Source of the DNA: an uncultured Candidatus Kuenenia sp.
GTDB taxonomy: Bacteria; Planctomycetota; Planctomycetia; Pirellulales; UBA1268
DNA length: 52,442 nt
Reading direction: 5' to 3'
Assembly: GCA_964498325.1 (NCBI GenBank)
Contig: CAZCHF010000016.1
Location: 1-52,442 of the forward strand
The position numbers were made by a program, and so were the translations under genes. Within the stretch, counting starts at the first letter, position 1. Each line of letters starts with the position of its first letter. Positions 1-52,442 of this stretch are shown piece by piece. The notes beneath the pieces were generated by a model that ran no database searches, had not been told where the DNA came from, and saw only the letters and a program-made list of their open reading frames with translations.

Positions 1-707
1 TATCGGCCGTCGCGGCAGGTGGCTTCGACCCGACCGCCGTGGTCAAGATGGTGGGCGCCACGGTCGCCTTCGGACTGTTCGCCGTGTTCATGTTCCGTCC
101 ACTGGTGCTGCCACGGCTCGAGCGGTCGATCACGGCGGATGGCAAACTCCCTGCTGGCGCCTTGTCGCTCGTGCTGGCGGCGATTCTCGTCGCTGCTTGG
201 ACAACAAGCATGATCGGGATCTTCGCGATTCTCGGTGCGTTTCTCTTGGGCGCCTCGCTCTCCGGCTCGGCAAAGCTTCGCGAGGCGGTCAACACCCACC
301 TCATGGATTTTGTCGGCCTCTTTTTCCTGCCCATTTTTTTCACGTTCACCGGCCTGCGAACCAACATTGGCTCGCTCGCCGGCGTGGAAGCCTGGGGCTG
401 GTGTGCGGCAGTGTTTGCCGTCGCAGTGGTTGGCAAATGGGGCGGCTGCGGCATCGCGGCGAGGCTAGGTGGGCTCCCAGCAGGTGAAGCGGCAGCCGTC
501 GGCGTGTTCATGAACACGCGGGCCCTCATGGAACTCATCGTGATCAATGTCGGCATGGATCTGGGCGTGATCCCGCCGGCCGTCTACACGATGCTCGTCC
601 TCATGGCGATTGGCACCACGCTCATGGCCACTCCCCTTGCAGCCCATCTGCTCCGCGGCAGCCAGTACGAGGCGACGCTCGTGAAAACTGGCTTCTTGCG
701 CGGCTGA
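1..707 (+). CDS. Cation:proton antiporter (CPA/Kef-NhaP type), C-terminal membrane portion; 5' end lies outside the window
   Basis: ORF open at the left edge of the window (listed 39..707). Continuous hydrophobic helices and the motif VGMDLGVIPPAVYTMLVLMAIGTTL are typical of Na+/H+ exchanger-family membrane domains. GC3-rich codon use. Confidence 0.65.
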   Translation, partial: SAVAAGGFDPTAVVKMVGATVAFGLFAVFMFRPLVLPRLERSITADGKLPAGALSLVLAAILVAAWTTSMIGIFAILGAFLLGASLSGSAKLREAVNTHLMDFVGLFFLPIFFTFTGLRTNIGSLAGVEAWGWCAAVFAVAVVGKWGGCGIAARLGGLPAGEAAAVGVFMNTRALMELIVINVGMDLGVIPPAVYTMLVLMAIGTTLMATPLAAHLLRGSQYEATLVKTGFLRG

Positions 708-713
708 CGTGTC

Positions 714-1070
714 CTACGACCGGGGTCGCCTCTCGCGCCATAGCATTGCCGCTGACACGGCCGTGGCTGTTGCGGCAAGCGCCACGAGCGTCCACGCCGG
801 TACGATCCGCTCCGGGGCAGCAACTTCACGGTCCACCGCCCCGTCTGCAAGGTCCTCGGCTTTCAGCCCGGCGGCCCGCCGTTGCCGCTCCACCGCGGCC
901 TGTTCGCGGCCGATGTAACGGCTCTCGAGCTGACGCTGTCGCCACTCCCACTTGGGCGCGATCAGAGCAATGCCGACGACCGACATGAGTGAAAACATGA
1001 GTGCCCAGAACCAGCCGCTGTCAGTCAGCGGGGGACGACGGCGATCGTTCTGTGTCGGATCAAGCTTCAT
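714..1070 (-). CDS. Small hypothetical membrane protein (one predicted TM helix, Arg/Glu-rich tail)
   Basis: 118-aa ORF convergent with the antiporter. Contains a hydrophobic stretch WFWALMFSLMSVVGIALIA. No recognisable family. Confidence 0.3.
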   Translation of the reverse strand: MKLDPTQNDRRRPPLTDSGWFWALMFSLMSVVGIALIAPKWEWRQRQLESRYIGREQAAVERQRRAAGLKAEDLADGAVDREVAAPERIVPAWTLVALAATATAVSAAMLWRERRPRS

Positions 1071-1282
1071 TCCAACGCATCGAGCCGAGTTCGAATCATC
1101 CGCTCTGGGCTGCCCGTGTCATTTCGCCGGACGTTCGCTACGGCCATCCCTGGCCTTCGCTTACTCGGAGAAATCTGCGCTTCGCCCTCCGGGCTACGCT
1201 GGCTTTCTACGCCGGCTCCATGACACGGGCGGCCCAGAGCTCGGCCGAACCAAGGTATCGCAGGAATTTTTCGCATAAATAC

Positions 1283-1310
1283 TTGTCAAAAATCCGATCA
1301 ACGCTACATT
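1283..1310 (+). promoter_or_regulatory. Sigma70-like promoter (TTGTCA-16 bp-TACATT) placed so that the sufR-like gene would be leaderless or nearly so
   Basis: Seen in sequence: an AT-rich island with TTGTCA at 1283-1288 and TACATT at 1305-1310. The ATG of the regulator is at 1317, 6 nt after the -10 element. Confidence 0.3.
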
Positions 1311-1316
1311 GAGGTT

Positions 1317-2015
1317 ATGCAGCCGCCAACGAATCAGCCAGACGCCCCCGATGCCCGCTCGAGTGATGCGGCCGTCGTGGATCTTCTCCGGAAGCGGCAG
1401 GCACTGGAAATTGGCGAACTGGCGGAGGCCTTAGAGGTCACAGCAACGGCCGTACGCCAGCGGCTCGAACGCCTCATGAAGGGGGGCTTCGTCGAGCGTT
1501 CCACGGTTTCTCGCCCGCGCGGCCGCCCCGCCCATGCCTACAGGCTGACGGATGCTGGTCGTAGACTCGGCGGCAACAACTTTCGTGACCTTGCCTTGGT
1601 TCTCTGGCGAGAGATCCGCGGGGTTCGCGACCCAGCCGTCAAATCCGGGCTCCTCAAACGGGTCGGCGAGGCACTTGCCGGAGCCTATCGTGACCAGATT
1701 TCTGGGAAAACGACTACGGAAAGGCTCGAAAGCATTGCTTCTATCCTGCGGGAACGGAATATCTGCTGCTCCGTGGAGCAGGCTGCCGGCGATGGAAATC
1801 TCCCGGTCCTCACGAGTCATGCCTGCCCCTACCCCGACCTGGCCGAGGAGGATCGCGGGGTTTGTGCCGCTGAGCGACTCATGCTGCAGGATCTCGTCGG
1901 CTCGGATGTGAGGCTGGCCGAGTGCCGACTCGACGGCGGCGCGACCTGCCGATTCGTCGTGGACGATGGGCCCAAGTCGGAAGCAAAGGCCGGTACTTGC
2001 AGCCCTGGCAGTTAA
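1317..2015 (+). CDS. sufR: Winged-helix (ArsR/DeoR-like) transcriptional regulator with a Cys-rich C-terminal domain, SufR-like
   Basis: N-terminal HTH ([32 protein letters not shown]). C-terminal cysteines (CCSVEQ..C..C) are compatible with an Fe-S sensing domain. Sits at the head of the sufCBD cluster. Confidence 0.55.
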
Positions 2016-2097
2016 CGCGTCGAATGCGTCTCGGATTCCATCACAACCAACTCAACAACCATTCAACGCGACAAAATTTATCCCGGAGCCTGAAGCC

Positions 2098-2745
2098 ATG
2101 AGCGTGACCACCCTCCAACCTCCAACCGTCCCCCAATCCGGCGGCCGCCCTTGGATCGAGGGCCGCTTCGAGGAAAACCTCGTTCTCACGACCGTCGAGC
2201 AGGCGATCAACTGGGCTCGGCAGTCCAGCATTTGGCCGATGACGTTCGGCCTCGCCTGTTGTGCGATCGAAATGATGGCGGCGGGCGCGAGCCGGTATGA
2301 CCTCGACCGCTTCGGTGCCGGCGCCTTCCGGGCCACACCCAGGCAGGCCGACCTCATGATCGTGGCGGGCACGGTCACCTACAAAATGGCCAGCCGCGTT
2401 CGTCGCCTCTACAACCTCATGCCCGATCCAAAATTCGTGATCGCCATGGGCGCCTGCACGACGGGCGGTGGCCCGTACTTCAAGTGGGGCTACCACGTGG
2501 TGAAGGGTGTCGACCTCGTCGTGCCGGTCGACGTCTATGTCCCTGGCTGCCCGCCACGTCCTGAAAGCCTCTTGGAAGGTCTCATGCGAATCCAAGACAA
2601 GATCCTTGGCCAGCGAATCGCCAAGCGGAAGGATGGCCCGGGCAAGATGGCCGACGAACTGCCGGTGCCGCATCACTCGGGCTATGTCGCACCCGCTGTC
2701 GCTAGCGACGAACTCGTCTTCGATCACCAAAAGATTACCGGCTGA
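2098..2745 (+). CDS. nuoB: NADH-quinone oxidoreductase subunit B (NuoB / 20 kDa, [4Fe-4S] N2-type) family protein, standalone
   Basis: Canonical NuoB motifs [38 protein letters not shown] and [16 protein letters not shown] at 2098 (the listed ORF 1966..2745 begins upstream at an alternative start). No other nuo genes adjacent. About 50 aa of C-terminal extension. Confidence 0.85.
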
Positions 2746-2779
2746 AACTGCTGAACACTGAAGGAAAGGGACTGCGTTG

Positions 2780-3628
2780 ATGAGCCAGGCTCGAGACAAA
2801 ATCGTGATCAAGGGTCTTCACGTTGCCGTCGATGGCACGGAGATCCTGCGTGGGGTCGACCTCGAAATCGGCCGTGGTGAAATCCACGCCCTCATGGGCC
2901 CGAACGGCTCCGGCAAGAGCACGCTCGGCTACGCCATCATGGGGCACCCGAACTACGAGGTGACCGCGGGCTCGATCGAGCTTGTCGATGCCGACGGAAC
3001 ATGCCACGACGTCCTCGCGATGGAGCCGGACGAACGGGCCCGTCTCGGGATTTTTCTGGCGTTCCAGCGTCCTATGTCGATCCCCGGGGTGCGGCTGGCC
3101 GAGTTCCTCCGTCACGCCGTCACGAACGTGCGCAATCCCGACCGCAAGGAAGGGGAAGAACTCATGCCGATGAAGGAGTTTCGAAGCGAGCTCAAGTCGA
3201 AGATGGCTGAGCTGTCGATGGACCCCGACTTTGCCCGACGGTATGTCAATGACGGCTTTTCTGGCGGCGAGATGAAGCGAGCCGAAATCCTTCAGCTCGC
3301 GATGCTTCAACCGCGGTTCGCGATCCTGGACGAGACCGACAGCGGCCTCGACGCCGACGCGGTGCGGCTGGCGAGCGAGAGTATCGCGAGAATCGGCGGC
3401 GCTCAGATGGGCATCCTCATCATTACGCACCACGAGCAACTGCTCGAACACAATATCCCACTCAAAACGCACGTCATGCTCGGGGGGCGGATCGTTGAAT
3501 CTGGCGGCCCGGAGTTGGCGGCCGAGCTTCACAAGCGGGGCTACGAGCGCATCCGAGCCGCTTACCCTGAGGCTGCTGCGGTCGAGCGGGCGATGGAAGA
3601 AGCGAAGGCCGAAGCGGTCACCGCCTGA
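2780..3628 (+). CDS. sufC: Fe-S cluster assembly ATPase SufC
   Basis: Walker A GPNGSGKST, ABC signature FSGGEMKR, and the SufC-typical start KIVIKGLHV. The first ATG is at 2780; the listed 2777 is a TTG. Confidence 0.95.
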   Translation: MSQARDKIVIKGLHVAVDGTEILRGVDLEIGRGEIHALMGPNGSGKSTLGYAIMGHPNYEVTAGSIELVDADGTCHDVLAMEPDERARLGIFLAFQRPMSIPGVRLAEFLRHAVTNVRNPDRKEGEELMPMKEFRSELKSKMAELSMDPDFARRYVNDGFSGGEMKRAEILQLAMLQPRFAILDETDSGLDADAVRLASESIARIGGAQMGILIITHHEQLLEHNIPLKTHVMLGGRIVESGGPELAAELHKRGYERIRAAYPEAAAVERAMEEAKAEAVTA

Positions 3629-3664
3629 GCGAAGAAACACCACACGACGAAAGAAGGCGAGACC

Positions 3665-5077
3665 ATGGCAACTGGACTTGACGATACCGCGACGGCGACG
3701 ATCGGCGAGATCAATAAGTACGACTTTCGTACGGACACGCCCTCCGTGTTCAAGGCCCGCAAGGGGCTTGATGCGGAGATCGTCGCTCAGATCTCGGAGA
3801 TGAAGGGCGAGCCTGGCTGGATGCGGGATTTCCGCCTCGAGTCGTTCGAGATCTTCGAGAGCAAGCCGATGCCCAAATGGGGCGGCAACGTCGCGATTGA
3901 TTTCCAAGACATCTACTACTACCTCAAGCCCACCGAGCATCAGGGCAAAACGTGGGAAGAAGTGCCTGATGCGATCAAGAAAACGTTCGACCGACTGGGC
4001 ATCCCGGAGGCCGAGCGCAAGTTCCTGGCCGGCGTGAAGGCCCAATTCGAGAGCGAAGTGGTCTACGGATCGCTTCAGGAGGATCTCTCCAAGAAGGGCG
4101 TGATCTTCACCGACACCGACACGGCGGTCCGCGAGCACTCCGACCTCCTGCGCGAATACTTCGGCACGATCATCCCTCCGACCGACAACAAGTTCGCGGC
4201 GCTCAACTCCGCCGTTTGGTCGGGGGGGTCGTTCATCTACGTTCCCAAGGGCGTCAACATCGAGTTTCCGCTCCAGGCGTATTTCCGAATCAACGCCGAG
4301 AACATGGGGCAGTTCGAGCGCACGTTGATCATCGTGGACGAAGGCGCCCACGTGCACTACGTCGAGGGCTGTACCGCACCGATGTATTCCTCGGAAAGCC
4401 TCCACTCGGCGGTCGTCGAGATCGTGGTGAAGAAGCACGGTCGCTGCCGGTACACGACGATCCAGAACTGGGCCAACAACATCTACAACCTGGTCACCAA
4501 GCGGGCGATGGCCTACGAGGGAGCCCTCATGGAGTGGATCGACGGCAACCTGGGTAGCCACCTCACCATGAAATACCCGGCCGTCTACCTCATGGAGCCA
4601 GGGGCGCGCGGCGAGATTCTCTCGATCGCCTTTGCTTCCTCGGGCCAGCACCAGGATGCCGGGGCCAAGATCGTGCACGCGGCCCCGAACACGAGCGGCC
4701 GGATCGTCTCCAAGAGCATCTCGAAGAACGGCGGCCGTGCCAGCTACCGTGGCCTCGTGAAGGTCGAGCCAGGAGCACACGGAAGCCGGTCAAGCGTCGT
4801 TTGCGACGCGCTCATCCTCGATGACAAGAGCCGCAGCGACACCTATCCCTACATCGAGATCGAGGAGCAAGATGTCTCGATCGGCCACGAGGCGAGTGTC
4901 TCGAAGATCGGCGAGGAGCAGCTCTTTTATCTCATGAGCCGTGGCCTCACCGAAGCCGAGGCCAGCGCCATGATCGTGGGTGGTTTCATCGAGCCGCTCG
5001 TGAAGGAGCTGCCGATGGAATACGCCGTTGAAATGAACAAGCTCATCCAATTGCAGATGGAGGGTTCGGTCGGCTGA
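3665..5077 (+). CDS. sufB: Fe-S cluster assembly scaffold protein SufB
   Basis: 470 aa with the characteristic SufB C-terminal beta-helix region ([13 protein letters not shown] ... [12 protein letters not shown] ... [20 protein letters not shown]). Confidence 0.95.
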
Positions 5078-5109
5078 CCCCGCCCGTTGCCTTCCCCACG
5101 GAAAACCCG

Positions 5110-6501
5110 ATGCCCACCGCGACCGCCACTCCACCGTCCTCCGTCCTGAGCCGTTTTGATGCGGCCGGGTTTGATCGTTTTCTGGCCACTTGCCCCGGTG
5201 CGGAATGGTTTACGGCCCTCCGCCGTGAAGCATTCACCGCGTTTGCCTCGCTCGGTCTCCCCGACCGCCGCAGCGAACACTGGATGCGAACCGACCTGCG
5301 GGCGTTCAAGCCGAACGCGTGGGGGTTTGCAGAGCAGCCGGCCGAGTTCGCTGCGCCGCGTGGCCTGCTTGCCGAGGCGATCGAATCGGGGGCTGTCGGA
5401 GAAGACTGCTTCCCGTCGGCCGGATCCCGACCGACGTCAACGAAACTCGCCGGTCGCTTTGTCTCCGTCGATGGCCATGTCGTTCGTGACGAACTTGCCC
5501 CAGAGCTCGCGGCCTGCGGCGTACGGTTCGGGGCTGCTGAGCCGATCCTCACCAGTCTCGAAGGCGAACTTCGCCGCCACTGGTTTTCCGTGATTGACTC
5601 CCGGAGCGACTGGTTCGCGGCTCTTCATGCTGCGTTCCATCGGGCAAGCGCCATCCTTTATGTGCCGCCGGGCGTGACGGTGTCGGAGCCGCTGCACGTC
5701 CTTGCTGCCATCACCCCTGGCGGTGTCGACACGTCGCACGTGCTTGTCGTCTTGGGCGAAGGGGCGACGGCCACGGTGCTCACCGAAACTGCGGGTGGCG
5801 GGCCCGCCGGGTCGACAGGTGGTTTTCACTGCGGCGGCACCGAGATCGTGGTTGGCCGCGGGGCATCGCTGCGGATGGTCAATCTCCAAAATTGGAACAC
5901 GGGCGTCTGGCACGTCGCGCGGCAGAAGGCTGTCGTTCACGCCGGCGGTCGGCTCCAGTGGACTCTCGGGGCACTCGGAAGTCGCATGTCGCAGGTGGCC
6001 CAAGACGTCGCCCTCGTCGGGCGCGAGGCCGAGGCCCAGGTCAACGGCGTGATGTTCACCGAGGGTCGTCAGCACCTCGTCTACAACACGCTGCAGCACC
6101 ATATGGCTCCATCGTGCAAGAGCGACCTGCTCTACAAGGGAGCCCTCCAGGATCGCTCGCGACTCGTGTGGCGCGGCATGATCAAGGTCGACAAGGGCGC
6201 GCAGAAGACCGACGGCTATCAGCGCAATGACAACCTCATGCTGTCGAACGAGTCGCGGGCCGACTCGATCCCGGGTCTCGAGATCGAAGCCGATGACGTT
6301 CGCTGCACCCACGGGGCCACCAACGGCCGGGTCGACGCCGAGCAGGTCTTTTACGCCCAGGCCCGCGGCCTGACTGCCGATGAGGCCGCGCGACTCGTCG
6401 TGGCCGGCTTCTTTCAGCAGGTATTTGATCGGATCACTATTCCGGAGGTGCGTGAGGCCCTGGCCCGCGCCGTTTCGAGCCGGATCCGTCGAATTCGATA
6501 A
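5110..6501 (+). CDS. sufD: Fe-S cluster assembly protein SufD
   Basis: 463 aa, paralogous to SufB (C-terminal ...CTHGATNGRVDAEQVFYAQARGL...). Immediately follows sufB. Confidence 0.9.
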   Translation: MPTATATPPSSVLSRFDAAGFDRFLATCPGAEWFTALRREAFTAFASLGLPDRRSEHWMRTDLRAFKPNAWGFAEQPAEFAAPRGLLAEAIESGAVGEDCFPSAGSRPTSTKLAGRFVSVDGHVVRDELAPELAACGVRFGAAEPILTSLEGELRRHWFSVIDSRSDWFAALHAAFHRASAILYVPPGVTVSEPLHVLAAITPGGVDTSHVLVVLGEGATATVLTETAGGGPAGSTGGFHCGGTEIVVGRGASLRMVNLQNWNTGVWHVARQKAVVHAGGRLQWTLGALGSRMSQVAQDVALVGREAEAQVNGVMFTEGRQHLVYNTLQHHMAPSCKSDLLYKGALQDRSRLVWRGMIKVDKGAQKTDGYQRNDNLMLSNESRADSIPGLEIEADDVRCTHGATNGRVDAEQVFYAQARGLTADEAARLVVAGFFQQVFDRITIPEVREALARAVSSRIRRIR

Positions 6502-6504
6502 TGA

Positions 6505-6556
6505 GGCCGGCGGGCCATCCATGGCCCCGGCGGCCTTTGCGGCCCTCCGGCCGCGG
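6505..6556. repeat. GC-rich twin-hairpin palindromic element (copy 1), located 3 nt after the sufD stop codon; terminator-like or REP-like
   Basis: Seen in sequence: ggccggcgggccatccatggccccggcggcc forms an imperfect hairpin, followed by the gcggccctccggccgc palindrome. Near-identical to the copy at 7390-7440. Confidence 0.5.
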
Positions 6557-6612
6557 CTCGCTCCTCCGGGCTCGCCAGACCGTTCATTTCCTCTCCACTA
6601 TGGATTTCCACG

Positions 6613-7383
6613 ATGCACAAATTTGAGCGGGTGATTGAAGCCACCGAAGTTCCCGATCCGGGGAAGACACTCGTCGAGGTGGAAGGGGAGATGGTCGCGC
6701 TCTTCCATGTGGGCGGGCAGTGGTACGCCCTCGATGACGTCTGTACCCATGACGGCGGCCCCCTCGCCGACGGCGAGCTTCGTGATTACCGCATCGCCTG
6801 CCCGCGGCACGGCGCGAAGTTCGACATCCGAACGGGCGCCGCCCTCACCATGCCGGCGGTTCGCCCCACGCGTTCACACGAAGTCAAGGTGGAGGATGGC
6901 GGCGTGTGGGTGAGGCTCCGGGACGTCGCGACAGCGAATGGACCGGCGGCGCACGCCGTCGGGATGACATCGGCATCGCCCCCCTCCCCTGCCCCGACCT
7001 CTGCTTCAAATCCTTCCGGTGACGCGACAAGTCAGCCCGTCAGTGTCGCTCCCGCAACTGGCCCCCTCTGCGAAGACACGGTTCGCGAGACGCTCAAGGA
7101 GGTCAAAGATCCAGAGCTTTTCGTGAACATCGTCGACCTCGGCTTGATCTATGACGTCTCGATCACCCCTGGCTCGACCGACACGGCAAAACATGCGCTG
7201 ACCATCAACATGACGATGACGAGCCCGGCTTGCCCTGCCGGTCCTCAACTCATCGCTGACACGAAGCGAGTGCTCGGCCAGCGCCCCGACGTGGAGAGCG
7301 TCGAGGTCCGCATCGTCATGGATCCCCCGTGGACGCCCGACCGGATGACCGAGGCCGCTCGCGACCAACTGGGCATTTTCTAG
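6613..7383 (+). CDS. Rieske [2Fe-2S] ferredoxin domain fused to a SufT/DUF59 (MIP18-family Fe-S assembly) domain
   Basis: N-terminal Rieske motifs CTHDGGPL...CPRHGAKF. A Pro/Ser-rich linker. C-terminal DUF59 hallmarks (VKDPELFVNIVDLGLIYDV...TMTSPACPAGP...). Last gene of the suf cluster. Confidence 0.85.
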   Translation: MHKFERVIEATEVPDPGKTLVEVEGEMVALFHVGGQWYALDDVCTHDGGPLADGELRDYRIACPRHGAKFDIRTGAALTMPAVRPTRSHEVKVEDGGVWVRLRDVATANGPAAHAVGMTSASPPSPAPTSASNPSGDATSQPVSVAPATGPLCEDTVRETLKEVKDPELFVNIVDLGLIYDVSITPGSTDTAKHALTINMTMTSPACPAGPQLIADTKRVLGQRPDVESVEVRIVMDPPWTPDRMTEAARDQLGIF

Positions 7384-7389
7384 CTTTAC

Positions 7390-7440
7390 GGCCGGCGGGC
7401 CATCCATGGCCCCGGCGGCCTCTGCGGCCCTCCGGCCGCC
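7390..7440. repeat. GC-rich twin-hairpin palindromic element (copy 2), located 7 nt after the stop codon of the Rieske-SufT gene
   Basis: About 50 nt, nearly identical to 6505-6556 (one substitution, ctttgc to cctctg, in the shared core). Direct repeats flank the Rieske-SufT gene. Confidence 0.5.
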
Positions 7441-7466
7441 GCTGCGATATGGCACACTGATCCGTC

Positions 7467-8459
7467 ATGCGTGTGCTTCTTTATGAGTGGTGCTGTTCCG
7501 GTGGGCTCGTAGGCGGCGACGATTCGATCGCAGCTGAAGGTCGAATGATGCTCGAGGCCTTGGTCGCCGATGCAGCCAAGAATGCGGCCCTTGAGATCGC
7601 CGTGCTCGTCGACACGGTGCCCCCTCTGACACTCCCGCCGCAGGCCCGCATAATTCCAGTGCCGCCGGGCCACGATGCCGAAGCGCTGGTTGCCGCGGCG
7701 CTCGACGCCGACTGGACGATCATCGTGGCTCCAGAGAGCGACGGGATTCTCCTCGACCGTATTCGACGCGTCCGTGCGGCAGGAGGGCGAGTTGTGGCAC
7801 CCCAAGACCGCGTGATCGATGTCTGTTCCGACAAACAGGCCACGATCGACGCCCTCGCAGCCCATGGCGTTCCCGTTCCAGCCGGTCGTGCACTCGAACC
7901 CGGCATGCCGATCCCACCGGGCTTCCACATGCCGGCCGTACGGAAAGCCCGCACTGGCTGCGGCTGCGCAGACCTCTCCTTCGTGAGCTCATCGGAGGTC
8001 ACGGCGACTGCAGTGCCCACGCGGCTCGAAGCCTTCGTGCAAGGAACTCCCGTCGGTGTCTCGCTGCTGGCAGGGCCTCTGGGGCCTGTGGCACTCCCTC
8101 CCATGCAGCAACGTTTTTCGGTCGACGATTCCCCGCGGTATCTCGGGAGCGATGTGCTGGCTGACGACGAGGCTGCCGCCCGCGCGACCGCCCTGGCGAC
8201 GCGAGCCGCCCATGCCATCGATGCCGATGGCGGCTGGATCGGCGTCGATCTCGTTCTTGGCGAGCGGCCCGACGGCCGCGACGACCGTGTTCTCGAAATC
8301 AACCCACGGATGACGACATCGATCGCAGGGCAGACGTCCCTGTTTGCATCGAGCCTCGTCGCGGCCATGATCGAGGCTGCCGAGGGACGGTCGCCGTGCC
8401 TTGAAAGAGCTTTTTCGTCCGGACCGCGTCCGGGATCGTTTTCGCTCCCTGTCGCCTGA
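7467..8459 (+). CDS. ATP-grasp superfamily protein (carboligase-like)
   Basis: ATP-grasp C-terminal motifs (GWIGVDLVLGERPDGRDDRVLEINPRMTTS). Architecture and context resemble the ATP-grasp accessory gene (orf7-like) of H4MPT-linked C1-transfer clusters. Confidence 0.65.
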   Translation: MRVLLYEWCCSGGLVGGDDSIAAEGRMMLEALVADAAKNAALEIAVLVDTVPPLTLPPQARIIPVPPGHDAEALVAAALDADWTIIVAPESDGILLDRIRRVRAAGGRVVAPQDRVIDVCSDKQATIDALAAHGVPVPAGRALEPGMPIPPGFHMPAVRKARTGCGCADLSFVSSSEVTATAVPTRLEAFVQGTPVGVSLLAGPLGPVALPPMQQRFSVDDSPRYLGSDVLADDEAAARATALATRAAHAIDADGGWIGVDLVLGERPDGRDDRVLEINPRMTTSIAGQTSLFASSLVAAMIEAAEGRSPCLERAFSSGPRPGSFSLPVA

Positions 8460-8477
8460 CCGGAGACCGACGACTCC

Positions 8478-9509
8478 ATGCAGCTTCGTTCTGACGCTAT
8501 CGCCTTCGACATCGGCGGCGCCAATATCAAGGCGACCAATGGCACGGACTGGGTGGCGACCATCCCGTTCCCTCTCTGGAAGCGCTGGAAGGAGCTCCCC
8601 GACGCACTCGGCTCGCTGACTGAAAAGCATCGCCCGATCCGGCTCGTCGCGACGATGACCGGGGAGATTTGTGACTGCTACCCGTCGCGAGAGGCTGGAG
8701 TGGCGCATATCGTCCAATCGCTGATCACGGCGTCGGATGCCGTGGGGTGCCGTGAGACTCCCGGCGTGTACCTCGTGGATGGACGGATCGTTCCTGCCGC
8801 AGAGGCCACTCGAGCCTGGCCGCTGGCATCGGCATCGAACTGGCACGCCGTCGCGCGCCTGGCCGGTTCCATCGCGCCGACGGCTCGGGTGTTTCTCGTC
8901 GATACAGGGTCGACGACCACCGACATCATCCCCGTGGATCACGGAACCCCTGTGCCCCTTGCGTTCGACGACCCGGGGCGAATGCGATCCGGTGAGCTCG
9001 TCTACACGGGCATGGAGCGAACGGCGGTGGCGGCCATCGTCCGGCGGCTTCCCCATCGCAATATCTGGCGCCGGGTGGCAAGCGAGCTCTTTGCCGAGTC
9101 GCGCGACGCCTGGCTCACCCTCGGCGAGATTCCTGCCAACGCCGACGCCCATGACACGGCTGACGGCGGTCCGGCCACCCGCGCGGCGGCCAGGGTCCGA
9201 CTCGCCCGCATGATGCTCCTCGATCCCGATGCCTTCGACGAGCGGGATGCGATCGTCGCCGCGTCGTGGATCGCTGACCGACAGGCGGCGCAGGTTGCGC
9301 GGGCTGCCCGCCGCGTGGCCAAGGCGATCGGTTGGATTCCTGATGCGTTCGTGATTTCCGGGCACGGCGACGCCCTGGTCGCCCGAGCCATTGCAGCGAC
9401 CGGATGGCATCCGCGACGCGTTTCGATTGCCGAAACCATCGGCCTGAACGGAGCCAGGGTCGCGCCCGCGTGGGCCCTGGCCCTCATCGCCCGCGGAGCG
9501 ATCCCATGA
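8478..9509 (+). CDS. Hydantoinase/oxoprolinase-N-like protein (H4MPT-linked C1 transfer pathway orf5-like)
   Basis: An ASKHA-like N-terminus IAFDIGGANIKAT, and ...FLVDTGSTTTDIIPV... typical of hydantoinase_A-like proteins that co-occur with an ATP-grasp gene. Confidence 0.55.
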   Translation: MQLRSDAIAFDIGGANIKATNGTDWVATIPFPLWKRWKELPDALGSLTEKHRPIRLVATMTGEICDCYPSREAGVAHIVQSLITASDAVGCRETPGVYLVDGRIVPAAEATRAWPLASASNWHAVARLAGSIAPTARVFLVDTGSTTTDIIPVDHGTPVPLAFDDPGRMRSGELVYTGMERTAVAAIVRRLPHRNIWRRVASELFAESRDAWLTLGEIPANADAHDTADGGPATRAAARVRLARMMLLDPDAFDERDAIVAASWIADRQAAQVARAARRVAKAIGWIPDAFVISGHGDALVARAIAATGWHPRRVSIAETIGLNGARVAPAWALALIARGAIP

Positions 9510-10087
9510 CGATCGCCTGGCAACATGGCATCGTCCGCGGTTCCGAGGCGCGGCCGATCGCACCGATCCTGAAGGTTGGGGGGAGTCTGCTTGCGTCGCC
9601 CGAGTGGCCCGCAGCCCTTACGGATCTCACGAGCCAAATCGATCGGCCGCTCCTGGTCGTGGGAGGAGGTGGCATCGTCGATGGTCTCCGCACGATCGAT
9701 GCCGCGAATCCTCGCCCGCCCCGACTCATGCACGACCTTGCAATTCATGCCATGTCGCTCACCGCCCGTCTGGTTGCCGATGCGCTCGGCCTCCGCGTGG
9801 TGTCCTGCCCGCGCGTCTTGACGCCGGCGGTCTTGGACATCGCCGATTGGCTCGCCACCGCCGAGCGCCCTCCGACGATCCCGGTCGGCTGGGAGGTCAC
9901 CAGCGATTCCCTCGCGGCCGTGGCAGCCGTAGCCAGCGACCGATCATTGATCCTGGCCAAAAGCGTGCCCCCCCCTCCGCATGCGATGTCGATACCGTCC
10001 CTTGCTCACGCGAACTGGGTCGATGCCTGGTTTCCCACAGCGATCGGCCCGACGACTGCCGTCTGTTGGGCGGCACCTGCTCGGTGA
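9506..10087 (+). CDS. Amino-acid kinase family (aspartate/glutamate/uridylate kinase-like) protein
   Basis: PILKVGGSLL...LLVVGGGGIVDGLR is the amino-acid kinase fold signature. The ATG at 9506 overlaps the upstream stop (ATGA), implying translational coupling. Confidence 0.55.
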   Translation: MTIAWQHGIVRGSEARPIAPILKVGGSLLASPEWPAALTDLTSQIDRPLLVVGGGGIVDGLRTIDAANPRPPRLMHDLAIHAMSLTARLVADALGLRVVSCPRVLTPAVLDIADWLATAERPPTIPVGWEVTSDSLAAVAAVASDRSLILAKSVPPPPHAMSIPSLAHANWVDAWFPTAIGPTTAVCWAAPAR

Positions 10088-10123
10088 GTGTCGTTGGTTG
10101 AACGTATCGCGCGACCGAACGCG

Positions 10124-11287
10124 TCACCGGGCTCCACAGGCCTCCTGATGGGTCGTCTTCGGTGACAGCCAGGTCGCTTTTTCAACGATCACCAGACGAC
10201 CGCTCCCCGCCGGAATCCAGCCGCACACGACCGCAAAGAGACGGCGAAAGACTCGCTTTTCGGGATAGGCACCCGCATTGAATTCACTCATCGCCCAGGC
10301 GTTGAAGGGCAGCACGGCCCACGTCTCGCCCCGCGTGACGTGGGCCGCCACTGCCGGAGGAAGGCTTGCCACCGCCTCGGGCAGCATCACGACCGAGCCG
10401 ACGTTGACGTTTCCCGAATAGACATTGAACGAAAGGGCTGAATCCCAGCGGTTCACATTGTTCAAGAGAGGCATGAAGCCGACGAGCACGAGCACCATCG
10501 TCTGCGTCGTACGACCCATCGGCGGCCCCACGAACATCAGGGAACCTTCGAACGGTGGGGCCGCGTGAAAAAGCAACCAGACCAGCGAGGCCATCGTCAG
10601 GCTCCAGATCCAGGCGCTGTCGTTCCAATGGCCACGCAGCGGCCCGATGCAGACCAGAATCACGGCATGCATCGCCAGCGCGTCCCAGAGGGCCATCCTC
10701 CGAAACCGCCTCGTGAGAAGCCCGATCGCGAAGACCATCTCGAAGAGTGCCGCGGCCACACCGAGTGGTGGAATCCACGAACCTGGCAGTGGCACAAGGT
10801 TCGTGATCGGCTCGATGAACCAGGGGAACTCCTCCGTGAAGAAGTGCGGCGTCAGCTTCTGGACTCCCCCCCAGAAATAGATCGCCGCCACTGCGAACCG
10901 CATCGCGTTGAGCGTTCGACCGGCGCTGCCATCGCCGCCGCGGGTGTGGCCAAGCAGCAGGAGGAACAGCAGGAAGAAGGTGTAGAAGGATGGCCAGAGA
11001 CGGCTTTGATCCTGCGCGAAAAGAATCACCAGGAGGGTCGTGACGGCGGCGACAGGGAGCCGCGCGCGCGGCCAAACGCCGACCGCAAGCAACAGCCCTG
11101 CCAAGAGACAGACCACCAGCGTGTCGAGCGGCGCGGGAAACGGAGGCACGATCCCGAAGAGCGGCGTGAGCGGATACGCACGCGTGGAGAACCAGAGCGT
11201 TCCCGAAAACGCCATGCACAGGAGCGTCGAACCGGCGATCAGCCTCGCCGTCGCCGCGAGCCGCCGCTCATCGCTTGCCAGAATCAT
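10124..11287 (-). CDS. Polytopic integral membrane protein (possibly HTTM/DoxX-like)
   Basis: About 388 aa with 8 or more hydrophobic helices (AAIYFWGGVQKLTPHFFTEEF...). ATG at 11287, with an alternative GTG at 11302. Family assignment uncertain. Confidence 0.55.
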   Translation of the reverse strand: MILASDERRLAATARLIAGSTLLCMAFSGTLWFSTRAYPLTPLFGIVPPFPAPLDTLVVCLLAGLLLAVGVWPRARLPVAAVTTLLVILFAQDQSRLWPSFYTFFLLFLLLLGHTRGGDGSAGRTLNAMRFAVAAIYFWGGVQKLTPHFFTEEFPWFIEPITNLVPLPGSWIPPLGVAAALFEMVFAIGLLTRRFRRMALWDALAMHAVILVCIGPLRGHWNDSAWIWSLTMASLVWLLFHAAPPFEGSLMFVGPPMGRTTQTMVLVLVGFMPLLNNVNRWDSALSFNVYSGNVNVGSVVMLPEAVASLPPAVAAHVTRGETWAVLPFNAWAMSEFNAGAYPEKRVFRRLFAVVCGWIPAGSGRLVIVEKATWLSPKTTHQEACGAR

Positions 11288-11330
11288 CCCGATTCGGTGC
11301 ACAACGCCGCTCCACGCCCGCGGTCTCTCG

Positions 11331-12743
11331 TCACGGCGTTGCCTCGCCCCTCGTCAGTTCCAGGCACACCAGCCGATTCGGCCCGCGAACATACAGCATG
11401 CCGTGCGCCAAGACGGGAGCCGTCCAGGCGGGATACCGCACCAAACGCTCCGGCTCGGCATTCGGGCCAGTGCCGTCGCCCACCAGTGGAATCTCAGGAC
11501 CGGCCTGAAACGCTTCGGGCGAAGCACGAAACACGAAGAGGGATCCATTCTCGAGGAGGCAGAAAAAATGTCCCTCCACCAGCAACAGGCTGCCTCGGCC
11601 GAGCCCCGGCTGCGACCATTTGATTTCTCCTGTCTTCCACTCGATGCACCGCAACTCCGCGTCGGCGATGTGCCGCCCGCTGCATGCATAGACATGCCCT
11701 GCATGGTGGATCGGCGTGCTCCAATGGCACTGCAGGATCTTGTGACGCTTCTTCGCCTCGTCCTGCCAGACGACGTCGCAGCGCCCCGGCTGCACGCGGA
11801 GGAGCGCGGCACCCGGTCCGTAGGTTTCGCTGATGAGCACCTCGTCCCCCACGACCACCGGATTGGCGGCATTGACGCTGTCTCGAATGGACGACCGCCA
11901 AGGGAAGTGAAAATCCTGACGGCCTGTCGTGGGATCGAAGCCAAGCAGGCCACCACGCGCAAACACGAATCCCCACCGTCGACCTTCGATCGTGGCCATC
12001 GTCGGGCTCGCATAGCTTGCCAGCTCATCGCTGAACTGGTATCGCACGTCACCAGTTCGCTTGTCGAATGCCACCACGCCCGAGTCGTCACCACGGACAC
12101 GTTCGAGTTGGCCGGGAGCCACCGTGCGACTCGACTCAGGGGAGCCGCCAACGTTGGCGATCAGGAGGTCTCCCTCGACCACCGGCGTGCTGCCGACGCC
12201 GAAGAAGTTCTGTACCACACCGAATCGCTTGGACGTATCGACCTTCCAGATCACCGTGCCGTCGACGACCGAGAGACAGTGAAGTTCTCCCTCGGCCCCC
12301 ATGATGTAGACGTGATCACCGTCGACGACGGGGCAACACCGCGGCCCATTGTCGTAGCCGTAGAGATCCTCGTACGCGGTGGGGTACTCAAAAGCCCACA
12401 ACGGCTCGCCGGTCCCTGACCGAAGGCACTCGAGCCGATTCCTCTCTCCCGTTCGCGAAAAGAGAAACAGACGGCCCCGGCTGATGGTCGGCGCCGCATA
12501 ACCTGTACCGGTCTCACGGTGCCAGCGCACGCGTGCGCCCCGCAGGCGGCCGTCGAGGAAGAAACCCGTCTCGCTCGACTTCCCGTCGCCGGTCGGCCCG
12601 AGGAAGGCGGGCCAATCCACTCCCGCGCGTCGTTCCTCGACGTCGGGAACTTCACCCTCCGCGGCGACACAGGCGACCGCGAGACACAGGCTTCCAGTCA
12701 GCAGACGCGTCCAAAATACCGTGGGACAAGTCCGCCGCTGCAT
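11331..12743 (-). CDS. Secreted PQQ-like (BamB/YVTN-type) beta-propeller repeat protein, paralog 1
   Basis: Signal peptide, then repeated propeller blades (GYAAPTISRGRLFLF, VDGDHVYIMGAEGELHCL, FFGVGSTPVV, GVVAFDKRTG, RCIEWKTGEIKWSQP). Roughly half of the residues are shared with the protein at 23568-24959. Confidence 0.8.
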   Translation of the reverse strand: MQRRTCPTVFWTRLLTGSLCLAVACVAAEGEVPDVEERRAGVDWPAFLGPTGDGKSSETGFFLDGRLRGARVRWHRETGTGYAAPTISRGRLFLFSRTGERNRLECLRSGTGEPLWAFEYPTAYEDLYGYDNGPRCCPVVDGDHVYIMGAEGELHCLSVVDGTVIWKVDTSKRFGVVQNFFGVGSTPVVEGDLLIANVGGSPESSRTVAPGQLERVRGDDSGVVAFDKRTGDVRYQFSDELASYASPTMATIEGRRWGFVFARGGLLGFDPTTGRQDFHFPWRSSIRDSVNAANPVVVGDEVLISETYGPGAALLRVQPGRCDVVWQDEAKKRHKILQCHWSTPIHHAGHVYACSGRHIADAELRCIEWKTGEIKWSQPGLGRGSLLLVEGHFFCLLENGSLFVFRASPEAFQAGPEIPLVGDGTGPNAEPERLVRYPAWTAPVLAHGMLYVRGPNRLVCLELTRGEATP

Positions 12744-12749
12744 GACCGG

Positions 12750-14096
12750 CTACCAATACCAGCCGTCGGCCTTGCGGCCACCCAGGGCGACTTCGCGAGC
12801 TGCCGCCAAGCCTGGCTCATCGCGGGTCTTCGTCGCAAACTCCCAGGGCTGAAACTGGATTCCGCCGGAGACAATGACCCAGTTCCCGCCCTTCTTCTCA
12901 CTCTTGACTTCCGTTGGAATCTGCTCGGGCACGTCATACTTCACCATTGGAAGTCGCTTCGCATCGAGCAGCAGGCTGAGGTCAAGACCCGCTCGTTGGT
13001 CGAGTTGACGACCGTGGAGAAGCGCGGCTACGACGGCCAAGTCGACGCAGTTGACAAGTTCTGCAAACACCGGATGACTGGCGGTGAGTGCATCGTAATG
13101 GGTGGTCATCGCCTCACACCACCGCGCCGCGACGGGATCGCGTCGCCCCGCCCCGCGCTCGACACCATCCCGGCCGGCGACGTCAGTTTCAGTCAGGCAC
13201 TTCATGCGACGGCCGTTGATCTGCCATGCCAGTTCATCGGGGTCACGAGCGATGGGGTCGTACTCGGCTTCGAGCCAGAACCGCGGGAGCTCCGCCTTGC
13301 CCCCGGGAGGCACCATCGCAAGAAAGCTCGGCAGCCCGTTCACACCAGATCCTTCGAGCCCCATCCCGATCCGTTTCATCCGATAGTCTGCCGCCACGAG
13401 AACCCGAGCAAACCGGCTGTCGCCTGGAACACCGCCGACTCGCACCGTCTGAGGCCCGACCGCTTCCTTCATTCCACGCAGCACGGCTTCCGGATTGGGG
13501 CCGATCGTTCGCTGGGTCGCAAGAAATTTCTGGAGGTTGGCAATGCCCTGAGGCGTGGGATCGATGGAGCATTGGATCCCTCCTTGGCGAGCGGCGTCGA
13601 TGGCCCTCATCGCCACGATCAGATCCTCGAGGCAAAGCAGTGGCCGGCGGCTTCGAGCACCGACGAACGTTCCATCGGCGGCGACGGTGATGCGATCGGC
13701 CGGCCCGGCCAAGATGACATCCTTGCCGTCGGGATCGACGAAGACATGCGTGACACGCTCGAGCCCGCCGAGGAACAGCACTTCCGGCGCCAGCGGCTGA
13801 GCCTTGTCGATGGAGTCTTGGACGGCCGCGACCACCTTGGCCAGCGACACCTTGCGGAGGTCGGCGGCAGCACCGATGCCTTCGCCAATGGCAGCCCGCC
13901 GCTCCGCAGCCAGGGCCTCGATCGCCTGGGGTTCGAGGTTGCGAACGATCCCCTCGGCATCGATCGAAATACCGCCGACGCCCTGGAAACCGAATCCGCC
14001 ACCGCCGCCGAACTGAGCGGCAGACCTGTTTTCCAGTACCACGATCAGCCCGCAGGCCATCAGGCACGCGAAAACCCAAGTCCGGGAAAGACTCAT
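12750..14096 (-). CDS. Secreted hypothetical protein (Planctomycete DUF1598-like) with an N-terminal signal peptide and a Gly-rich segment
   Basis: Signal-like N-terminus MSLSRTWVFACLMACGLIVVLE, followed by GGGGGFGFQGVGG. 448 aa. Divergent from the sigma54 activator gene. Confidence 0.6.
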   Translation of the reverse strand: MSLSRTWVFACLMACGLIVVLENRSAAQFGGGGGFGFQGVGGISIDAEGIVRNLEPQAIEALAAERRAAIGEGIGAAADLRKVSLAKVVAAVQDSIDKAQPLAPEVLFLGGLERVTHVFVDPDGKDVILAGPADRITVAADGTFVGARSRRPLLCLEDLIVAMRAIDAARQGGIQCSIDPTPQGIANLQKFLATQRTIGPNPEAVLRGMKEAVGPQTVRVGGVPGDSRFARVLVAADYRMKRIGMGLEGSGVNGLPSFLAMVPPGGKAELPRFWLEAEYDPIARDPDELAWQINGRRMKCLTETDVAGRDGVERGAGRRDPVAARWCEAMTTHYDALTASHPVFAELVNCVDLAVVAALLHGRQLDQRAGLDLSLLLDAKRLPMVKYDVPEQIPTEVKSEKKGGNWVIVSGGIQFQPWEFATKTRDEPGLAAAREVALGGRKADGWYW

Positions 14097-14249
14097 GAAA
14101 CCCTCATTGCAGCGCGGAGAAAGCGAACAAACAATAGATCGTTAGCCGCAATGCTAGTCTGGGCTGGCGCAGGCGACAAACCCGATTCCATCGGGAAAAC
14201 CGGGCCCAATTCGGCCCCAGTGGATACCCAAGGCGATTTTGGCCCCCCC

Positions 14250-16193
14250 ATGACGACAAGCGGCACGTCCTCGTATCTCCGAGTCAACGATCCCGTCATG
14301 GGCCTGAGCGTTGTGCCGCTCGTCGTCGGCGAGCGGGTCACGCTGGGCAGGGCTCCTGAGAACCAAGTGGTTCTTCGCGACGAGCGGGCCAGCCGCTTCC
14401 ACGCCGAGGTCTTCGCCTCGGGGAGCGTCTGGATGGCTCGCGACCTCGAGAGTCGGAACGGGACTATCGTGGCTGGAGAGCGCATTGCGGTCGACCGCCC
14501 ACTCGTGCCGGGTGACGTGCTTCGTATCGGCCTGGCAGAGATCACCTTCTGCGAGGGGGACCCTGCCGACGCCACCACCGGAGCGATGGCCACAGCCGGC
14601 ACGGGGACGATGCCCGCTGATCTCGAAGCATGGCGCGCATCGATCGTCCATCGCCGCACTTCGAGCCGACTCCTGGAAGACATCGGAAGCGCCACGGGCG
14701 CGGTGCCCCGAGTAAGCCGTGCTGCGGCCGCCCTTTGCCGCCTCGCCTTCGGGCTCGGTCGTGCCACGAATCTTCCCGAGATCGCGCGCCTCGCACTCGC
14801 GGCAGCCATTTCCGACACGGCTGCGACGCGAGGCGTGGTCTTTCTCCCCGAGCGATTTGAGCCGAGCATGAGGAGCGATGCCGACGATCTCGTGCCGGTT
14901 GCAGGTATTCCTGCCCCGTGGCCCTGCCCCTATCCGCACGGCATCGTGACCACGGTGCTCGCTGGCGACGAGGCGATTCTCGCCACTCCTGCGCGCACCG
15001 ACGCGGGAGCGGTGACCACGATTTCGGCGCCTGTTCGATCACGAGGCTACGCCGTCGGGGTGATGCACCTCGAACTCGAACCGGGGGACCATGCGGCCGC
15101 CCCCGACGACCTCGAGTTCGTGCTCGCCGTGTGCGAAGCGCTCGGGCTGGCCCTCGACAACCTTTCGACTCGCGAAGCCCTTTCCGTGCAGCTTGCGACG
15201 GCGTCGGACGAAAACGCGCGGCTGCGGCAACGGCTCGGTGAAGAGCCTCGCATCATCGGTGGAAGCGAAGCGCTTCGAAACATCCTGGGGCAGATCGAGC
15301 GTGTCGCCGGCACGAAGGCGACCGTGCTCGTGCGGGGCGAAAGTGGCTCCGGCAAGGAGCTCGTCGCCCGAGCCATTCACGAGGCGAGCGATCGACGAAC
15401 CCGTCCATGCATCACGCTCAACTGTGCCGCCCTCTCCGAAACGCTTCTCGAGAGCGAGCTCTTCGGCCACGAAAAAGGGGCGTTCACCGGCGCCACGGAA
15501 AAAAAGATCGGGAAGTTCGAAGCGGCGCACCGGGGCACGCTCGTCCTCGACGAAATCGGCGAGATGAGCCCGGCCATTCAGGCCAAGTTTCTCCGGGTAC
15601 TCGAAGGGCATCCCTTCGAGCGCGTCGGGGGCTCCACACGGGTGCAGGTCGACGTCCGCGTCGTGGCCGCCACCAATCGTGACCTCGAGGCGGCGGTCAA
15701 GGCCGGTGAGTTTCGTCGCGACCTCTATTTTCGACTCAAGGTCGTGGAGATCGTGGTGCCACCGTTACGGCGGCGGCCGGAAGACATCGAACTCTTGGCG
15801 ACGCATTTCCTGGGACGGTTCGCCGCCGAGACCGGCCGCAAGATCAAGGGCTTTACCCGCGAGGCGATGGCCGCGATGCGTGCGTGCCAGTGGCCTGGCA
15901 ACATTCGTGAACTCCGCAATGTCGTCGAGCGGGCCGTCGTTCTCGCCCATGGCGAATGGATCGACGCCGACGACATGGTGCTCTCGTCGCTCGGGCCGGC
16001 CGGCGACACGGGCAAGGCCAAGGCCGGCCACACCGGTCCTTTCGTCCCGACGACGCTCGACGAAATGGAACGCCGCCATGTCTTTGCCACGCTCGAAGCG
16101 GTCGGCGGCAACAAGACCAAGGCCGCCGCCATTCTCGGCATCGAACGATCCACGCTTGATCGCAAGCTCGCCAAGTGGGCCAAGGCCTCATAG
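14250..16193 (+). CDS. Sigma-54-dependent transcriptional activator with N-terminal FHA domain and central GAF-like domain (FHA-GAF-AAA+-Fis HTH)
   Basis: FHA core ([25 protein letters not shown]...[12 protein letters not shown]). AAA+ motifs GESGSGKE and [16 protein letters not shown]-terminal Fis-type HTH ([15 protein letters not shown]). The 5' part of the giant listed ORF 12519..16193 is an antisense artefact. Confidence 0.9.
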
Positions 16194-16670
16194 GCCAAAG
16201 TAGCGTTTCCACTCTTCGGCGGCTTCGGGCCCAGGCTCCGGGGGCTTCGCATCGGACTGCGGCCCTGCAGGCCGTGCCGACTTCCGAAGGCCCGCGAACC
16301 ATTCCTGACTTCCGACGGGCTTGGCCCGACGTCGCCGCGCGGCCGCGATCACACGATTGTCCGACGAGACGACCGTGAGGGCAGTCGGCGCCTGATGGGC
16401 TTCGATGATCTCTTCAAGGAGGGCATCGGCTGAATCGTAGCCCCGTGCGAAGCGCACTGAGATCCCGTCGTGGATCGATCGGTCGGGAAGCCCCGGCGGG
16501 GCGGCGGCGGCGTCGAAGATCACCGTGGCCGTGATCGCAGCGTCCCCGAGCAAGCGCGCCACCTCATCGAGCAGCGCCCGCCGCGATGCCTCGAAACCAC
16601 GAGCCCCTCGGACACCTCCAAAAACACCCGAGGCATGGAGCAGGTTGTAGCCGTCGATGAGGATCTTCAT
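16188..16670 (-). CDS. NYN/PIN-like (YacP-like) domain protein
   Basis: The N-terminus MKILIDGYNLLH...SDNRVI is characteristic of YacP-like NYN domains. Last gene of the pyrB-pyrC transcription unit. Confidence 0.75.
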   Translation of the reverse strand: MKILIDGYNLLHASGVFGGVRGARGFEASRRALLDEVARLLGDAAITATVIFDAAAAPPGLPDRSIHDGISVRFARGYDSADALLEEIIEAHQAPTALTVVSSDNRVIAAARRRRAKPVGSQEWFAGLRKSARPAGPQSDAKPPEPGPEAAEEWKRYFGL

Positions 16671-16682
16671 GGGACGGCGTCC

Positions 16683-17975
16683 CTACCGCGGAAGGCGATA
16701 CTTCACGCGGCCTGCCACGATCGTGGCCACGGCCCGGCCCTGGAGCGTCCAGCCGTGAAATGGGGAGTTCACGCTCTTCGAGGCGAAGGAATGGACATCG
16801 ACGCGCCATTGCAGGGAAGGGTCGATCAGCGTGATGTCGGCCGGGGCACCGGGCCGGAGAGTGCCTCGGTTGATCCCCAGAATCCGTGCCGGCAGCGTGC
16901 TCATGGCCTCGATGAGGCGTGGCCAGCCGATCCGGCCAGGCTCGACGAGCCGGGTGACGGAAAGTCCGACCGCGGTTTCGAGCCCGAGGATGCCGAACGG
17001 GGCACGGTCGATCTCGAGCATCTTCTTCTCGAGGGCGTGCGGTGCGTGATCCGTGGCGATGCAGTCGATCGTGCCATCGATGATTCCCTCGATGATGGCG
17101 TCGACGTCGGCCGCGGTTCGCAGCGGCGGGCTCATCTTGAAGTTGGAATCGAAGCCGCGGAGGTTCTCGTCGGTGAGCGTGAAGTGATGCGGACATGCCT
17201 CGGCCGTCACCCGGACACCACGCGCCTTCGCGGCCCGGACGAGGGCGACGCCCCCCGCCGTGGAGACGTGCATCACGTGGAGACGACCGCCGGTGACTTC
17301 GGCCAGCGCGATGTCGCGGCCGATCATGACCTCCTCGCCCGCTGCCGGCATGCCCTTGAGGCCGAGCACGAGCGACACGAGCCCCTCGTGCATCACGCCC
17401 CCGGCTGTCAGTTCGAGCACCTCCTCGTGAGCGAGAAACGGCTTGTCGAACATCCGGCAATACTCGAAGACCCGCCGCATGAGCTCGGCATTGGCAACCG
17501 GCGCGCCGTCGTCGCTGAAGGCCACGGCCCCGGCCTCGACGAGTTGGCCGATCTCCGCAAGCTCCTTGCCCTCGCGGTTTCGACTCGCGCAGGCCACCAC
17601 GAACACGTTGCAGGTGTCGGCGCGGGCCGCCTTCTGATGGATGAACTCGACGGCCGCCTGAGTATCGATCGGTGGCTCCGTGTTCGGGATGCAGGCGACG
17701 CTCGTAAAGCCGCCGGTCAAAGCCGCGCGGGTGCCCGTTTCGATCGTTTCGTCTTCTTCGCGGCCAGGCTCGCGGAGATGAACGTGCATGTCGACCAGTC
17801 CGGGCGAAACGATGAGCCCTGCAGCATCGATGGTTTCGTCGACGCGGCCGACCGGCTGGGTACCGGCATGCCCCACGGCGACCACGAGACCGTCGCGCAC
17901 GAGCACGTCGTCAACGCGATCGATGCCCTGCGAGGGATCGATGACCCGACCTCCACGAACGAGCAGTGTGGCCAT
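16683..17975 (-). CDS. pyrC: Dihydroorotase
   Basis: Metal-binding motifs DMHVHLREPG and ...DHAPH... 430 aa, multimeric type. Confidence 0.9.
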   Translation of the reverse strand: MATLLVRGGRVIDPSQGIDRVDDVLVRDGLVVAVGHAGTQPVGRVDETIDAAGLIVSPGLVDMHVHLREPGREEDETIETGTRAALTGGFTSVACIPNTEPPIDTQAAVEFIHQKAARADTCNVFVVACASRNREGKELAEIGQLVEAGAVAFSDDGAPVANAELMRRVFEYCRMFDKPFLAHEEVLELTAGGVMHEGLVSLVLGLKGMPAAGEEVMIGRDIALAEVTGGRLHVMHVSTAGGVALVRAAKARGVRVTAEACPHHFTLTDENLRGFDSNFKMSPPLRTAADVDAIIEGIIDGTIDCIATDHAPHALEKKMLEIDRAPFGILGLETAVGLSVTRLVEPGRIGWPRLIEAMSTLPARILGINRGTLRPGAPADITLIDPSLQWRVDVHSFASKSVNSPFHGWTLQGRAVATIVAGRVKYRLPR

Positions 17976-18961
17976 CAGGACCGTCCTCCGGACGACATGG
18001 AAGCCCCTCGCGGACCGCAGGTGAGCCAGAGCACACCCATCCGTACGGCGAGTCCGTTGGTGACCTGATCAAGGATCAGCGACTGGGGACAGTCAGCCAC
18101 CTCGGCCGTCACTTCGACACCGCGGTTGATGGGCCCCGGCGCCAGGATGAGGAGGTCTTTCTTGGCACGTTTGAGTCGTTCGCGTGTCATGGCGTAGAGA
18201 TGGGCATATTCCCTGACCGAAGGAAACGGTCGTGTGTTCTGTCGCTCGAACTGGATCCGCAAGAGATTGAGCACGTCGCACCGCGGCACGATCGCATCGA
18301 GATCGTGGGAGATCTCGACGCCGAGCTCGCGCCAGCGCTCCGAGACGAGGGTCGGCGGCCCGCAGAGGATCACCTTCGCTCCGAGCTTCACGAGCCCCCA
18401 GAGGTTCGAGCGGGCCGTGCGGCTGTGGGCAATGTCGCCCACGAGGCCGATGGTCGCCCCGTTCAAGTCGCCGAGTCGCTCCCGAATCGAAAAGATGTCG
18501 AGCAGCCCTTGCGTGGGATGCTCATGGGGACCGTCGCCGGCGTTGATCACGCCTACGGAAAGATGCTGGGCGAGGAGGTGCGGTGTTCCGGGCGTGGAAT
18601 GACGCACGACCACGGCATCGATCCCCATTGCCTCGAGGTTCTTCGCCGTGTCGATGAACGACTCCCCCTTCGAGAGACTGCTGCCCGATGCGGAGAAGTC
18701 GATGACATCCGCTCCGAGCCGGCGCGCGGCCAGCGAAAAACTCGTCCGGGTGCGGGTCGAGTTCTCGAAGAACAGCGTGACGACTGTCGTTCCTGAAAGC
18801 ACGGCGAGCTTCTTGCGGCACCCCCCCGTCGCCTCCTTGAAGAGGGCGGCCGTGTCGAGAAGCAACCGGATCTCGCCGGCCGTCAGCCGCTCGAGGTCGA
18901 GCAGGTGGCGATGCGCCCATTGGGCAGGCACGGTCTCCGGCTCGATCGTTGCCGCTGTCAT
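17975..18961 (-). CDS. pyrB: Aspartate carbamoyltransferase catalytic subunit
   Basis: STRTR carbamoyl-phosphate binding motif and the HPTQ motif. 328 aa. Stop codon overlaps the pyrC start. Confidence 0.9.
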
Positions 18962-19133
18962 GGTGAAAACCTGAGTTCAATTTCGGGGAAATACTGGGCG
19001 GGGCGAAGTTTAGCAGATGCCGTCTGACACCATGCGTGACGGCCCACACTGGCCTTGTGGCGACCGTGGACTCCCCCTAACCTCCCGCCGTCAAAACGAG
19101 GTCCCGGCCACCCCGGGCTCCCCAGGTTTCGCG

Positions 19134-20222
19134 ATGATCACCATGCCCGTCCTTTCGTTGTCGCACCGCCTGTGGCTGCTAGCCGTGGCAGCCGCGATGA
19201 CCTGTGCCGGCAGTGGCTGCACGACGGTGCTCAGCACGGCGTCGCTTCGCGACTTGGTCTTGGGAATCGACGATCGTGTCGACGAAGGTACGATCCCATC
19301 CCAGAACGATTCTGAAGCCTCGGGCGGGGACGGGGAGGACGACGCTGCCGACGCCGAGCGGCGGGCCGCCGCGATTGAAGAGGCCATCAGCCGGCTCTCG
19401 AAGGTGGGCGAACTGGACGACGCGGCACGCGACTCGCTCGTGGCCACGCTCCAACGGACAAACCAGGAAGATTGGCCAGTCGTCGTCGAGGCCTTTGCGG
19501 AGTCGCTTGCCGCTGCACCGGCGCCCCATGTCGTTGCCAAGGCAGACCTCGACACGGGCTCAACCACGGTCGAGGAATCGCCTGCGATCGTCGGTGCCCC
19601 CGCGACGGAGCCCGAGCCCGAAGCTCCCTCTTCGTCCCCGGCAGAAACGATCACCGAAGTCGCGATGGAATCCACAGCGCCGATCGCGCCGGCCGTTGCC
19701 GTCAGTGTCGCGCCAGACCCAGCCCCGGTTCCTGAACCAGAACCGTCTCCGCCTGCCGAATCGACACCTGAACCGACGGGAACGTCGACTCCAGTACCAC
19801 CGCCATCCCCTGCTCTCACGATCCGAAACGCTGCCTTTGCGAAACGCGTTCAGGCGTGGGGGGTACTCGATCGCTTTGAAGCCAGTCGGTTTCGTCCAGG
19901 CCAGGAAGTGATCGTCTACTTCGAGCTCGAGAACCTTTCCACTGGCGAATCAGCGGCGGGCCACACCACGTGCATCGACTCACGGCTTCGCTGCGTGACC
20001 GGCACGGGCGATGTGGTTCATGAATGGACGTTCGAGCCGATCGCCGAAACGTGCCGGGCAAGGCGGCACGACTACTTTGCACGGTACGTGATTCGGATCC
20101 CGTCAGAAGCCAAGCCCGGTCTTCACCGCATCGAGCTTGACGTCACCGACACGCTCTCCGGCCAAAAGGCCGTCGAGGCCATCGATCTGGAAATCCAGCC
20201 GCCGCAGCGCACGGCTGAGTGA
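19134..20222 (+). CDS. Hypothetical lipoprotein with Pro/Glu-rich linker and C-terminal globular domain
   Basis: Lipobox-like LLAVAAAMTCAGSGC after an ATG at 19134. Long PEPEP-type linker. The stop overlaps the next ABC ATPase gene. Confidence 0.55.
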   Translation: MITMPVLSLSHRLWLLAVAAAMTCAGSGCTTVLSTASLRDLVLGIDDRVDEGTIPSQNDSEASGGDGEDDAADAERRAAAIEEAISRLSKVGELDDAARDSLVATLQRTNQEDWPVVVEAFAESLAAAPAPHVVAKADLDTGSTTVEESPAIVGAPATEPEPEAPSSSPAETITEVAMESTAPIAPAVAVSVAPDPAPVPEPEPSPPAESTPEPTGTSTPVPPPSPALTIRNAAFAKRVQAWGVLDRFEASRFRPGQEVIVYFELENLSTGESAAGHTTCIDSRLRCVTGTGDVVHEWTFEPIAETCRARRHDYFARYVIRIPSEAKPGLHRIELDVTDTLSGQKAVEAIDLEIQPPQRTAE

Positions 20223-21031
20223 CGCATTCGCGCGCCCGTGGTCAGTCTTCGCCCGGGTCGGTACATTGCTTCTTGCACGAAGGAGTCGATACCGCCTGGA
20301 GCGCCCCTTTGCCGATCATTCGCGCCGAAAAGCTCGAAAAGACGTTCACGTCGGCGGCCGGGGCCACGGTCATGGCCGTGCGCGGGGTCGACCTGGGCGT
20401 CGAAGCGGGCGAGTTTCTGGCGATCACAGGCGCCTCCGGATCGGGGAAGAGCACGCTCCTCCACCTTCTCGGCGGAATCACGCGCCCCACGGCCGGCTCG
20501 ATTTTTCTCGAAGACACCGACCTGGCCACGCTCGACGATGACGCTCTGGCCGCGATCCGTCGCCGCCGCATCGGGTTCGTGTTTCAGCGCTACAACCTTT
20601 TGCCCGAACTCTCGCTTGTCGAGAACGTCGCGCTGCCGCTCGTGCTCGATGGCGGTCCCTCCGCCGCCGCGACCACGGCAGCCCGCGAAGCTCTTGCAGC
20701 CGTGGGCATGGCGCACCGTGCCGACCACCGCCCCGACGCACTCTCCGGTGGTGAGCAGCAGCGAGGTGCCGTGGCCCGCGCCCTCGTGACAAACCCGGCG
20801 ATCGTCCTGGCCGATGAGCCGACCGGCGCCCTCGATTCGGAAAACTCCGCCCTCGTTCTCGACCTTCTGCGTCAGGTGGTGACCGAACGAAACCAAACGC
20901 TCGTCTTGATCACCCACGATCCCGGTGTCGCAGCCGCGGCCGGTCGCATCGTGCGCATGCGCGATGGTCGCATCTCGCAGATCGTGACAGGGGATGCTGC
21001 CATGGTTCCCGTAGGGGCCGAGCGGCCATGA
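20219..21031 (+). CDS. ABC transporter ATP-binding protein (FtsE/MacB/LolD family)
   Basis: Walker A GASGSGKST, signature LSGGEQQRGAVARAL, Walker B ILADEPTGALD. 4-bp overlaps with both neighbouring genes. Confidence 0.85.
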   Translation: MTHSRARGQSSPGSVHCFLHEGVDTAWSAPLPIIRAEKLEKTFTSAAGATVMAVRGVDLGVEAGEFLAITGASGSGKSTLLHLLGGITRPTAGSIFLEDTDLATLDDDALAAIRRRRIGFVFQRYNLLPELSLVENVALPLVLDGGPSAAATTAAREALAAVGMAHRADHRPDALSGGEQQRGAVARALVTNPAIVLADEPTGALDSENSALVLDLLRQVVTERNQTLVLITHDPGVAAAAGRIVRMRDGRISQIVTGDAAMVPVGAERP

Positions 21032-23547
21032 GGCTCGGGAACCTCCTGCTGCGTCAGTGGCGTTCGCGGCCCGGCCGCGCGATCGCCACGGCGGCCAGCA
21101 TTGCGGTCGCTGTCGGGGCCATCGTCGCCACATGGGTGTCCGCAAGCGTCTCGCGCAGCGGCTACAACCGGCTCGCCGAAGTGATCGACGGCTATCCCAC
21201 CGTCGATGTGCTGGCCCGTGGCGGCGGACGTTTCGTGTCGGATGAGGTTCCTCCGATCGCCGATGTGCCGGGGGTTCGCGCGACCGTGCCGCTGATCTAC
21301 CGGCCGACACTCCTTCGTGTCGACGAGAACCGCGTGCGCGAAATCGCAGTGGGTGTCGACGCCGCCGGCCTCGTCAGCCTCGGGCTCTTGGAACTCGAAG
21401 CTGGGCAACCTTGCCGCGAGGAAGACGAATGCCTTCTCGATGCGACGCTCGCCGGAAGCCTCGGGCTCACGGTCGGCGATGAAGTCCTTTTCTTTGCGAG
21501 ACGGCGGATCGAACGCATGCGAGTCACCGGCCTCGTGAAGCCTGGTTCCATGAATTGGTTTGCCGAAGGGGCCGGCGTGATCGTGGACATTCGCCCTCTC
21601 ACGGCACTTTCGCGAGCCACGGGCATGGTGGACCGGATTCGCGTCGTCCTCGCGTCTGATGCGAGTCGCCCCGGAGTTCGAAAGGCCATCAGCGAACGGC
21701 TTCCCGAGAACCTCATGGCGGAGATCCCGGCAGGCCGCGCGAGCCTCGCCGAAGACGTTCTCCATGCCGCCAACCTCGGCCTCGACTTTGTCACGGGGCT
21801 CACCGTGGCGATGGCCTTTTTCATCGTCGGCAACGCGATGCTCATGAACGTGTCGGAGCGGCGGCGTGGTTTTTCGCTCCTGCGGCTTCTGGGGGCGACG
21901 GCCAAGCAGATCCGGCAGTTCGTGTCGGTGGAGGCGGCCCTTCTCGGCGCCGCGGGGGGGATCATCGGAGCCGCGATCGGGCGGGCGGCTGCGGGGCCCA
22001 TCACCGAGGGAATCGCGCAGGCGCTCCAGCATCCGGCTGCCGCTGCGAAGGCCGCGCCCTGGATCGTGCCGGCGGCGATCGTGTCAGGGGTTTGCATCGC
22101 CGTGGCCGCTGCGTGGTGGCCCGCTCGAGAAGCAGGCCGCGTCGACCTGCTCGAAGGGGTTGCCTCGGCGCCTCCACCACCGCCGACCGGAATCTCATGG
22201 CGGTTCGTGATCGCAGTGATCGTGCTGACGAGCGTTGCGATGACCATCCAGGCATTGGTCATTCTCGGCATCATTCCGCCGCGAATGAGTATCCCAGGGG
22301 GCATCGGCCTCATGATGGCCTTCATCGCGACGACCCCGCTTCTCCTGCCGCCGGTCGTCAAGATTCTTGCGTTCTTCGTGCCGCCGAGCCTGAAGATCGA
22401 AGGCATGCTCGCGGTTGAGCAGATTCTCCGGCAGCCAGTCCGTACGGCCCTGACCACCGGCGTGTTGGTCGTTGCCGTGAGCAATGGCATCGGGCTCGGC
22501 CATGTGATCCGCGACAACGTGGAAGACGTCCTCGGTTGGTACGGCCGCATGATGAAGGCCGACTGGGTTCTTTCGAGAGCCGGCCTGCTTCAGGGGGTGT
22601 CGGAGTCGCAGCCGGCTGACTCGCAGGACAAGGGCACCGAGGAGCAACTCCGAGGGATCCCCGGCGTGGCAGCGGTCGAAGGCGTCGGTGTGACGACCGG
22701 GCGGGCCGCAGGGAGCGCCTGTGTGATCGTCGCTCGTGACATTCCGGATCAGGGGCCGCTTCCGCTCGAGCCGATCGATGCCACGGAGGAGCAGGTTCGC
22801 GAGGCGCTCGCCCGCGGTGAAGCAGTGGCCGGCACCGTGCTCGCCCGACGCACCGGCATCAAGCCGGGGGATGAAGTGCAGGTGGAAGTCTTCGGCCGGA
22901 CCGTTCCCGTGAGAATCGCGGCGTTCATGGTCGACTACACAAGTGGTGGATCATCCTTGCTCGTGCGCCGCGACATCGGCCGAACCCTCTTCGGCATGAA
23001 GGCCCCGGACATCCTCCTGGTGACTGCCGCCGCGGGACAGCGCGAAGCCCTGCGCGAGCCGCTCGACGCGATCGCGACGGAGGAAGGGTTGCTCCTGCGT
23101 TCCTTCGGCGAGGTGCGACAACTCGTCGACCGCATCGTGCAAGGGCTCGTCGGATCACTCTGGGCCATTCTCGGCCTCGGATTCGTCGTCGGGAGCCTTG
23201 GCGTGGCCAACACCGTGACGATGAGCGTGCTCGAAAAGAAGCGAACGCTCGGGCTCCTGCGGGCCGTCGGGATGACGCGCGGCCAAGTCACGCGGATGGT
23301 TGTGCTCGAAAGCGTTCTCCTGGCCGCAGCGGGAAGCGTCATCGGCCTCGCGGCTGGAATGGTGACAGCGGTCTTCATCCAGCTTTCGAGTCAGCCGTTG
23401 CTCGGCCATCCGATCAGCGTGACCTTTCGACCGGGTGTCGTGGCCACGAACCTCGCCGCCGCGATCGCGGTGACGGCCGTGGCCGCGTGGCTCCCCGCCC
23501 AGCGAGCCGTCCGCATGGATCTGCTCGAAGCAATCTCGACCGAGTAA
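21028..23547 (+). CDS. ABC transporter permease with two FtsX/MacB-type 4-TM domains (about 839 aa)
   Basis: Two repeats of the FtsX-domain pattern (…LLRLLGATAKQIRQ… and …LLRAVGMTRGQVTR…), separated by large periplasmic domains. Confidence 0.85.
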   Translation: MRLGNLLLRQWRSRPGRAIATAASIAVAVGAIVATWVSASVSRSGYNRLAEVIDGYPTVDVLARGGGRFVSDEVPPIADVPGVRATVPLIYRPTLLRVDENRVREIAVGVDAAGLVSLGLLELEAGQPCREEDECLLDATLAGSLGLTVGDEVLFFARRRIERMRVTGLVKPGSMNWFAEGAGVIVDIRPLTALSRATGMVDRIRVVLASDASRPGVRKAISERLPENLMAEIPAGRASLAEDVLHAANLGLDFVTGLTVAMAFFIVGNAMLMNVSERRRGFSLLRLLGATAKQIRQFVSVEAALLGAAGGIIGAAIGRAAAGPITEGIAQALQHPAAAAKAAPWIVPAAIVSGVCIAVAAAWWPAREAGRVDLLEGVASAPPPPPTGISWRFVIAVIVLTSVAMTIQALVILGIIPPRMSIPGGIGLMMAFIATTPLLLPPVVKILAFFVPPSLKIEGMLAVEQILRQPVRTALTTGVLVVAVSNGIGLGHVIRDNVEDVLGWYGRMMKADWVLSRAGLLQGVSESQPADSQDKGTEEQLRGIPGVAAVEGVGVTTGRAAGSACVIVARDIPDQGPLPLEPIDATEEQVREALARGEAVAGTVLARRTGIKPGDEVQVEVFGRTVPVRIAAFMVDYTSGGSSLLVRRDIGRTLFGMKAPDILLVTAAAGQREALREPLDAIATEEGLLLRSFGEVRQLVDRIVQGLVGSLWAILGLGFVVGSLGVANTVTMSVLEKKRTLGLLRAVGMTRGQVTRMVVLESVLLAAAGSVIGLAAGMVTAVFIQLSSQPLLGHPISVTFRPGVVATNLAAAIAVTAVAAWLPAQRAVRMDLLEAISTE

Positions 23548-23567
23548 ACGTTCCAACGGAGTTCGCC

Positions 23568-24959
23568 ATGCGCCCTTCGATGTCCGCGACGGTGGCGAGT
23601 GCTTGTGTCGTGACCGTGATCGCGCTGGCGGCCGCAGGCCGGGCAGGCGACGACGTGCCTGCCGAAACACTGCCGCCCGACATTGCAACGCGGCCGGGTG
23701 AAGACTGGCCCGACTTTCTCGGGCCGCGCCGCAATGGAACGTCGGCCGAGCGTGGCGTGTCATTCGACTGGCCCGAGAAGGGCCCGCGGATCGTGTGGCA
23801 GGCGAAACTCGGCACCGGCTACGCCGCGCCGTCCGTTGCCCGCGGCCGGCTCTATCACTTCGATCGCCATGGTGACGAGGATCGGCTCGTCTGCCGTGAA
23901 GCGGAAACCGGCAAGGAGCTTTGGAGCATCGCCTCGCCCACGGGCTATGACGACATGCTCGGCTACAACAACGGCCCACGGTGCTCGCCGGTCGTCGACG
24001 GCAATCGCGTCTACACCTTCAGCGCCGAGGGGAGGCTTCGCTGTGTCGATGCCACGGTCGGCAAGCCCGTGTGGGAGGTCGACACCCAGAAGGAGTTTCA
24101 CGTCGTTCGCAATTTTTTCGGCGTGGGCAGCACACCACTGGTGTGGGGTGATCTCCTCATCGTGAACATCGGTGGTAGCCCGCCAGGTGGACCGCCCGAC
24201 ATCTACGCGGCCCGTGGTAACGTCCAGGGGAACGGCACGGGAGTGGTCGCATTCGACAAGCGAACCGGACAGGTCGCTTGGAAGGCCAGCGACGAACTGG
24301 CGAGCTATTCCAGCCCCATCGCCGCCGAGATCGACGGCCGACCGTGGTGCTTTGTGTATGCCCGCGGAGGCCTTGTCGGCCTCGATCCTCGCACTGGCGC
24401 CGTCGACTTCGAGTACCCCTGGCGGGCACCACTCCTCGAGAGTGCGATTGCGTCGACTCCGGTCGTCATCGGCGATGAGGTTTTCATTTCGGAATCGTAC
24501 GCCGTCGGCAGTTCACTCCTGAAAGTAAGCCCTGGTCGTTTCGATGTCGTCTGGAAAGACGATCGCAAGACTCGTGACAAAGCACTGCTCCTCCACTGGA
24601 ACACGCCGGTCTTCCACGAAGGCTTTCTCTACGGGAGCAGCGGGCGTCACGAGGGCAATGCCGAGCTTCGTTGCATCGAATGGAAGACGGGCACGGTGCG
24701 GTGGAGCCAGCCGGCGCTCGGTCGCTCATCACTCACGTCCGTCGACGGCCACTTCATTTGCCTGTCGGAAAACGGGAGCCTCCACGTTCTGCGGGCCACG
24801 CCCGACGCCTACACACCGGTGCGAAGCGTCACACTGGTGGACGACGCCGGTGAAGATCTGCTCGCAGCTCCCGCCTGGACCGCGCCGGTCATCGCCCGCG
24901 GCCTGCTCTACGTCCGTGGCGACGATCGCCTCGTCTGCCTCGACCTCCGCGGGAAGTGA
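23568..24959 (+). CDS. Secreted PQQ-like beta-propeller repeat protein, paralog 2
   Basis: Signal peptide MRPSMSATVASACVVTVIALAAAG. Blade motifs are shared with 11331-12743 (GYAAPSVARGRLY, FFGVGSTPLV, GVVAFDKRTGQV, RCIEWKTGTVRWSQP). Confidence 0.8.
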   Translation: MRPSMSATVASACVVTVIALAAAGRAGDDVPAETLPPDIATRPGEDWPDFLGPRRNGTSAERGVSFDWPEKGPRIVWQAKLGTGYAAPSVARGRLYHFDRHGDEDRLVCREAETGKELWSIASPTGYDDMLGYNNGPRCSPVVDGNRVYTFSAEGRLRCVDATVGKPVWEVDTQKEFHVVRNFFGVGSTPLVWGDLLIVNIGGSPPGGPPDIYAARGNVQGNGTGVVAFDKRTGQVAWKASDELASYSSPIAAEIDGRPWCFVYARGGLVGLDPRTGAVDFEYPWRAPLLESAIASTPVVIGDEVFISESYAVGSSLLKVSPGRFDVVWKDDRKTRDKALLLHWNTPVFHEGFLYGSSGRHEGNAELRCIEWKTGTVRWSQPALGRSSLTSVDGHFICLSENGSLHVLRATPDAYTPVRSVTLVDDAGEDLLAAPAWTAPVIARGLLYVRGDDRLVCLDLRGK

Positions 24960-25150
24960 TTCTTCCCCTCTGTCCTTGTCGCGGCCGATCTCCCTGAGCA
25001 CACACCGGCTTTTCCCGAGCCGGAATGGTGGTGGTCGCCCTCTGCCACCCAACGTCGTCTCCTTGCGGAAGGGCCGTCGACCGTTCTATCCTTCTGTTCT
25101 GCGCGGGATGGAAGTACCTTCAACCGTGAGCTCATTGAAGAGATTTGTTG

Positions 25151-27280
25151 ATGCTACTCCACGAATGTGCGCGCGGACATCAGTGGCAGGGTTCGGAAAG
25201 CGCCGATGACGTTTGCCCGAACTGCGGCGCTCCCGCCGAGACGGTTCGAATGGCCGGAAACAACCTGGAGACCAGCCCTCATGTCACCGGACCAGGCAAT
25301 GAGCCGGCCGAGACGATCGCGGGCGACTCGGTCCCGGCCGGATCGACCGGAGTCCCCGTATCCTTCCCGAAGCTCGAAGGATATGTCATCGAGAAAGAAC
25401 TCGGCCGGGGCGGCATGGGCGTTGTGTACAAGGCGAAGCACCTCAAGCTCGAGCGGTCGGTCGCCATCAAAATGATCCTGGGGGCCGCCGCGGCAGACCC
25501 GGAGTATCGCCATCGCTTCCAGATCGAAGTACGGGCCGTTGCCCAGTTGCAGCACCCCAACGTCGTGCAGATCTTCGAGGTCGGTGAGCATGAGGGGCAA
25601 CCGTACTCGGCCTTCGAGTTTCTCGAAGGGGGCAGTCTCGACGACAAATACAAGGGCAAGCCACAACCGTTCCGTGAAGCGGCGAAACTCATCGAGACGC
25701 TGGCCCGCGGCATTCACGCTGCCCACGAACAGCGCATCGTCCATCGCGATCTCAAGCCGGCCAACATCCTTTTCACCAAGGACGGCACGGCCAAGATCTC
25801 CGACTTCGGCCTCGCCAAGCGGGTCGATTCGGATATCGGCAAAACCCAGACCGGCATGATCATGGGCACGCCGGGCTACATGGCCCCCGAGCAGGCTTCA
25901 GGCCACACCAATCTCATCGGTCCTCCTGCCGACATCTACGCCCTTGGTGCCATGCTCTACGAGCTTTTGACCGGGAGGCCGCCGTTTGTTGCCAACACTG
26001 GATGGGACGTCATCAGCAAGGTCGTCTCCGAGGAGCCGCGTCCGCCATCGACACTTCGCCGTCAGGTGCCGCGCGACCTGGAAACGATCTGTCTCAAGTG
26101 CCTCGAGAAGTCGCCGGATCGCCGCTACTCCAGTGCCGCGGGGCTGGCCGACGAGCTTCGCTCCTTCCTCGACGGCGACTCGATCCAAGCTCGCCCGGTG
26201 GGCCGTCTCGAACGCACGCTGCGATGGGCTCGGCGGAATCCCGGCCTGGCTTCCGCCGTTGCCACGATGCTCGTTGCCGTCGGCGTGTTCGGCGGCGCAT
26301 TCGCGGTCATTCGGAACGCCACGGCCGGCCACGGCGCACCGTTCGTCGTCAACACGCCGCTCGGCCTGCCGCCGGTGACCGTGCCGGGCGACAACCCGCT
26401 CACCGTGGAGAAAGTGTCCCTTGGCGAGCAGCTCTTCTTCGATCCTCGGCTCTCGAAGGACAACTCCGTGAGCTGCGCGACGTGCCACGTGCCGTCGAAC
26501 GGCTACGGCGATGGGCTGGACACCAGCGTCGGCATCGGAGGGCAGAAGGTGAGTCGCAACTCGCCGACGATCGTCAATAGCGCGTACTGGCATCAGCTCT
26601 TCTGGGACGGTCGGGCGCACAGCCTCGAAGAACAGGCCCTGGGCCCGCTATTCAATCCGGCCGAGATGGGACTGTCCCGCCACACCGAGCTCGAGGAAAG
26701 ACTCAACGCCATTCCTGGATACCGAAAGCAGTTTCAGGCGGTCTTCCGAACTGACGTGACGACACACAACGTCGCCAAAGCGATCGCCGCCTTCGAACGG
26801 ACGCTCGTGGCGGGCAACGCACCTTTCGATCGCTTCAAGGCGGGCGATGAGTCCGCACTGTCCGAGCAAGCCCAGCGTGGCTTGAAGCTATTCTTGAACA
26901 AAGCGCATTGCAGCGCCTGCCATGTAGGGCCCTCGTTCAGCGACGGCGGCTACCACAACCTCGGCGTCAGCATCGACACCGATAATCCCGATATCGGTCG
27001 GCAAGCGGAGCACAACCTGCTCGGCAATCGCGGCGCCTTCAAAACCCCTTCGCTCCGCGACATCGCCCGCTCCGCGCCCTATATGCACGACGGGAGCATT
27101 GCGACCCTCGAGGAGGTCGTGGAGTTCTACAACAGGGGGGGCACGCCAAACGCCCAGCTCGACGAGGAGATCTTCCCGCTCAACCTCACCGACCAAGAGA
27201 AGCAAGACCTGGTCACGTTCCTGAAAGAAGGGCTCACCAGTGACGACTATCCCGAGATCCAGCCCCCGAAACTGCCCTAG
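25151..27280 (+). CDS. Transmembrane Ser/Thr protein kinase (Hanks-type) with N-terminal zinc-ribbon-like segment and a C-terminal periplasmic di-heme cytochrome c peroxidase (CCP/MauG-family) domain
   Basis: Kinase motifs GRGGMGVVYKA, HRDLKPANIL, DFGLA, GTPGYMAPE. One TM helix (LASAVATMLVAVGVFGGAFAVI, ~26243-26310). Two CxxCH heme sites (CATCH ~26473-26487, CSACH ~26909-26923). CCP signatures FWDGRA and FKTPSLRDIARSAPYMHDGS. The first ATG is at 25151; the listed 25145 is a TTG. Confidence 0.85.
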   Translation: MLLHECARGHQWQGSESADDVCPNCGAPAETVRMAGNNLETSPHVTGPGNEPAETIAGDSVPAGSTGVPVSFPKLEGYVIEKELGRGGMGVVYKAKHLKLERSVAIKMILGAAAADPEYRHRFQIEVRAVAQLQHPNVVQIFEVGEHEGQPYSAFEFLEGGSLDDKYKGKPQPFREAAKLIETLARGIHAAHEQRIVHRDLKPANILFTKDGTAKISDFGLAKRVDSDIGKTQTGMIMGTPGYMAPEQASGHTNLIGPPADIYALGAMLYELLTGRPPFVANTGWDVISKVVSEEPRPPSTLRRQVPRDLETICLKCLEKSPDRRYSSAAGLADELRSFLDGDSIQARPVGRLERTLRWARRNPGLASAVATMLVAVGVFGGAFAVIRNATAGHGAPFVVNTPLGLPPVTVPGDNPLTVEKVSLGEQLFFDPRLSKDNSVSCATCHVPSNGYGDGLDTSVGIGGQKVSRNSPTIVNSAYWHQLFWDGRAHSLEEQALGPLFNPAEMGLSRHTELEERLNAIPGYRKQFQAVFRTDVTTHNVAKAIAAFERTLVAGNAPFDRFKAGDESALSEQAQRGLKLFLNKAHCSACHVGPSFSDGGYHNLGVSIDTDNPDIGRQAEHNLLGNRGAFKTPSLRDIARSAPYMHDGSIATLEEVVEFYNRGGTPNAQLDEEIFPLNLTDQEKQDLVTFLKEGLTSDDYPEIQPPKLP

Positions 27281-27298
27281 CACCCCGAGACATCCCTC

Positions 27299-28399
27299 GT
27301 GAAAAGAGCCTTCACTTCACGCCGCTGCCTGGCCGCCGGATTCATACTGGCATGCCTATACCTGGGCGGCTGCGGGAGATCGAACGACACCCCCGCGTCC
27401 ACAGGCCGCGATCAGGCGGGGGCCCAGGGCACCAGGGCGATCGCGGATGAATTCGTCGAGCCCGAATTCGTCGTCGGGGGGCTCGTCAACCCGAGCGGCA
27501 TCGCCATCCAGCCCGGCAGCAACCACATCTTCGTCGCCTCGAAGAACGGCGTAGCCCGCATCGTTCCGGGCGAGAATGCGGTCCTCCACGACGAGATCGT
27601 CGGCTTTCCTACCGACGAGTACGGCAAGGGGCCGGCGTACGAGCTTGGCCCGCTTGGCCTTGCCTTCCTGGACGACACAACGCTCGTCGTTGGCGACGGC
27701 AGCCTCCCAGACGGTGAAGAACTCGTGCGGCTCTACGACGTCGGTGCCGAGCCGCTGCCCGTCGACAAAGTCAAAGATGCCGATGAAATGCGCGCGTCGG
27801 CCGGGCCGATCACGCCCGATCCCGACGTCTCCGTGAATGGCGAAGGTAACTTCTACGGCGTTGCCGTGCTCGGCAACGACATCTTTGTCACCGGCAATGG
27901 CGACGACACAAAAGGCTGGATCAGCAGGGTCAGGTATGAGAGAGACTCGAAACTCGAGCTCGAACCGTTTATTGCGACGAAAGTTGCCACCGAGACCGAT
28001 GCCCCGGCGGGCATCACCACGAGGGACGGCCAGCTCGTGGTGAGCCAGCTCGGTGAGGTGACGACGCACAACGCCGACAGCCTGCTCGCGTTCTATGATC
28101 CGGGTAAGGGCAATATCCTCGAGAATCGGACTGTCGGCCTCAAGGACGTGTGTGGCATCGCCTACAGCCCGAGGACTGACAAGCTCTACGCGGTCGATTT
28201 TTCTTGGTCGGACGCCTCGGCTGGCGGGCTCTATCGCCTCGACATCGAGGCTGACACGGTGCAGGTGACTCGCATCGCCAAGCTCGATCGGCCCACGGCA
28301 CTCGCCTTCGCCCCCGACGGCACGCTCTACGTCACCCTGATCGGCACCGCTCACCAAGACAGCAAGCCAGGCCAGGTCATCACCTTCAAGGGCCTTTGA
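27299..28399 (+). CDS. Lipoprotein with beta-propeller-like (NHL/SMP-30-like) repeats
   Basis: Lipobox ILACLYLGGCG. Repeated G-x-A/x-I/V-D blade-like segments (PSGIAIQPGSNHIFVA, FYGVAVLGNDIFVTG, GIAYSPRTDKLYAVD, ALAFAPDGTLYVT). GTG start 18 nt after the kinase stop. Confidence 0.65.
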   Translation: MKRAFTSRRCLAAGFILACLYLGGCGRSNDTPASTGRDQAGAQGTRAIADEFVEPEFVVGGLVNPSGIAIQPGSNHIFVASKNGVARIVPGENAVLHDEIVGFPTDEYGKGPAYELGPLGLAFLDDTTLVVGDGSLPDGEELVRLYDVGAEPLPVDKVKDADEMRASAGPITPDPDVSVNGEGNFYGVAVLGNDIFVTGNGDDTKGWISRVRYERDSKLELEPFIATKVATETDAPAGITTRDGQLVVSQLGEVTTHNADSLLAFYDPGKGNILENRTVGLKDVCGIAYSPRTDKLYAVDFSWSDASAGGLYRLDIEADTVQVTRIAKLDRPTALAFAPDGTLYVTLIGTAHQDSKPGQVITFKGL

Positions 28400-28500
28400 C
28401 GAGGAAGTGAGACTGACTCCCTTGTCCTCCTCCCTCGAGAAACCATGCGGCGCTCGCCGAGTCGTTTGCTTGATTGAGGCCGTGACCTTTCGATCCTGCG

Positions 28501-30303
28501 TCACGCAGCAGGCCGATGGAGACGATGGGGTGGTTCCGCTGCGGTGATGCCGATCGTCTCGTCGAGGAAGCCGGCCACCTTCAGGCCGCCGGAGGCTCTG
28601 AGGCTGCGTACCTTTTCCTCGGCGCGCTCGCGGATCTCAGCATCGACGCCGGTGTCGGTCGCGACGTAGTGCGTCTGCGACGGGAAGGCGAAGCCGCAGC
28701 CGGAGTCGTTCACCACATCCATCACCCGCAGGAGGACATCCTCCTGGATCGCCAGGAACGTCGGCCAGTCACTCGTCTTCGCCAGCGCATGGATCTCGAT
28801 GTCGAGCGAATAGGCACCGTAGCCGATGAACCGCACCCGGATGCTCTCGTGGTCGATTCGGGAATGGGCTGCGAGCATGCCCCGCAGGCCCGCGAGCACA
28901 TGCCGAAGTTGATCGCCCGTGGTTTCGTATCGCAGGCCCAACTGCGTTCGCAGGAGAATCTTGTCGCGGCGGGTGAAGTTGACGAGCCGGAGCTTGGCGA
29001 ACTCCGAATTCGGGATCGATATGACCGTACGATCGACGCCGCGGATCCGGGTCGAGCGCAGGCCAATCTGTTCGACGGTCCCTCGGTGTTCACCAAACTG
29101 GCACGTGTCCCCGATCCGGACCGGCTTGTCGGCGAAGAGCACGAGCCCGGCGATGAAATTCTCGATCGTGTGCTGGGCGGCGAGGGCCACGGCGAGACCG
29201 CTGACACCCAGGCCGGCGATCAGCGGCGTCACGGAAATGCCCATCGAGTCGGCACCCACGATCACCATCCAGGCGGTGGCCAGGAACGTCGCGATGCGGA
29301 AGCCGAGCCGCACGAGTTGGGTGTCGATCCGCTCCGGGCGAAGCTGGCGGGTGTGGATGACCGCCTCGGAGAGACGTGCGAGCACGGCGCGAACGAACAG
29401 GATCCACCCCACGAACTGCGCCGCCTGGAGGAACGTGATCAGCGAGAAGAGCAGCGGTCCGGTCAGTCGAACCTGGTTCGAGAGGAGTTCGTCGAGCGTG
29501 TTGCAACTCCCGACCATCACGAGCGGGGCGGCAAGTGCCAGGACGTGGGCCATGACCCCGGGGCGATCGGCATACCTGCGGGCCAGACGAAAGGCCGACA
29601 CCACGACCGCCGTCGCCATGACCGACAGGAGAACGAGCGCGATCCACTGCCAGGCCGTTTGTTCTGCCCACTCGTCCCGCATCCAGTCCGGGAGGGCATG
29701 GATCCACGCCTCTGGAATCATCCACCCGGGTGAATGGACGTAGACATCGTGCAGCCCTGGGCTCCCGGCGTCTGGTCGGTAGGGCAGGTTCGCCACCGCC
29801 CGATAGAAATCGGTCGACCGCCCGACGGTGTCGGTGGTGAAGAGCCACTGGCCTGTTTTCGGGCCTTCGGTCACGGCCGTGAGCGTGATCTCCGTACCAG
29901 GCAACCGCCAGTGGGTGAGTTCGTCGGCAAGGACGGCCTCGGCATCGGGAATCTCCGCCCAGGCCGGAAGCGGCACGCGATCAAGCACCTCCTTGAGGTG
30001 CACCGCCACCTCACGACCTTCCGATTCGATCAGCGAGGGAGCGATCTTGGAAAGATCGAGGCAGCCCACGGCGTTGGCGCCCAGGCGGCGAAGGGCGGCC
30101 CGGTCTTCGGGCTCGAGAGGCTCGCTATGAAACGTCGCGTAGAACTCGTCGAGCGATTCGACAAACGTCAGGAGCGTCGCCCGAGGGCTCGATCGGTCTG
30201 CGGGTTTGAGCGGCGTGTCGGGCTCGTCACCCAGACCGGGCCTGCTGACGACGAGGGCCACCACGAGGGAGACCGCAAAAAATATCTGGCGAGCGATGGG
30301 CAT
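28501..30303 (-). CDS. Mechanosensitive ion channel (MscS family) with large N-terminal periplasmic domain
   Basis: Signal peptide at the ATG at 30303. MscS core (…LGVSGLAVALAAQHTIENFIAGLVLFADKPVRIGD…EQIGLRSTRIRGVDRTVISIPNS…). Confidence 0.85.
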   Translation of the reverse strand: MPIARQIFFAVSLVVALVVSRPGLGDEPDTPLKPADRSSPRATLLTFVESLDEFYATFHSEPLEPEDRAALRRLGANAVGCLDLSKIAPSLIESEGREVAVHLKEVLDRVPLPAWAEIPDAEAVLADELTHWRLPGTEITLTAVTEGPKTGQWLFTTDTVGRSTDFYRAVANLPYRPDAGSPGLHDVYVHSPGWMIPEAWIHALPDWMRDEWAEQTAWQWIALVLLSVMATAVVVSAFRLARRYADRPGVMAHVLALAAPLVMVGSCNTLDELLSNQVRLTGPLLFSLITFLQAAQFVGWILFVRAVLARLSEAVIHTRQLRPERIDTQLVRLGFRIATFLATAWMVIVGADSMGISVTPLIAGLGVSGLAVALAAQHTIENFIAGLVLFADKPVRIGDTCQFGEHRGTVEQIGLRSTRIRGVDRTVISIPNSEFAKLRLVNFTRRDKILLRTQLGLRYETTGDQLRHVLAGLRGMLAAHSRIDHESIRVRFIGYGAYSLDIEIHALAKTSDWPTFLAIQEDVLLRVMDVVNDSGCGFAFPSQTHYVATDTGVDAEIRERAEEKVRSLRASGGLKVAGFLDETIGITAAEPPHRLHRPAA

Positions 30304-30509
30304 GGAACACTCCGAGCGGGGTCGGAGGAAGTACCAGCATCTCGCACGAAGCGTCAACGCGATCGCGGCCCACGCACGCTGGCCGGGCATCCGCCCCTGC
30401 CCTGCCTTGCCTCACTTGCCTGGCCCAGCCGGGTGCTCTGGCAATGTGGGTGGTGCCAGGGCGCTGGTGTCGCTACGTTTCGGCCCCTTCGCATCGCAAT
30501 TTCCAGGCC

Positions 30510-31313
30510 ATGCCACCACTCCATCGCATCGTCGTTCACGCCGCGCTTCTGGCGGCCGCGGTTCTGTGCACTGGCTGTGGCACGAGCCGCTGGAGCGATT
30601 CGAAACGGACTGCCACCGAACAGCTCCTGGTTTCTGACGCGGTCGAGCGGGCGGTCATGCTTGTCGACATGCGACCGCTCGCCGGCCAGAGCGTGTTTCT
30701 CGATACGGCCATTCTCGATGACGTCAATGATGGCAAGTACATGACGAGTGCCCTGCGGCATCAACTCCTCGCGTCGGGATGCCAACTCGCTCCAGACAAG
30801 GATCATGCGACGGTGATCGTCGAAGCCCGAGCAGGAGCCATCGGCACCGACCGCACCGATCTGCTGCTCGGCATTCCCGCGACAAGTGTCTCGTTCATGG
30901 GCAACGGAACGTCGATTCCGGAGATCGCCGCCTTCAAGCGAACCGATCAGCGCGGCGTCGCCAAGGTGAATCTCTTCGCATACGACAAGGCGAGCGGTCG
31001 GCCGATCTGGCAGAGCGGCCTCGCCAAGGTGAAGAGCAACACGCGTGATCGATGGATCGCAGGTGCCGGCCCATTCCAAGATGGCGACATTCATGACCGT
31101 GTCGAGTTCGCCGGTGAGCGCTATTCGCTGCCGTGGAAACAGAAGGAAGCCGCCCAGCAGGCCGCCGCCGAGAAGGAAGCGGAACTTCTCGCCGAACGCA
31201 CCGACCTTCGCGACGAGAAGATTTATGCCTCCCTGCCACCGGCTACGTCGCCCGCTGCCCAGCGGCCGCTCACCGCCGATGAACGCCCCGTGAACCTCCC
31301 TCCGGTGCGATAG
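30510..31313 (+). CDS. Hypothetical lipoprotein
   Basis: ATG at 30510. Lipobox LAAAVLCTGCG. Coiled-coil-like C-terminus. No recognised family. Confidence 0.55.
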   Translation: MPPLHRIVVHAALLAAAVLCTGCGTSRWSDSKRTATEQLLVSDAVERAVMLVDMRPLAGQSVFLDTAILDDVNDGKYMTSALRHQLLASGCQLAPDKDHATVIVEARAGAIGTDRTDLLLGIPATSVSFMGNGTSIPEIAAFKRTDQRGVAKVNLFAYDKASGRPIWQSGLAKVKSNTRDRWIAGAGPFQDGDIHDRVEFAGERYSLPWKQKEAAQQAAAEKEAELLAERTDLRDEKIYASLPPATSPAAQRPLTADERPVNLPPVR

Positions 31314-31322
31314 CCGGTGAGG

Positions 31323-31664
31323 CTACTTTCGGAACATGAAGAAGACGGCGCCGCAGATGCAAAGCGCCGCCCAGAGGTAATCGAGCTTGAGTGGCTGCTT
31401 CATGTAGAGCACCGCAAAGGGCACGAAGACCGTCAGGGCGATGGCCTCCTGGAGGATCTTGAGCTGGCCAAGCGAAAACGCCGTGTAGCCGATTCGGTTG
31501 GCGGGCACCTGAAGGAGATACTCCGCGAGGGCCACGCCCCAACTGATGAAAGCCGCAATGAACCAGGGCTTGCCATTCAAGTCCTTGAGGTGGGCATACC
31601 ATGCAAACGTCATGAAGACGTTGGAGAGCCCGAGGAGCAAGGCGGTTTGAAGAATCACGGGCAT
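31323..31664 (-). CDS. Small DMT-superfamily membrane protein (DUF486-like, 4 TM)
   Basis: 113 aa, MPVILQTALLLGLSNVFMTFAWYAHLK... resembles DUF486/EamA-like half-transporters. ATG at 31664. Confidence 0.55.
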   Translation of the reverse strand: MPVILQTALLLGLSNVFMTFAWYAHLKDLNGKPWFIAAFISWGVALAEYLLQVPANRIGYTAFSLGQLKILQEAIALTVFVPFAVLYMKQPLKLDYLWAALCICGAVFFMFRK

Positions 31665-31776
31665 CGACACTCCTCCAAGGCGTGACCGCACGGGCAAGGC
31701 GTCATCTGGCTACCATTCCTTATCGGCCCGGCACGGCCCTCGGCAGAATTACGAACACGCAAGACAAACCGCAACC

Positions 31777-32412
31777 GTGGTTAGAACACTGATCCTCATT
31801 CCGACCGACCTGGAACGTCGCGGGCTTGGCTTTGGCGATGCCATCGACTCGGCCTTGTGCGGTTTCGGCCCGATTGCGGCGGGTGCCCGTGCAGCCGGCC
31901 TGCTCGCTGAGCGTCGGCCCGATCGCGTCATCCTTGTGGGCATCGCCGGTCGCTTCGATCCAAAACTGGGAATCGGCCAGTCCTACCAGTTTGCAGAAGT
32001 GGCCTGCTTCGGTGTCGGCGCAGGCTCGGGCGACGCCTTTCTCCCGGCCAGTGGCATGGGATGGCCTCAGTGGCCCGGCGACCCCGCGTCGCCAGCGGTA
32101 TCGATCGGCGATGGCATCCTGCTGGCGCCGTCGGCGGCGGCGACATGCGCAGGCCAACTTCTCACCGCCTGTGCCGCATCCGCTGGGGAGCATGACGTCG
32201 CCATCCGCCGGAGGTTGTTTCCGACCGCCGTCGCGGAAGACATGGAGGGCTTCGGGGTGGCGATGGCCTGCCGTATCGCTCGCGTGCCGCTGACCATCAT
32301 CCGCGGCATCTCGAACAACGCCGGCGATCGAGACGTAACTCGCTGGCAGATTCAGGCGGCACTCAGCGCTGCCGCGACGCTCACGCGGGAGATTCTGGAG
32401 GCGCCACCGTGA
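31777..32412 (+). CDS. mqnB: Futalosine hydrolase (MTA/SAH-nucleosidase family), menaquinone biosynthesis via futalosine
   Basis: PNP/MTAN-fold motifs (ILIPTDLE..., VAEDMEGFGVAMAC). GTG start at 31777. 4-bp overlap with the downstream mqnD. Confidence 0.75.
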   Translation: MVRTLILIPTDLERRGLGFGDAIDSALCGFGPIAAGARAAGLLAERRPDRVILVGIAGRFDPKLGIGQSYQFAEVACFGVGAGSGDAFLPASGMGWPQWPGDPASPAVSIGDGILLAPSAAATCAGQLLTACAASAGEHDVAIRRRLFPTAVAEDMEGFGVAMACRIARVPLTIIRGISNNAGDRDVTRWQIQAALSAAATLTREILEAPP

Positions 32413-33260
32413 GTCGCACCATCCGCCTCGGCATCTCCCCCTGCCCCAACGACACCTTCGCCTTTCACGGGCTGCTCACGAACCGCGTGGACACCGGCCC
32501 GCTGCGATTTGAAATCGAGCTTCTCGACATCGAGCGACTCAACGAGCGGATGCTCAGCGGCGACTTCGACGTGTGCAAGGTCAGCTTTGCAGCCGCCCTG
32601 GCAATGGCCCACGACATCGTCGTATTGCCGAGCGGCTCGGCACTCGGCTTCGGTGTGGGGCCACTCCTTCTGGCGGCAGCGCCAGACACTCATCCGTCAT
32701 CGACCGAGCAAGTCACCCTCTGCCCTGGAAGGCACACGACAGCCTCGCTCCTTTTCTCGCTCTTTCATCCCCAGTCGACACGTGTCGAGCAGGTGGTCTT
32801 CTCCGACATCATGCCACGGCTCGAACAGGGCTCGGCCGATTTTGGCGTGTGCATCCACGAAGGCCGGTTTACCTGGCGAGAACGAGGCCTCTGTCTCGTC
32901 GAAGATCTCGGAACCCGGTGGGAGACCGAGACCGGATGCCCACTGCCGCTCGGCGGGATCGTCGCCAGACGCATGCTCTCGCACGACGTCATCGCCGCCA
33001 TCCAGAAGTCGATTCACGAGTCGCTCACGCTGGCCCTGGCCGCCCCCGAGGCGGCCCTGCCCACCATGCGGGCCCACGCCCAGGAGTTTGACGACCGGGT
33101 GCTCATGCAGCACGTCGAGCTCTATGTGAACGACTGGACTCGGGATCTCGGCGCAGTCGGCCGCCGCGCTCTGGCAGAGTTGTCGATCCGCGCCGCCGCG
33201 ACAGGCCTGACCGCCAGCGCCCCACTCGGCGTCTTCGGCCCCTCGTCTCAGGTCGGGTAG
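32409..33260 (+). CDS. mqnD: 1,4-dihydroxy-6-naphthoate synthase
   Basis: MqnD-typical N-terminus IRLGISPCPNDTFAFHGL and ...FDVCKVSF... Coupled to mqnB. Confidence 0.8.
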   Translation: MSRTIRLGISPCPNDTFAFHGLLTNRVDTGPLRFEIELLDIERLNERMLSGDFDVCKVSFAAALAMAHDIVVLPSGSALGFGVGPLLLAAAPDTHPSSTEQVTLCPGRHTTASLLFSLFHPQSTRVEQVVFSDIMPRLEQGSADFGVCIHEGRFTWRERGLCLVEDLGTRWETETGCPLPLGGIVARRMLSHDVIAAIQKSIHESLTLALAAPEAALPTMRAHAQEFDDRVLMQHVELYVNDWTRDLGAVGRRALAELSIRAAATGLTASAPLGVFGPSSQVG

Positions 33261-33267
33261 TCCACAG

Positions 33268-34365
33268 TTACCCGATGTCGAGCCAGCGTGGAAGCGCCGC
33301 ATCGGGAGCGAGGCCGAGGATCTGCCTGAGCGTGGCAAGGTCTTCGTCGTCGAGCGGTACGAATACCACCGGGTCTTGGACGAGTTGCGCATCGATGAGT
33401 CGGTAGTCGGTCACATGGCCGTCTTCGACGACCGGCGCCCGCCCGTAGCCATACATCATGTTGTCGACGTTCTCGAAGAAGTTCGCGAGCGTGACGCGGT
33501 CCGGCCGCGGCTGCCGGATGAAGTAGAGTTCGATCACATCTCGCCAGAAGTGCGGCACGAATTTTTCACTGATCGCAACGAAGCCGACACGGTTGCGATT
33601 CGTGCCCGCGATGCACACGGGGAGCGACGCGAGCTCGAGCCCTCGCCGGCTTGCTTCCACGGTGATCTGATCCAAGAGGTTGATGGAAAAATCGGCACTG
33701 AAGCAGTCGTCGCAGATGATGACGAGCTGGGAGAAGTCCGCGGCCATCGCGGGGGGCACGCCGTCGAGCAGGGCTGCGGCGAGCCGCTCGAAGCGGATGT
33801 GGTAGCTCTGAATCTCGGTCGGCAAGCCGTGCCCGAGCACGACCAGTGTGGTGGGCTTGCCTGCCTGCACGGCCCTCGTCACTGCCTTCAAAAAGCTCTC
33901 GGCGACACTGTCGAGGGTCTCACCATCGCCGTCACGTTTGAAGATCGTCGAGTCGCAGCCATAGGCATCGCCGATCGCCGTGATCTCCCGTGGCCCGAGT
34001 CCTCGATCGGGATCGAGCAGACCGATGACCGTGCGCCCCCGAGCGAGCACCGGCATGTCACGGACGGCGTTGCGCTTCGCCGCGATGAACTCAGCCAGGG
34101 CCACGAGCGTCTTGACCTGACCGGGTTCGTCGAGTGACTGAAGCGCTTCCGCATGGCCACACGCGAGGTGGTAGACCGACGGTGCGATCTGCCGCCACTG
34201 CTTCGCCGTGCCGCTGAACTGCTTGGCTACCGTGCGGCCGACCCCCGAATCGAATGATGCGAAGTCAGGGGGCATGGTTGTCGACTGAGCGAAAGCCACA
34301 GGGCACGCATTCGCGCCGAGAAGCAGGACCGTTGCGACAACAATCTCGATCTTTCGGGTAGTCAT
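33268..34365 (-). CDS. Secreted hypothetical protein with candidate His/Cys dyad (LVVLGHG ... ICDDCFSADF), possible caspase/clostripain-fold peptidase
   Basis: Signal peptide at the ATG at 34365 (MTTRKIEIVVATVLLLGANA). Final gene of the ECF-sigma/anti-sigma operon. The peptidase assignment is inference only. Confidence 0.55.
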   Translation of the reverse strand: MTTRKIEIVVATVLLLGANACPVAFAQSTTMPPDFASFDSGVGRTVAKQFSGTAKQWRQIAPSVYHLACGHAEALQSLDEPGQVKTLVALAEFIAAKRNAVRDMPVLARGRTVIGLLDPDRGLGPREITAIGDAYGCDSTIFKRDGDGETLDSVAESFLKAVTRAVQAGKPTTLVVLGHGLPTEIQSYHIRFERLAAALLDGVPPAMAADFSQLVIICDDCFSADFSINLLDQITVEASRRGLELASLPVCIAGTNRNRVGFVAISEKFVPHFWRDVIELYFIRQPRPDRVTLANFFENVDNMMYGYGRAPVVEDGHVTDYRLIDAQLVQDPVVFVPLDDEDLATLRQILGLAPDAALPRWLDIG

Positions 34366-34387
34366 CGCTCCCAAGCCTACGCAATGT

Positions 34388-36631
34388 TCATCGCGCCTGT
34401 TCGGCACGACGAACGAGGTCGAGAAATTCCGCTCGATAGCCCCCGTCATCGGCGCCAAGTGAACCCCCGGCGATTTCGGCGACCATCGGGAGCGTCGCCC
34501 CACCTGCATGTTCACTGCCTCGGAGGATCATCCCGAAGGCCGCCACGGCCGAGGCAAACCGCAGGTTTGCCGATGCATCATCAAACCGACCTCCGGCATC
34601 GGCCAGCGGCACTTCGAGAAGCCGGCTCTTGTCTCCGTCGGGCTGCTTGTAGCGCAGCTTCACGGTCAGCAGTTCATGGCTGATGTCCGAGGCCAGGTCT
34701 TGCGAGCGAGTCACCGCTATCGGCTTCCCGCTATCGGCTTTCACGTTCGGCTGATACTTGAATGGCTCGGCACCACCGGTGCCATCCACTTCGCCTTCGC
34801 CGACGAGCGTGATCTCGTAGAGCGCGGTCACGTGGTGGCCGGCCCCGATCTCACCGGCATCCTTGGTGTCGTCTCGAAAATCGCGATCGGCAAGGGCACG
34901 GTTTTCATACCCCACGAGTCGATATGAGGCCACGCGGGCCGGATTGAACTCAACCTGAATCTTGACGTCCTTGGCGATCGTAATCGTGCTTCCCGTGAGT
35001 TGCTCCACGAGCACCTTGCGGGCCTCGCGAACACCGTCGATATAAGCGTAGATCCCGTTGCCCTTGTCGGCGAGCTTCTCCATTTTCTCGTCTTGAAGAT
35101 TTCCTTGACCGAACCCGAGCACCGTCAAGAACGTGCCCCCCTTTGCCATGCGCGTGATCAACTCAACGAGGGCTTCGTCACTGGTGATGCCGACGTTGAG
35201 ATCGCCATCCGTGGCGAGGATCACACGATTGGCACCGCCCTGGATGAACCGCTCAGCCGCTTGCTCGTATGCGAGCGTGATGCCGGCGCTACCGTGCGTG
35301 GAGCCCCCCGAGGAGAGCGCCTCAATCGCTTCTCGGATCTTCTGTTTCTGATCACCACTGGTTGACGGAAGTACTAGGCCGGCGTTTCCTGCGTAGGTGA
35401 CGATCGCAACACGGTCGTTCTCGGTGAGCTCCTCCACGAGCATGAGAAGCGACTGCTTCACGAGTGGCAACTTGTCGGCGTCGGCCATCGAACCCGACAC
35501 ATCGACCAAGAACACGAGGTTGCCGGCCGGCCGCTGATCCCGGTTCACGTCGCGCCCCGCCAAGCCGATGCGAACGATCTTGTGGTTCGGCCGCCAGGGG
35601 CAGGTCGCCGCCTCGACGTTCACCGAAAACGGCACCTCACCGGTCGGAGCTGGGTCGTCATAGGAAAAGTAATTGACGAATTCCTCGATGCGCACGGCAT
35701 CTCGTGGCGGACGCTGGCCGGCCATCAGGAACCGTCGCACATTGGCGTACGACGCGGTATCGACATCGATCGAGAACGTGGAGAGTGGACGATCGGCCGT
35801 TGTCAGAAAACCGTTCTCGCTGAAACGGTTGTACCGCTCGCCAGAGTGTTCCCTAGCTTGTTCGTGCCCTTGAGCTTGGCCATGAGGCACAGGACTATCG
35901 ACGGCCCGAAGGTCCTTGTTCGTGAAACGTTCCCGCGTCTTTGTCAGGGACTGCCAGTCGCTTTGGTCTCGATAGACTTCTGACGGAACAATTCTTCGGT
36001 GGAGGTCGCCCGTATTCTCAAGGCCGGAGGATTGCCCCCCAGCCTGTTCGTTGGCACGACCGGAAGTGACGGAACGTCCGTGGTCGGGCTGAAGATCGAC
36101 CCCTGGCGCTGATGCACCGAGGCCCCCGGCGCCTTTCCGATCCCCGAGCGGTACCGACGACACTCGCGGCGCAGCCTGCTGGGGCACTGAAGCATCGATC
36201 TCGGTATCGACAACCCGCCGTGCCACCTCACGGGCATGCTGAACGGGCGGCAACAGCAGGACCACGAGCAACGGAATCGAAAGTGCGACGCCGCCCGCCA
36301 CAAATACCCACCGCAGGTGGCGACGACGTTGCACCGGCTCAGGCACCGACGTGCTTGACTTGCCGGATTGTGCGACCGCTGCAATCACAGCACGACGCAG
36401 CTCTGGTGATCGTTCGGGAACATCGTGGTCCCGCGCATCAACGAGCGCGGCAGCAACCTGCGAGGCCTCGGCCACTTGCTGCCTTGCAGCTTCGGCATCG
36501 GTGGCCGCCAAGATGGCTTCAGCAGCTTCACGATCCTCGCCCTCCAGTTGGCCGAGGGCATACGCCGTGATGAGAACATCCCGCGCCTCCTGCGGCGTGA
36601 CTGAACCGACATCGTCTTGTTTGCGATTCAT
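34388..36631 (-). CDS. Anti-sigma factor N-terminal domain fused via one TM helix to a von Willebrand factor type A domain and YfbK-like C-terminal (DUF3520-like) region
   Basis: An N-terminal anti-sigma helix region; the TM helix VFVAGGVALSIPLLVVLLLP; the vWA MIDAS motif DVSGSM...T..A; and a long C-terminal beta-rich region. The start overlaps the ECF gene stop by 4 bp. Confidence 0.8.
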   Translation of the reverse strand: MNRKQDDVGSVTPQEARDVLITAYALGQLEGEDREAAEAILAATDAEAARQQVAEASQVAAALVDARDHDVPERSPELRRAVIAAVAQSGKSSTSVPEPVQRRRHLRWVFVAGGVALSIPLLVVLLLPPVQHAREVARRVVDTEIDASVPQQAAPRVSSVPLGDRKGAGGLGASAPGVDLQPDHGRSVTSGRANEQAGGQSSGLENTGDLHRRIVPSEVYRDQSDWQSLTKTRERFTNKDLRAVDSPVPHGQAQGHEQAREHSGERYNRFSENGFLTTADRPLSTFSIDVDTASYANVRRFLMAGQRPPRDAVRIEEFVNYFSYDDPAPTGEVPFSVNVEAATCPWRPNHKIVRIGLAGRDVNRDQRPAGNLVFLVDVSGSMADADKLPLVKQSLLMLVEELTENDRVAIVTYAGNAGLVLPSTSGDQKQKIREAIEALSSGGSTHGSAGITLAYEQAAERFIQGGANRVILATDGDLNVGITSDEALVELITRMAKGGTFLTVLGFGQGNLQDEKMEKLADKGNGIYAYIDGVREARKVLVEQLTGSTITIAKDVKIQVEFNPARVASYRLVGYENRALADRDFRDDTKDAGEIGAGHHVTALYEITLVGEGEVDGTGGAEPFKYQPNVKADSGKPIAVTRSQDLASDISHELLTVKLRYKQPDGDKSRLLEVPLADAGGRFDDASANLRFASAVAAFGMILRGSEHAGGATLPMVAEIAGGSLGADDGGYRAEFLDLVRRAEQAR

Positions 36632-37254
36632 GGCTGGCTCTCCCCGGAGTTCTGGCAGGTGGCAGTGGGCGATGACGGGATTGCAGACGCAACCGTGGCA
36701 TGTGGTGCATCTGCGAACAGTTCACGAACAAGCGGGTGCATCCGCAGTGCTGTCAGGCCACGATGGGCGAGCACCCGAACATGCCCCTCTTGGCGACCGC
36801 TGATCGTGGCGATCTCGCGATACGTAAATCCCTCGCACCAGAGGTCGATCGTTTCCCGCTGGGCAGCCGGAAGATGGCGTAGGAGCTCGCGGAGCCGTGA
36901 GGCAAGATCGGCACGCTCGACGGCGATGGCCGGATCGATACTGCGCGCGTCTTCGTGAGGACTCGCACCCTCGCCACAGTCGCTGGCAGCAGAGTCGGCG
37001 ACGAGTGACTGCTCACGGCCAGCGTGTCGCAGATGGTCTACCGCCCGATTGCGGCAGACCCGATAGAGCCACGGTGCCACGTGGTCTCCCACGCGGGACC
37101 GCGACTCGCCGCACAGCGCCAGAAATGCATGCTGCACCGCATCAGCAGCCAGATCGAAATCGCCGAGGAGACGGCGTGCGTAACGAGTCAGCGGCTTTTC
37201 GTATTGATCGACCGCATCGAGGAGCCACCCAGGGGTTTCGCCGGTGCTCGCCAT
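36628..37254 (-). CDS. ECF (extracytoplasmic function) RNA polymerase sigma factor
   Basis: Region 2 (…RYARRLLGDFDLAADAVQHAFLAL…WLYRVCRNRAVDHLR…) and region 4 (…AQRETIDLWCEGFTYREIATISGRQEGHVRVLAHRGLTALR…), with a short C-terminal extension. Confidence 0.85.
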   Translation of the reverse strand: MASTGETPGWLLDAVDQYEKPLTRYARRLLGDFDLAADAVQHAFLALCGESRSRVGDHVAPWLYRVCRNRAVDHLRHAGREQSLVADSAASDCGEGASPHEDARSIDPAIAVERADLASRLRELLRHLPAAQRETIDLWCEGFTYREIATISGRQEGHVRVLAHRGLTALRMHPLVRELFADAPHATVASAIPSSPTATCQNSGESQP

Positions 37255-37377
37255 GACTCCGCTCCTTGCACGCTGGTGGATACCCAACCTACCAACGGCC
37301 TGGCGGCCAATCCGTTACAGTCGCGGAAAAGTTTTTTGTTGCCGAGCGATCCCAGAACCTTGCCTGCCGCCGGCGGG

Positions 37378-38985
37378 CTACGCCGGGACTGTCCCCGCGG
37401 CGTCCTGCGGCTTGTCATCGGGCGTGAGCTTCGCGAGATACTCGGGCACCTCGATGCCGGCGACGTCCTTGAGTACCTGGACCATCGGAGGCAAGCTGCG
37501 CGACAGGCCATTCAAAAAACTGGCCGTGCTCGACTGGCCGGAATTACCCCCTTGCTCCCACACGACCACCTTGTCGAACTTGATATTCGAGATCGCCTGG
37601 GCGCTTGTTTGTGCCAGCACGTCGAGGTGTTCGAGCATGAGCAACTGAAATGCCTGCTGCGAGCCCCCGCAGGCGCTGATGATGCGTTCGAGGCCTTCCC
37701 CCTTCTTCGCCAGGATCTCGTACTGGCCACGGGCCTCGGCCTCGAGCTTGGCATAGATCGCCGCCGCCTCGGCCATGGCTGATATCTTCCGCTTCTCGGC
37801 CTCGGCTTCGGCCTCCACGATCGTCTTGGCCTTGTCAGCCTTGGCGGGCGCCTCGAGCGCCGCTCTCTGCTCCGCTTCCACGCGTTCGGCTTCAGCCAGG
37901 GCCGCCTTGGCCATGGCCCGGTTTTGAGCTTCGAGCACGGCGGCCTCGGCCTCGCGCTTGCGGGTTTCGGCCAACTGATACGCGTCGGCCTTCTTGACGT
38001 GCAGGTCGGCCTGGGCCGCGGCAATGTCCGCCTGGGCCTTGGACTCACCGGCGATCGCCTTGGCGTTCGCCTCGGCCACCGCGATGCGTTTGGCCCGATC
38101 GGCCTCGTTGATCTGGATCTCCTTCTGGAAACTGGCCGTCTGCTCGCCGATCTCTTGGTCGCGGTTGAATTCGGCGAGCCGCACCGCCTGCTCTTGGTTG
38201 AGCTGCGACACCCGGACGATCTCTTCCTGCTTCGCCTCCTTCATGCCGATTTCGCGAAGCTTCGCAGCGTTGGCCACCTGCACGGCCATGGCACGCTCGG
38301 CCTCGGCCACCCGGATCTCGCCTTCCTTCTCTTGCTCGGCCACGTCACCGCGGGCCTGCTGCAGTGCTTGGCTGGCGGCCTTCTGACCGAGGGCCTTGAT
38401 GTAGCCGCTTTCGTCCTTGATGTCGGTGATGTTGACGTTGATCAGCACGAGACCGATCTTCTTGAGCTCGGGCTCGAGGGAATGCTGGATCTGCTGCAGA
38501 AACTTCTCACGGTCGCGGTTGATGTCTTCGATGCGCATGCTCGCGATGACCTGGCGCATCTGCCCGAAGATGATGTCTTCGGCTTGTTGCTTGATCTGCG
38601 CCGTATTGAGTCCCAAGAGACGGATCGCCGCGTTCTGCATGATCTCGGGCTGGGTGCCGATGGCCACGGTGAACACGCTCGGCACTTCCACCCGGATGTT
38701 TTCCGCGCTCAACGCATCTTTGAGCGGCACGCCGATTTGAATCGGCTCGAGATGCAGAAAGGCGTAGTCCTGGATCACGGGCCAGATGAAAGCGGCACCG
38801 CCGTGGATGCACTTGCTGGTCGTTCCGCCACGCACCTTGCCGTAGATCACGAGGATGCGATTGGACGGGCATCGCTTGTAGCGATTGATGACGAACACGA
38901 GCGTGCTGAAAAGGAACAACCCCGCAAGGATCGAGGCGATGGCGATGACCATCGTGGGCGAGAGCAGAGAACTGGCAGCGAACAT
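37378..38985 (-). CDS. Flotillin / SPFH (band-7) domain protein (YqiK/FloT-like)
   Basis: N-terminal TM helix, an SPFH domain (…VIYGKVRGG…FIWPVIQDYAFLHLEPIQIGV…) and a long Ala/Glu-rich coiled coil. ATG at 38985. Confidence 0.85.
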   Translation of the reverse strand: MFAASSLLSPTMVIAIASILAGLFLFSTLVFVINRYKRCPSNRILVIYGKVRGGTTSKCIHGGAAFIWPVIQDYAFLHLEPIQIGVPLKDALSAENIRVEVPSVFTVAIGTQPEIMQNAAIRLLGLNTAQIKQQAEDIIFGQMRQVIASMRIEDINRDREKFLQQIQHSLEPELKKIGLVLINVNITDIKDESGYIKALGQKAASQALQQARGDVAEQEKEGEIRVAEAERAMAVQVANAAKLREIGMKEAKQEEIVRVSQLNQEQAVRLAEFNRDQEIGEQTASFQKEIQINEADRAKRIAVAEANAKAIAGESKAQADIAAAQADLHVKKADAYQLAETRKREAEAAVLEAQNRAMAKAALAEAERVEAEQRAALEAPAKADKAKTIVEAEAEAEKRKISAMAEAAAIYAKLEAEARGQYEILAKKGEGLERIISACGGSQQAFQLLMLEHLDVLAQTSAQAISNIKFDKVVVWEQGGNSGQSSTASFLNGLSRSLPPMVQVLKDVAGIEVPEYLAKLTPDDKPQDAAGTVPA

Positions 38986-39132
38986 GCAAAATCCTTTCGA
39001 GGCAGGTTGCGAGGAACCGAGCGGTCCAAGCATAGTTCGGCCCCGGGCGATCTGCTCGTGGAGGGCGTGCCCGAAGCAGGGCCCGACAAACACCGAATGA
39101 AAGGCGGAAATCCGCCTCCACCGAACGTCGGA

Positions 39133-39735
39133 CTACGAGCCTCCTGGAAGCACCTTCTCCCATGCGTGCGTGCCGCGGGGAGATACTTCGACAGTATCGG
39201 GGCCTGCCACGCCCACCACGACCACGGGCTCGCCGGCGGCCAGCGCGCCACTCGCCGTGACGGCCTGGTACTCCATCGTCCGGTTCTGCACGACGAGTGT
39301 CACCTTGCCCGCACCGGCTTTGTGGGCGGGGATCGGGAGATACACCGTGCCCTCGAGGCCCACGGCGCTTTCAATATGCACTGTCCCGTCGGCCCGCAGT
39401 GTGCCCAGGAGATACATGACCCACGCCACGAACGCCAAGGCCGCTAGTCCTGCGACAGTAGCGACGACGACCGAAATCAGGGCCGAGACTGCAGTGCCGG
39501 ACGTGGCCAGGCCACCGAGGCCGAAAAAGGTGACCCCCGCCAACACGGCGCGAATGCTGAGGACACCCAGAATCCAATTCAACGTGTCGTCGTTTCCCCC
39601 GCCATGCCCATGGCCGTCGATTGCGGATTCCCAACCGGAATCGTGGCTGTCACCAAGCCCGAGCAGGCCCATCAGGAGGTGGCAGGCAAAGATCGTTCCG
39701 CCAGCGAGAGCGCATACGAAATAGACCTGCTCCAT
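39133..39735 (-). CDS. NfeD/YqiJ-like membrane protein with C-terminal OB-fold
   Basis: TM helices followed by a beta-rich tail (GTVYLPIPAHKAGAGKVTLVVQNRTMEYQAVTASGALAAGEPVVVVGV). The yqiJ-yqiK type pairing with flotillin. Confidence 0.7.
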   Translation of the reverse strand: MEQVYFVCALAGGTIFACHLLMGLLGLGDSHDSGWESAIDGHGHGGGNDDTLNWILGVLSIRAVLAGVTFFGLGGLATSGTAVSALISVVVATVAGLAALAFVAWVMYLLGTLRADGTVHIESAVGLEGTVYLPIPAHKAGAGKVTLVVQNRTMEYQAVTASGALAAGEPVVVVGVAGPDTVEVSPRGTHAWEKVLPGGS

Positions 39736-39847
39736 CACATCACGTCCTCTCGCACCACGGAAGAATTGCTTGCATGCACGCTGCGCGACTGGCCAAAGAA
39801 TAGGAAGGACGCTGGCATCCCCGCAAACCTGCGTAGCGCATTGCCGA

Positions 39848-40363
39848 TCACAGTGCCAATCCGGCGTATGCGGCAATGGATGCCATGATGGCAAGGGCCA
39901 CGCTCGCCCACGGGCGCTTCACCATGATCATGATTGTGAGAACGACGCCCGCAAGAATGGGGGTGGCAACGACGAACTCCACCGCGAGGACCGGCAGCGT
40001 CGCATCCTGAAGCACGCGAATCGCGAGAAACGCCAGGACAACGGTGCCCCCTGCGACCGAAACCGTCTTCCAGCCGCGGCCGGCAAACTGGTTTGCCACA
40101 TGGGCCGCCAGGTACATGGCGTACGGAAAGAACAGTTCCCGATTGCCGGTGGCATCGGACGCGACCAGCCACCCCAGCGCCGGCACGATCCCCAGGAGCG
40201 ATCGCAACCGGAAATCTGCCATGACCTGCGCGATGCAGGCGAGCACACCCAGGGCCACCCATGGCGGTCCTCCGAGGATGTGGGCCGCCGCCAGAAAGGC
40301 CAGCTCGACCGCAATGAATGCTGGTACGGCAAACCGTCGCGGTGGATGATCAGGCACCATCAT
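39848..40363 (-). CDS. Hypothetical 171-aa polytopic membrane protein, first gene of the NfeD-flotillin unit
   Basis: This is the lower part of the listed ORF 39848..41140. ATG at 40363 (MMVPDHPP...). 5-6 hydrophobic helices. The rest of that listed ORF is antisense to the BASS gene. Confidence 0.4.
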   Translation of the reverse strand: MMVPDHPPRRFAVPAFIAVELAFLAAAHILGGPPWVALGVLACIAQVMADFRLRSLLGIVPALGWLVASDATGNRELFFPYAMYLAAHVANQFAGRGWKTVSVAGGTVVLAFLAIRVLQDATLPVLAVEFVVATPILAGVVLTIMIMVKRPWASVALAIMASIAAYAGLAL

Positions 40364-40450
40364 GAGAGCAGTTTCTTCGGGGCAGGATATCCTCTGCCTC
40401 GCGCGAGCGTCGCTGTTCATTGCCACTTTCACGGAAAGCCTGACTCCCCG

Positions 40451-41389
40451 ATGACACGATTTCTCGAGCATCTTGCCAACGCGTTTCCGGTGTGGGTCGC
40501 GGTCGCGTGCGGGCTCGCGCTCGTCGAGCCCACACTCTTCACCTGGTTCAACCCGTTCATCAGCCAGGGATTGGCCGTGGTCATGCTCGGCATGGGCATG
40601 ACGCTCTCGCCGGCCGATTTTGCCCGGGTGACCTCGCGGCCGGGAGCGGTCCTCGCCGGTTTCGTGGCCCAGTTTTCGATCATGCCGACCGCGGCGTGGG
40701 GGATCGCCACGCTCATGAATCTTCCCACACCGTTCGCCGTCGGCCTGATCTTGGTCGGCTGCTGTCCCGGCGGCACCGCATCGAACGTGGTCACGTACAT
40801 CGCCAAGGCCGATGTCGCGTTGTCGGTCACCATGACGACCTGCTCCACGCTCGCGGCGGTGATCTTCACGCCGCTGCTGACGAGTCTCTTGGCCGGTCAC
40901 CTTGTCGAAGTGGATTCGCTGAAGCTCTTTCTTGACACCCTTCAGGTGGTCGTGGCACCGGTGGCAATCGGCATCGCTCTCAATCAGTGGGCCCCCGCGA
41001 TCGTCACGCGGGTGACACCGGTGGCTCCGCTCGTGAGTGTCCTGGCGGTTGCACTCATCTGTGGGGCCATCATCGGCCAGAATGCTGCAGCCGTTCGAGA
41101 GAGTGGCCTCACGCTCCTCACTGGGATCGTGCTGCTCCATGCGATCGGGTTTGGCGTGGGCTACGCCTTCGCCCGCGTGTTTCGGTTTTCACCGGTCGTG
41201 GCCCGTACGATCTCGATCGAGGTCGGCATGCAGAACTCCGGCCTCGGGGCGGTCCTCGCCAAGAACAACTTTCCGGCGGAGCCGCTCACCGCCGTACCGT
41301 GCGCCATCTCCGCCCTCGTCCACTCCGTCCTCGGCAGCATGCTGGCCGGCCTCTGGCGACTCTGGCCACCCTCGTTCACCCGGCCATGA
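40451..41389 (+). CDS. Bile acid:sodium symporter (BASS/SBF) family transporter
   Basis: ATG at 40451 (MTRFLEHLANAFPVWVAVACG...). The SBF pattern …GLILVGCCPGGTASNVVTYIAKADVALSV… The upstream 227 codons of the listed ORF are low-complexity junk. Confidence 0.8.
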   Translation: MTRFLEHLANAFPVWVAVACGLALVEPTLFTWFNPFISQGLAVVMLGMGMTLSPADFARVTSRPGAVLAGFVAQFSIMPTAAWGIATLMNLPTPFAVGLILVGCCPGGTASNVVTYIAKADVALSVTMTTCSTLAAVIFTPLLTSLLAGHLVEVDSLKLFLDTLQVVVAPVAIGIALNQWAPAIVTRVTPVAPLVSVLAVALICGAIIGQNAAAVRESGLTLLTGIVLLHAIGFGVGYAFARVFRFSPVVARTISIEVGMQNSGLGAVLAKNNFPAEPLTAVPCAISALVHSVLGSMLAGLWRLWPPSFTRP

Positions 41390-42395
41390 TGGCAATGCTG
41401 ACGAGTGCCGTGATGGTCGCGACGAACACCGCACTGAGCACCCAAAAGGCTCGCTGCTGAAATCGCTGGGCGGCCGCCACGTCGTCAAAGTCGAGCCACG
41501 TGGCGGTCGCGAGCACCGTGCCCAAGCCCGCGAGCACATAGGCGTATGCCGCCAGGTGAATTTTGTCCATGAGCACCAAGTAGTCGACGCTCGGCATGGT
41601 TTCGTTGGCCGCCAATTGGATGGCGACCACCGTCAAGAGCGATGTGATGCCCACGCCCAGGCGCGCGTCGACGAACGTCACTTTGAGCCGCAGCATCAAA
41701 GACGCGCCGATCGCGACACAGAGAACGGGCAAGAGCATCTTGAGAGTCGACGTCACCAACGGTCGCTGGATGGGAATTTCGATACGGACTCGCGAGTAGG
41801 CGTTGGGTTCGGTGCGTCGCACGTCGCCAAACGCGGTGGGGTAGTCGAATCGCTCCACCGTGAGCTCGGGTCGCCCGACACGAAAGCCTGGCAAAACCAG
41901 GCGAGGATTCAGCGCCACCGGCTCGTCGTCTGGCTGATAGACGAGACGATTCACCTCATGCACGGCATCTTCCAATTCCACGACCAACGATTGGCGATCG
42001 TAGGGGTAGTTGTTGAAGAAGAATTTGTGGCTGAACCGACCTTGGATGCGGAGCACCTGATACCGCTCACCCGTGGGGAGCTCGATGGTCTCGGCGTACT
42101 GCGGCTCCTTGACATGCCCCCAGAGTTCGTTCGGATTGACGATCTCCACGGTCTCGGACGGCATCAGATCGGGATCGCGCCATCGGAACCAGATGTAGAT
42201 GTCCATCGCATAGCTGTGCTCCCGCAAGTTGAGCGATTGCACATCGTTGACATAGGCACCCACGACGACGGTCGCCGGGCCGGCTCGATCGGCGTCTTGC
42301 CCGTGGGCCGCGGCCAGCGTGAGGAGCCGCCCACCGCAGAGCAGGCACGGCACAACCCAGCAAAGAAAGGATGGGCCGGTCAACGACGCGTTCAT
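41376..42395 (-). CDS. Prokaryotic pentameric ligand-gated ion channel (Cys-loop receptor superfamily homolog, GLIC/ELIC-like, without Cys-loop disulfide)
   Basis: Signal peptide at the ATG at 42395. Extracellular-domain motifs (…SYAMDIYIWFRWRDPDL…, …YPYDRQSLVVELE…), followed by four TM helices M1-M4. Confidence 0.8.
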   Translation of the reverse strand: MNASLTGPSFLCWVVPCLLCGGRLLTLAAAHGQDADRAGPATVVVGAYVNDVQSLNLREHSYAMDIYIWFRWRDPDLMPSETVEIVNPNELWGHVKEPQYAETIELPTGERYQVLRIQGRFSHKFFFNNYPYDRQSLVVELEDAVHEVNRLVYQPDDEPVALNPRLVLPGFRVGRPELTVERFDYPTAFGDVRRTEPNAYSRVRIEIPIQRPLVTSTLKMLLPVLCVAIGASLMLRLKVTFVDARLGVGITSLLTVVAIQLAANETMPSVDYLVLMDKIHLAAYAYVLAGLGTVLATATWLDFDDVAAAQRFQQRAFWVLSAVFVATITALVSIAIMAG

Positions 42396-42527
42396 GACGA
42401 TGAGTTGGGTGACGGTTCGCCGTTGATCATAACCGGCCGTGCATGACCGACGCGGGGTCGTTGACGCACCTCGACCTTGCGAACTTCGGAAAACCGGAAT
42501 CTTGACGGCCTGCCTGCACTCAGATAG

Positions 42528-42541
42528 TGTACGCACGTACA
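42528..42541. promoter_or_regulatory. Palindrome TGTACgcacGTACA (GTAC-N4-GTAC), candidate LexA/SOS operator overlapping the -10 region upstream of imuA
   Basis: Seen in sequence. TTGACG at 42502-42507, 17-bp spacer, then TAGTGT at 42525-42530 overlapping the palindrome. 36 nt upstream of the imuA ATG. Confidence 0.4.
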
Positions 42542-42576
42542 TTCATGCACACTGGGCGGCGGTGAGGTCCAAGGCC

Positions 42577-43575
42577 ATGGTGACCATTTTCTCGCAGGGC
42601 AACTGGCTGACTGGCGGCGAGCTTCAGGGACAGGAAGACGCTCGCGAAGCGATTCCAACGGGATTCAAGGGGGTCGATGCCCTGCTGCCTGCCGGCGGGC
42701 TGCGACGCGGCAGCCTCGTCGAATGGCTTGCCGGCAGCGATGCACAAACTGGCGATGTGGCCAGCGGCACCGGGGCCGTGTCATTGGCTTTGGCCATTGC
42801 ATGCCGGCTCGCCAAGCCAGGTTCTCGCACGGCCTCCAACGGCCGTTCCGGTGGCCATGCTGGCCGGAAGACGATTCTCGTCGTCGATCGAGGCGGTTGG
42901 TTTCATCCGCCGGCCGTGATGCCCTGGCTCGATGACTCGCGGCAGCTTGTCGTCGCTCGGCCCTCCCATGACGACGATGAGATCTGGGCGATCGACCAAG
43001 CCCTCAGATGCCGTGGGGTGGCCGCCGTCGTGGCCTGGCCACGTGGCATGAGCCGGGAGTTCGCCGACGTTCGACAAGAGAGCCGCTTCCATGGCACGCG
43101 GCGACTTTCCGCATGGACAACCGCCATGCGACGCTGGCAACTGGCGGCGCGATCAAGTGGCAGCATCGGCCTCTTCGTGCGGCCGGCTGCGGCGATCCGC
43201 GAGCCATCATGGGCTGAGGCGAGGTTTGCCGTGTCGCCGGCTCCTGGATCGCCTTCGCCTACTCGATCGCCTTCGCTTTCTAGAGCGTCTTCACTTCCTC
43301 GATCGCCTTCGCTTTCTGGATCGCCTTCGCTTCCAAGCGGCACGCTCACGCAAAGGCGGCTCATGATCGAACGGGTGGGAGGCGCCTGGAATGGTGGTCT
43401 CTCGGGGCAAGCGACCGAGATCGTGCTTGATCTGGCACGCGGCTGTGAGAGCCCGACGGTTCAGCGAACTGACATCAGCCTGCCCCTACCACGGCGTCGC
43501 GTAATCGCGAGAAGAAGCGCCGACGGGTCACAGGCTGAACTCACGCGAGGAGGTGTCGCATGCCGCGCGTCATGA
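42577..43575 (+). CDS. imuA: ImuA-like (RecA/SulA-fold) protein of the imuA-imuB-dnaE2 mutagenesis cassette
   Basis: N-terminal IPTGFKGVDALLPAGGLRRGSLVEWL resembles the ImuA/SulA-like ATPase-fold start. Position 5' of imuB-dnaE2. Ser/Pro-rich C-terminal repeats (SPSPTRSPSLSRASSLPRSPSLSGSPSLPSG). Confidence 0.7.
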   Translation: MVTIFSQGNWLTGGELQGQEDAREAIPTGFKGVDALLPAGGLRRGSLVEWLAGSDAQTGDVASGTGAVSLALAIACRLAKPGSRTASNGRSGGHAGRKTILVVDRGGWFHPPAVMPWLDDSRQLVVARPSHDDDEIWAIDQALRCRGVAAVVAWPRGMSREFADVRQESRFHGTRRLSAWTTAMRRWQLAARSSGSIGLFVRPAAAIREPSWAEARFAVSPAPGSPSPTRSPSLSRASSLPRSPSLSGSPSLPSGTLTQRRLMIERVGGAWNGGLSGQATEIVLDLARGCESPTVQRTDISLPLPRRRVIARRSADGSQAELTRGGVACRAS

Positions 43576-45311
43576 CGATCTGGTTGCCGCGATGGCCGGT
43601 GCAGCGGCGGCTCGTCGAGCGGCCCGAACTGCGAAAGCGGCCGGTGTTTGTCTGCCGACGTGAAGCTCGCGGGCTCATGACCGTGGCAGCGTGGGCGTGG
43701 GCTGAGCCGCCGAGACGCGAGCGTGTGGTGATCGAGTCGGGGATGTCGCTCGCCGAGGCCATGGGAGTCTTGGCGCTTGCCTACGGTTCGCAGGCCTGCC
43801 ATGCCACCGAGATCGATGCCGATGATCCCGTTGCCGACAGGACAGCCCTCGAAAAGCTCGCCCGCATGTGCCGGCGGTTTTCGCCGATCGTGGGCATCGA
43901 GACCGGGCCACCGAAACCGGGCCGCGGCATAGCCGGCTGCCAAACCGCAGCGGAGTGCCTTCACCTCGATGTGACCCACACGGCCGGTTTTTTTGGCGGC
44001 GAAGGGGCGCTTGCCCGCACCGCCGTCTGGACACTTGCCGCCCGCGGCCTCCATGCCCGCACGGCCATCGCCGACACGCCGGCCGCCGCCTGGGCTGCGG
44101 CGCACCACACCGATCGCATTGCCAAAGCGATGCCGATGACTGCCGGCGAGGCCCGGCGTTTCGGCACTGCCAGACACAAGCGTTACGCGATCGTGCCACC
44201 GGGCGGGCAACGGCTCTCCCGCGGCGAAGAGGCCCTGCTCGCAGACCTGCCGCTTTCGGCCCTGCGGCTCGAGCCTGCCGCGATCGACATGCTCCATGAA
44301 GTCGGTGTCGACACGATCGGCGGTGTGCTCCGGCTTTCGAGCAAGAGTCTGGCTTCGCGCTTCCCCGAAAGTGTTTCCCTGCGGCTGGCAGAGTTCACCG
44401 GCTCGCGGGCTGAGCCGATCGAACTGCCGCATGCGTCTCATCGTGACCAACTGCCGCAGGCCTCGCATGACTTCGAGCTTCCCCTGTCGCTTGCCTCGGT
44501 TGACGAGGCTGCGATGGCGAACCTCTTCGAATCTCTCATGGAGCAATGCACGCCGGCGCTCGCTGCACGTGGCGAAGGTATCACGGCGCTTCAAGTTCGT
44601 CTCGAGCCGTCCGTGGCAGCCTCCACGACGGCCACTGCCGCGCCGACGGTGATCGACGTCAGCCTGTTTCGGCCGAGTCGCTCACCGCGGCATCTGGTCG
44701 ATCTCGTGCGCCTGCGCATGGGTCGCATGCGACTCCCTCGCGAGATCGAGTCGATCACCATGGAGGTCGTGGCCACCGGGCCGGTCCTGTGCCGACAGCG
44801 GCCACTTTTTGATGCGCGTGTCGACGACCGCCCTGGCACCATCACGGAAGACGAAGCGCTGGAGGTCGGGCTGTTGCTCGACAGGCTCGCTGGCCGACTC
44901 GGTCGACCGGCCGTCTTTGAACCACACGCGGTGGCCGACTCACAACCAGAGCATGCCTGGCTTGCTGCCCCGCCTGCGACGGCGCCGGCAACCAAACGAG
45001 GCGGCAACCATCGCCTCGAGCGGGCTGGCAGACGACCGGTCTGGATGCCGCCGCGGCCGATTCCACTTGAAGACTGTGAAGGGAATCCGGCGCCGGTGCA
45101 ATTTCGGCTTGGTGGTGCCCTCCACCATGTCCTGAAGGCACACGGGCCTGAGCGAATCGAGACGGCCTGGTGGCGCGGGCCCACGGTTCGCCGCGATTAC
45201 TACGTCGTGGAGACGGATTCGGGAGCGAGGTTTTGGCTCTTTCGGCGGCTCGGCAGTCGACCACGAGGCGTCCGCGAGAGCGGCTGGTATCTGCACGGCG
45301 TGTTTGCCTGA
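43560..45311 (+). CDS. imuB: ImuB, Y-family DNA polymerase-like (catalytically inactive type) protein
   Basis: The start MTIWLPRWPVQRRL is typical of ImuB. Y-family palm/fingers-like N-half and a long C-terminal region. Overlaps the imuA stop. Confidence 0.8.
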   Translation: MPRVMTIWLPRWPVQRRLVERPELRKRPVFVCRREARGLMTVAAWAWAEPPRRERVVIESGMSLAEAMGVLALAYGSQACHATEIDADDPVADRTALEKLARMCRRFSPIVGIETGPPKPGRGIAGCQTAAECLHLDVTHTAGFFGGEGALARTAVWTLAARGLHARTAIADTPAAAWAAAHHTDRIAKAMPMTAGEARRFGTARHKRYAIVPPGGQRLSRGEEALLADLPLSALRLEPAAIDMLHEVGVDTIGGVLRLSSKSLASRFPESVSLRLAEFTGSRAEPIELPHASHRDQLPQASHDFELPLSLASVDEAAMANLFESLMEQCTPALAARGEGITALQVRLEPSVAASTTATAAPTVIDVSLFRPSRSPRHLVDLVRLRMGRMRLPREIESITMEVVATGPVLCRQRPLFDARVDDRPGTITEDEALEVGLLLDRLAGRLGRPAVFEPHAVADSQPEHAWLAAPPATAPATKRGGNHRLERAGRRPVWMPPRPIPLEDCEGNPAPVQFRLGGALHHVLKAHGPERIETAWWRGPTVRRDYYVVETDSGARFWLFRRLGSRPRGVRESGWYLHGVFA

Positions 45312-45340
45312 AACACAAAAAAGAAACGGAGACCCAGAGC

Positions 45341-48300
45341 ATGAACCACGCAGTGCCACGGTATGCCGAGCTCCACTGCACGAGCAACTTTTCATTTCTC
45401 CAAGGTGCCTCGCATCCTGAGGAGCTCGTCACGCGAGCGGCCGAATTCGGCTATGAGGCTCTGGCGATCACCGACCTCGCCACCCTCACGGGAATCGTGC
45501 GAGCCCATGGGGCCGCCAAGCAGGCAGGAATCAAGCTCATTGTCGGGGCACAACTCGAACTGGCAGACGCCGCGTCGCTTGTCGTCTGGGCCGCCGATGC
45601 GAAAGGCTACGCCAATCTCTGCCATTTGCTGACACACGGCTACGCCCAGGCTGCCGAGAAACCCGTTGATCACGACCGGCGAGCGCCGCACGATGCGGCG
45701 AGCGCCGACCATGGAAAACCTCGGCTTTTCCATCGGTCGGCCAAGTGGAAAAAGGCCAGGGCTGGCTTTTTCCACGGACAGTCAGATCTCGATCATGATG
45801 ACGACATCCCGACTCACAGTGCCGGCGCATGTTTCCTGACGCGTGACGATGTCGCAAGGCATGCCCAAGGTCTCCTGGCAGGCGTGCCGCTGGCGGCGAT
45901 CGACCACGACCGACCAGGTGGCGATGACCAACTCCGAGAAGCAACGCACAAGCTCAGGCACTGGCACGAGATCTTTGGCGACCGGCTGTGGGCCCTCGCC
46001 GAAGTGGCGCTCGAAGGAGACGATGCCGAACGGCTCGCTTGGTTCGGTCGCGTAGCCCGACAGGCTCGTGTTCCTGTCGCAGCGGCAGGTGATGTGCGCT
46101 ACCACGCGCGCAGCCGGATGCCACTCTTTGATGTGGTGACGGCGGTGCGGCATCGCAGCACGGTCGACACCATCCGAGGCCGGCTGCTTGCCAATGGCGA
46201 GCGGCATCTCCACAAAATCCAGCGGATCGCCAAGCGGTTTGCGGCACTGCCGGGAGCGGTCGAACGGTCGGCCGAAATCGCCGCCCGCTGCACGTTCTCG
46301 CTCGATGAACTGAAATACGAATACCCGCTGGCCACCGTGCCGCCTGGCCGCACCGCTGCCGAGCACCTGGCTGACATGGTCTGGAAGGGTGCTCGCAAGC
46401 GGTATCCCGACGGGATTCCCGAGAAGGTACGGGAGCTTGTCGCTCATGAGCTCGCGATCGTCACCGACCTCGGCTACGAGGCTTATTTTCTCACTGTCTT
46501 CGACATCGTGCGCTTTGCTCGACGACAGAACATCCTCTGCCAGGGGCGCGGGTCGGCGGCCAACTCGGCCATCTGCTACTGCCTGGGCATCACGTCGGTC
46601 GATCCGGCTCGGATGAACGTCCTCTTCGAGCGGTTCGTGAGCCGCGAGCGGCGTGAGGCCCCCGACATCGATGTCGACTTCGAGCATCACCGCCGCGAAG
46701 AAGTACTGCAATATATCTACGAAACGTATGGCCGCGACCGAGCTGCCATGACGGCCGAGGTGATTTCCTATCGGCTGCGATCCGCCGTCCGCGACGTCGG
46801 CAAGGCTCTCGGGCTCTCGCTCGATCGCATTGACTCGCTCGCCACGGTGCTCGACGTGGGCGATCGCATCGATGATCTACCGGCCCGGCTTGGCGAGGCG
46901 GGCCTTGATCCGGCGAGTGATACTGGCCAAAGACTTGTGACGCTCGTCGGCGAGCTGATCGGCTTTCCGCGGCATCTCGGTCAGCATGTCGGGGGCATGG
47001 TGATGACGCGGGGGCGGCTTGTCGATCTCGTGCCCGTGCAGCCGGCCACGATGCCCGGCCGCACGATCGTGCAGTGGGACAAAGACGACCTCGACGAGCT
47101 CGGCATCCTGAAGGTCGATTGCCTCGCCCTCGGCATGCTCACCGCGATCCGCCGAGCTTTTGAGCTTGTGGAGCAATCTGGAGGCCCTCGGCTCACGCTG
47201 GCCACGGTGCCGGCCGAGGATCCGGCTGTCTACGAGATGATCTCGCGGGCCGACACGATCGGTGTCTTTCAGATCGAGAGCCGAGCCCAGATGAGCATGC
47301 TGCCGCGGCTCCGGCCCAAGTGTTTTTATGACCTCGTGATCGAGGTGGCGATCGTGCGGCCAGGCCCGATCCAGGGCAACATGGTGCATCCCTATCTCCG
47401 GCGGCGAAACGGCGAGGAGGCCGTCACCTATCCCAACGATGCAATCCGAGAGGTGCTCGAAAAAACGCTCGGCGTACCGCTCTTCCAGGAGCAGGCCATG
47501 CGGCTGGCAGTGGTCGCGGCGGGCTTCACGCCAGGCGAAGCCGATCAACTGCGACGGGCGATGGGAGCCTGGCGACGGCCAGGCGTGATCGACGAGTTTC
47601 ACCGAAAACTTGTCGACGGCATGCTCGCCCGCGGGCTTTCCAAGGAATTTGCCGAGCATGTTTTCAACCAGATTCGCGGGTTTGGTGAATACGGATTTCC
47701 AGAGTCGCACGCGGCGAGCTTTGCACTCCTGGTGTATGTGTCGGCCTGGCTGAAGCATCACCACCCGGCAGCTTTTACCGCCGCGCTTCTCGCCAGCCAG
47801 CCCATGGGTTTTTATGCACCAGCCCAACTCGTCCGCGATGCCCGCAATCACGGCGTGAAGGTGCTTCCAGCCGACGTGAATGCAAGCGCATGGCACGCCA
47901 CGCTCGAGCGAAGCGAGAAGCCAAACGCCCAACCGTCGCTGCGACTCGGACTCGAGCAGGTCTACGGGCTGGGCGAAGCGGAAGCCGAGCGCATCGTGGC
48001 TGCTAGACGAGACGGTTCTTTCAAACTGCCACGCGATCTGGTCCGACGAGCAAAGCTCGATCGCGAGGCGCTTTTGCATTTGGCCCGTGCAGGAGCCCTT
48101 GCATCGCTCGGGCTCTCGCGTCGCCGTGCCGTCTGGGAAGCGATGCAGTGTCTCGACAAACCGGCGAGCCGGCCGCTCCTGGAAAGCCTCTCGGATCATG
48201 ACGACACCGACGAGGATGGCGATGCGGGCGGTCTGCCTGCCATGACGCGGCAGGAAGAGGTCGTTGCCGACTACCGCACCGGCGGACTTTCACTCACGGC

Positions 48301-48724
48301 GCATCCGCTCGTTTTTGAGCGACCGCGACTGGCGGCGAGCGGCGTCGCCTGTATCGCCACGGCCAACGCCGCGTCCGAAGGCCGTCGCGTCCGAATCGCC
48401 GGCATCGTGCTCGTTCGCCAGCGCCCCGCGACGGCCAAGGGCATGATTTTTCTCACGATCGAAGACGAGACGGGCTCGGCCAACATCGTGGTTCGCCCTG
48501 ACATATGGAAGGCCGCCGATCACGCCGCCCGGCGTACCGCAGTGCTCATGGTCGAGGGCCGCATCCAGCGTCGTGGCGAAGTCGTGCATGTGGTCGCCAC
48601 CCGGCTCGCGACCATGCTCGGGTCGACAGATCAATGCAAGCATGACGATGCCTCACCAACCATCCCCTCGCTCCCCTCCCCTGCCCTTGCAGCCCTCCCA
48701 CGTATGTCCCGCGATTTCTGCTGA
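45341..48724 (+). CDS. dnaE2: Error-prone DNA polymerase III alpha-subunit paralog DnaE2 (ImuC)
   Basis: ATG at 45341. N-terminal PHP domain (LHCTSNFSFLQGASHPEELV). Polymerase core (…GILKVDCLALGMLTAI…IGVFQIESRAQMSM…). OB-fold C-terminus. About 1127 aa, shorter than DnaE1. Confidence 0.9.
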   Translation: MNHAVPRYAELHCTSNFSFLQGASHPEELVTRAAEFGYEALAITDLATLTGIVRAHGAAKQAGIKLIVGAQLELADAASLVVWAADAKGYANLCHLLTHGYAQAAEKPVDHDRRAPHDAASADHGKPRLFHRSAKWKKARAGFFHGQSDLDHDDDIPTHSAGACFLTRDDVARHAQGLLAGVPLAAIDHDRPGGDDQLREATHKLRHWHEIFGDRLWALAEVALEGDDAERLAWFGRVARQARVPVAAAGDVRYHARSRMPLFDVVTAVRHRSTVDTIRGRLLANGERHLHKIQRIAKRFAALPGAVERSAEIAARCTFSLDELKYEYPLATVPPGRTAAEHLADMVWKGARKRYPDGIPEKVRELVAHELAIVTDLGYEAYFLTVFDIVRFARRQNILCQGRGSAANSAICYCLGITSVDPARMNVLFERFVSRERREAPDIDVDFEHHRREEVLQYIYETYGRDRAAMTAEVISYRLRSAVRDVGKALGLSLDRIDSLATVLDVGDRIDDLPARLGEAGLDPASDTGQRLVTLVGELIGFPRHLGQHVGGMVMTRGRLVDLVPVQPATMPGRTIVQWDKDDLDELGILKVDCLALGMLTAIRRAFELVEQSGGPRLTLATVPAEDPAVYEMISRADTIGVFQIESRAQMSMLPRLRPKCFYDLVIEVAIVRPGPIQGNMVHPYLRRRNGEEAVTYPNDAIREVLEKTLGVPLFQEQAMRLAVVAAGFTPGEADQLRRAMGAWRRPGVIDEFHRKLVDGMLARGLSKEFAEHVFNQIRGFGEYGFPESHAASFALLVYVSAWLKHHHPAAFTAALLASQPMGFYAPAQLVRDARNHGVKVLPADVNASAWHATLERSEKPNAQPSLRLGLEQVYGLGEAEAERIVAARRDGSFKLPRDLVRRAKLDREALLHLARAGALASLGLSRRRAVWEAMQCLDKPASRPLLESLSDHDDTDEDGDAGGLPAMTRQEEVVADYRTGGLSLTAHPLVFERPRLAASGVACIATANAASEGRRVRIAGIVLVRQRPATAKGMIFLTIEDETGSANIVVRPDIWKAADHAARRTAVLMVEGRIQRRGEVVHVVATRLATMLGSTDQCKHDDASPTIPSLPSPALAALPRMSRDFC

Positions 48725-48775
48725 CGCAACGATGTCGGCGATCTCTCTGATTCAAACTTCCCTCTGAAAAACCGG

Positions 48776-48915
48776 CTCAGGGGTGACCGTGCCGGGCCGC
48801 CGGACGTTTGCTAAGGCCCTCCAGGCCTCCGCTGCACTCCATGGAAACTTTGCTCCGCCATCCATGGCTGCGCAAAGTTTCCAACGCCGTCGACCTCGGC
48901 ACGGTCACCCCTGAG
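48776..48915. repeat. Long nested inverted repeat (19-bp perfect outer stem ctcaggggtgaccgtgccg / cggcacggtcacccctgag; 11-bp inner stem ggaaactttgc / gcaaagtttcc) immediately downstream of dnaE2
   Basis: Seen in sequence. The inner loop contains gccatccatggc, the same core found in the 6505 and 7390 elements. Confidence 0.5.
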
Positions 48916-49232
48916 CCTCGTCGTACCCTGGTGCCAGGAAATCAGAGGGCCTGGCCTCCAAACACATATCTCTTACGCCTCTCAGCACTTCGTTCATGCA
49001 GCCAAGCTGCTTCTGGCCAAAACCGCGAGGGGTCGCCCGTGTCATGGAGCGGGCGTAGAAAACCGAGCGCAGCCTGGAGGGCGAAGCGAGGGTTTCTCCG
49101 AGCGACCGGAGGGCAGGATGCCCGAAGGAAGCGTCCCGCGACATGACACGGGCGACCCCGGCCCGGCGCGAGCAATGCCCGCTGAACCACACACTGTCCA
49201 AGTTTCAAACAACCTGGTGTACAACCCAGGGC

Positions 49233-50156
49233 ATGAACACGCCCGTCACCACTACGGATCTTCCACTCGGCGAACCGGCACGCGGCAAGGTTCGCGACTG
49301 CTACCGCCATCGCACCGAGCAGTTCGGCGACACGCTCCTGATCGTGAGCACCGATCGCATCAGTGCGTTCGACTGGATCCTGCCGACCCCGATTCCCGAC
49401 AAGGGCAAGGTGCTCACCACGATCTCCGCGTTCTGGTTCGATCTCCTCGCACGCGGTTCAGATCCGATCTCGCATCATCTGCTCACGACCGATGTCGATG
49501 CGATGGAACTTCCCGGCTCGATCGATCGCGAGCCCCTGCGCGGCCGCACGATGCTCGTGAAACGCGCCACCGTGATTCCCTTCGAGTGCGTGGTCCGCGG
49601 CTGGCTTGCCGGCTCTGGCCTCGCCGAGTACAGAAGGAGCCAGACCGTGTGTGGCGTGCCACTGCCGCCAGGCCTGGCACCGGGCGACCGGCTCCCTGAG
49701 CCCATCTTCACGCCCGCGACGAAGGCCACGAGTGGCCACGATGAGAACGTGTCGTTTGAGGTGATGGAAGCTTCGGTCGGCACTGACACGGCCGATGTGC
49801 TTCGCACCAAGAGCATCGAGGTCTACCGCCGCGGCGCCGAACATGCCGCGGCCCGCGGCATCGTGTTGGCCGACACCAAGTTCGAGTGGGGCCGGCTCAA
49901 TGACGGCTCGATCATCCTCGTCGATGAAGTGCTCACGCCCGACAGTTCGCGGTTCTGGCCCGCGACCGATGCCGGCAAGGGCCGCGTGCCAGACTCGTTC
50001 GACAAGCAGTTCGTCCGCGACTGGCTCGACCAGAGCGGCTGGGACAAGGCGAGCGAGCCACCAGCCCTCCCGAACGATGTCGTGATCCGCACCCGCGACA
50101 AGTATCTCGAAGCGTGTCGACTCATCACCGGGCGACTGCCTGACGGGTTGTCGTGA
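49233..50156 (+). CDS. purC: Phosphoribosylaminoimidazole-succinocarboxamide (SAICAR) synthase
   Basis: ATG at 49233 (MNTPVTTTDLPLGEPARGKVRDCY…). PurC motifs …LIVSTDRISAFD… and …LADTKFEWG… The listed ORF starts 30 codons upstream. Confidence 0.9.
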   Translation: MNTPVTTTDLPLGEPARGKVRDCYRHRTEQFGDTLLIVSTDRISAFDWILPTPIPDKGKVLTTISAFWFDLLARGSDPISHHLLTTDVDAMELPGSIDREPLRGRTMLVKRATVIPFECVVRGWLAGSGLAEYRRSQTVCGVPLPPGLAPGDRLPEPIFTPATKATSGHDENVSFEVMEASVGTDTADVLRTKSIEVYRRGAEHAAARGIVLADTKFEWGRLNDGSIILVDEVLTPDSSRFWPATDAGKGRVPDSFDKQFVRDWLDQSGWDKASEPPALPNDVVIRTRDKYLEACRLITGRLPDGLS

Positions 50157-50286
50157 CAGGGGAGCCACGGAACGGGCAGGTTTCCCTGAAAAACGAGCCC
50201 GTACCCGCGGGGCGAATGGCCTAGGGAAGCGGCCTTTTCGCAACTAGAATCCAATCCTCCGTTCCCCTTCCCCCCGCAGCCACGTC

Positions 50287-51426
50287 ATGCTCCGCTACTG
50301 GACCGCCGGTGAATCCCACGGCCCCGCCCTCGTCGCCCTCGTCGACGGGTTTCCTGCCGGTCTCGCCGTTGATACCGCGGCAATCAATGCCGAGCTTCAG
50401 CGTCGCCAAGGGGGCTACGGCCGCGGTGGTCGACAGCGGATCGAGACCGACACCGTCACGTTTCTCTCGGGCCTGTGGAAGGGCGTGACTCTCGGAAGCC
50501 CGCTGGCCCTGGAGGTCATCAATAAAGATGCCAAGCTCGAGCGGCTCGAGGAAGTGGATCGCCCGCGGCCCGGCCATGTCGATCTGGCGGGCGCCATCAA
50601 ACACCTCGGGGGCGTCCGAGCCGTGCTCGAAAGGGCCAGTGCCCGCGAGACGGCCGCCCGTGTGGCAGCCGGTGGCCTCGCCCGTCAGCTCCTCGCCGCG
50701 TTCGGGATCGATGTTGCCGGTTGGGTGACCGCGTTGGGTGGAGTCACGCTCGGCGATCGCACCGGCACGCTCGCCGAACTGCGCACGATCCGTGACCGCA
50801 GCAGCATCTACTCGCTCCATCCGGAGAAGGACGCCGAGATCGAGGCCCTCATCGACAAGGTCGGGAAGGATGGCGACACGCTCGGCGGCATCGTCGAGGC
50901 CCGCGTCACCGGTCTGCCCATCGGCCTCGGCACCCACGCCCAGTGGGATCGCAAGCTCGACGGCCTTCTGGCCCAGTCCGTCATGGCCGTGCAGGCGATC
51001 AAAGGGGTCGAGATCGGCATGGGGTTTGAGGCTGCCGGCCTTCGCGGTTCGCAGGTGCACGACCCGATTGGCTACGACCCGTCCACCGCAGACGGCCCGA
51101 CCCAGGGGTTCACGCGGCCCACGAACAATGCCGGTGGCCTCGAAGGAGGCACGACCAATGGACAGCCGCTCGTCATCCGCGCGGCCATGAAGCCGATCAG
51201 CACGCTTCGCAAGCCACTCGCGAGCGTGAATCTCACCACGAAGCAGCCTGAAGAGGCTGCGTATGAACGGAGTGATGTCTGCGCGGTGAGTGCGTGCAGT
51301 GTCATCGTTGAGAACGTCGTCGCCTTCACGGTCGCCCAGGCTCTCGTCGACAAGTTCGGCGGCGACAGCATCACCGAGATGAAAGCTCGCTGGAGTCTGT
51401 ACCACGACCTGGCCCACTCGCAGTAG
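50287..51426 (+). CDS. aroC: Chorismate synthase
   Basis: MLRYWTAGESHGPAL…RRQGGYGRGGRQRIE… and further conserved AroC blocks. 379 aa. Confidence 0.9.
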   Translation: MLRYWTAGESHGPALVALVDGFPAGLAVDTAAINAELQRRQGGYGRGGRQRIETDTVTFLSGLWKGVTLGSPLALEVINKDAKLERLEEVDRPRPGHVDLAGAIKHLGGVRAVLERASARETAARVAAGGLARQLLAAFGIDVAGWVTALGGVTLGDRTGTLAELRTIRDRSSIYSLHPEKDAEIEALIDKVGKDGDTLGGIVEARVTGLPIGLGTHAQWDRKLDGLLAQSVMAVQAIKGVEIGMGFEAAGLRGSQVHDPIGYDPSTADGPTQGFTRPTNNAGGLEGGTTNGQPLVIRAAMKPISTLRKPLASVNLTTKQPEEAAYERSDVCAVSACSVIVENVVAFTVAQALVDKFGGDSITEMKARWSLYHDLAHSQ

Positions 51427-51472
51427 GCAGTAATCAAGGCCCGCGTGCCGTTCGCTGCCTCGAGGAACACGG

Positions 51473-52442
51473 ATGTTCATCGCCCGCTCCACCGCCCGAA
51501 TCCGCCGCGCCCGACTGCTCTTTGTGGTGGCCGGCGTCGTGCCGACCGCGGCGCTCGTGGCATGGGCCGTTCATCTTCGAAGCGACACGTATCGCGCCCA
51601 GGTTCAAGCCCGCTGGCAGGAAGCCACCGGCCTCCCGATCGTCGTGGGCAGAATCGACCACCCGCTGCCCGGCGTCACGAGGGCCCATGACTGCATGCTG
51701 CCCCCGGCAGCCGGACGTCCTGCCGTCGCCCTTCCGCTTGTCGAGATCGAATCGTCGGCTGACGAGGATCGCGTCCGTATCGACGCGCTGGCGTGCGACG
51801 CTGAAACGGCAGCCATCGCCATCGACCTCGCTGGCCGATGGCTTGTCGACGACATCCGATTTCGCCGCGCCTGCGTCGTCGAAGTCGCGAACTTTTCCTG
51901 GGGGAACGCGTCTCCTCACGATGACCACACGATTGGCTCCGCCCCGGCGTCTCTCCGCGTCGAGTGCGTCATGCACGACGGTTCGCGGGCGATTCGGATC
52001 GTGCGACGAGACACCACGGACGACGAGATTCGAATCGTGCGGCATCCACCTGATCCGTCCGGGGCGACGCCGGCCTACGACATCAACGCGACCATCACCA
52101 CGCCGATCCCTGTGGTCATTCTGGCGTCCCTGGCAGGTGGCCACACTGCTGGCCTGACCTCGGCGGGGCCACACGCCGCCGTGACCGGCTCCCTCCTCGC
52201 ATCGTGTGCCGACGACGGCTGGCGGGGCGAGGCGCGAGGCCGCGTCACCGGAATTGACCTCGCCGCGGCGGCCGCCGCCGTCGGTGATCGTGCCTCGGGG
52301 ACCGCCAGCCTCGAGATCAGCAGGTTGACCGTGACTGGCGGCCGCGTCCGCGACGCGCTCGCCGAGGTCACCGTCAGTGCCGGCCACGTCGATCGCCGGC
52401 TCTTTGATCGCGTCGTCCTCGCACTCGGGGCCCGGCCGGGTG
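51473..52442 (+). CDS. Hypothetical protein with N-terminal membrane anchor, 3' end beyond the window
   Basis: ATG at 51473. No stop codon through the window end, so the ORF is absent from the supplied list. GC3-rich codon use. N-terminal hydrophobic helix LLFVVAGVVPTAALVAWAV. A 317-aa antisense ORF (51434..52387) is the alternative reading. Confidence 0.4.
   Translation, partial: MFIARSTARIRRARLLFVVAGVVPTAALVAWAVHLRSDTYRAQVQARWQEATGLPIVVGRIDHPLPGVTRAHDCMLPPAAGRPAVALPLVEIESSADEDRVRIDALACDAETAAIAIDLAGRWLVDDIRFRRACVVEVANFSWGNASPHDDHTIGSAPASLRVECVMHDGSRAIRIVRRDTTDDEIRIVRHPPDPSGATPAYDINATITTPIPVVILASLAGGHTAGLTSAGPHAAVTGSLLASCADDGWRGEARGRVTGIDLAAAAAAVGDRASGTASLEISRLTVTGGRVRDALAEVTVSAGHVDRRLFDRVVLALGARPG

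Follow-up and report, generated by a model that had tools for sequence, protein, structure and literature searches.

A complex I nuoB gene located within the suf operon of Pirellulales

Introduction

NuoB is the homologue of PSST, Nqo6 and NDUFS7, and it carries the terminal [4Fe-4S] cluster (N2) of complex I. Together with NuoD it forms the quinone site of the enzyme, and complex I cannot work without it. Complex I-like enzymes of 11 subunits, which lack NuoE, NuoF and NuoG, include the cyanobacterial NDH-1 and the enzyme of Desulfitobacterium. Among the suf operons for Fe-S cluster assembly, those controlled by SufR are represented by the cyanobacterial sufR / sufBCDS arrangement and the actinobacterial sufR-sufBDCSU operon.

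Here, we analysed a stretch of planctomycete DNA of 52,442 bases (the whole of which is referred to as the window) in which a nuoB gene is placed between the gene of a SufR-like regulator and sufC-sufB-sufD. Full-text searches of the literature gave no description of nuoB within a suf operon. An initial annotation had suggested that the gene was a complex I subunit paralogue with a new role beside the SUF machinery. The obtained results point to a different explanation, to which we assign a probability of about 0.8: the gene is a bona fide complex I nuoB, most likely the only copy, which moved from the nuo cluster into the suf operon of Pirellulales and is probably co-transcribed there under SufR-like control.

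The suf locus

The features of the locus are listed in Table 1. The sufC, sufB and sufD genes are contiguous on the + strand, and the product of each scored above its equivalog cutoff. The sufC ORF opens with a TTG codon at 2777, and the ATG at 2780 is the likelier start. Homologues of nuoA, nuoC, nuoD, nuoH, nuoI, nuoJ, nuoK, nuoL, nuoM and nuoN were not detected in the 52,442-base window by tblastn, or by Pfam searches of the large ORFs scanned. This confirmed the initial annotation in its statement that nuoA, nuoC and nuoD do not flank the gene, which lies within a SUF operon.

Table 1. Features of the nuoB-suf locus, with positions in the window.
Feature	Position	Strand	Evidence
Candidate promoter with overlapping imperfect palindrome (candidate operator)	1266-1310	+	Consensus scan; conservation in relatives
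SufR-like transcription regulator, winged helix and C-terminal four-cysteine motif	1317-2015	+	Pfam; TIGR02702, sub-threshold
nuoB, complex I subunit B	2098-2745	+	Family scores, cysteine ligands, orthology, tail comparison
sufC, Fe-S assembly ATPase	2777-3628	+	TIGR01978, 302.3 bits (cutoff 212.8)
sufB	3665-5077	+	TIGR01980, 710.3 bits (cutoff 346.4)
sufD	5110-6501	+	TIGR01981, 256.4 bits (cutoff 222)
Rieske [2Fe-2S] ferredoxin fused to SufT-type domain (FeS_assembly_P/DUF59)	6613-7383	+	Pfam

The gene that follows sufD encodes a fusion protein, in which the Rieske domain (residues 7-88) and the FeS_assembly_P domain (residues 154-232) are connected by a linker rich in Pro, Ser and Ala. Separate Rieske and SufT genes were seen in L002, L003 and L168; the two genes are adjacent in Aeoliella, L168 and most other relatives, and inserted genes part them in Pirellulimonas nuda. 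No Aminotran_5 or NifU_N/SufE match, which would indicate sufS, sufE or sufU, was obtained among the ORFs scanned at 1-12 kb of the window. The cysteine desulfurase and the sulfur acceptor are presumably encoded outside the suf operon of the window.

Several other genes of the window were also characterised. ATP-grasp_3, Hydantoinase_A and amino-acid-kinase-like genes are located 3' of the suf genes at 7467-10087 (+) and adjoin them also in Aeoliella, P. nuda and L168; we take them to resemble accessory genes of the H4MPT-linked C1 pathway of Planctomycetes. In a single ORF of 711 aa (25145-27280, +), a Ser/Thr protein kinase domain at residues 80-332 is followed by a di-haem cytochrome c peroxidase/MauG domain at residues 422-569, an unusual fusion. 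An ORF of 1224 aa at 12519-16193 (+) is probably over-extended in GC-rich DNA. Only its C-terminal part is gene-like, with FHA from residue 607, sigma-54 AAA+ at residues 912-1154 and HTH_8, and the strand opposite its first half carries a DUF1598 gene (12750-14096) and an ORF at 14093-14869.

Conservation of the gene order

The order regulator-nuoB-sufC-sufB-sufD was observed in at least 17 loci (L001-L010, L012, L020, L081 and L168-L171); in L005 and L171 the regulator region is missing or truncated by the contig end. The carriers of this order include the complete genomes of Aeoliella sp. SH292 and Pirellulimonas nuda, MAGs of Bythopirellula, Pirellulaceae, Thermoguttaceae and others, and contigs of a marine Rhodopirellula sp., and the order spans three families, namely Lacipirellulaceae, Pirellulaceae and Thermoguttaceae. 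Among the genome-scan loci with the conserved order, NuoB is 61-86% identical to that of the window. The exact protein of the window was traced only to a contig of 1.6 kb, and the closest proteins, at 78-97% identity, belong to Aeoliella, Pirellulimonas nuda, Rhodopirellula sp. and Pirellulales MAGs. The conserved order may extend beyond sufD to the Rieske, SufT and ATP-grasp genes and further. In none of the 17 loci was another nuo gene present within 10 kb.

Two loci, L011 (2334-10451) and L013 (4355-9384), contain an orphan nuoB with neither the regulator nor suf genes nearby. The neighbourhood in L011 is that of a Pirellulales locus (Dus, Na/Ala symporter, DUF1598 and sigma-54/FHA activator), and L013 has only DUF1598 in common with such a neighbourhood, with an IS200-type transposase just 5' of its orphan nuoB. 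The linkage of the stand-alone gene to suf, whose co-occurrence the initial annotation had raised, is therefore not obligatory.

An independent suf-nuoB adjacency was noted in an unrelated bacterium (L070, 4101-14682; DATGHZ010000008.1, SMAG_U9794). The genes there are arranged as sufC, sufB, sufD, Rieske, a sufS-like Aminotran_5 gene, NifU_N/sufU, nuoB, nuoD, a Fer4 nuoI-like gene, nuoC and a molybdopterin oxidoreductase gene, with nuoB overlapping the stop codon of sufU. Neither nuoA nor nuoH was detected in the locus and no membrane subunits are in view, and it has the appearance of a membrane-less B-D-I-C module joined to a suf operon.

Complex I genes in the lineage

The remaining complex I genes were approached through NuoD. 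A search with a planctomycete NuoD profile gave only Phycisphaerae-like proteins, and the NuoD of Planctomycetia was reached via a 50% representative library, cluster and context look-ups, and a metagenome scan. A further homologue search returned NuoD of the Planctomycetaceae/Thalassoglobus type and not the NuoD of Pirellulimonas nuda or Aeoliella. In L084 and L085, nuoI-like, nuoA, nuoC and nuoD genes were found with a nuoA-nuoC gap of 50 nt, and nuoB is absent. The metagenome scan with Planctomycetia NuoD yielded 80 loci, and both nuoA and nuoC are visible in 64. In all but two of the latter (62/64), nuoA is directly followed by nuoC with no nuoB between them, the median gap being 110-135 nt. 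Across ~800 kb of these NuoD loci no NuoB match was observed except in L162 and L165, where NuoB groups with Gemmataceae.

The NuoD loci formed two tiers, one at 73-82% that is Planctomycetaceae/Thalassoglobus-like and one at 62-68% that comprises Pirellulales, Pirellulaceae, Lacipirellulaceae and Rhodopirellula sp., names that were assigned via membership of 90% identity clusters. The full Pirellulales-type cluster consists of a nuoI-like gene, DUF2203, nuoA, nuoC, nuoD, nuoH, nuoJ, nuoK, nuoL, nuoM and nuoN, and nuoB is the one core gene of the 11-subunit enzyme that is absent from it. Neither nuoE, nuoF nor nuoG was found near this cluster. With regard to its layout, the nuoI-like gene heads the Pirellulales cluster instead of following nuoH, and the DUF2203 gene was located between this nuoI-like ferredoxin gene and nuoA in L172 (7655-20297) as well as in L135, L137, L150 and L154.

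The sequence composition of the contigs was also compared. The nuoB-suf contig of the marine Rhodopirellula sp. (L168) has a GC content of 48.5%, compared with 48.0% for L172 and 47.7% for L174, which carry the nuo cluster. The tetranucleotide correlation of L168 with L172/L174 was 0.85, and correlations with other loci did not exceed 0.45. The unusual composition common to these contigs fits one population carrying both loci. Given that complex I requires NuoB and that the nuo cluster of the lineage lacks its gene, the suf-embedded gene would have to be the functional nuoB of the lineage, and it is probably the only one, as judged from gene order and composition at the lineage level. The initial annotation had asked whether a full nuo operon with its own nuoB exists elsewhere in the genome; at the level of the lineage, the Pirellulales-labelled nuo clusters on metagenome contigs are without nuoB. 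Gene order and composition point, again for the lineage, to a probably sole nuoB with the other nuo genes elsewhere, which is the situation that the initial annotation itself had named as contrary to its reading.

Regulator and candidate promoter

The winged-helix domain of the regulator matched MarR, HTH_5 and PadR in Pfam. The TIGR02702 model (SufR_cyano) aligned with the regulator from end to end (residues 21-213; profile positions 7-206 of 208), and the score of 49.5 bits is below the equivalog cutoff of 178.8. The label sufR given by the initial annotation is therefore retained only in the weaker form SufR-like. Three of the C-terminal cysteines (C170, C183 and C211) are invariant, and the fourth, C203, is conserved in 9/10 orthologues; the spacing is C-X12-C-X19-C-X7-C. 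These conserved residues are predicted to be able to bind an Fe-S cluster.

A candidate promoter was identified 5' of the regulator gene, with a -35 element TTGTCA at 1283-1288 and a -10 element TACATT at 1305-1310. The -10 element ends 6 nt 5' of the regulator ATG (1317), which suggests that the mRNA may be leaderless. The palindrome of the window, ATTTTT...TTGTCAAAAAT, covers 1266-1293. In the consensus scan, promoter-like sites were no more numerous in the region than in shuffles. Of 13 related loci, 10 have the sequence TTGTCAAAAA(T), with at most one mismatch, 5' of the regulator gene, and TAnnAT was recognised by eye 16-17 nt downstream of it in 9 of these 10. Some of the related loci also show the left arm ATTTTTCAAAC. 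A sigma-70-like promoter (TTGTCA, 16-17 nt, TAnnAT) is kept 5' of the regulator, and in several relatives it is overlapped, at the -35 element, by the imperfect palindrome ATTTTTCAAAC-N5-GTTGTCAAAAAT; the promoter-like site and palindrome were observed together in L004, L007, L008, L002, L081, L003, L012 and L009.

In L004, L007 and L008 the palindrome has the core CAAAC-N5-GTTG, which we take to be one mismatch away from the cyanobacterial SufR box CAAC-N6-GTTG. In the window, the palindrome is more degenerate than in relatives. A scan of the window for the cyanobacterial box, with one mismatch allowed, gave 12 matches against 15 expected, and none of them is near the operon. The palindrome at 1266-1293 is regarded as a candidate operator of the SufR-like repressor.

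Operon structure was then considered from the spacers. All of the genes are on the same strand, with 82 nt between the regulator gene and nuoB and 31-34 nt between nuoB and sufC, and nothing resembling a terminator was identified in the window from the regulator gene through nuoB to sufC. The short inverted repeats of the spacers were uninformative. Comparison of the related loci revealed no conserved motif between the regulator gene and nuoB, and the only conserved promoter and palindrome lie 5' of the regulator. It is therefore plausible, as the initial annotation had suggested, that nuoB is a regulatory target of the SufR-like regulator, and we lean towards its co-transcription with the regulator and sufCBD under the control of Fe-S status.

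An accidental position is the main rival to such co-regulation. In that case, the gene would still be a true nuoB of complex I, but the heavy scrambling of gene order in Planctomycetia would have left it in the suf operon as a frozen accident, with its own promoter and no Fe-S-linked regulation. The nuo genes are indeed fragmented across the phylum: in Gemmata, nuoB and nuoC are parted by unrelated genes, and the cluster of Planctomycetaceae-type contigs ends with nuoD, nuoH-N being detached. The orphan nuoB genes of L011 and L013 agree with this scenario, as do the variable spacers of the relatives, which range from 7 to ~260 nt between the regulator gene and nuoB and from an overlap to ~210 nt between nuoB and sufC. 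The spacer of ~210 nt occurs in L007 and L008, where internal promoters are possible. However, the order was kept in every examined Pirellulales-type locus that includes suf, through three families and over a NuoB identity range of 61-86%, and it is the promoter 5' of the regulator that is conserved, with no shared motif directly before nuoB and no terminator-like site on the way to sufC. We therefore consider the accidental position possible but rather unlikely.

Identity and descent of NuoB

The nuoB ORF has an ATG start and encodes a product of 215 aa. This product matched PF01058 (Oxidored_q6) in Pfam with 98.3 bits (E 3.6e-28; cutoff 27), and the NCBIfam models TIGR01957 (nuoB_fam) with 231.3 bits (cutoff 142.7) and NF005012 with 238.9 bits (cutoff 116). 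With lineage-specific PRK equivalog models, the scores remained under the respective cutoffs (for example, 260.9 bits where 312 is required). Solved PSST/NDUFS7/Nqo6 chains of complex I were matched with E-values of 5e-59 to 9e-56 (190-202 bits), the best of these being the PSST chain 7arc_B (E 5e-59), and the identity to mitochondrial PSST is ~65% over residues 28-172. The NuoB of the window has the four cluster-N2 cysteines, including the tandem CC, and the PGCPP motif, and so does each of the 14 related copies, whether suf-linked or orphan. The NuoB hallmarks that the initial annotation had listed, namely the CC..C..C ligands and the sequence blocks it quoted, were all recovered in the product.

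Operon-linked NuoB proteins of other Planctomycetota, taken from four Phycisphaerae loci, a Planctomycetales-labelled MAG, five Gemmataceae loci and several other MAGs, are 66-82% identical to the NuoB of the window; for those encoded beside nuoA in Phycisphaerae, Gemmataceae and the Planctomycetales-labelled MAG, the range is 71-82%. In these organisms, nuoB adjoins nuoA in nuoI-like/nuoA/nuoB(/nuoC/nuoD) clusters, with nuoC displaced or out of view in some. In a neighbour-joining tree, the suf-linked copies and the two orphan copies formed one clade inside the planctomycete NuoBs, which groups with the operon-linked Phycisphaerae and Gemmataceae clades, and branch lengths are ordinary except for L020. 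A simple relative-rate check gave a mean core identity to 56 non-planctomycete NuoB of 60.4% for the suf-linked and 60.5% for the operon-linked planctomycete proteins. The gene of the window is a vertical orthologue of the operon-encoded planctomycete nuoB, and its rate is not accelerated.

The C-terminal tail of the protein provided a further comparison. In the window, 62 residues follow PGCPP, against ~24-37 in most bacterial NuoB. The extension reported by the initial annotation is thus present, but its size is ~25-40 aa and not ~50 aa. The tail contains LPVPHHSGY, which includes its LPVP core, and further on VFDHQKITG. Operon-linked Gemmataceae NuoB has a related tail (PVPxRTG...LPxEL), and the NuoB of Verrucomicrobia has a shorter LPVP/FPVP motif (ELPVP or EFPVP) with a looser likeness. 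The tail therefore predates the relocation, and a suf-specific adaptation was ruled out.

The initial annotation had favoured an extra NuoB paralogue outside complex I, repurposed as an Fe-S carrier, scaffold partner or electron donor for SufBCD. A position in the suf operon that is conserved across Pirellulales families would suit such a role, and L070, where nuoB comes directly after sufCBD-Rieske-sufS-sufU, hints that the adjacency of SUF and NuoB is not random. However, the nuo cluster of the lineage retains no canonical nuoB of which the gene could be a paralogue, and the nested position in the tree comes with neither a long branch nor rate acceleration. The ~65% identity to mitochondrial PSST extends over the whole core, which implies ordinary constraint on its contacts with NuoD, NuoC and NuoH. 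The age of the tail and the retention of the gene in L011 and L013 without suf neighbours likewise oppose a SUF-specific function. The proposed repurposing thus found no support, and we regard it as very improbable.

A small subunit of another complex I-like enzyme (an energy-converting [NiFe] hydrogenase of the Mbh/Ech/Hyc kind, or an Fpo/NDH-type module) in place of NADH:quinone oxidoreductase is likewise very improbable. PF01058 is indeed common to all these families, and the nuo cluster of the lineage is without nuoEFG, which bears on the electron donor of the enzyme, but complex I NuoB/PSST scored ~200 bits against 108 for MbhJ (5e-30), 88 for HycG (5e-24) and 26-30 for FrhG (2e-6), and the large subunit of the lineage matches the Complex1_49kDa NuoD within a nuoA-C-D-H-J-K-L-M-N cluster. 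A hydrogenase small-subunit identity was accordingly rejected on the family and PDB scores.

Proposed model

From these observations, we propose that nuoB would have left its slot between nuoA and nuoC in an ancestor of the Pirellulales and the Planctomycetaceae-type lineages. In Pirellulales, it would now reside between the SufR-like regulator gene and sufC-sufB-sufD, with the remaining complex I genes encoded elsewhere and the NuoB product presumably assembling into complex I as normal. A single promoter 5' of the regulator may drive the regulator, nuoB and sufCBD, and an Fe-S-sensing SufR-like repressor could control this promoter via the overlapping palindrome. If the genes are co-transcribed, synthesis of the N2 subunit would accompany that of the machinery by which its cluster is loaded. 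A more far-reaching version is that the supply of NuoB acts as a checkpoint tying the assembly of the complex I quinone module to Fe-S status, with NuoB made only with SufBCD, and perhaps loaded directly by it, and with L070 as a second invention of the same principle. We consider this version doubtful and offer it as speculation.

Nothing mechanistic departs from known NuoB or known SUF systems. The gene most likely encodes an ordinary complex I NuoB in an unusual, lineage-wide gene position and not a new kind of protein. This removes a false lead, as a real nuoB is found in an unexpected place and no orphan complex I paralogue with a new job is required. It also has a practical consequence: where an automated pathway call demands that the nuo genes be contiguous, Pirellulales and Planctomycetaceae-type genomes will wrongly be scored as having an incomplete complex I. 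The locus presents the gene of an Fe-S client stably embedded between the SUF regulator and scaffold genes across a whole bacterial order, and it offers a simple setting in which a possible co-regulation of Fe-S supply with the assembly of the respiratory chain could be tested.

Comparison with known systems

Compared with NuoB/Nqo6/PSST, the NuoB of the window shares the family models, the four cysteines, the length of the conserved core and the close identity to mitochondrial PSST, and its lineage has the partner genes nuoA, nuoC, nuoD, nuoH, nuoI and nuoJ-N. It differs in that the gene is located inside a suf operon and not between nuoA and nuoC, and in the C-terminal extension of 25-40 aa.

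The 11-subunit enzymes without NuoEFG offer a parallel at the level of the whole enzyme. The cluster of the lineage provides A, C, D, H, I and J-N with no E, F or G nearby, and the relocated B completes the 11 core subunits. In contrast to those enzymes, one of the 11 genes is here physically apart and embedded in an Fe-S biogenesis operon.

Like the SufR-controlled suf operons of cyanobacteria and actinobacteria, the locus has a winged-helix regulator with a four-cysteine motif adjoining sufC, sufB and sufD; a palindrome that may serve as an operator overlaps its candidate promoter. Unlike in those operons, the regulator falls below the equivalog cutoff and there is no sufS, sufE or sufU in the operon. 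The gene of a client protein, nuoB, intervenes before sufC, directly after the regulator gene, and a Rieske ferredoxin and SufT follow sufD.

What the first reader, a model, noticed from the sequence alone, without database searches (positions are those of the whole stretch)
42502..48724. imuA-imuB-dnaE2 mutagenesis cassette with a GTAC-N4-GTAC palindrome over its promoter
A complete SOS-type error-prone polymerase cassette is present, with overlapping or closely spaced genes. The palindrome TGTACgcacGTACA overlaps a TTGACG-17-TAGTGT promoter-like sequence 36 nt upstream of imuA. That is the expected position for a LexA operator. The half-sites resemble GTAC-type LexA boxes (cyanobacterial RGTAC-N3-DGTWCB-like), not the E. 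coli CTGT-N8-ACAG type. The window contains no lexA gene. The ImuA C-terminus also carries an unusual Ser/Pro-rich repeat (SPSPTRSPSLSRASSLPRSPSLSGSPSLPSG).
Basis: partly seen in the sequence, partly recalled or inferred. Interest (0 to 1): 0.55.

Follow-up and report, generated by a model that had tools for sequence, protein, structure and literature searches.

The report
Planctomycete SOS operator on mutagenesis operon
A planctomycete carries the well-known error-prone DNA repair operon imuA-imuB-dnaE2, and the small DNA palindrome on its promoter is a conserved repressor site, shared with recA promoters in related bacteria, that probably defines the undescribed DNA-damage (SOS) box of this phylum.

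Summary
TGTACGCACGTACA (42528-42541) is unique in the window. It overlaps the -10 of a TTGACG-17-TAGTGT promoter, 35 nt upstream of imuA (42577-43575). imuA is followed by imuB (43560-45311) and dnaE2 (45341-48724).

Comparative data make chance untenable. In 80 related planctomycete imuA loci, all 77 with enough upstream DNA carry TGTAC-N4-GT(A/T)CA: 36 perfect, 33 with one mismatch, 8 with two. In 71 of 76 the -35 and -10 sit in the same register. Flanking DNA is not conserved.

A matrix built only from the imuA sites finds the same palindrome, in the same promoter register, on recA promoters of 4 of 9 unselected Planctomycetaceae lineages, plus one lineage found by pattern search. It finds almost nothing else in about 1.1 Mb. 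A regulon of imuABC plus recA indicates an SOS-type repressor.

The core matches cyanobacterial LexA boxes (AGTAC-N4-GTACT). It lies between the Firmicutes (GAAC-N4-GTTC) and Verrucomicrobia (TGTTC-N4-GAACA) boxes.

Not shown: I could not retrieve any planctomycete lexA, so LexA as the binding protein, its autoregulation and damage induction are inferred.

The cassette itself is ordinary. I found no description of a planctomycete SOS box in the searchable literature. The Ser/Pro repeat is an 18-bp tandem-repeat insertion in a variable internal linker of ImuA.

The parts
42502..42507 (+). -35 hexamer TTGACG of the imuA promoter
   Evidence: TTGAC(A/G) occupies the same position (-26..-21 relative to the palindrome start) in related loci. 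Column counts are T76, T73, G73, A72, C73 of 77.
42525..42530 (+). -10 hexamer TAGTGT (TAnTGT). Its last three bases are the first three of the palindrome.
   Evidence: 17-nt spacer from the -35. Columns T74, A76, n, T76, G68, T76 of 77. 71 of 76 loci have the -35 and TAnnnT in this register.
42528..42541 (.). 14-bp palindromic operator TGTAC-GCAC-GTACA, the putative planctomycete SOS (LexA-type) box
   Evidence: Unique in the window. Present upstream of imuA in 77 of 77 related loci with more than 158 nt of upstream DNA (36 perfect, 33 with one mismatch, 8 with two). The same motif sits on recA promoters of Planctomycetaceae.
42577..43575 (+). imuA (332 aa), a RecA-fold accessory protein of the mutasome
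   Evidence: NF033429 ImuA_translesion E=1.9e-17, below cutoff. 685 homologs, several named ImuA. Conserved MVT start and invariant CRAS end. 29% identical to annotated Burkholderia ImuA.
43247..43332 (+). 18-bp x 4.8 in-frame tandem repeat encoding the Ser/Pro-rich insertion (ImuA residues about 225-255)
   Evidence: TRF score 116, 80% matches. It lies in a linker that is short in most homologs and variable in the closest ones.
43560..45311 (+). imuB (583 aa), an inactive Y-family polymerase homolog with a C-terminal extension. Its start overlaps the imuA stop by 16 nt.
   Evidence: Full-length tblastn matches to Y-family genes flanked by imuA and dnaE2 on plasmids, E to 1e-20. Weak IMS and DinB hits.
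45341..48724 (+). dnaE2 (imuC; 1127 aa), the error-prone Pol III alpha homolog
   Evidence: NF004225 1399.6 bits (cutoff 939). PHP, DNA_pol3_alpha, finger, HHH_6 and OB domains. The start MNHAVPRYAELHCTSNFSF is preceded by GGAG, 29 nt after the imuB stop.

Best explanation
The region is a three-gene operon, imuA-imuB-dnaE2, encoding the translesion 'mutasome'. It is transcribed from a sigma-70-type promoter, TTGACG-17-TAGTGT.

A dimeric repressor binds the 14-bp palindrome TGTAC-N4-GTACA. The palindrome runs from the 3' half of the -10 hexamer to about +9, so a bound repressor blocks RNA polymerase binding or open-complex formation. The repressor is most likely the planctomycete LexA.

After DNA damage, RecA filaments would trigger LexA self-cleavage. 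The promoter is freed and the three tightly coupled genes are expressed together (16-nt overlap between imuA and imuB, 29-nt gap between imuB and dnaE2).

Shown here: the genes, the promoter, the operator, its conservation, and its recurrence on recA promoters.

Inferred: the identity of the binding protein, its cleavage, and damage induction.
For: (1) Conservation. 77 of 77 related imuA loci with enough upstream DNA carry the palindrome. Information content peaks only at the -35, the -10 and the two arms. The 4-nt spacer and the flanks vary.

(2) Dyad symmetry with arm variants: GTTCA, GTATA paired with TATAC, and one TGAAC-N4-GTTCA. This is typical of a dimeric helix-turn-helix site.

(3) Specificity. 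In 920 kb around these loci no other exact copy exists. Only two unrelated matrix hits reach 14 or more.

(4) A second, non-homologous SOS gene. A matrix built only from imuA sites gives its top hit of each 20-kb locus on the recA promoter in L270 (19.9), L271 (16.4), L272 (16.7) and L276 (14.9), and in pattern-selected L206 (16.6). Each follows TTGAAx-17-TAnnnT in the same register, within 1 nt. About 0.003 such hits are expected in nine 150-nt windows, from the background rate.

(5) recA promoters that lost the palindrome keep their -35 and -10 (Rubinisphaera, Polystyrenella). The palindrome is therefore an added operator and is not needed for promoter function.

(6) The core equals cyanobacterial LexA boxes AGTAC-N4-GTACT (PMC3091678; PMC2248561). 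It is one base per half-site from the Firmicutes GAAC-N4-GTTC box and the Verrucomicrobia TGTTC-N4-GAACA box (PMC4951493).

(7) The imuA-imuB-dnaE2 cassette is described as LexA-regulated in many bacteria (PMC6511836, PMC4951493).

(8) Planctomycetes (R. baltica) are reported to have a LexA that does not use the E. coli motif (PMC3108266).

(9) The predicted transcription start lies inside the right arm. The leader is unstructured (z=+2.1) and matches no Rfam family, so an RNA-level element is unlikely.
Against: No planctomycete lexA gene or promoter was examined. LexA presence in this genome, its autoregulation and the protein-DNA match are therefore untested.

recA carries the site in only 4 of 9 unselected lineages. 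All of those are Planctomycetaceae-type lineages, not demonstrably the window's own (Pirellulales-labelled) clade.

The operator sits in one fixed register relative to the -10 in both gene families. That is more rigid than in well-studied LexA regulons.

There are no expression or binding data.
Confidence: 0.8

Rival explanations
1. The palindrome is a real operator of a DNA-damage regulon, but the repressor is not a canonical LexA. It could be a LexA-like S24 protein with a different DNA-binding domain (as in Bacteroidetes), a DdrO/XRE-type repressor with a partner protease, or another family.
For: lexA was never observed here. Non-canonical SOS repressors exist in other phyla (PMC8565304). 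The rigid operator/-10 register is unusual for LexA regulons.
Against: The half-site, spacing and length match the GAAC/GTAC-N4 family of canonical LexA boxes (PMC3091678, PMC4951493). Planctomycetes are reported to encode LexA (PMC3108266). A phage-like element places a perfect copy next to a gene for a LexA-type DNA-binding domain (weak evidence).
Confidence: 0.13
2. The palindrome is not a protein-binding operator. It would be a conserved piece of promoter or initial-transcribed sequence, for example part of an unusual -10/discriminator, or a product of GTAC-related restriction-modification pressure, inherited with the orthologous imuA promoter.
For: It is fused to the -10 in a fixed register. 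Most of the evidence comes from orthologous promoters that share ancestry.
Against: It recurs on non-homologous recA promoters with different -35, spacer and flanks. recA promoters keep their -35 and -10 when the palindrome decays. Both arms are conserved symmetrically while the 4-nt centre varies. Paired arm variants such as TATAC...GTATA occur.
Confidence: 0.05
3. Chance palindrome with no function.
For: A single 14-bp site in one window could be chance: 3-7% of shuffles give at least one match.
Against: 77 of 77 related loci carry it at the same place.
Confidence: 0.01

Closest known systems
Cyanobacterial LexA box (RGTAC-N3-DGTWCB, i.e. AGTAC-N4-GTACT; Mazon et al. 2004, cited in PMC3091678)
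   Same: 14 bp, dyad-symmetric, with the identical GTAC-N4-GT(A/T)C core. It lies upstream of recA, lexA and other SOS genes. The GTTC variant arm is tolerated in both.
   Different: The flanking bases are swapped (T...A here, A...T in cyanobacteria). The phylum differs. The regulon seen here is imuABC plus recA. Here the site is locked to the -10 hexamer.
Firmicutes/Actinobacteria Cheo box CGAAC-N4-GTTCG
   Same: Same architecture of 5-bp arms with a 4-bp centre. One related locus (L071) actually reads TGAAC-N4-GTTCA, and 20 of 77 sites have a GTTCA right arm.
   Different: The consensus half-site is TGTAC, not CGAAC.
Verrucomicrobia LexA motif TGTTC-N4-GAACA (PMC4951493), in the sister phylum of the PVC superphylum
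   Same: 14-bp palindrome with T/A outer bases and an N4 centre. It controls imuA-imuB-dnaE2 and, in V. spinosum, recA. One recA site here (L272) has a TGTTC arm.
   Different: The half-site differs at one position (TGTAC vs TGTTC), which changes the inner dyad. The Verrucomicrobia motif was proven by EMSA; this one is only computational.
E. coli-type SOS box CTGT-N8-ACAG
   Same: CTGTAC-N4-GTACAG satisfies both patterns. My metagenome scan mostly recovered proteobacterial recA boxes of that kind.
   Different: Here the outer C and G are not conserved (G at the right flank in 3 of 77 sites). The inner A-C/G-T, which are variable in E. coli boxes, are near-invariant (A 77, C 77, G 73, T 74 of 77).
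LexA-regulated imuA-imuB-dnaE2 cassette of Proteobacteria, Actinobacteria and Verrucomicrobia (PMC6511836, PMC10421592)
   Same: Same three genes in the same order and tightly coupled. ImuB lacks the catalytic acidic pair. DnaE2 is of the error-prone subfamily.
   Different: The ImuA family is divergent: below the NCBIfam cutoff, with an invariant CRAS C-terminus and a lineage-specific Ser/Pro repeat. No lexA is adjacent.

Membership tests
imuA-imuB-dnaE2 mutagenesis cassette | DnaE2-type (error-prone) Pol III alpha homolog | tested here: met
   NF004225 scores 1399.6 bits against a cutoff of 939, with all expected Pfam domains.
imuA-imuB-dnaE2 mutagenesis cassette | ImuB: Y-family homolog, catalytically inactive, with a C-terminal extension | tested here: met
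   Full-length similarity to Y-family genes located between imuA and dnaE2. 583 aa is longer than DinB. The D-E catalytic pair is replaced by E-C in a pairwise alignment (alignment at low identity, DinB sequence from memory). Pfam IMS is only E=0.044.
imuA-imuB-dnaE2 mutagenesis cassette | ImuA: RecA-related accessory protein encoded first in the operon | tested here: met
   NF033429 E=1.9e-17, but 63.8 bits is below the 150-bit cutoff. tblastn to annotated ImuA. Homologs are named ImuA. No PDB relative.
imuA-imuB-dnaE2 mutagenesis cassette | Co-directional, tightly spaced genes behind one promoter | tested here: met
   16-nt overlap and 29-nt gap. A single conserved promoter lies upstream of imuA.
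LexA operator (SOS box) | Dyad-symmetric 14-16 bp motif overlapping the promoter of the regulated gene | tested here: met
   TGTAC-N4-GTACA overlaps the -10 through about +9.
LexA operator (SOS box) | The same motif upstream of several core SOS genes (lexA, recA, imuA and others) across genomes of the clade | tested here: inconclusive
   imuA: 77 of 77 loci. recA: 4 of 9 unselected lineages plus L206.
LexA operator (SOS box) | A lexA gene (wHTH plus S24 peptidase) in the same genome | not tested
   None in the window or in any fetched locus. The literature states that R. baltica has a LexA (PMC3108266).
LexA operator (SOS box) | Specific binding by LexA, and derepression after DNA damage through RecA-stimulated cleavage | not testable with these tools
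   Needs EMSA or footprinting and expression assays.
E. coli-type SOS box (CTGT-N8-ACAG) | Conserved outer CTG...CAG | tested here: not met
   The right-flank G is present in 3 of 77 sites. The left C (44 of 77) is explained by the -10 hexamer TAcTGT.

The most novel reading that the evidence does not exclude
Planctomycetes run a minimal, unusually hard-wired damage regulon. The operator is fused in one register to the -10 hexamer of each target promoter: imuABC always, recA in some lineages, possibly a conserved secreted protein encoded divergently from imuA. It is read by a repressor that is not a canonical LexA, or by a LexA with a binding mode that requires this register. Phage-like elements carrying stand-alone LexA DNA-binding domains next to a perfect copy of the site would then tap into or mimic this control.
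Probability: 0.12. Interest if true: 0.6.

Novelty: new member of a known kind. Interest (0 to 1): 0.4.

Why it matters
The SOS response has been mapped phylum by phylum through its LexA box. For the PVC superphylum, only Verrucomicrobia have been documented (PMC4951493, 2016). I found no paper in the searchable library that describes a planctomycete box.

A candidate box, TGTAC-N4-GT(A/T)CA, supported by 77 imuA promoters and several recA promoters, gives a matrix ready for regulon prediction in Planctomycetia. It also adds a data point on how LexA motifs drift. It sits one base per half-site from both the Gram-positive GAAC and the Verrucomicrobia TGTTC half-sites, and shares its core with cyanobacteria.

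The cassette itself and its SOS control are textbook, so the gain is incremental.

Tried and rejected
(1) Finding lexA:
- tblastn with E. coli and B. subtilis LexA against the window and all 290+ fetched loci found nothing.
It returned only 3 short relatives.
- Supplements of PMC4951493 hold no planctomycete sequences.
- The 2006 cassette paper (PMC1326238) is not held.

Degenerate IUPAC letters do not count as specified bases.

(3) The metagenome scan joined the operator to recA 'FGKGxxM' codons. Of 64 hits, nearly all were proteobacterial CTGTAC-N4-GTACAG boxes, that is, E. coli-type boxes. Only L206 was planctomycete.

(4) Promoter-plus-operator patterns in viral contigs gave 8 low-GC chance hits.

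(5) The PLSDB plasmid collection holds no planctomycete imuA. The search was useful only to confirm ImuA and ImuB identity.

(6) PDB sequence searches for ImuA and ImuB found nothing.

(7) Look-up of the window's own ImuA by exact sequence: not on record.

(8) RNA explanations: no Rfam hit, and the leader is less structured than shuffles.

(9) The generic promoter scan misses the promoter. I rejected that as evidence against it because conservation defines the hexamers.

(10) Bacteroidetes non-canonical LexA motifs (GGA-N5-TCC, CTAA-N5-TTAG) are unrelated.
Full report
**1. What is in the window**

The window is 61-67% G+C chromosomal DNA. Homologs of its ImuA are named by NCBI as Planctomycetota, Pirellulales or Planctomycetaceae proteins.

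Three co-directional genes fill the finding.
- imuA runs 42577-43575 (332 aa). Its start is fixed by the conserved MVT N-terminus, and its end is an invariant CRAS.
- imuB runs 43560-45311 (583 aa).
- dnaE2 most likely runs 45341-48724. The start MNHAVPRYAELHCTSNF is preceded by GGAG.

imuB begins 16 nt before the imuA stop, behind GAGGAGG. dnaE2 begins 29 nt after the imuB stop.

DnaE2 is unambiguous: NF004225 'error-prone DNA polymerase' at 1399.6 bits against a 939-bit cutoff, plus the PHP, alpha, finger, HhH and OB domains.

ImuA matches NCBIfam ImuA_translesion only below its cutoff (63.8 vs 150 bits) and has no Pfam or PDB match. It does hit annotated ImuA genes on Burkholderia plasmids (29% identity). 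It also has 685 relatives in the protein collection, several labelled ImuA.

ImuB has only marginal IMS and DinB hits. It aligns over its full length (27-29% identity, E to 1e-20) with 'DNA polymerase Y family protein' genes that sit between imuA ('damage-inducible protein') and 'error-prone DNA polymerase' on alphaproteobacterial plasmids. In a pairwise alignment its 'ECLHLDVT' lies opposite DinB 'DEAYLDVT'. The catalytic Asp-Glu pair is therefore missing, as expected for the 'catalytically dead' ImuB (PMC6511836).

Neighbouring genes are housekeeping: purC, aroC, a Band-7 protein, a VWA protein, futalosine-pathway genes and a sodium/bile-acid symporter-family (SBF) transporter. None is a regulator.

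**2. The palindrome and promoter**

TGTACGCACGTACA occupies 42528-42541 and is unique in the window. TTGACG (42502-42507) and TAGTGT (42525-42530) are 17 nt apart. The -10 shares its last three bases with the left arm. The tool's generic promoter scan does not report this promoter, because TAGTGT matches TATAAT at only three positions.

**3. Comparative test**

An alignment of 40 ImuA homologs retrieved 80 loci from species-representative genomes. All were planctomycete MAGs, at 34-65% protein identity.

Within 400 nt upstream of imuA:
- 36 loci have a perfect TGTAC-N4-GTACA;
- 33 have one mismatch, mostly a GTTCA right arm;
- 8 have two mismatches, mostly TATAC...GTATA;
- the 3 loci without a site have at most 158 nt of upstream DNA.

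Aligned on the palindrome, information content is high at only three places: TTGAC(A/G) at -26..-21, T-A-n-T-G-T at -3..+2, and the two arms. The 17-nt spacer, the 4-nt centre and everything else are near background. 71 of 76 loci keep both hexamers in this register. The palindrome ends 15-68 nt before the imuA start in most loci.

No other exact copy occurs in 920 kb of flanking DNA. With a matrix built from the sites, only two unrelated positions score 14 or more.

**4. Is it an SOS box?**

Neither lexA nor recA lies in the window or in the 80 loci.

I spent the single metagenome scan on the perfect palindrome followed, 90-150 nt later, by the codons for the conserved RecA peptide FGKGxxM. 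Most of the 64 hits were proteobacterial recA genes with CTGTAC-N4-GTACAG, which are ordinary E. coli-type boxes.

One hit, L206, carries TTGAAA-17-TATTGTACCTGCGTACA, the same promoter/operator architecture as imuA. Its RecA is 97% identical to an NCBI 'Planctomycetaceae bacterium' RecA, 82% to Rubinisphaera brasiliensis and 76% to Polystyrenella longa.

I then fetched recA loci for nine further RecA proteins from that search. I scanned each roughly 20-kb locus with the imuA-derived matrix. In four of the nine, the best hit of the whole locus lies on the recA promoter:
- L270: TTGAAA-17-TATTATACGCGTGTATA (score 19.9)
- L271: TTGAAT-17-TATAAACGGATGTTCA (16.4)
- L272/L273: TTGATT-17-TATTGTTCTTAAGTACA (16.7)
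- L276: TTGAAA-17-TAATGTACTGTAGTTCA (14.9)

In each, the palindrome starts at the 3rd or 4th base of the -10. Nothing else in these loci reaches 14.

Two lineages keep the -35 and -10 but only remnants of the palindrome: P. longa has ATTAC-GCCT-GTACA, and R. brasiliensis has a decayed right arm. Three lineages show nothing.

From the background (about 2 hits of 14 or more per 920 kb), about 0.003 hits are expected in nine 150-nt windows. The motif therefore marks at least two unrelated DNA-damage genes, which is the signature of an SOS-type regulon. Promoters that lost the palindrome remain promoters, so it behaves as an added repressor site.

**5. Mechanism**

The palindrome spans the downstream half of the -10 to about +9. 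A dimer bound there would exclude RNA polymerase or block open-complex formation. The predicted transcription start falls inside the right arm, so the left arm is not transcribed. The leader is unstructured (z=+2.1) and matches no Rfam family. This argues against an RNA-level element.

The most economical reading is LexA repression relieved by RecA-stimulated self-cleavage, followed by coupled translation of the three genes. The binding protein, the cleavage and the induction are inferred.

**6. Comparison with known systems**

Cyanobacterial LexA boxes are AGTAC-N4-GTACT/GTTCT (site table in PMC3091678; PMC2248561). The core is identical to the one here, and only the outer base pair is swapped. 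Firmicutes and Actinobacteria use CGAAC-N4-GTTCG. [quoted passage not shown]

The arm variants seen here touch both neighbouring motifs: TGAAC-type right arms in 20 of 77 imuA sites, one full TGAAC-N4-GTTCA, and a TGTTC arm at one recA.

The site is not E. coli-type, because the outer G is present in only 3 of 77 sites. It is unrelated to the Bacteroidetes non-canonical LexA motifs.

PMC4951493 states that the SOS response had not been documented in the PVC superphylum. PMC3108266 states that planctomycete LexA (R. baltica) does not use the E. coli motif. Five literature searches found no description of a planctomycete box. The 2006 cassette survey and the 2007 'Aeons of distress' review are not in the held library, so prior mention there cannot be excluded.

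**7. What remains open**

I could not obtain any planctomycete lexA. All three protein searches are used (ImuA, RecA, and a phage LexA-DNA-binding-domain protein as a last attempt to reach host lexA), and all twelve contig look-ups are used. LexA identity, autoregulation and presence in this genome are therefore untested.

The recA evidence comes from Planctomycetaceae-type lineages. The window's closest relatives are labelled Pirellulales. The imuA data bridge both labels, since L040 is labelled Planctomicrobium.

**8. The Ser/Pro repeat**

It is an in-frame 18-bp x 4.8 tandem repeat at 43247-43332, encoding residues 225-255. It lies in a linker that is 'PLPG-G-TLLERRL' in most homologs and carries shorter, different insertions in the closest relatives. 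It looks like slippage-driven expansion in a tolerant loop. It is not C-terminal, and nothing links it to function.

**9. Verdict**

The cassette and its damage control are ordinary. The added value is a well-supported candidate SOS box for Planctomycetia, with its protein partner still inferred.

Noticed in passing
L020:3142-4404(-), L030:8729-9961(-), L048:8773-9978(-), L025, L016, L060, L080 and about 25 more loci; L023:4520 and L023:5435-6622(+): In about 30 of the 80 imuA loci a conserved gene of roughly 380-400 aa lies divergently right beside the imuA operator/promoter. It has strong coding GC3, a signal-peptide-like N-terminus, and the motifs WRQIEPA, LGHGLPTEIQSY, CDDCFSxDF and GEKFVPHFW. 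It has no Pfam hit. In L023 the homolog is not next to imuA. There, the only strong extra motif copy in 920 kb (TATACGCCTGTTCA, score 18.1) lies about 400 nt upstream of the two-gene unit that contains it. It may be a second regulon member. The window itself has a different upstream gene.
   Followed up: partly
L197:716-1121; L294-L299 and L288-L293: A phage-like element (GC 62-63%; AAA_5, DUF2201, resolvase) encodes a 96-101 aa protein that is only a LexA-type DNA-binding domain (PF01726). About 100 nt after its stop is TTGACG-N6-TGTACGCACGTACA-ct (score 24.1), with a -10-like TACACT overlapping the right arm. In a 58%-identical relative the left arm is degenerate (TGAAA/TGAAT; scores 16.2-19.3). 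The host is unknown. This is a weak hint that LexA-type domains read this palindrome.
   Followed up: partly
L201-L264 (metagenome loci): Many proteobacterial recA promoters carry CTGTAC-N4-GTACAG. That sequence satisfies both TGTAC-N4-GTACA and the E. coli-type CTGT-N8-ACAG. Pattern searches for the planctomycete box will therefore pick up E. coli-type boxes unless the flanking C/G is excluded.
   Followed up: yes
L265-L268 (Rubinisphaera brasiliensis recA) and L269 (Polystyrenella longa CP036281 recA): The recA promoters keep TTGAxx-17-TAnnnT but only remnants of the palindrome (ATTAC-CCAC-AACGA; ATTAC-GCCT-GTACA, the latter about 275 nt upstream of recA). This suggests lineage-specific loss or weakening of recA control.
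   Followed up: partly
L077:9611-9653: Two motif copies 15 nt apart upstream of imuA: GGTACTTCTGTACA and TGTACGCACGTTCA, about 390 and 361 nt before the matched part of imuA. This recalls the tandem LexA sites in Verrucomicrobia lexA promoters (PMC4951493).
   Followed up: no
window 43564-43575 (ImuA C-terminus) and the alignment: All 40 aligned planctomycete ImuA proteins end in C-R-A-S; C, A and S are invariant and R is present in 39 of 40. All start with M, and almost all with MVT. The function of the C-terminal tetrapeptide is unknown.
   Followed up: no
window 44796-44810 (ImuB residues 413-417): ImuB contains QRPLF after the Y-family core. By my own reading of the sequence this fits the beta-clamp-binding consensus QxxLF. 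It was not tested.
   Followed up: no
window 41376-42542(-): The gene upstream of imuA and divergent from it resembles pentameric ligand-gated ion channels (NCBIfam LGIC_1 E=4e-12, TIGR00860 E=1e-11, both far below cutoff). The listed ORF start at 42542 falls inside the palindrome and is probably spurious. An ATG near 42395 followed by a signal-peptide-like segment is more plausible.
   Followed up: no
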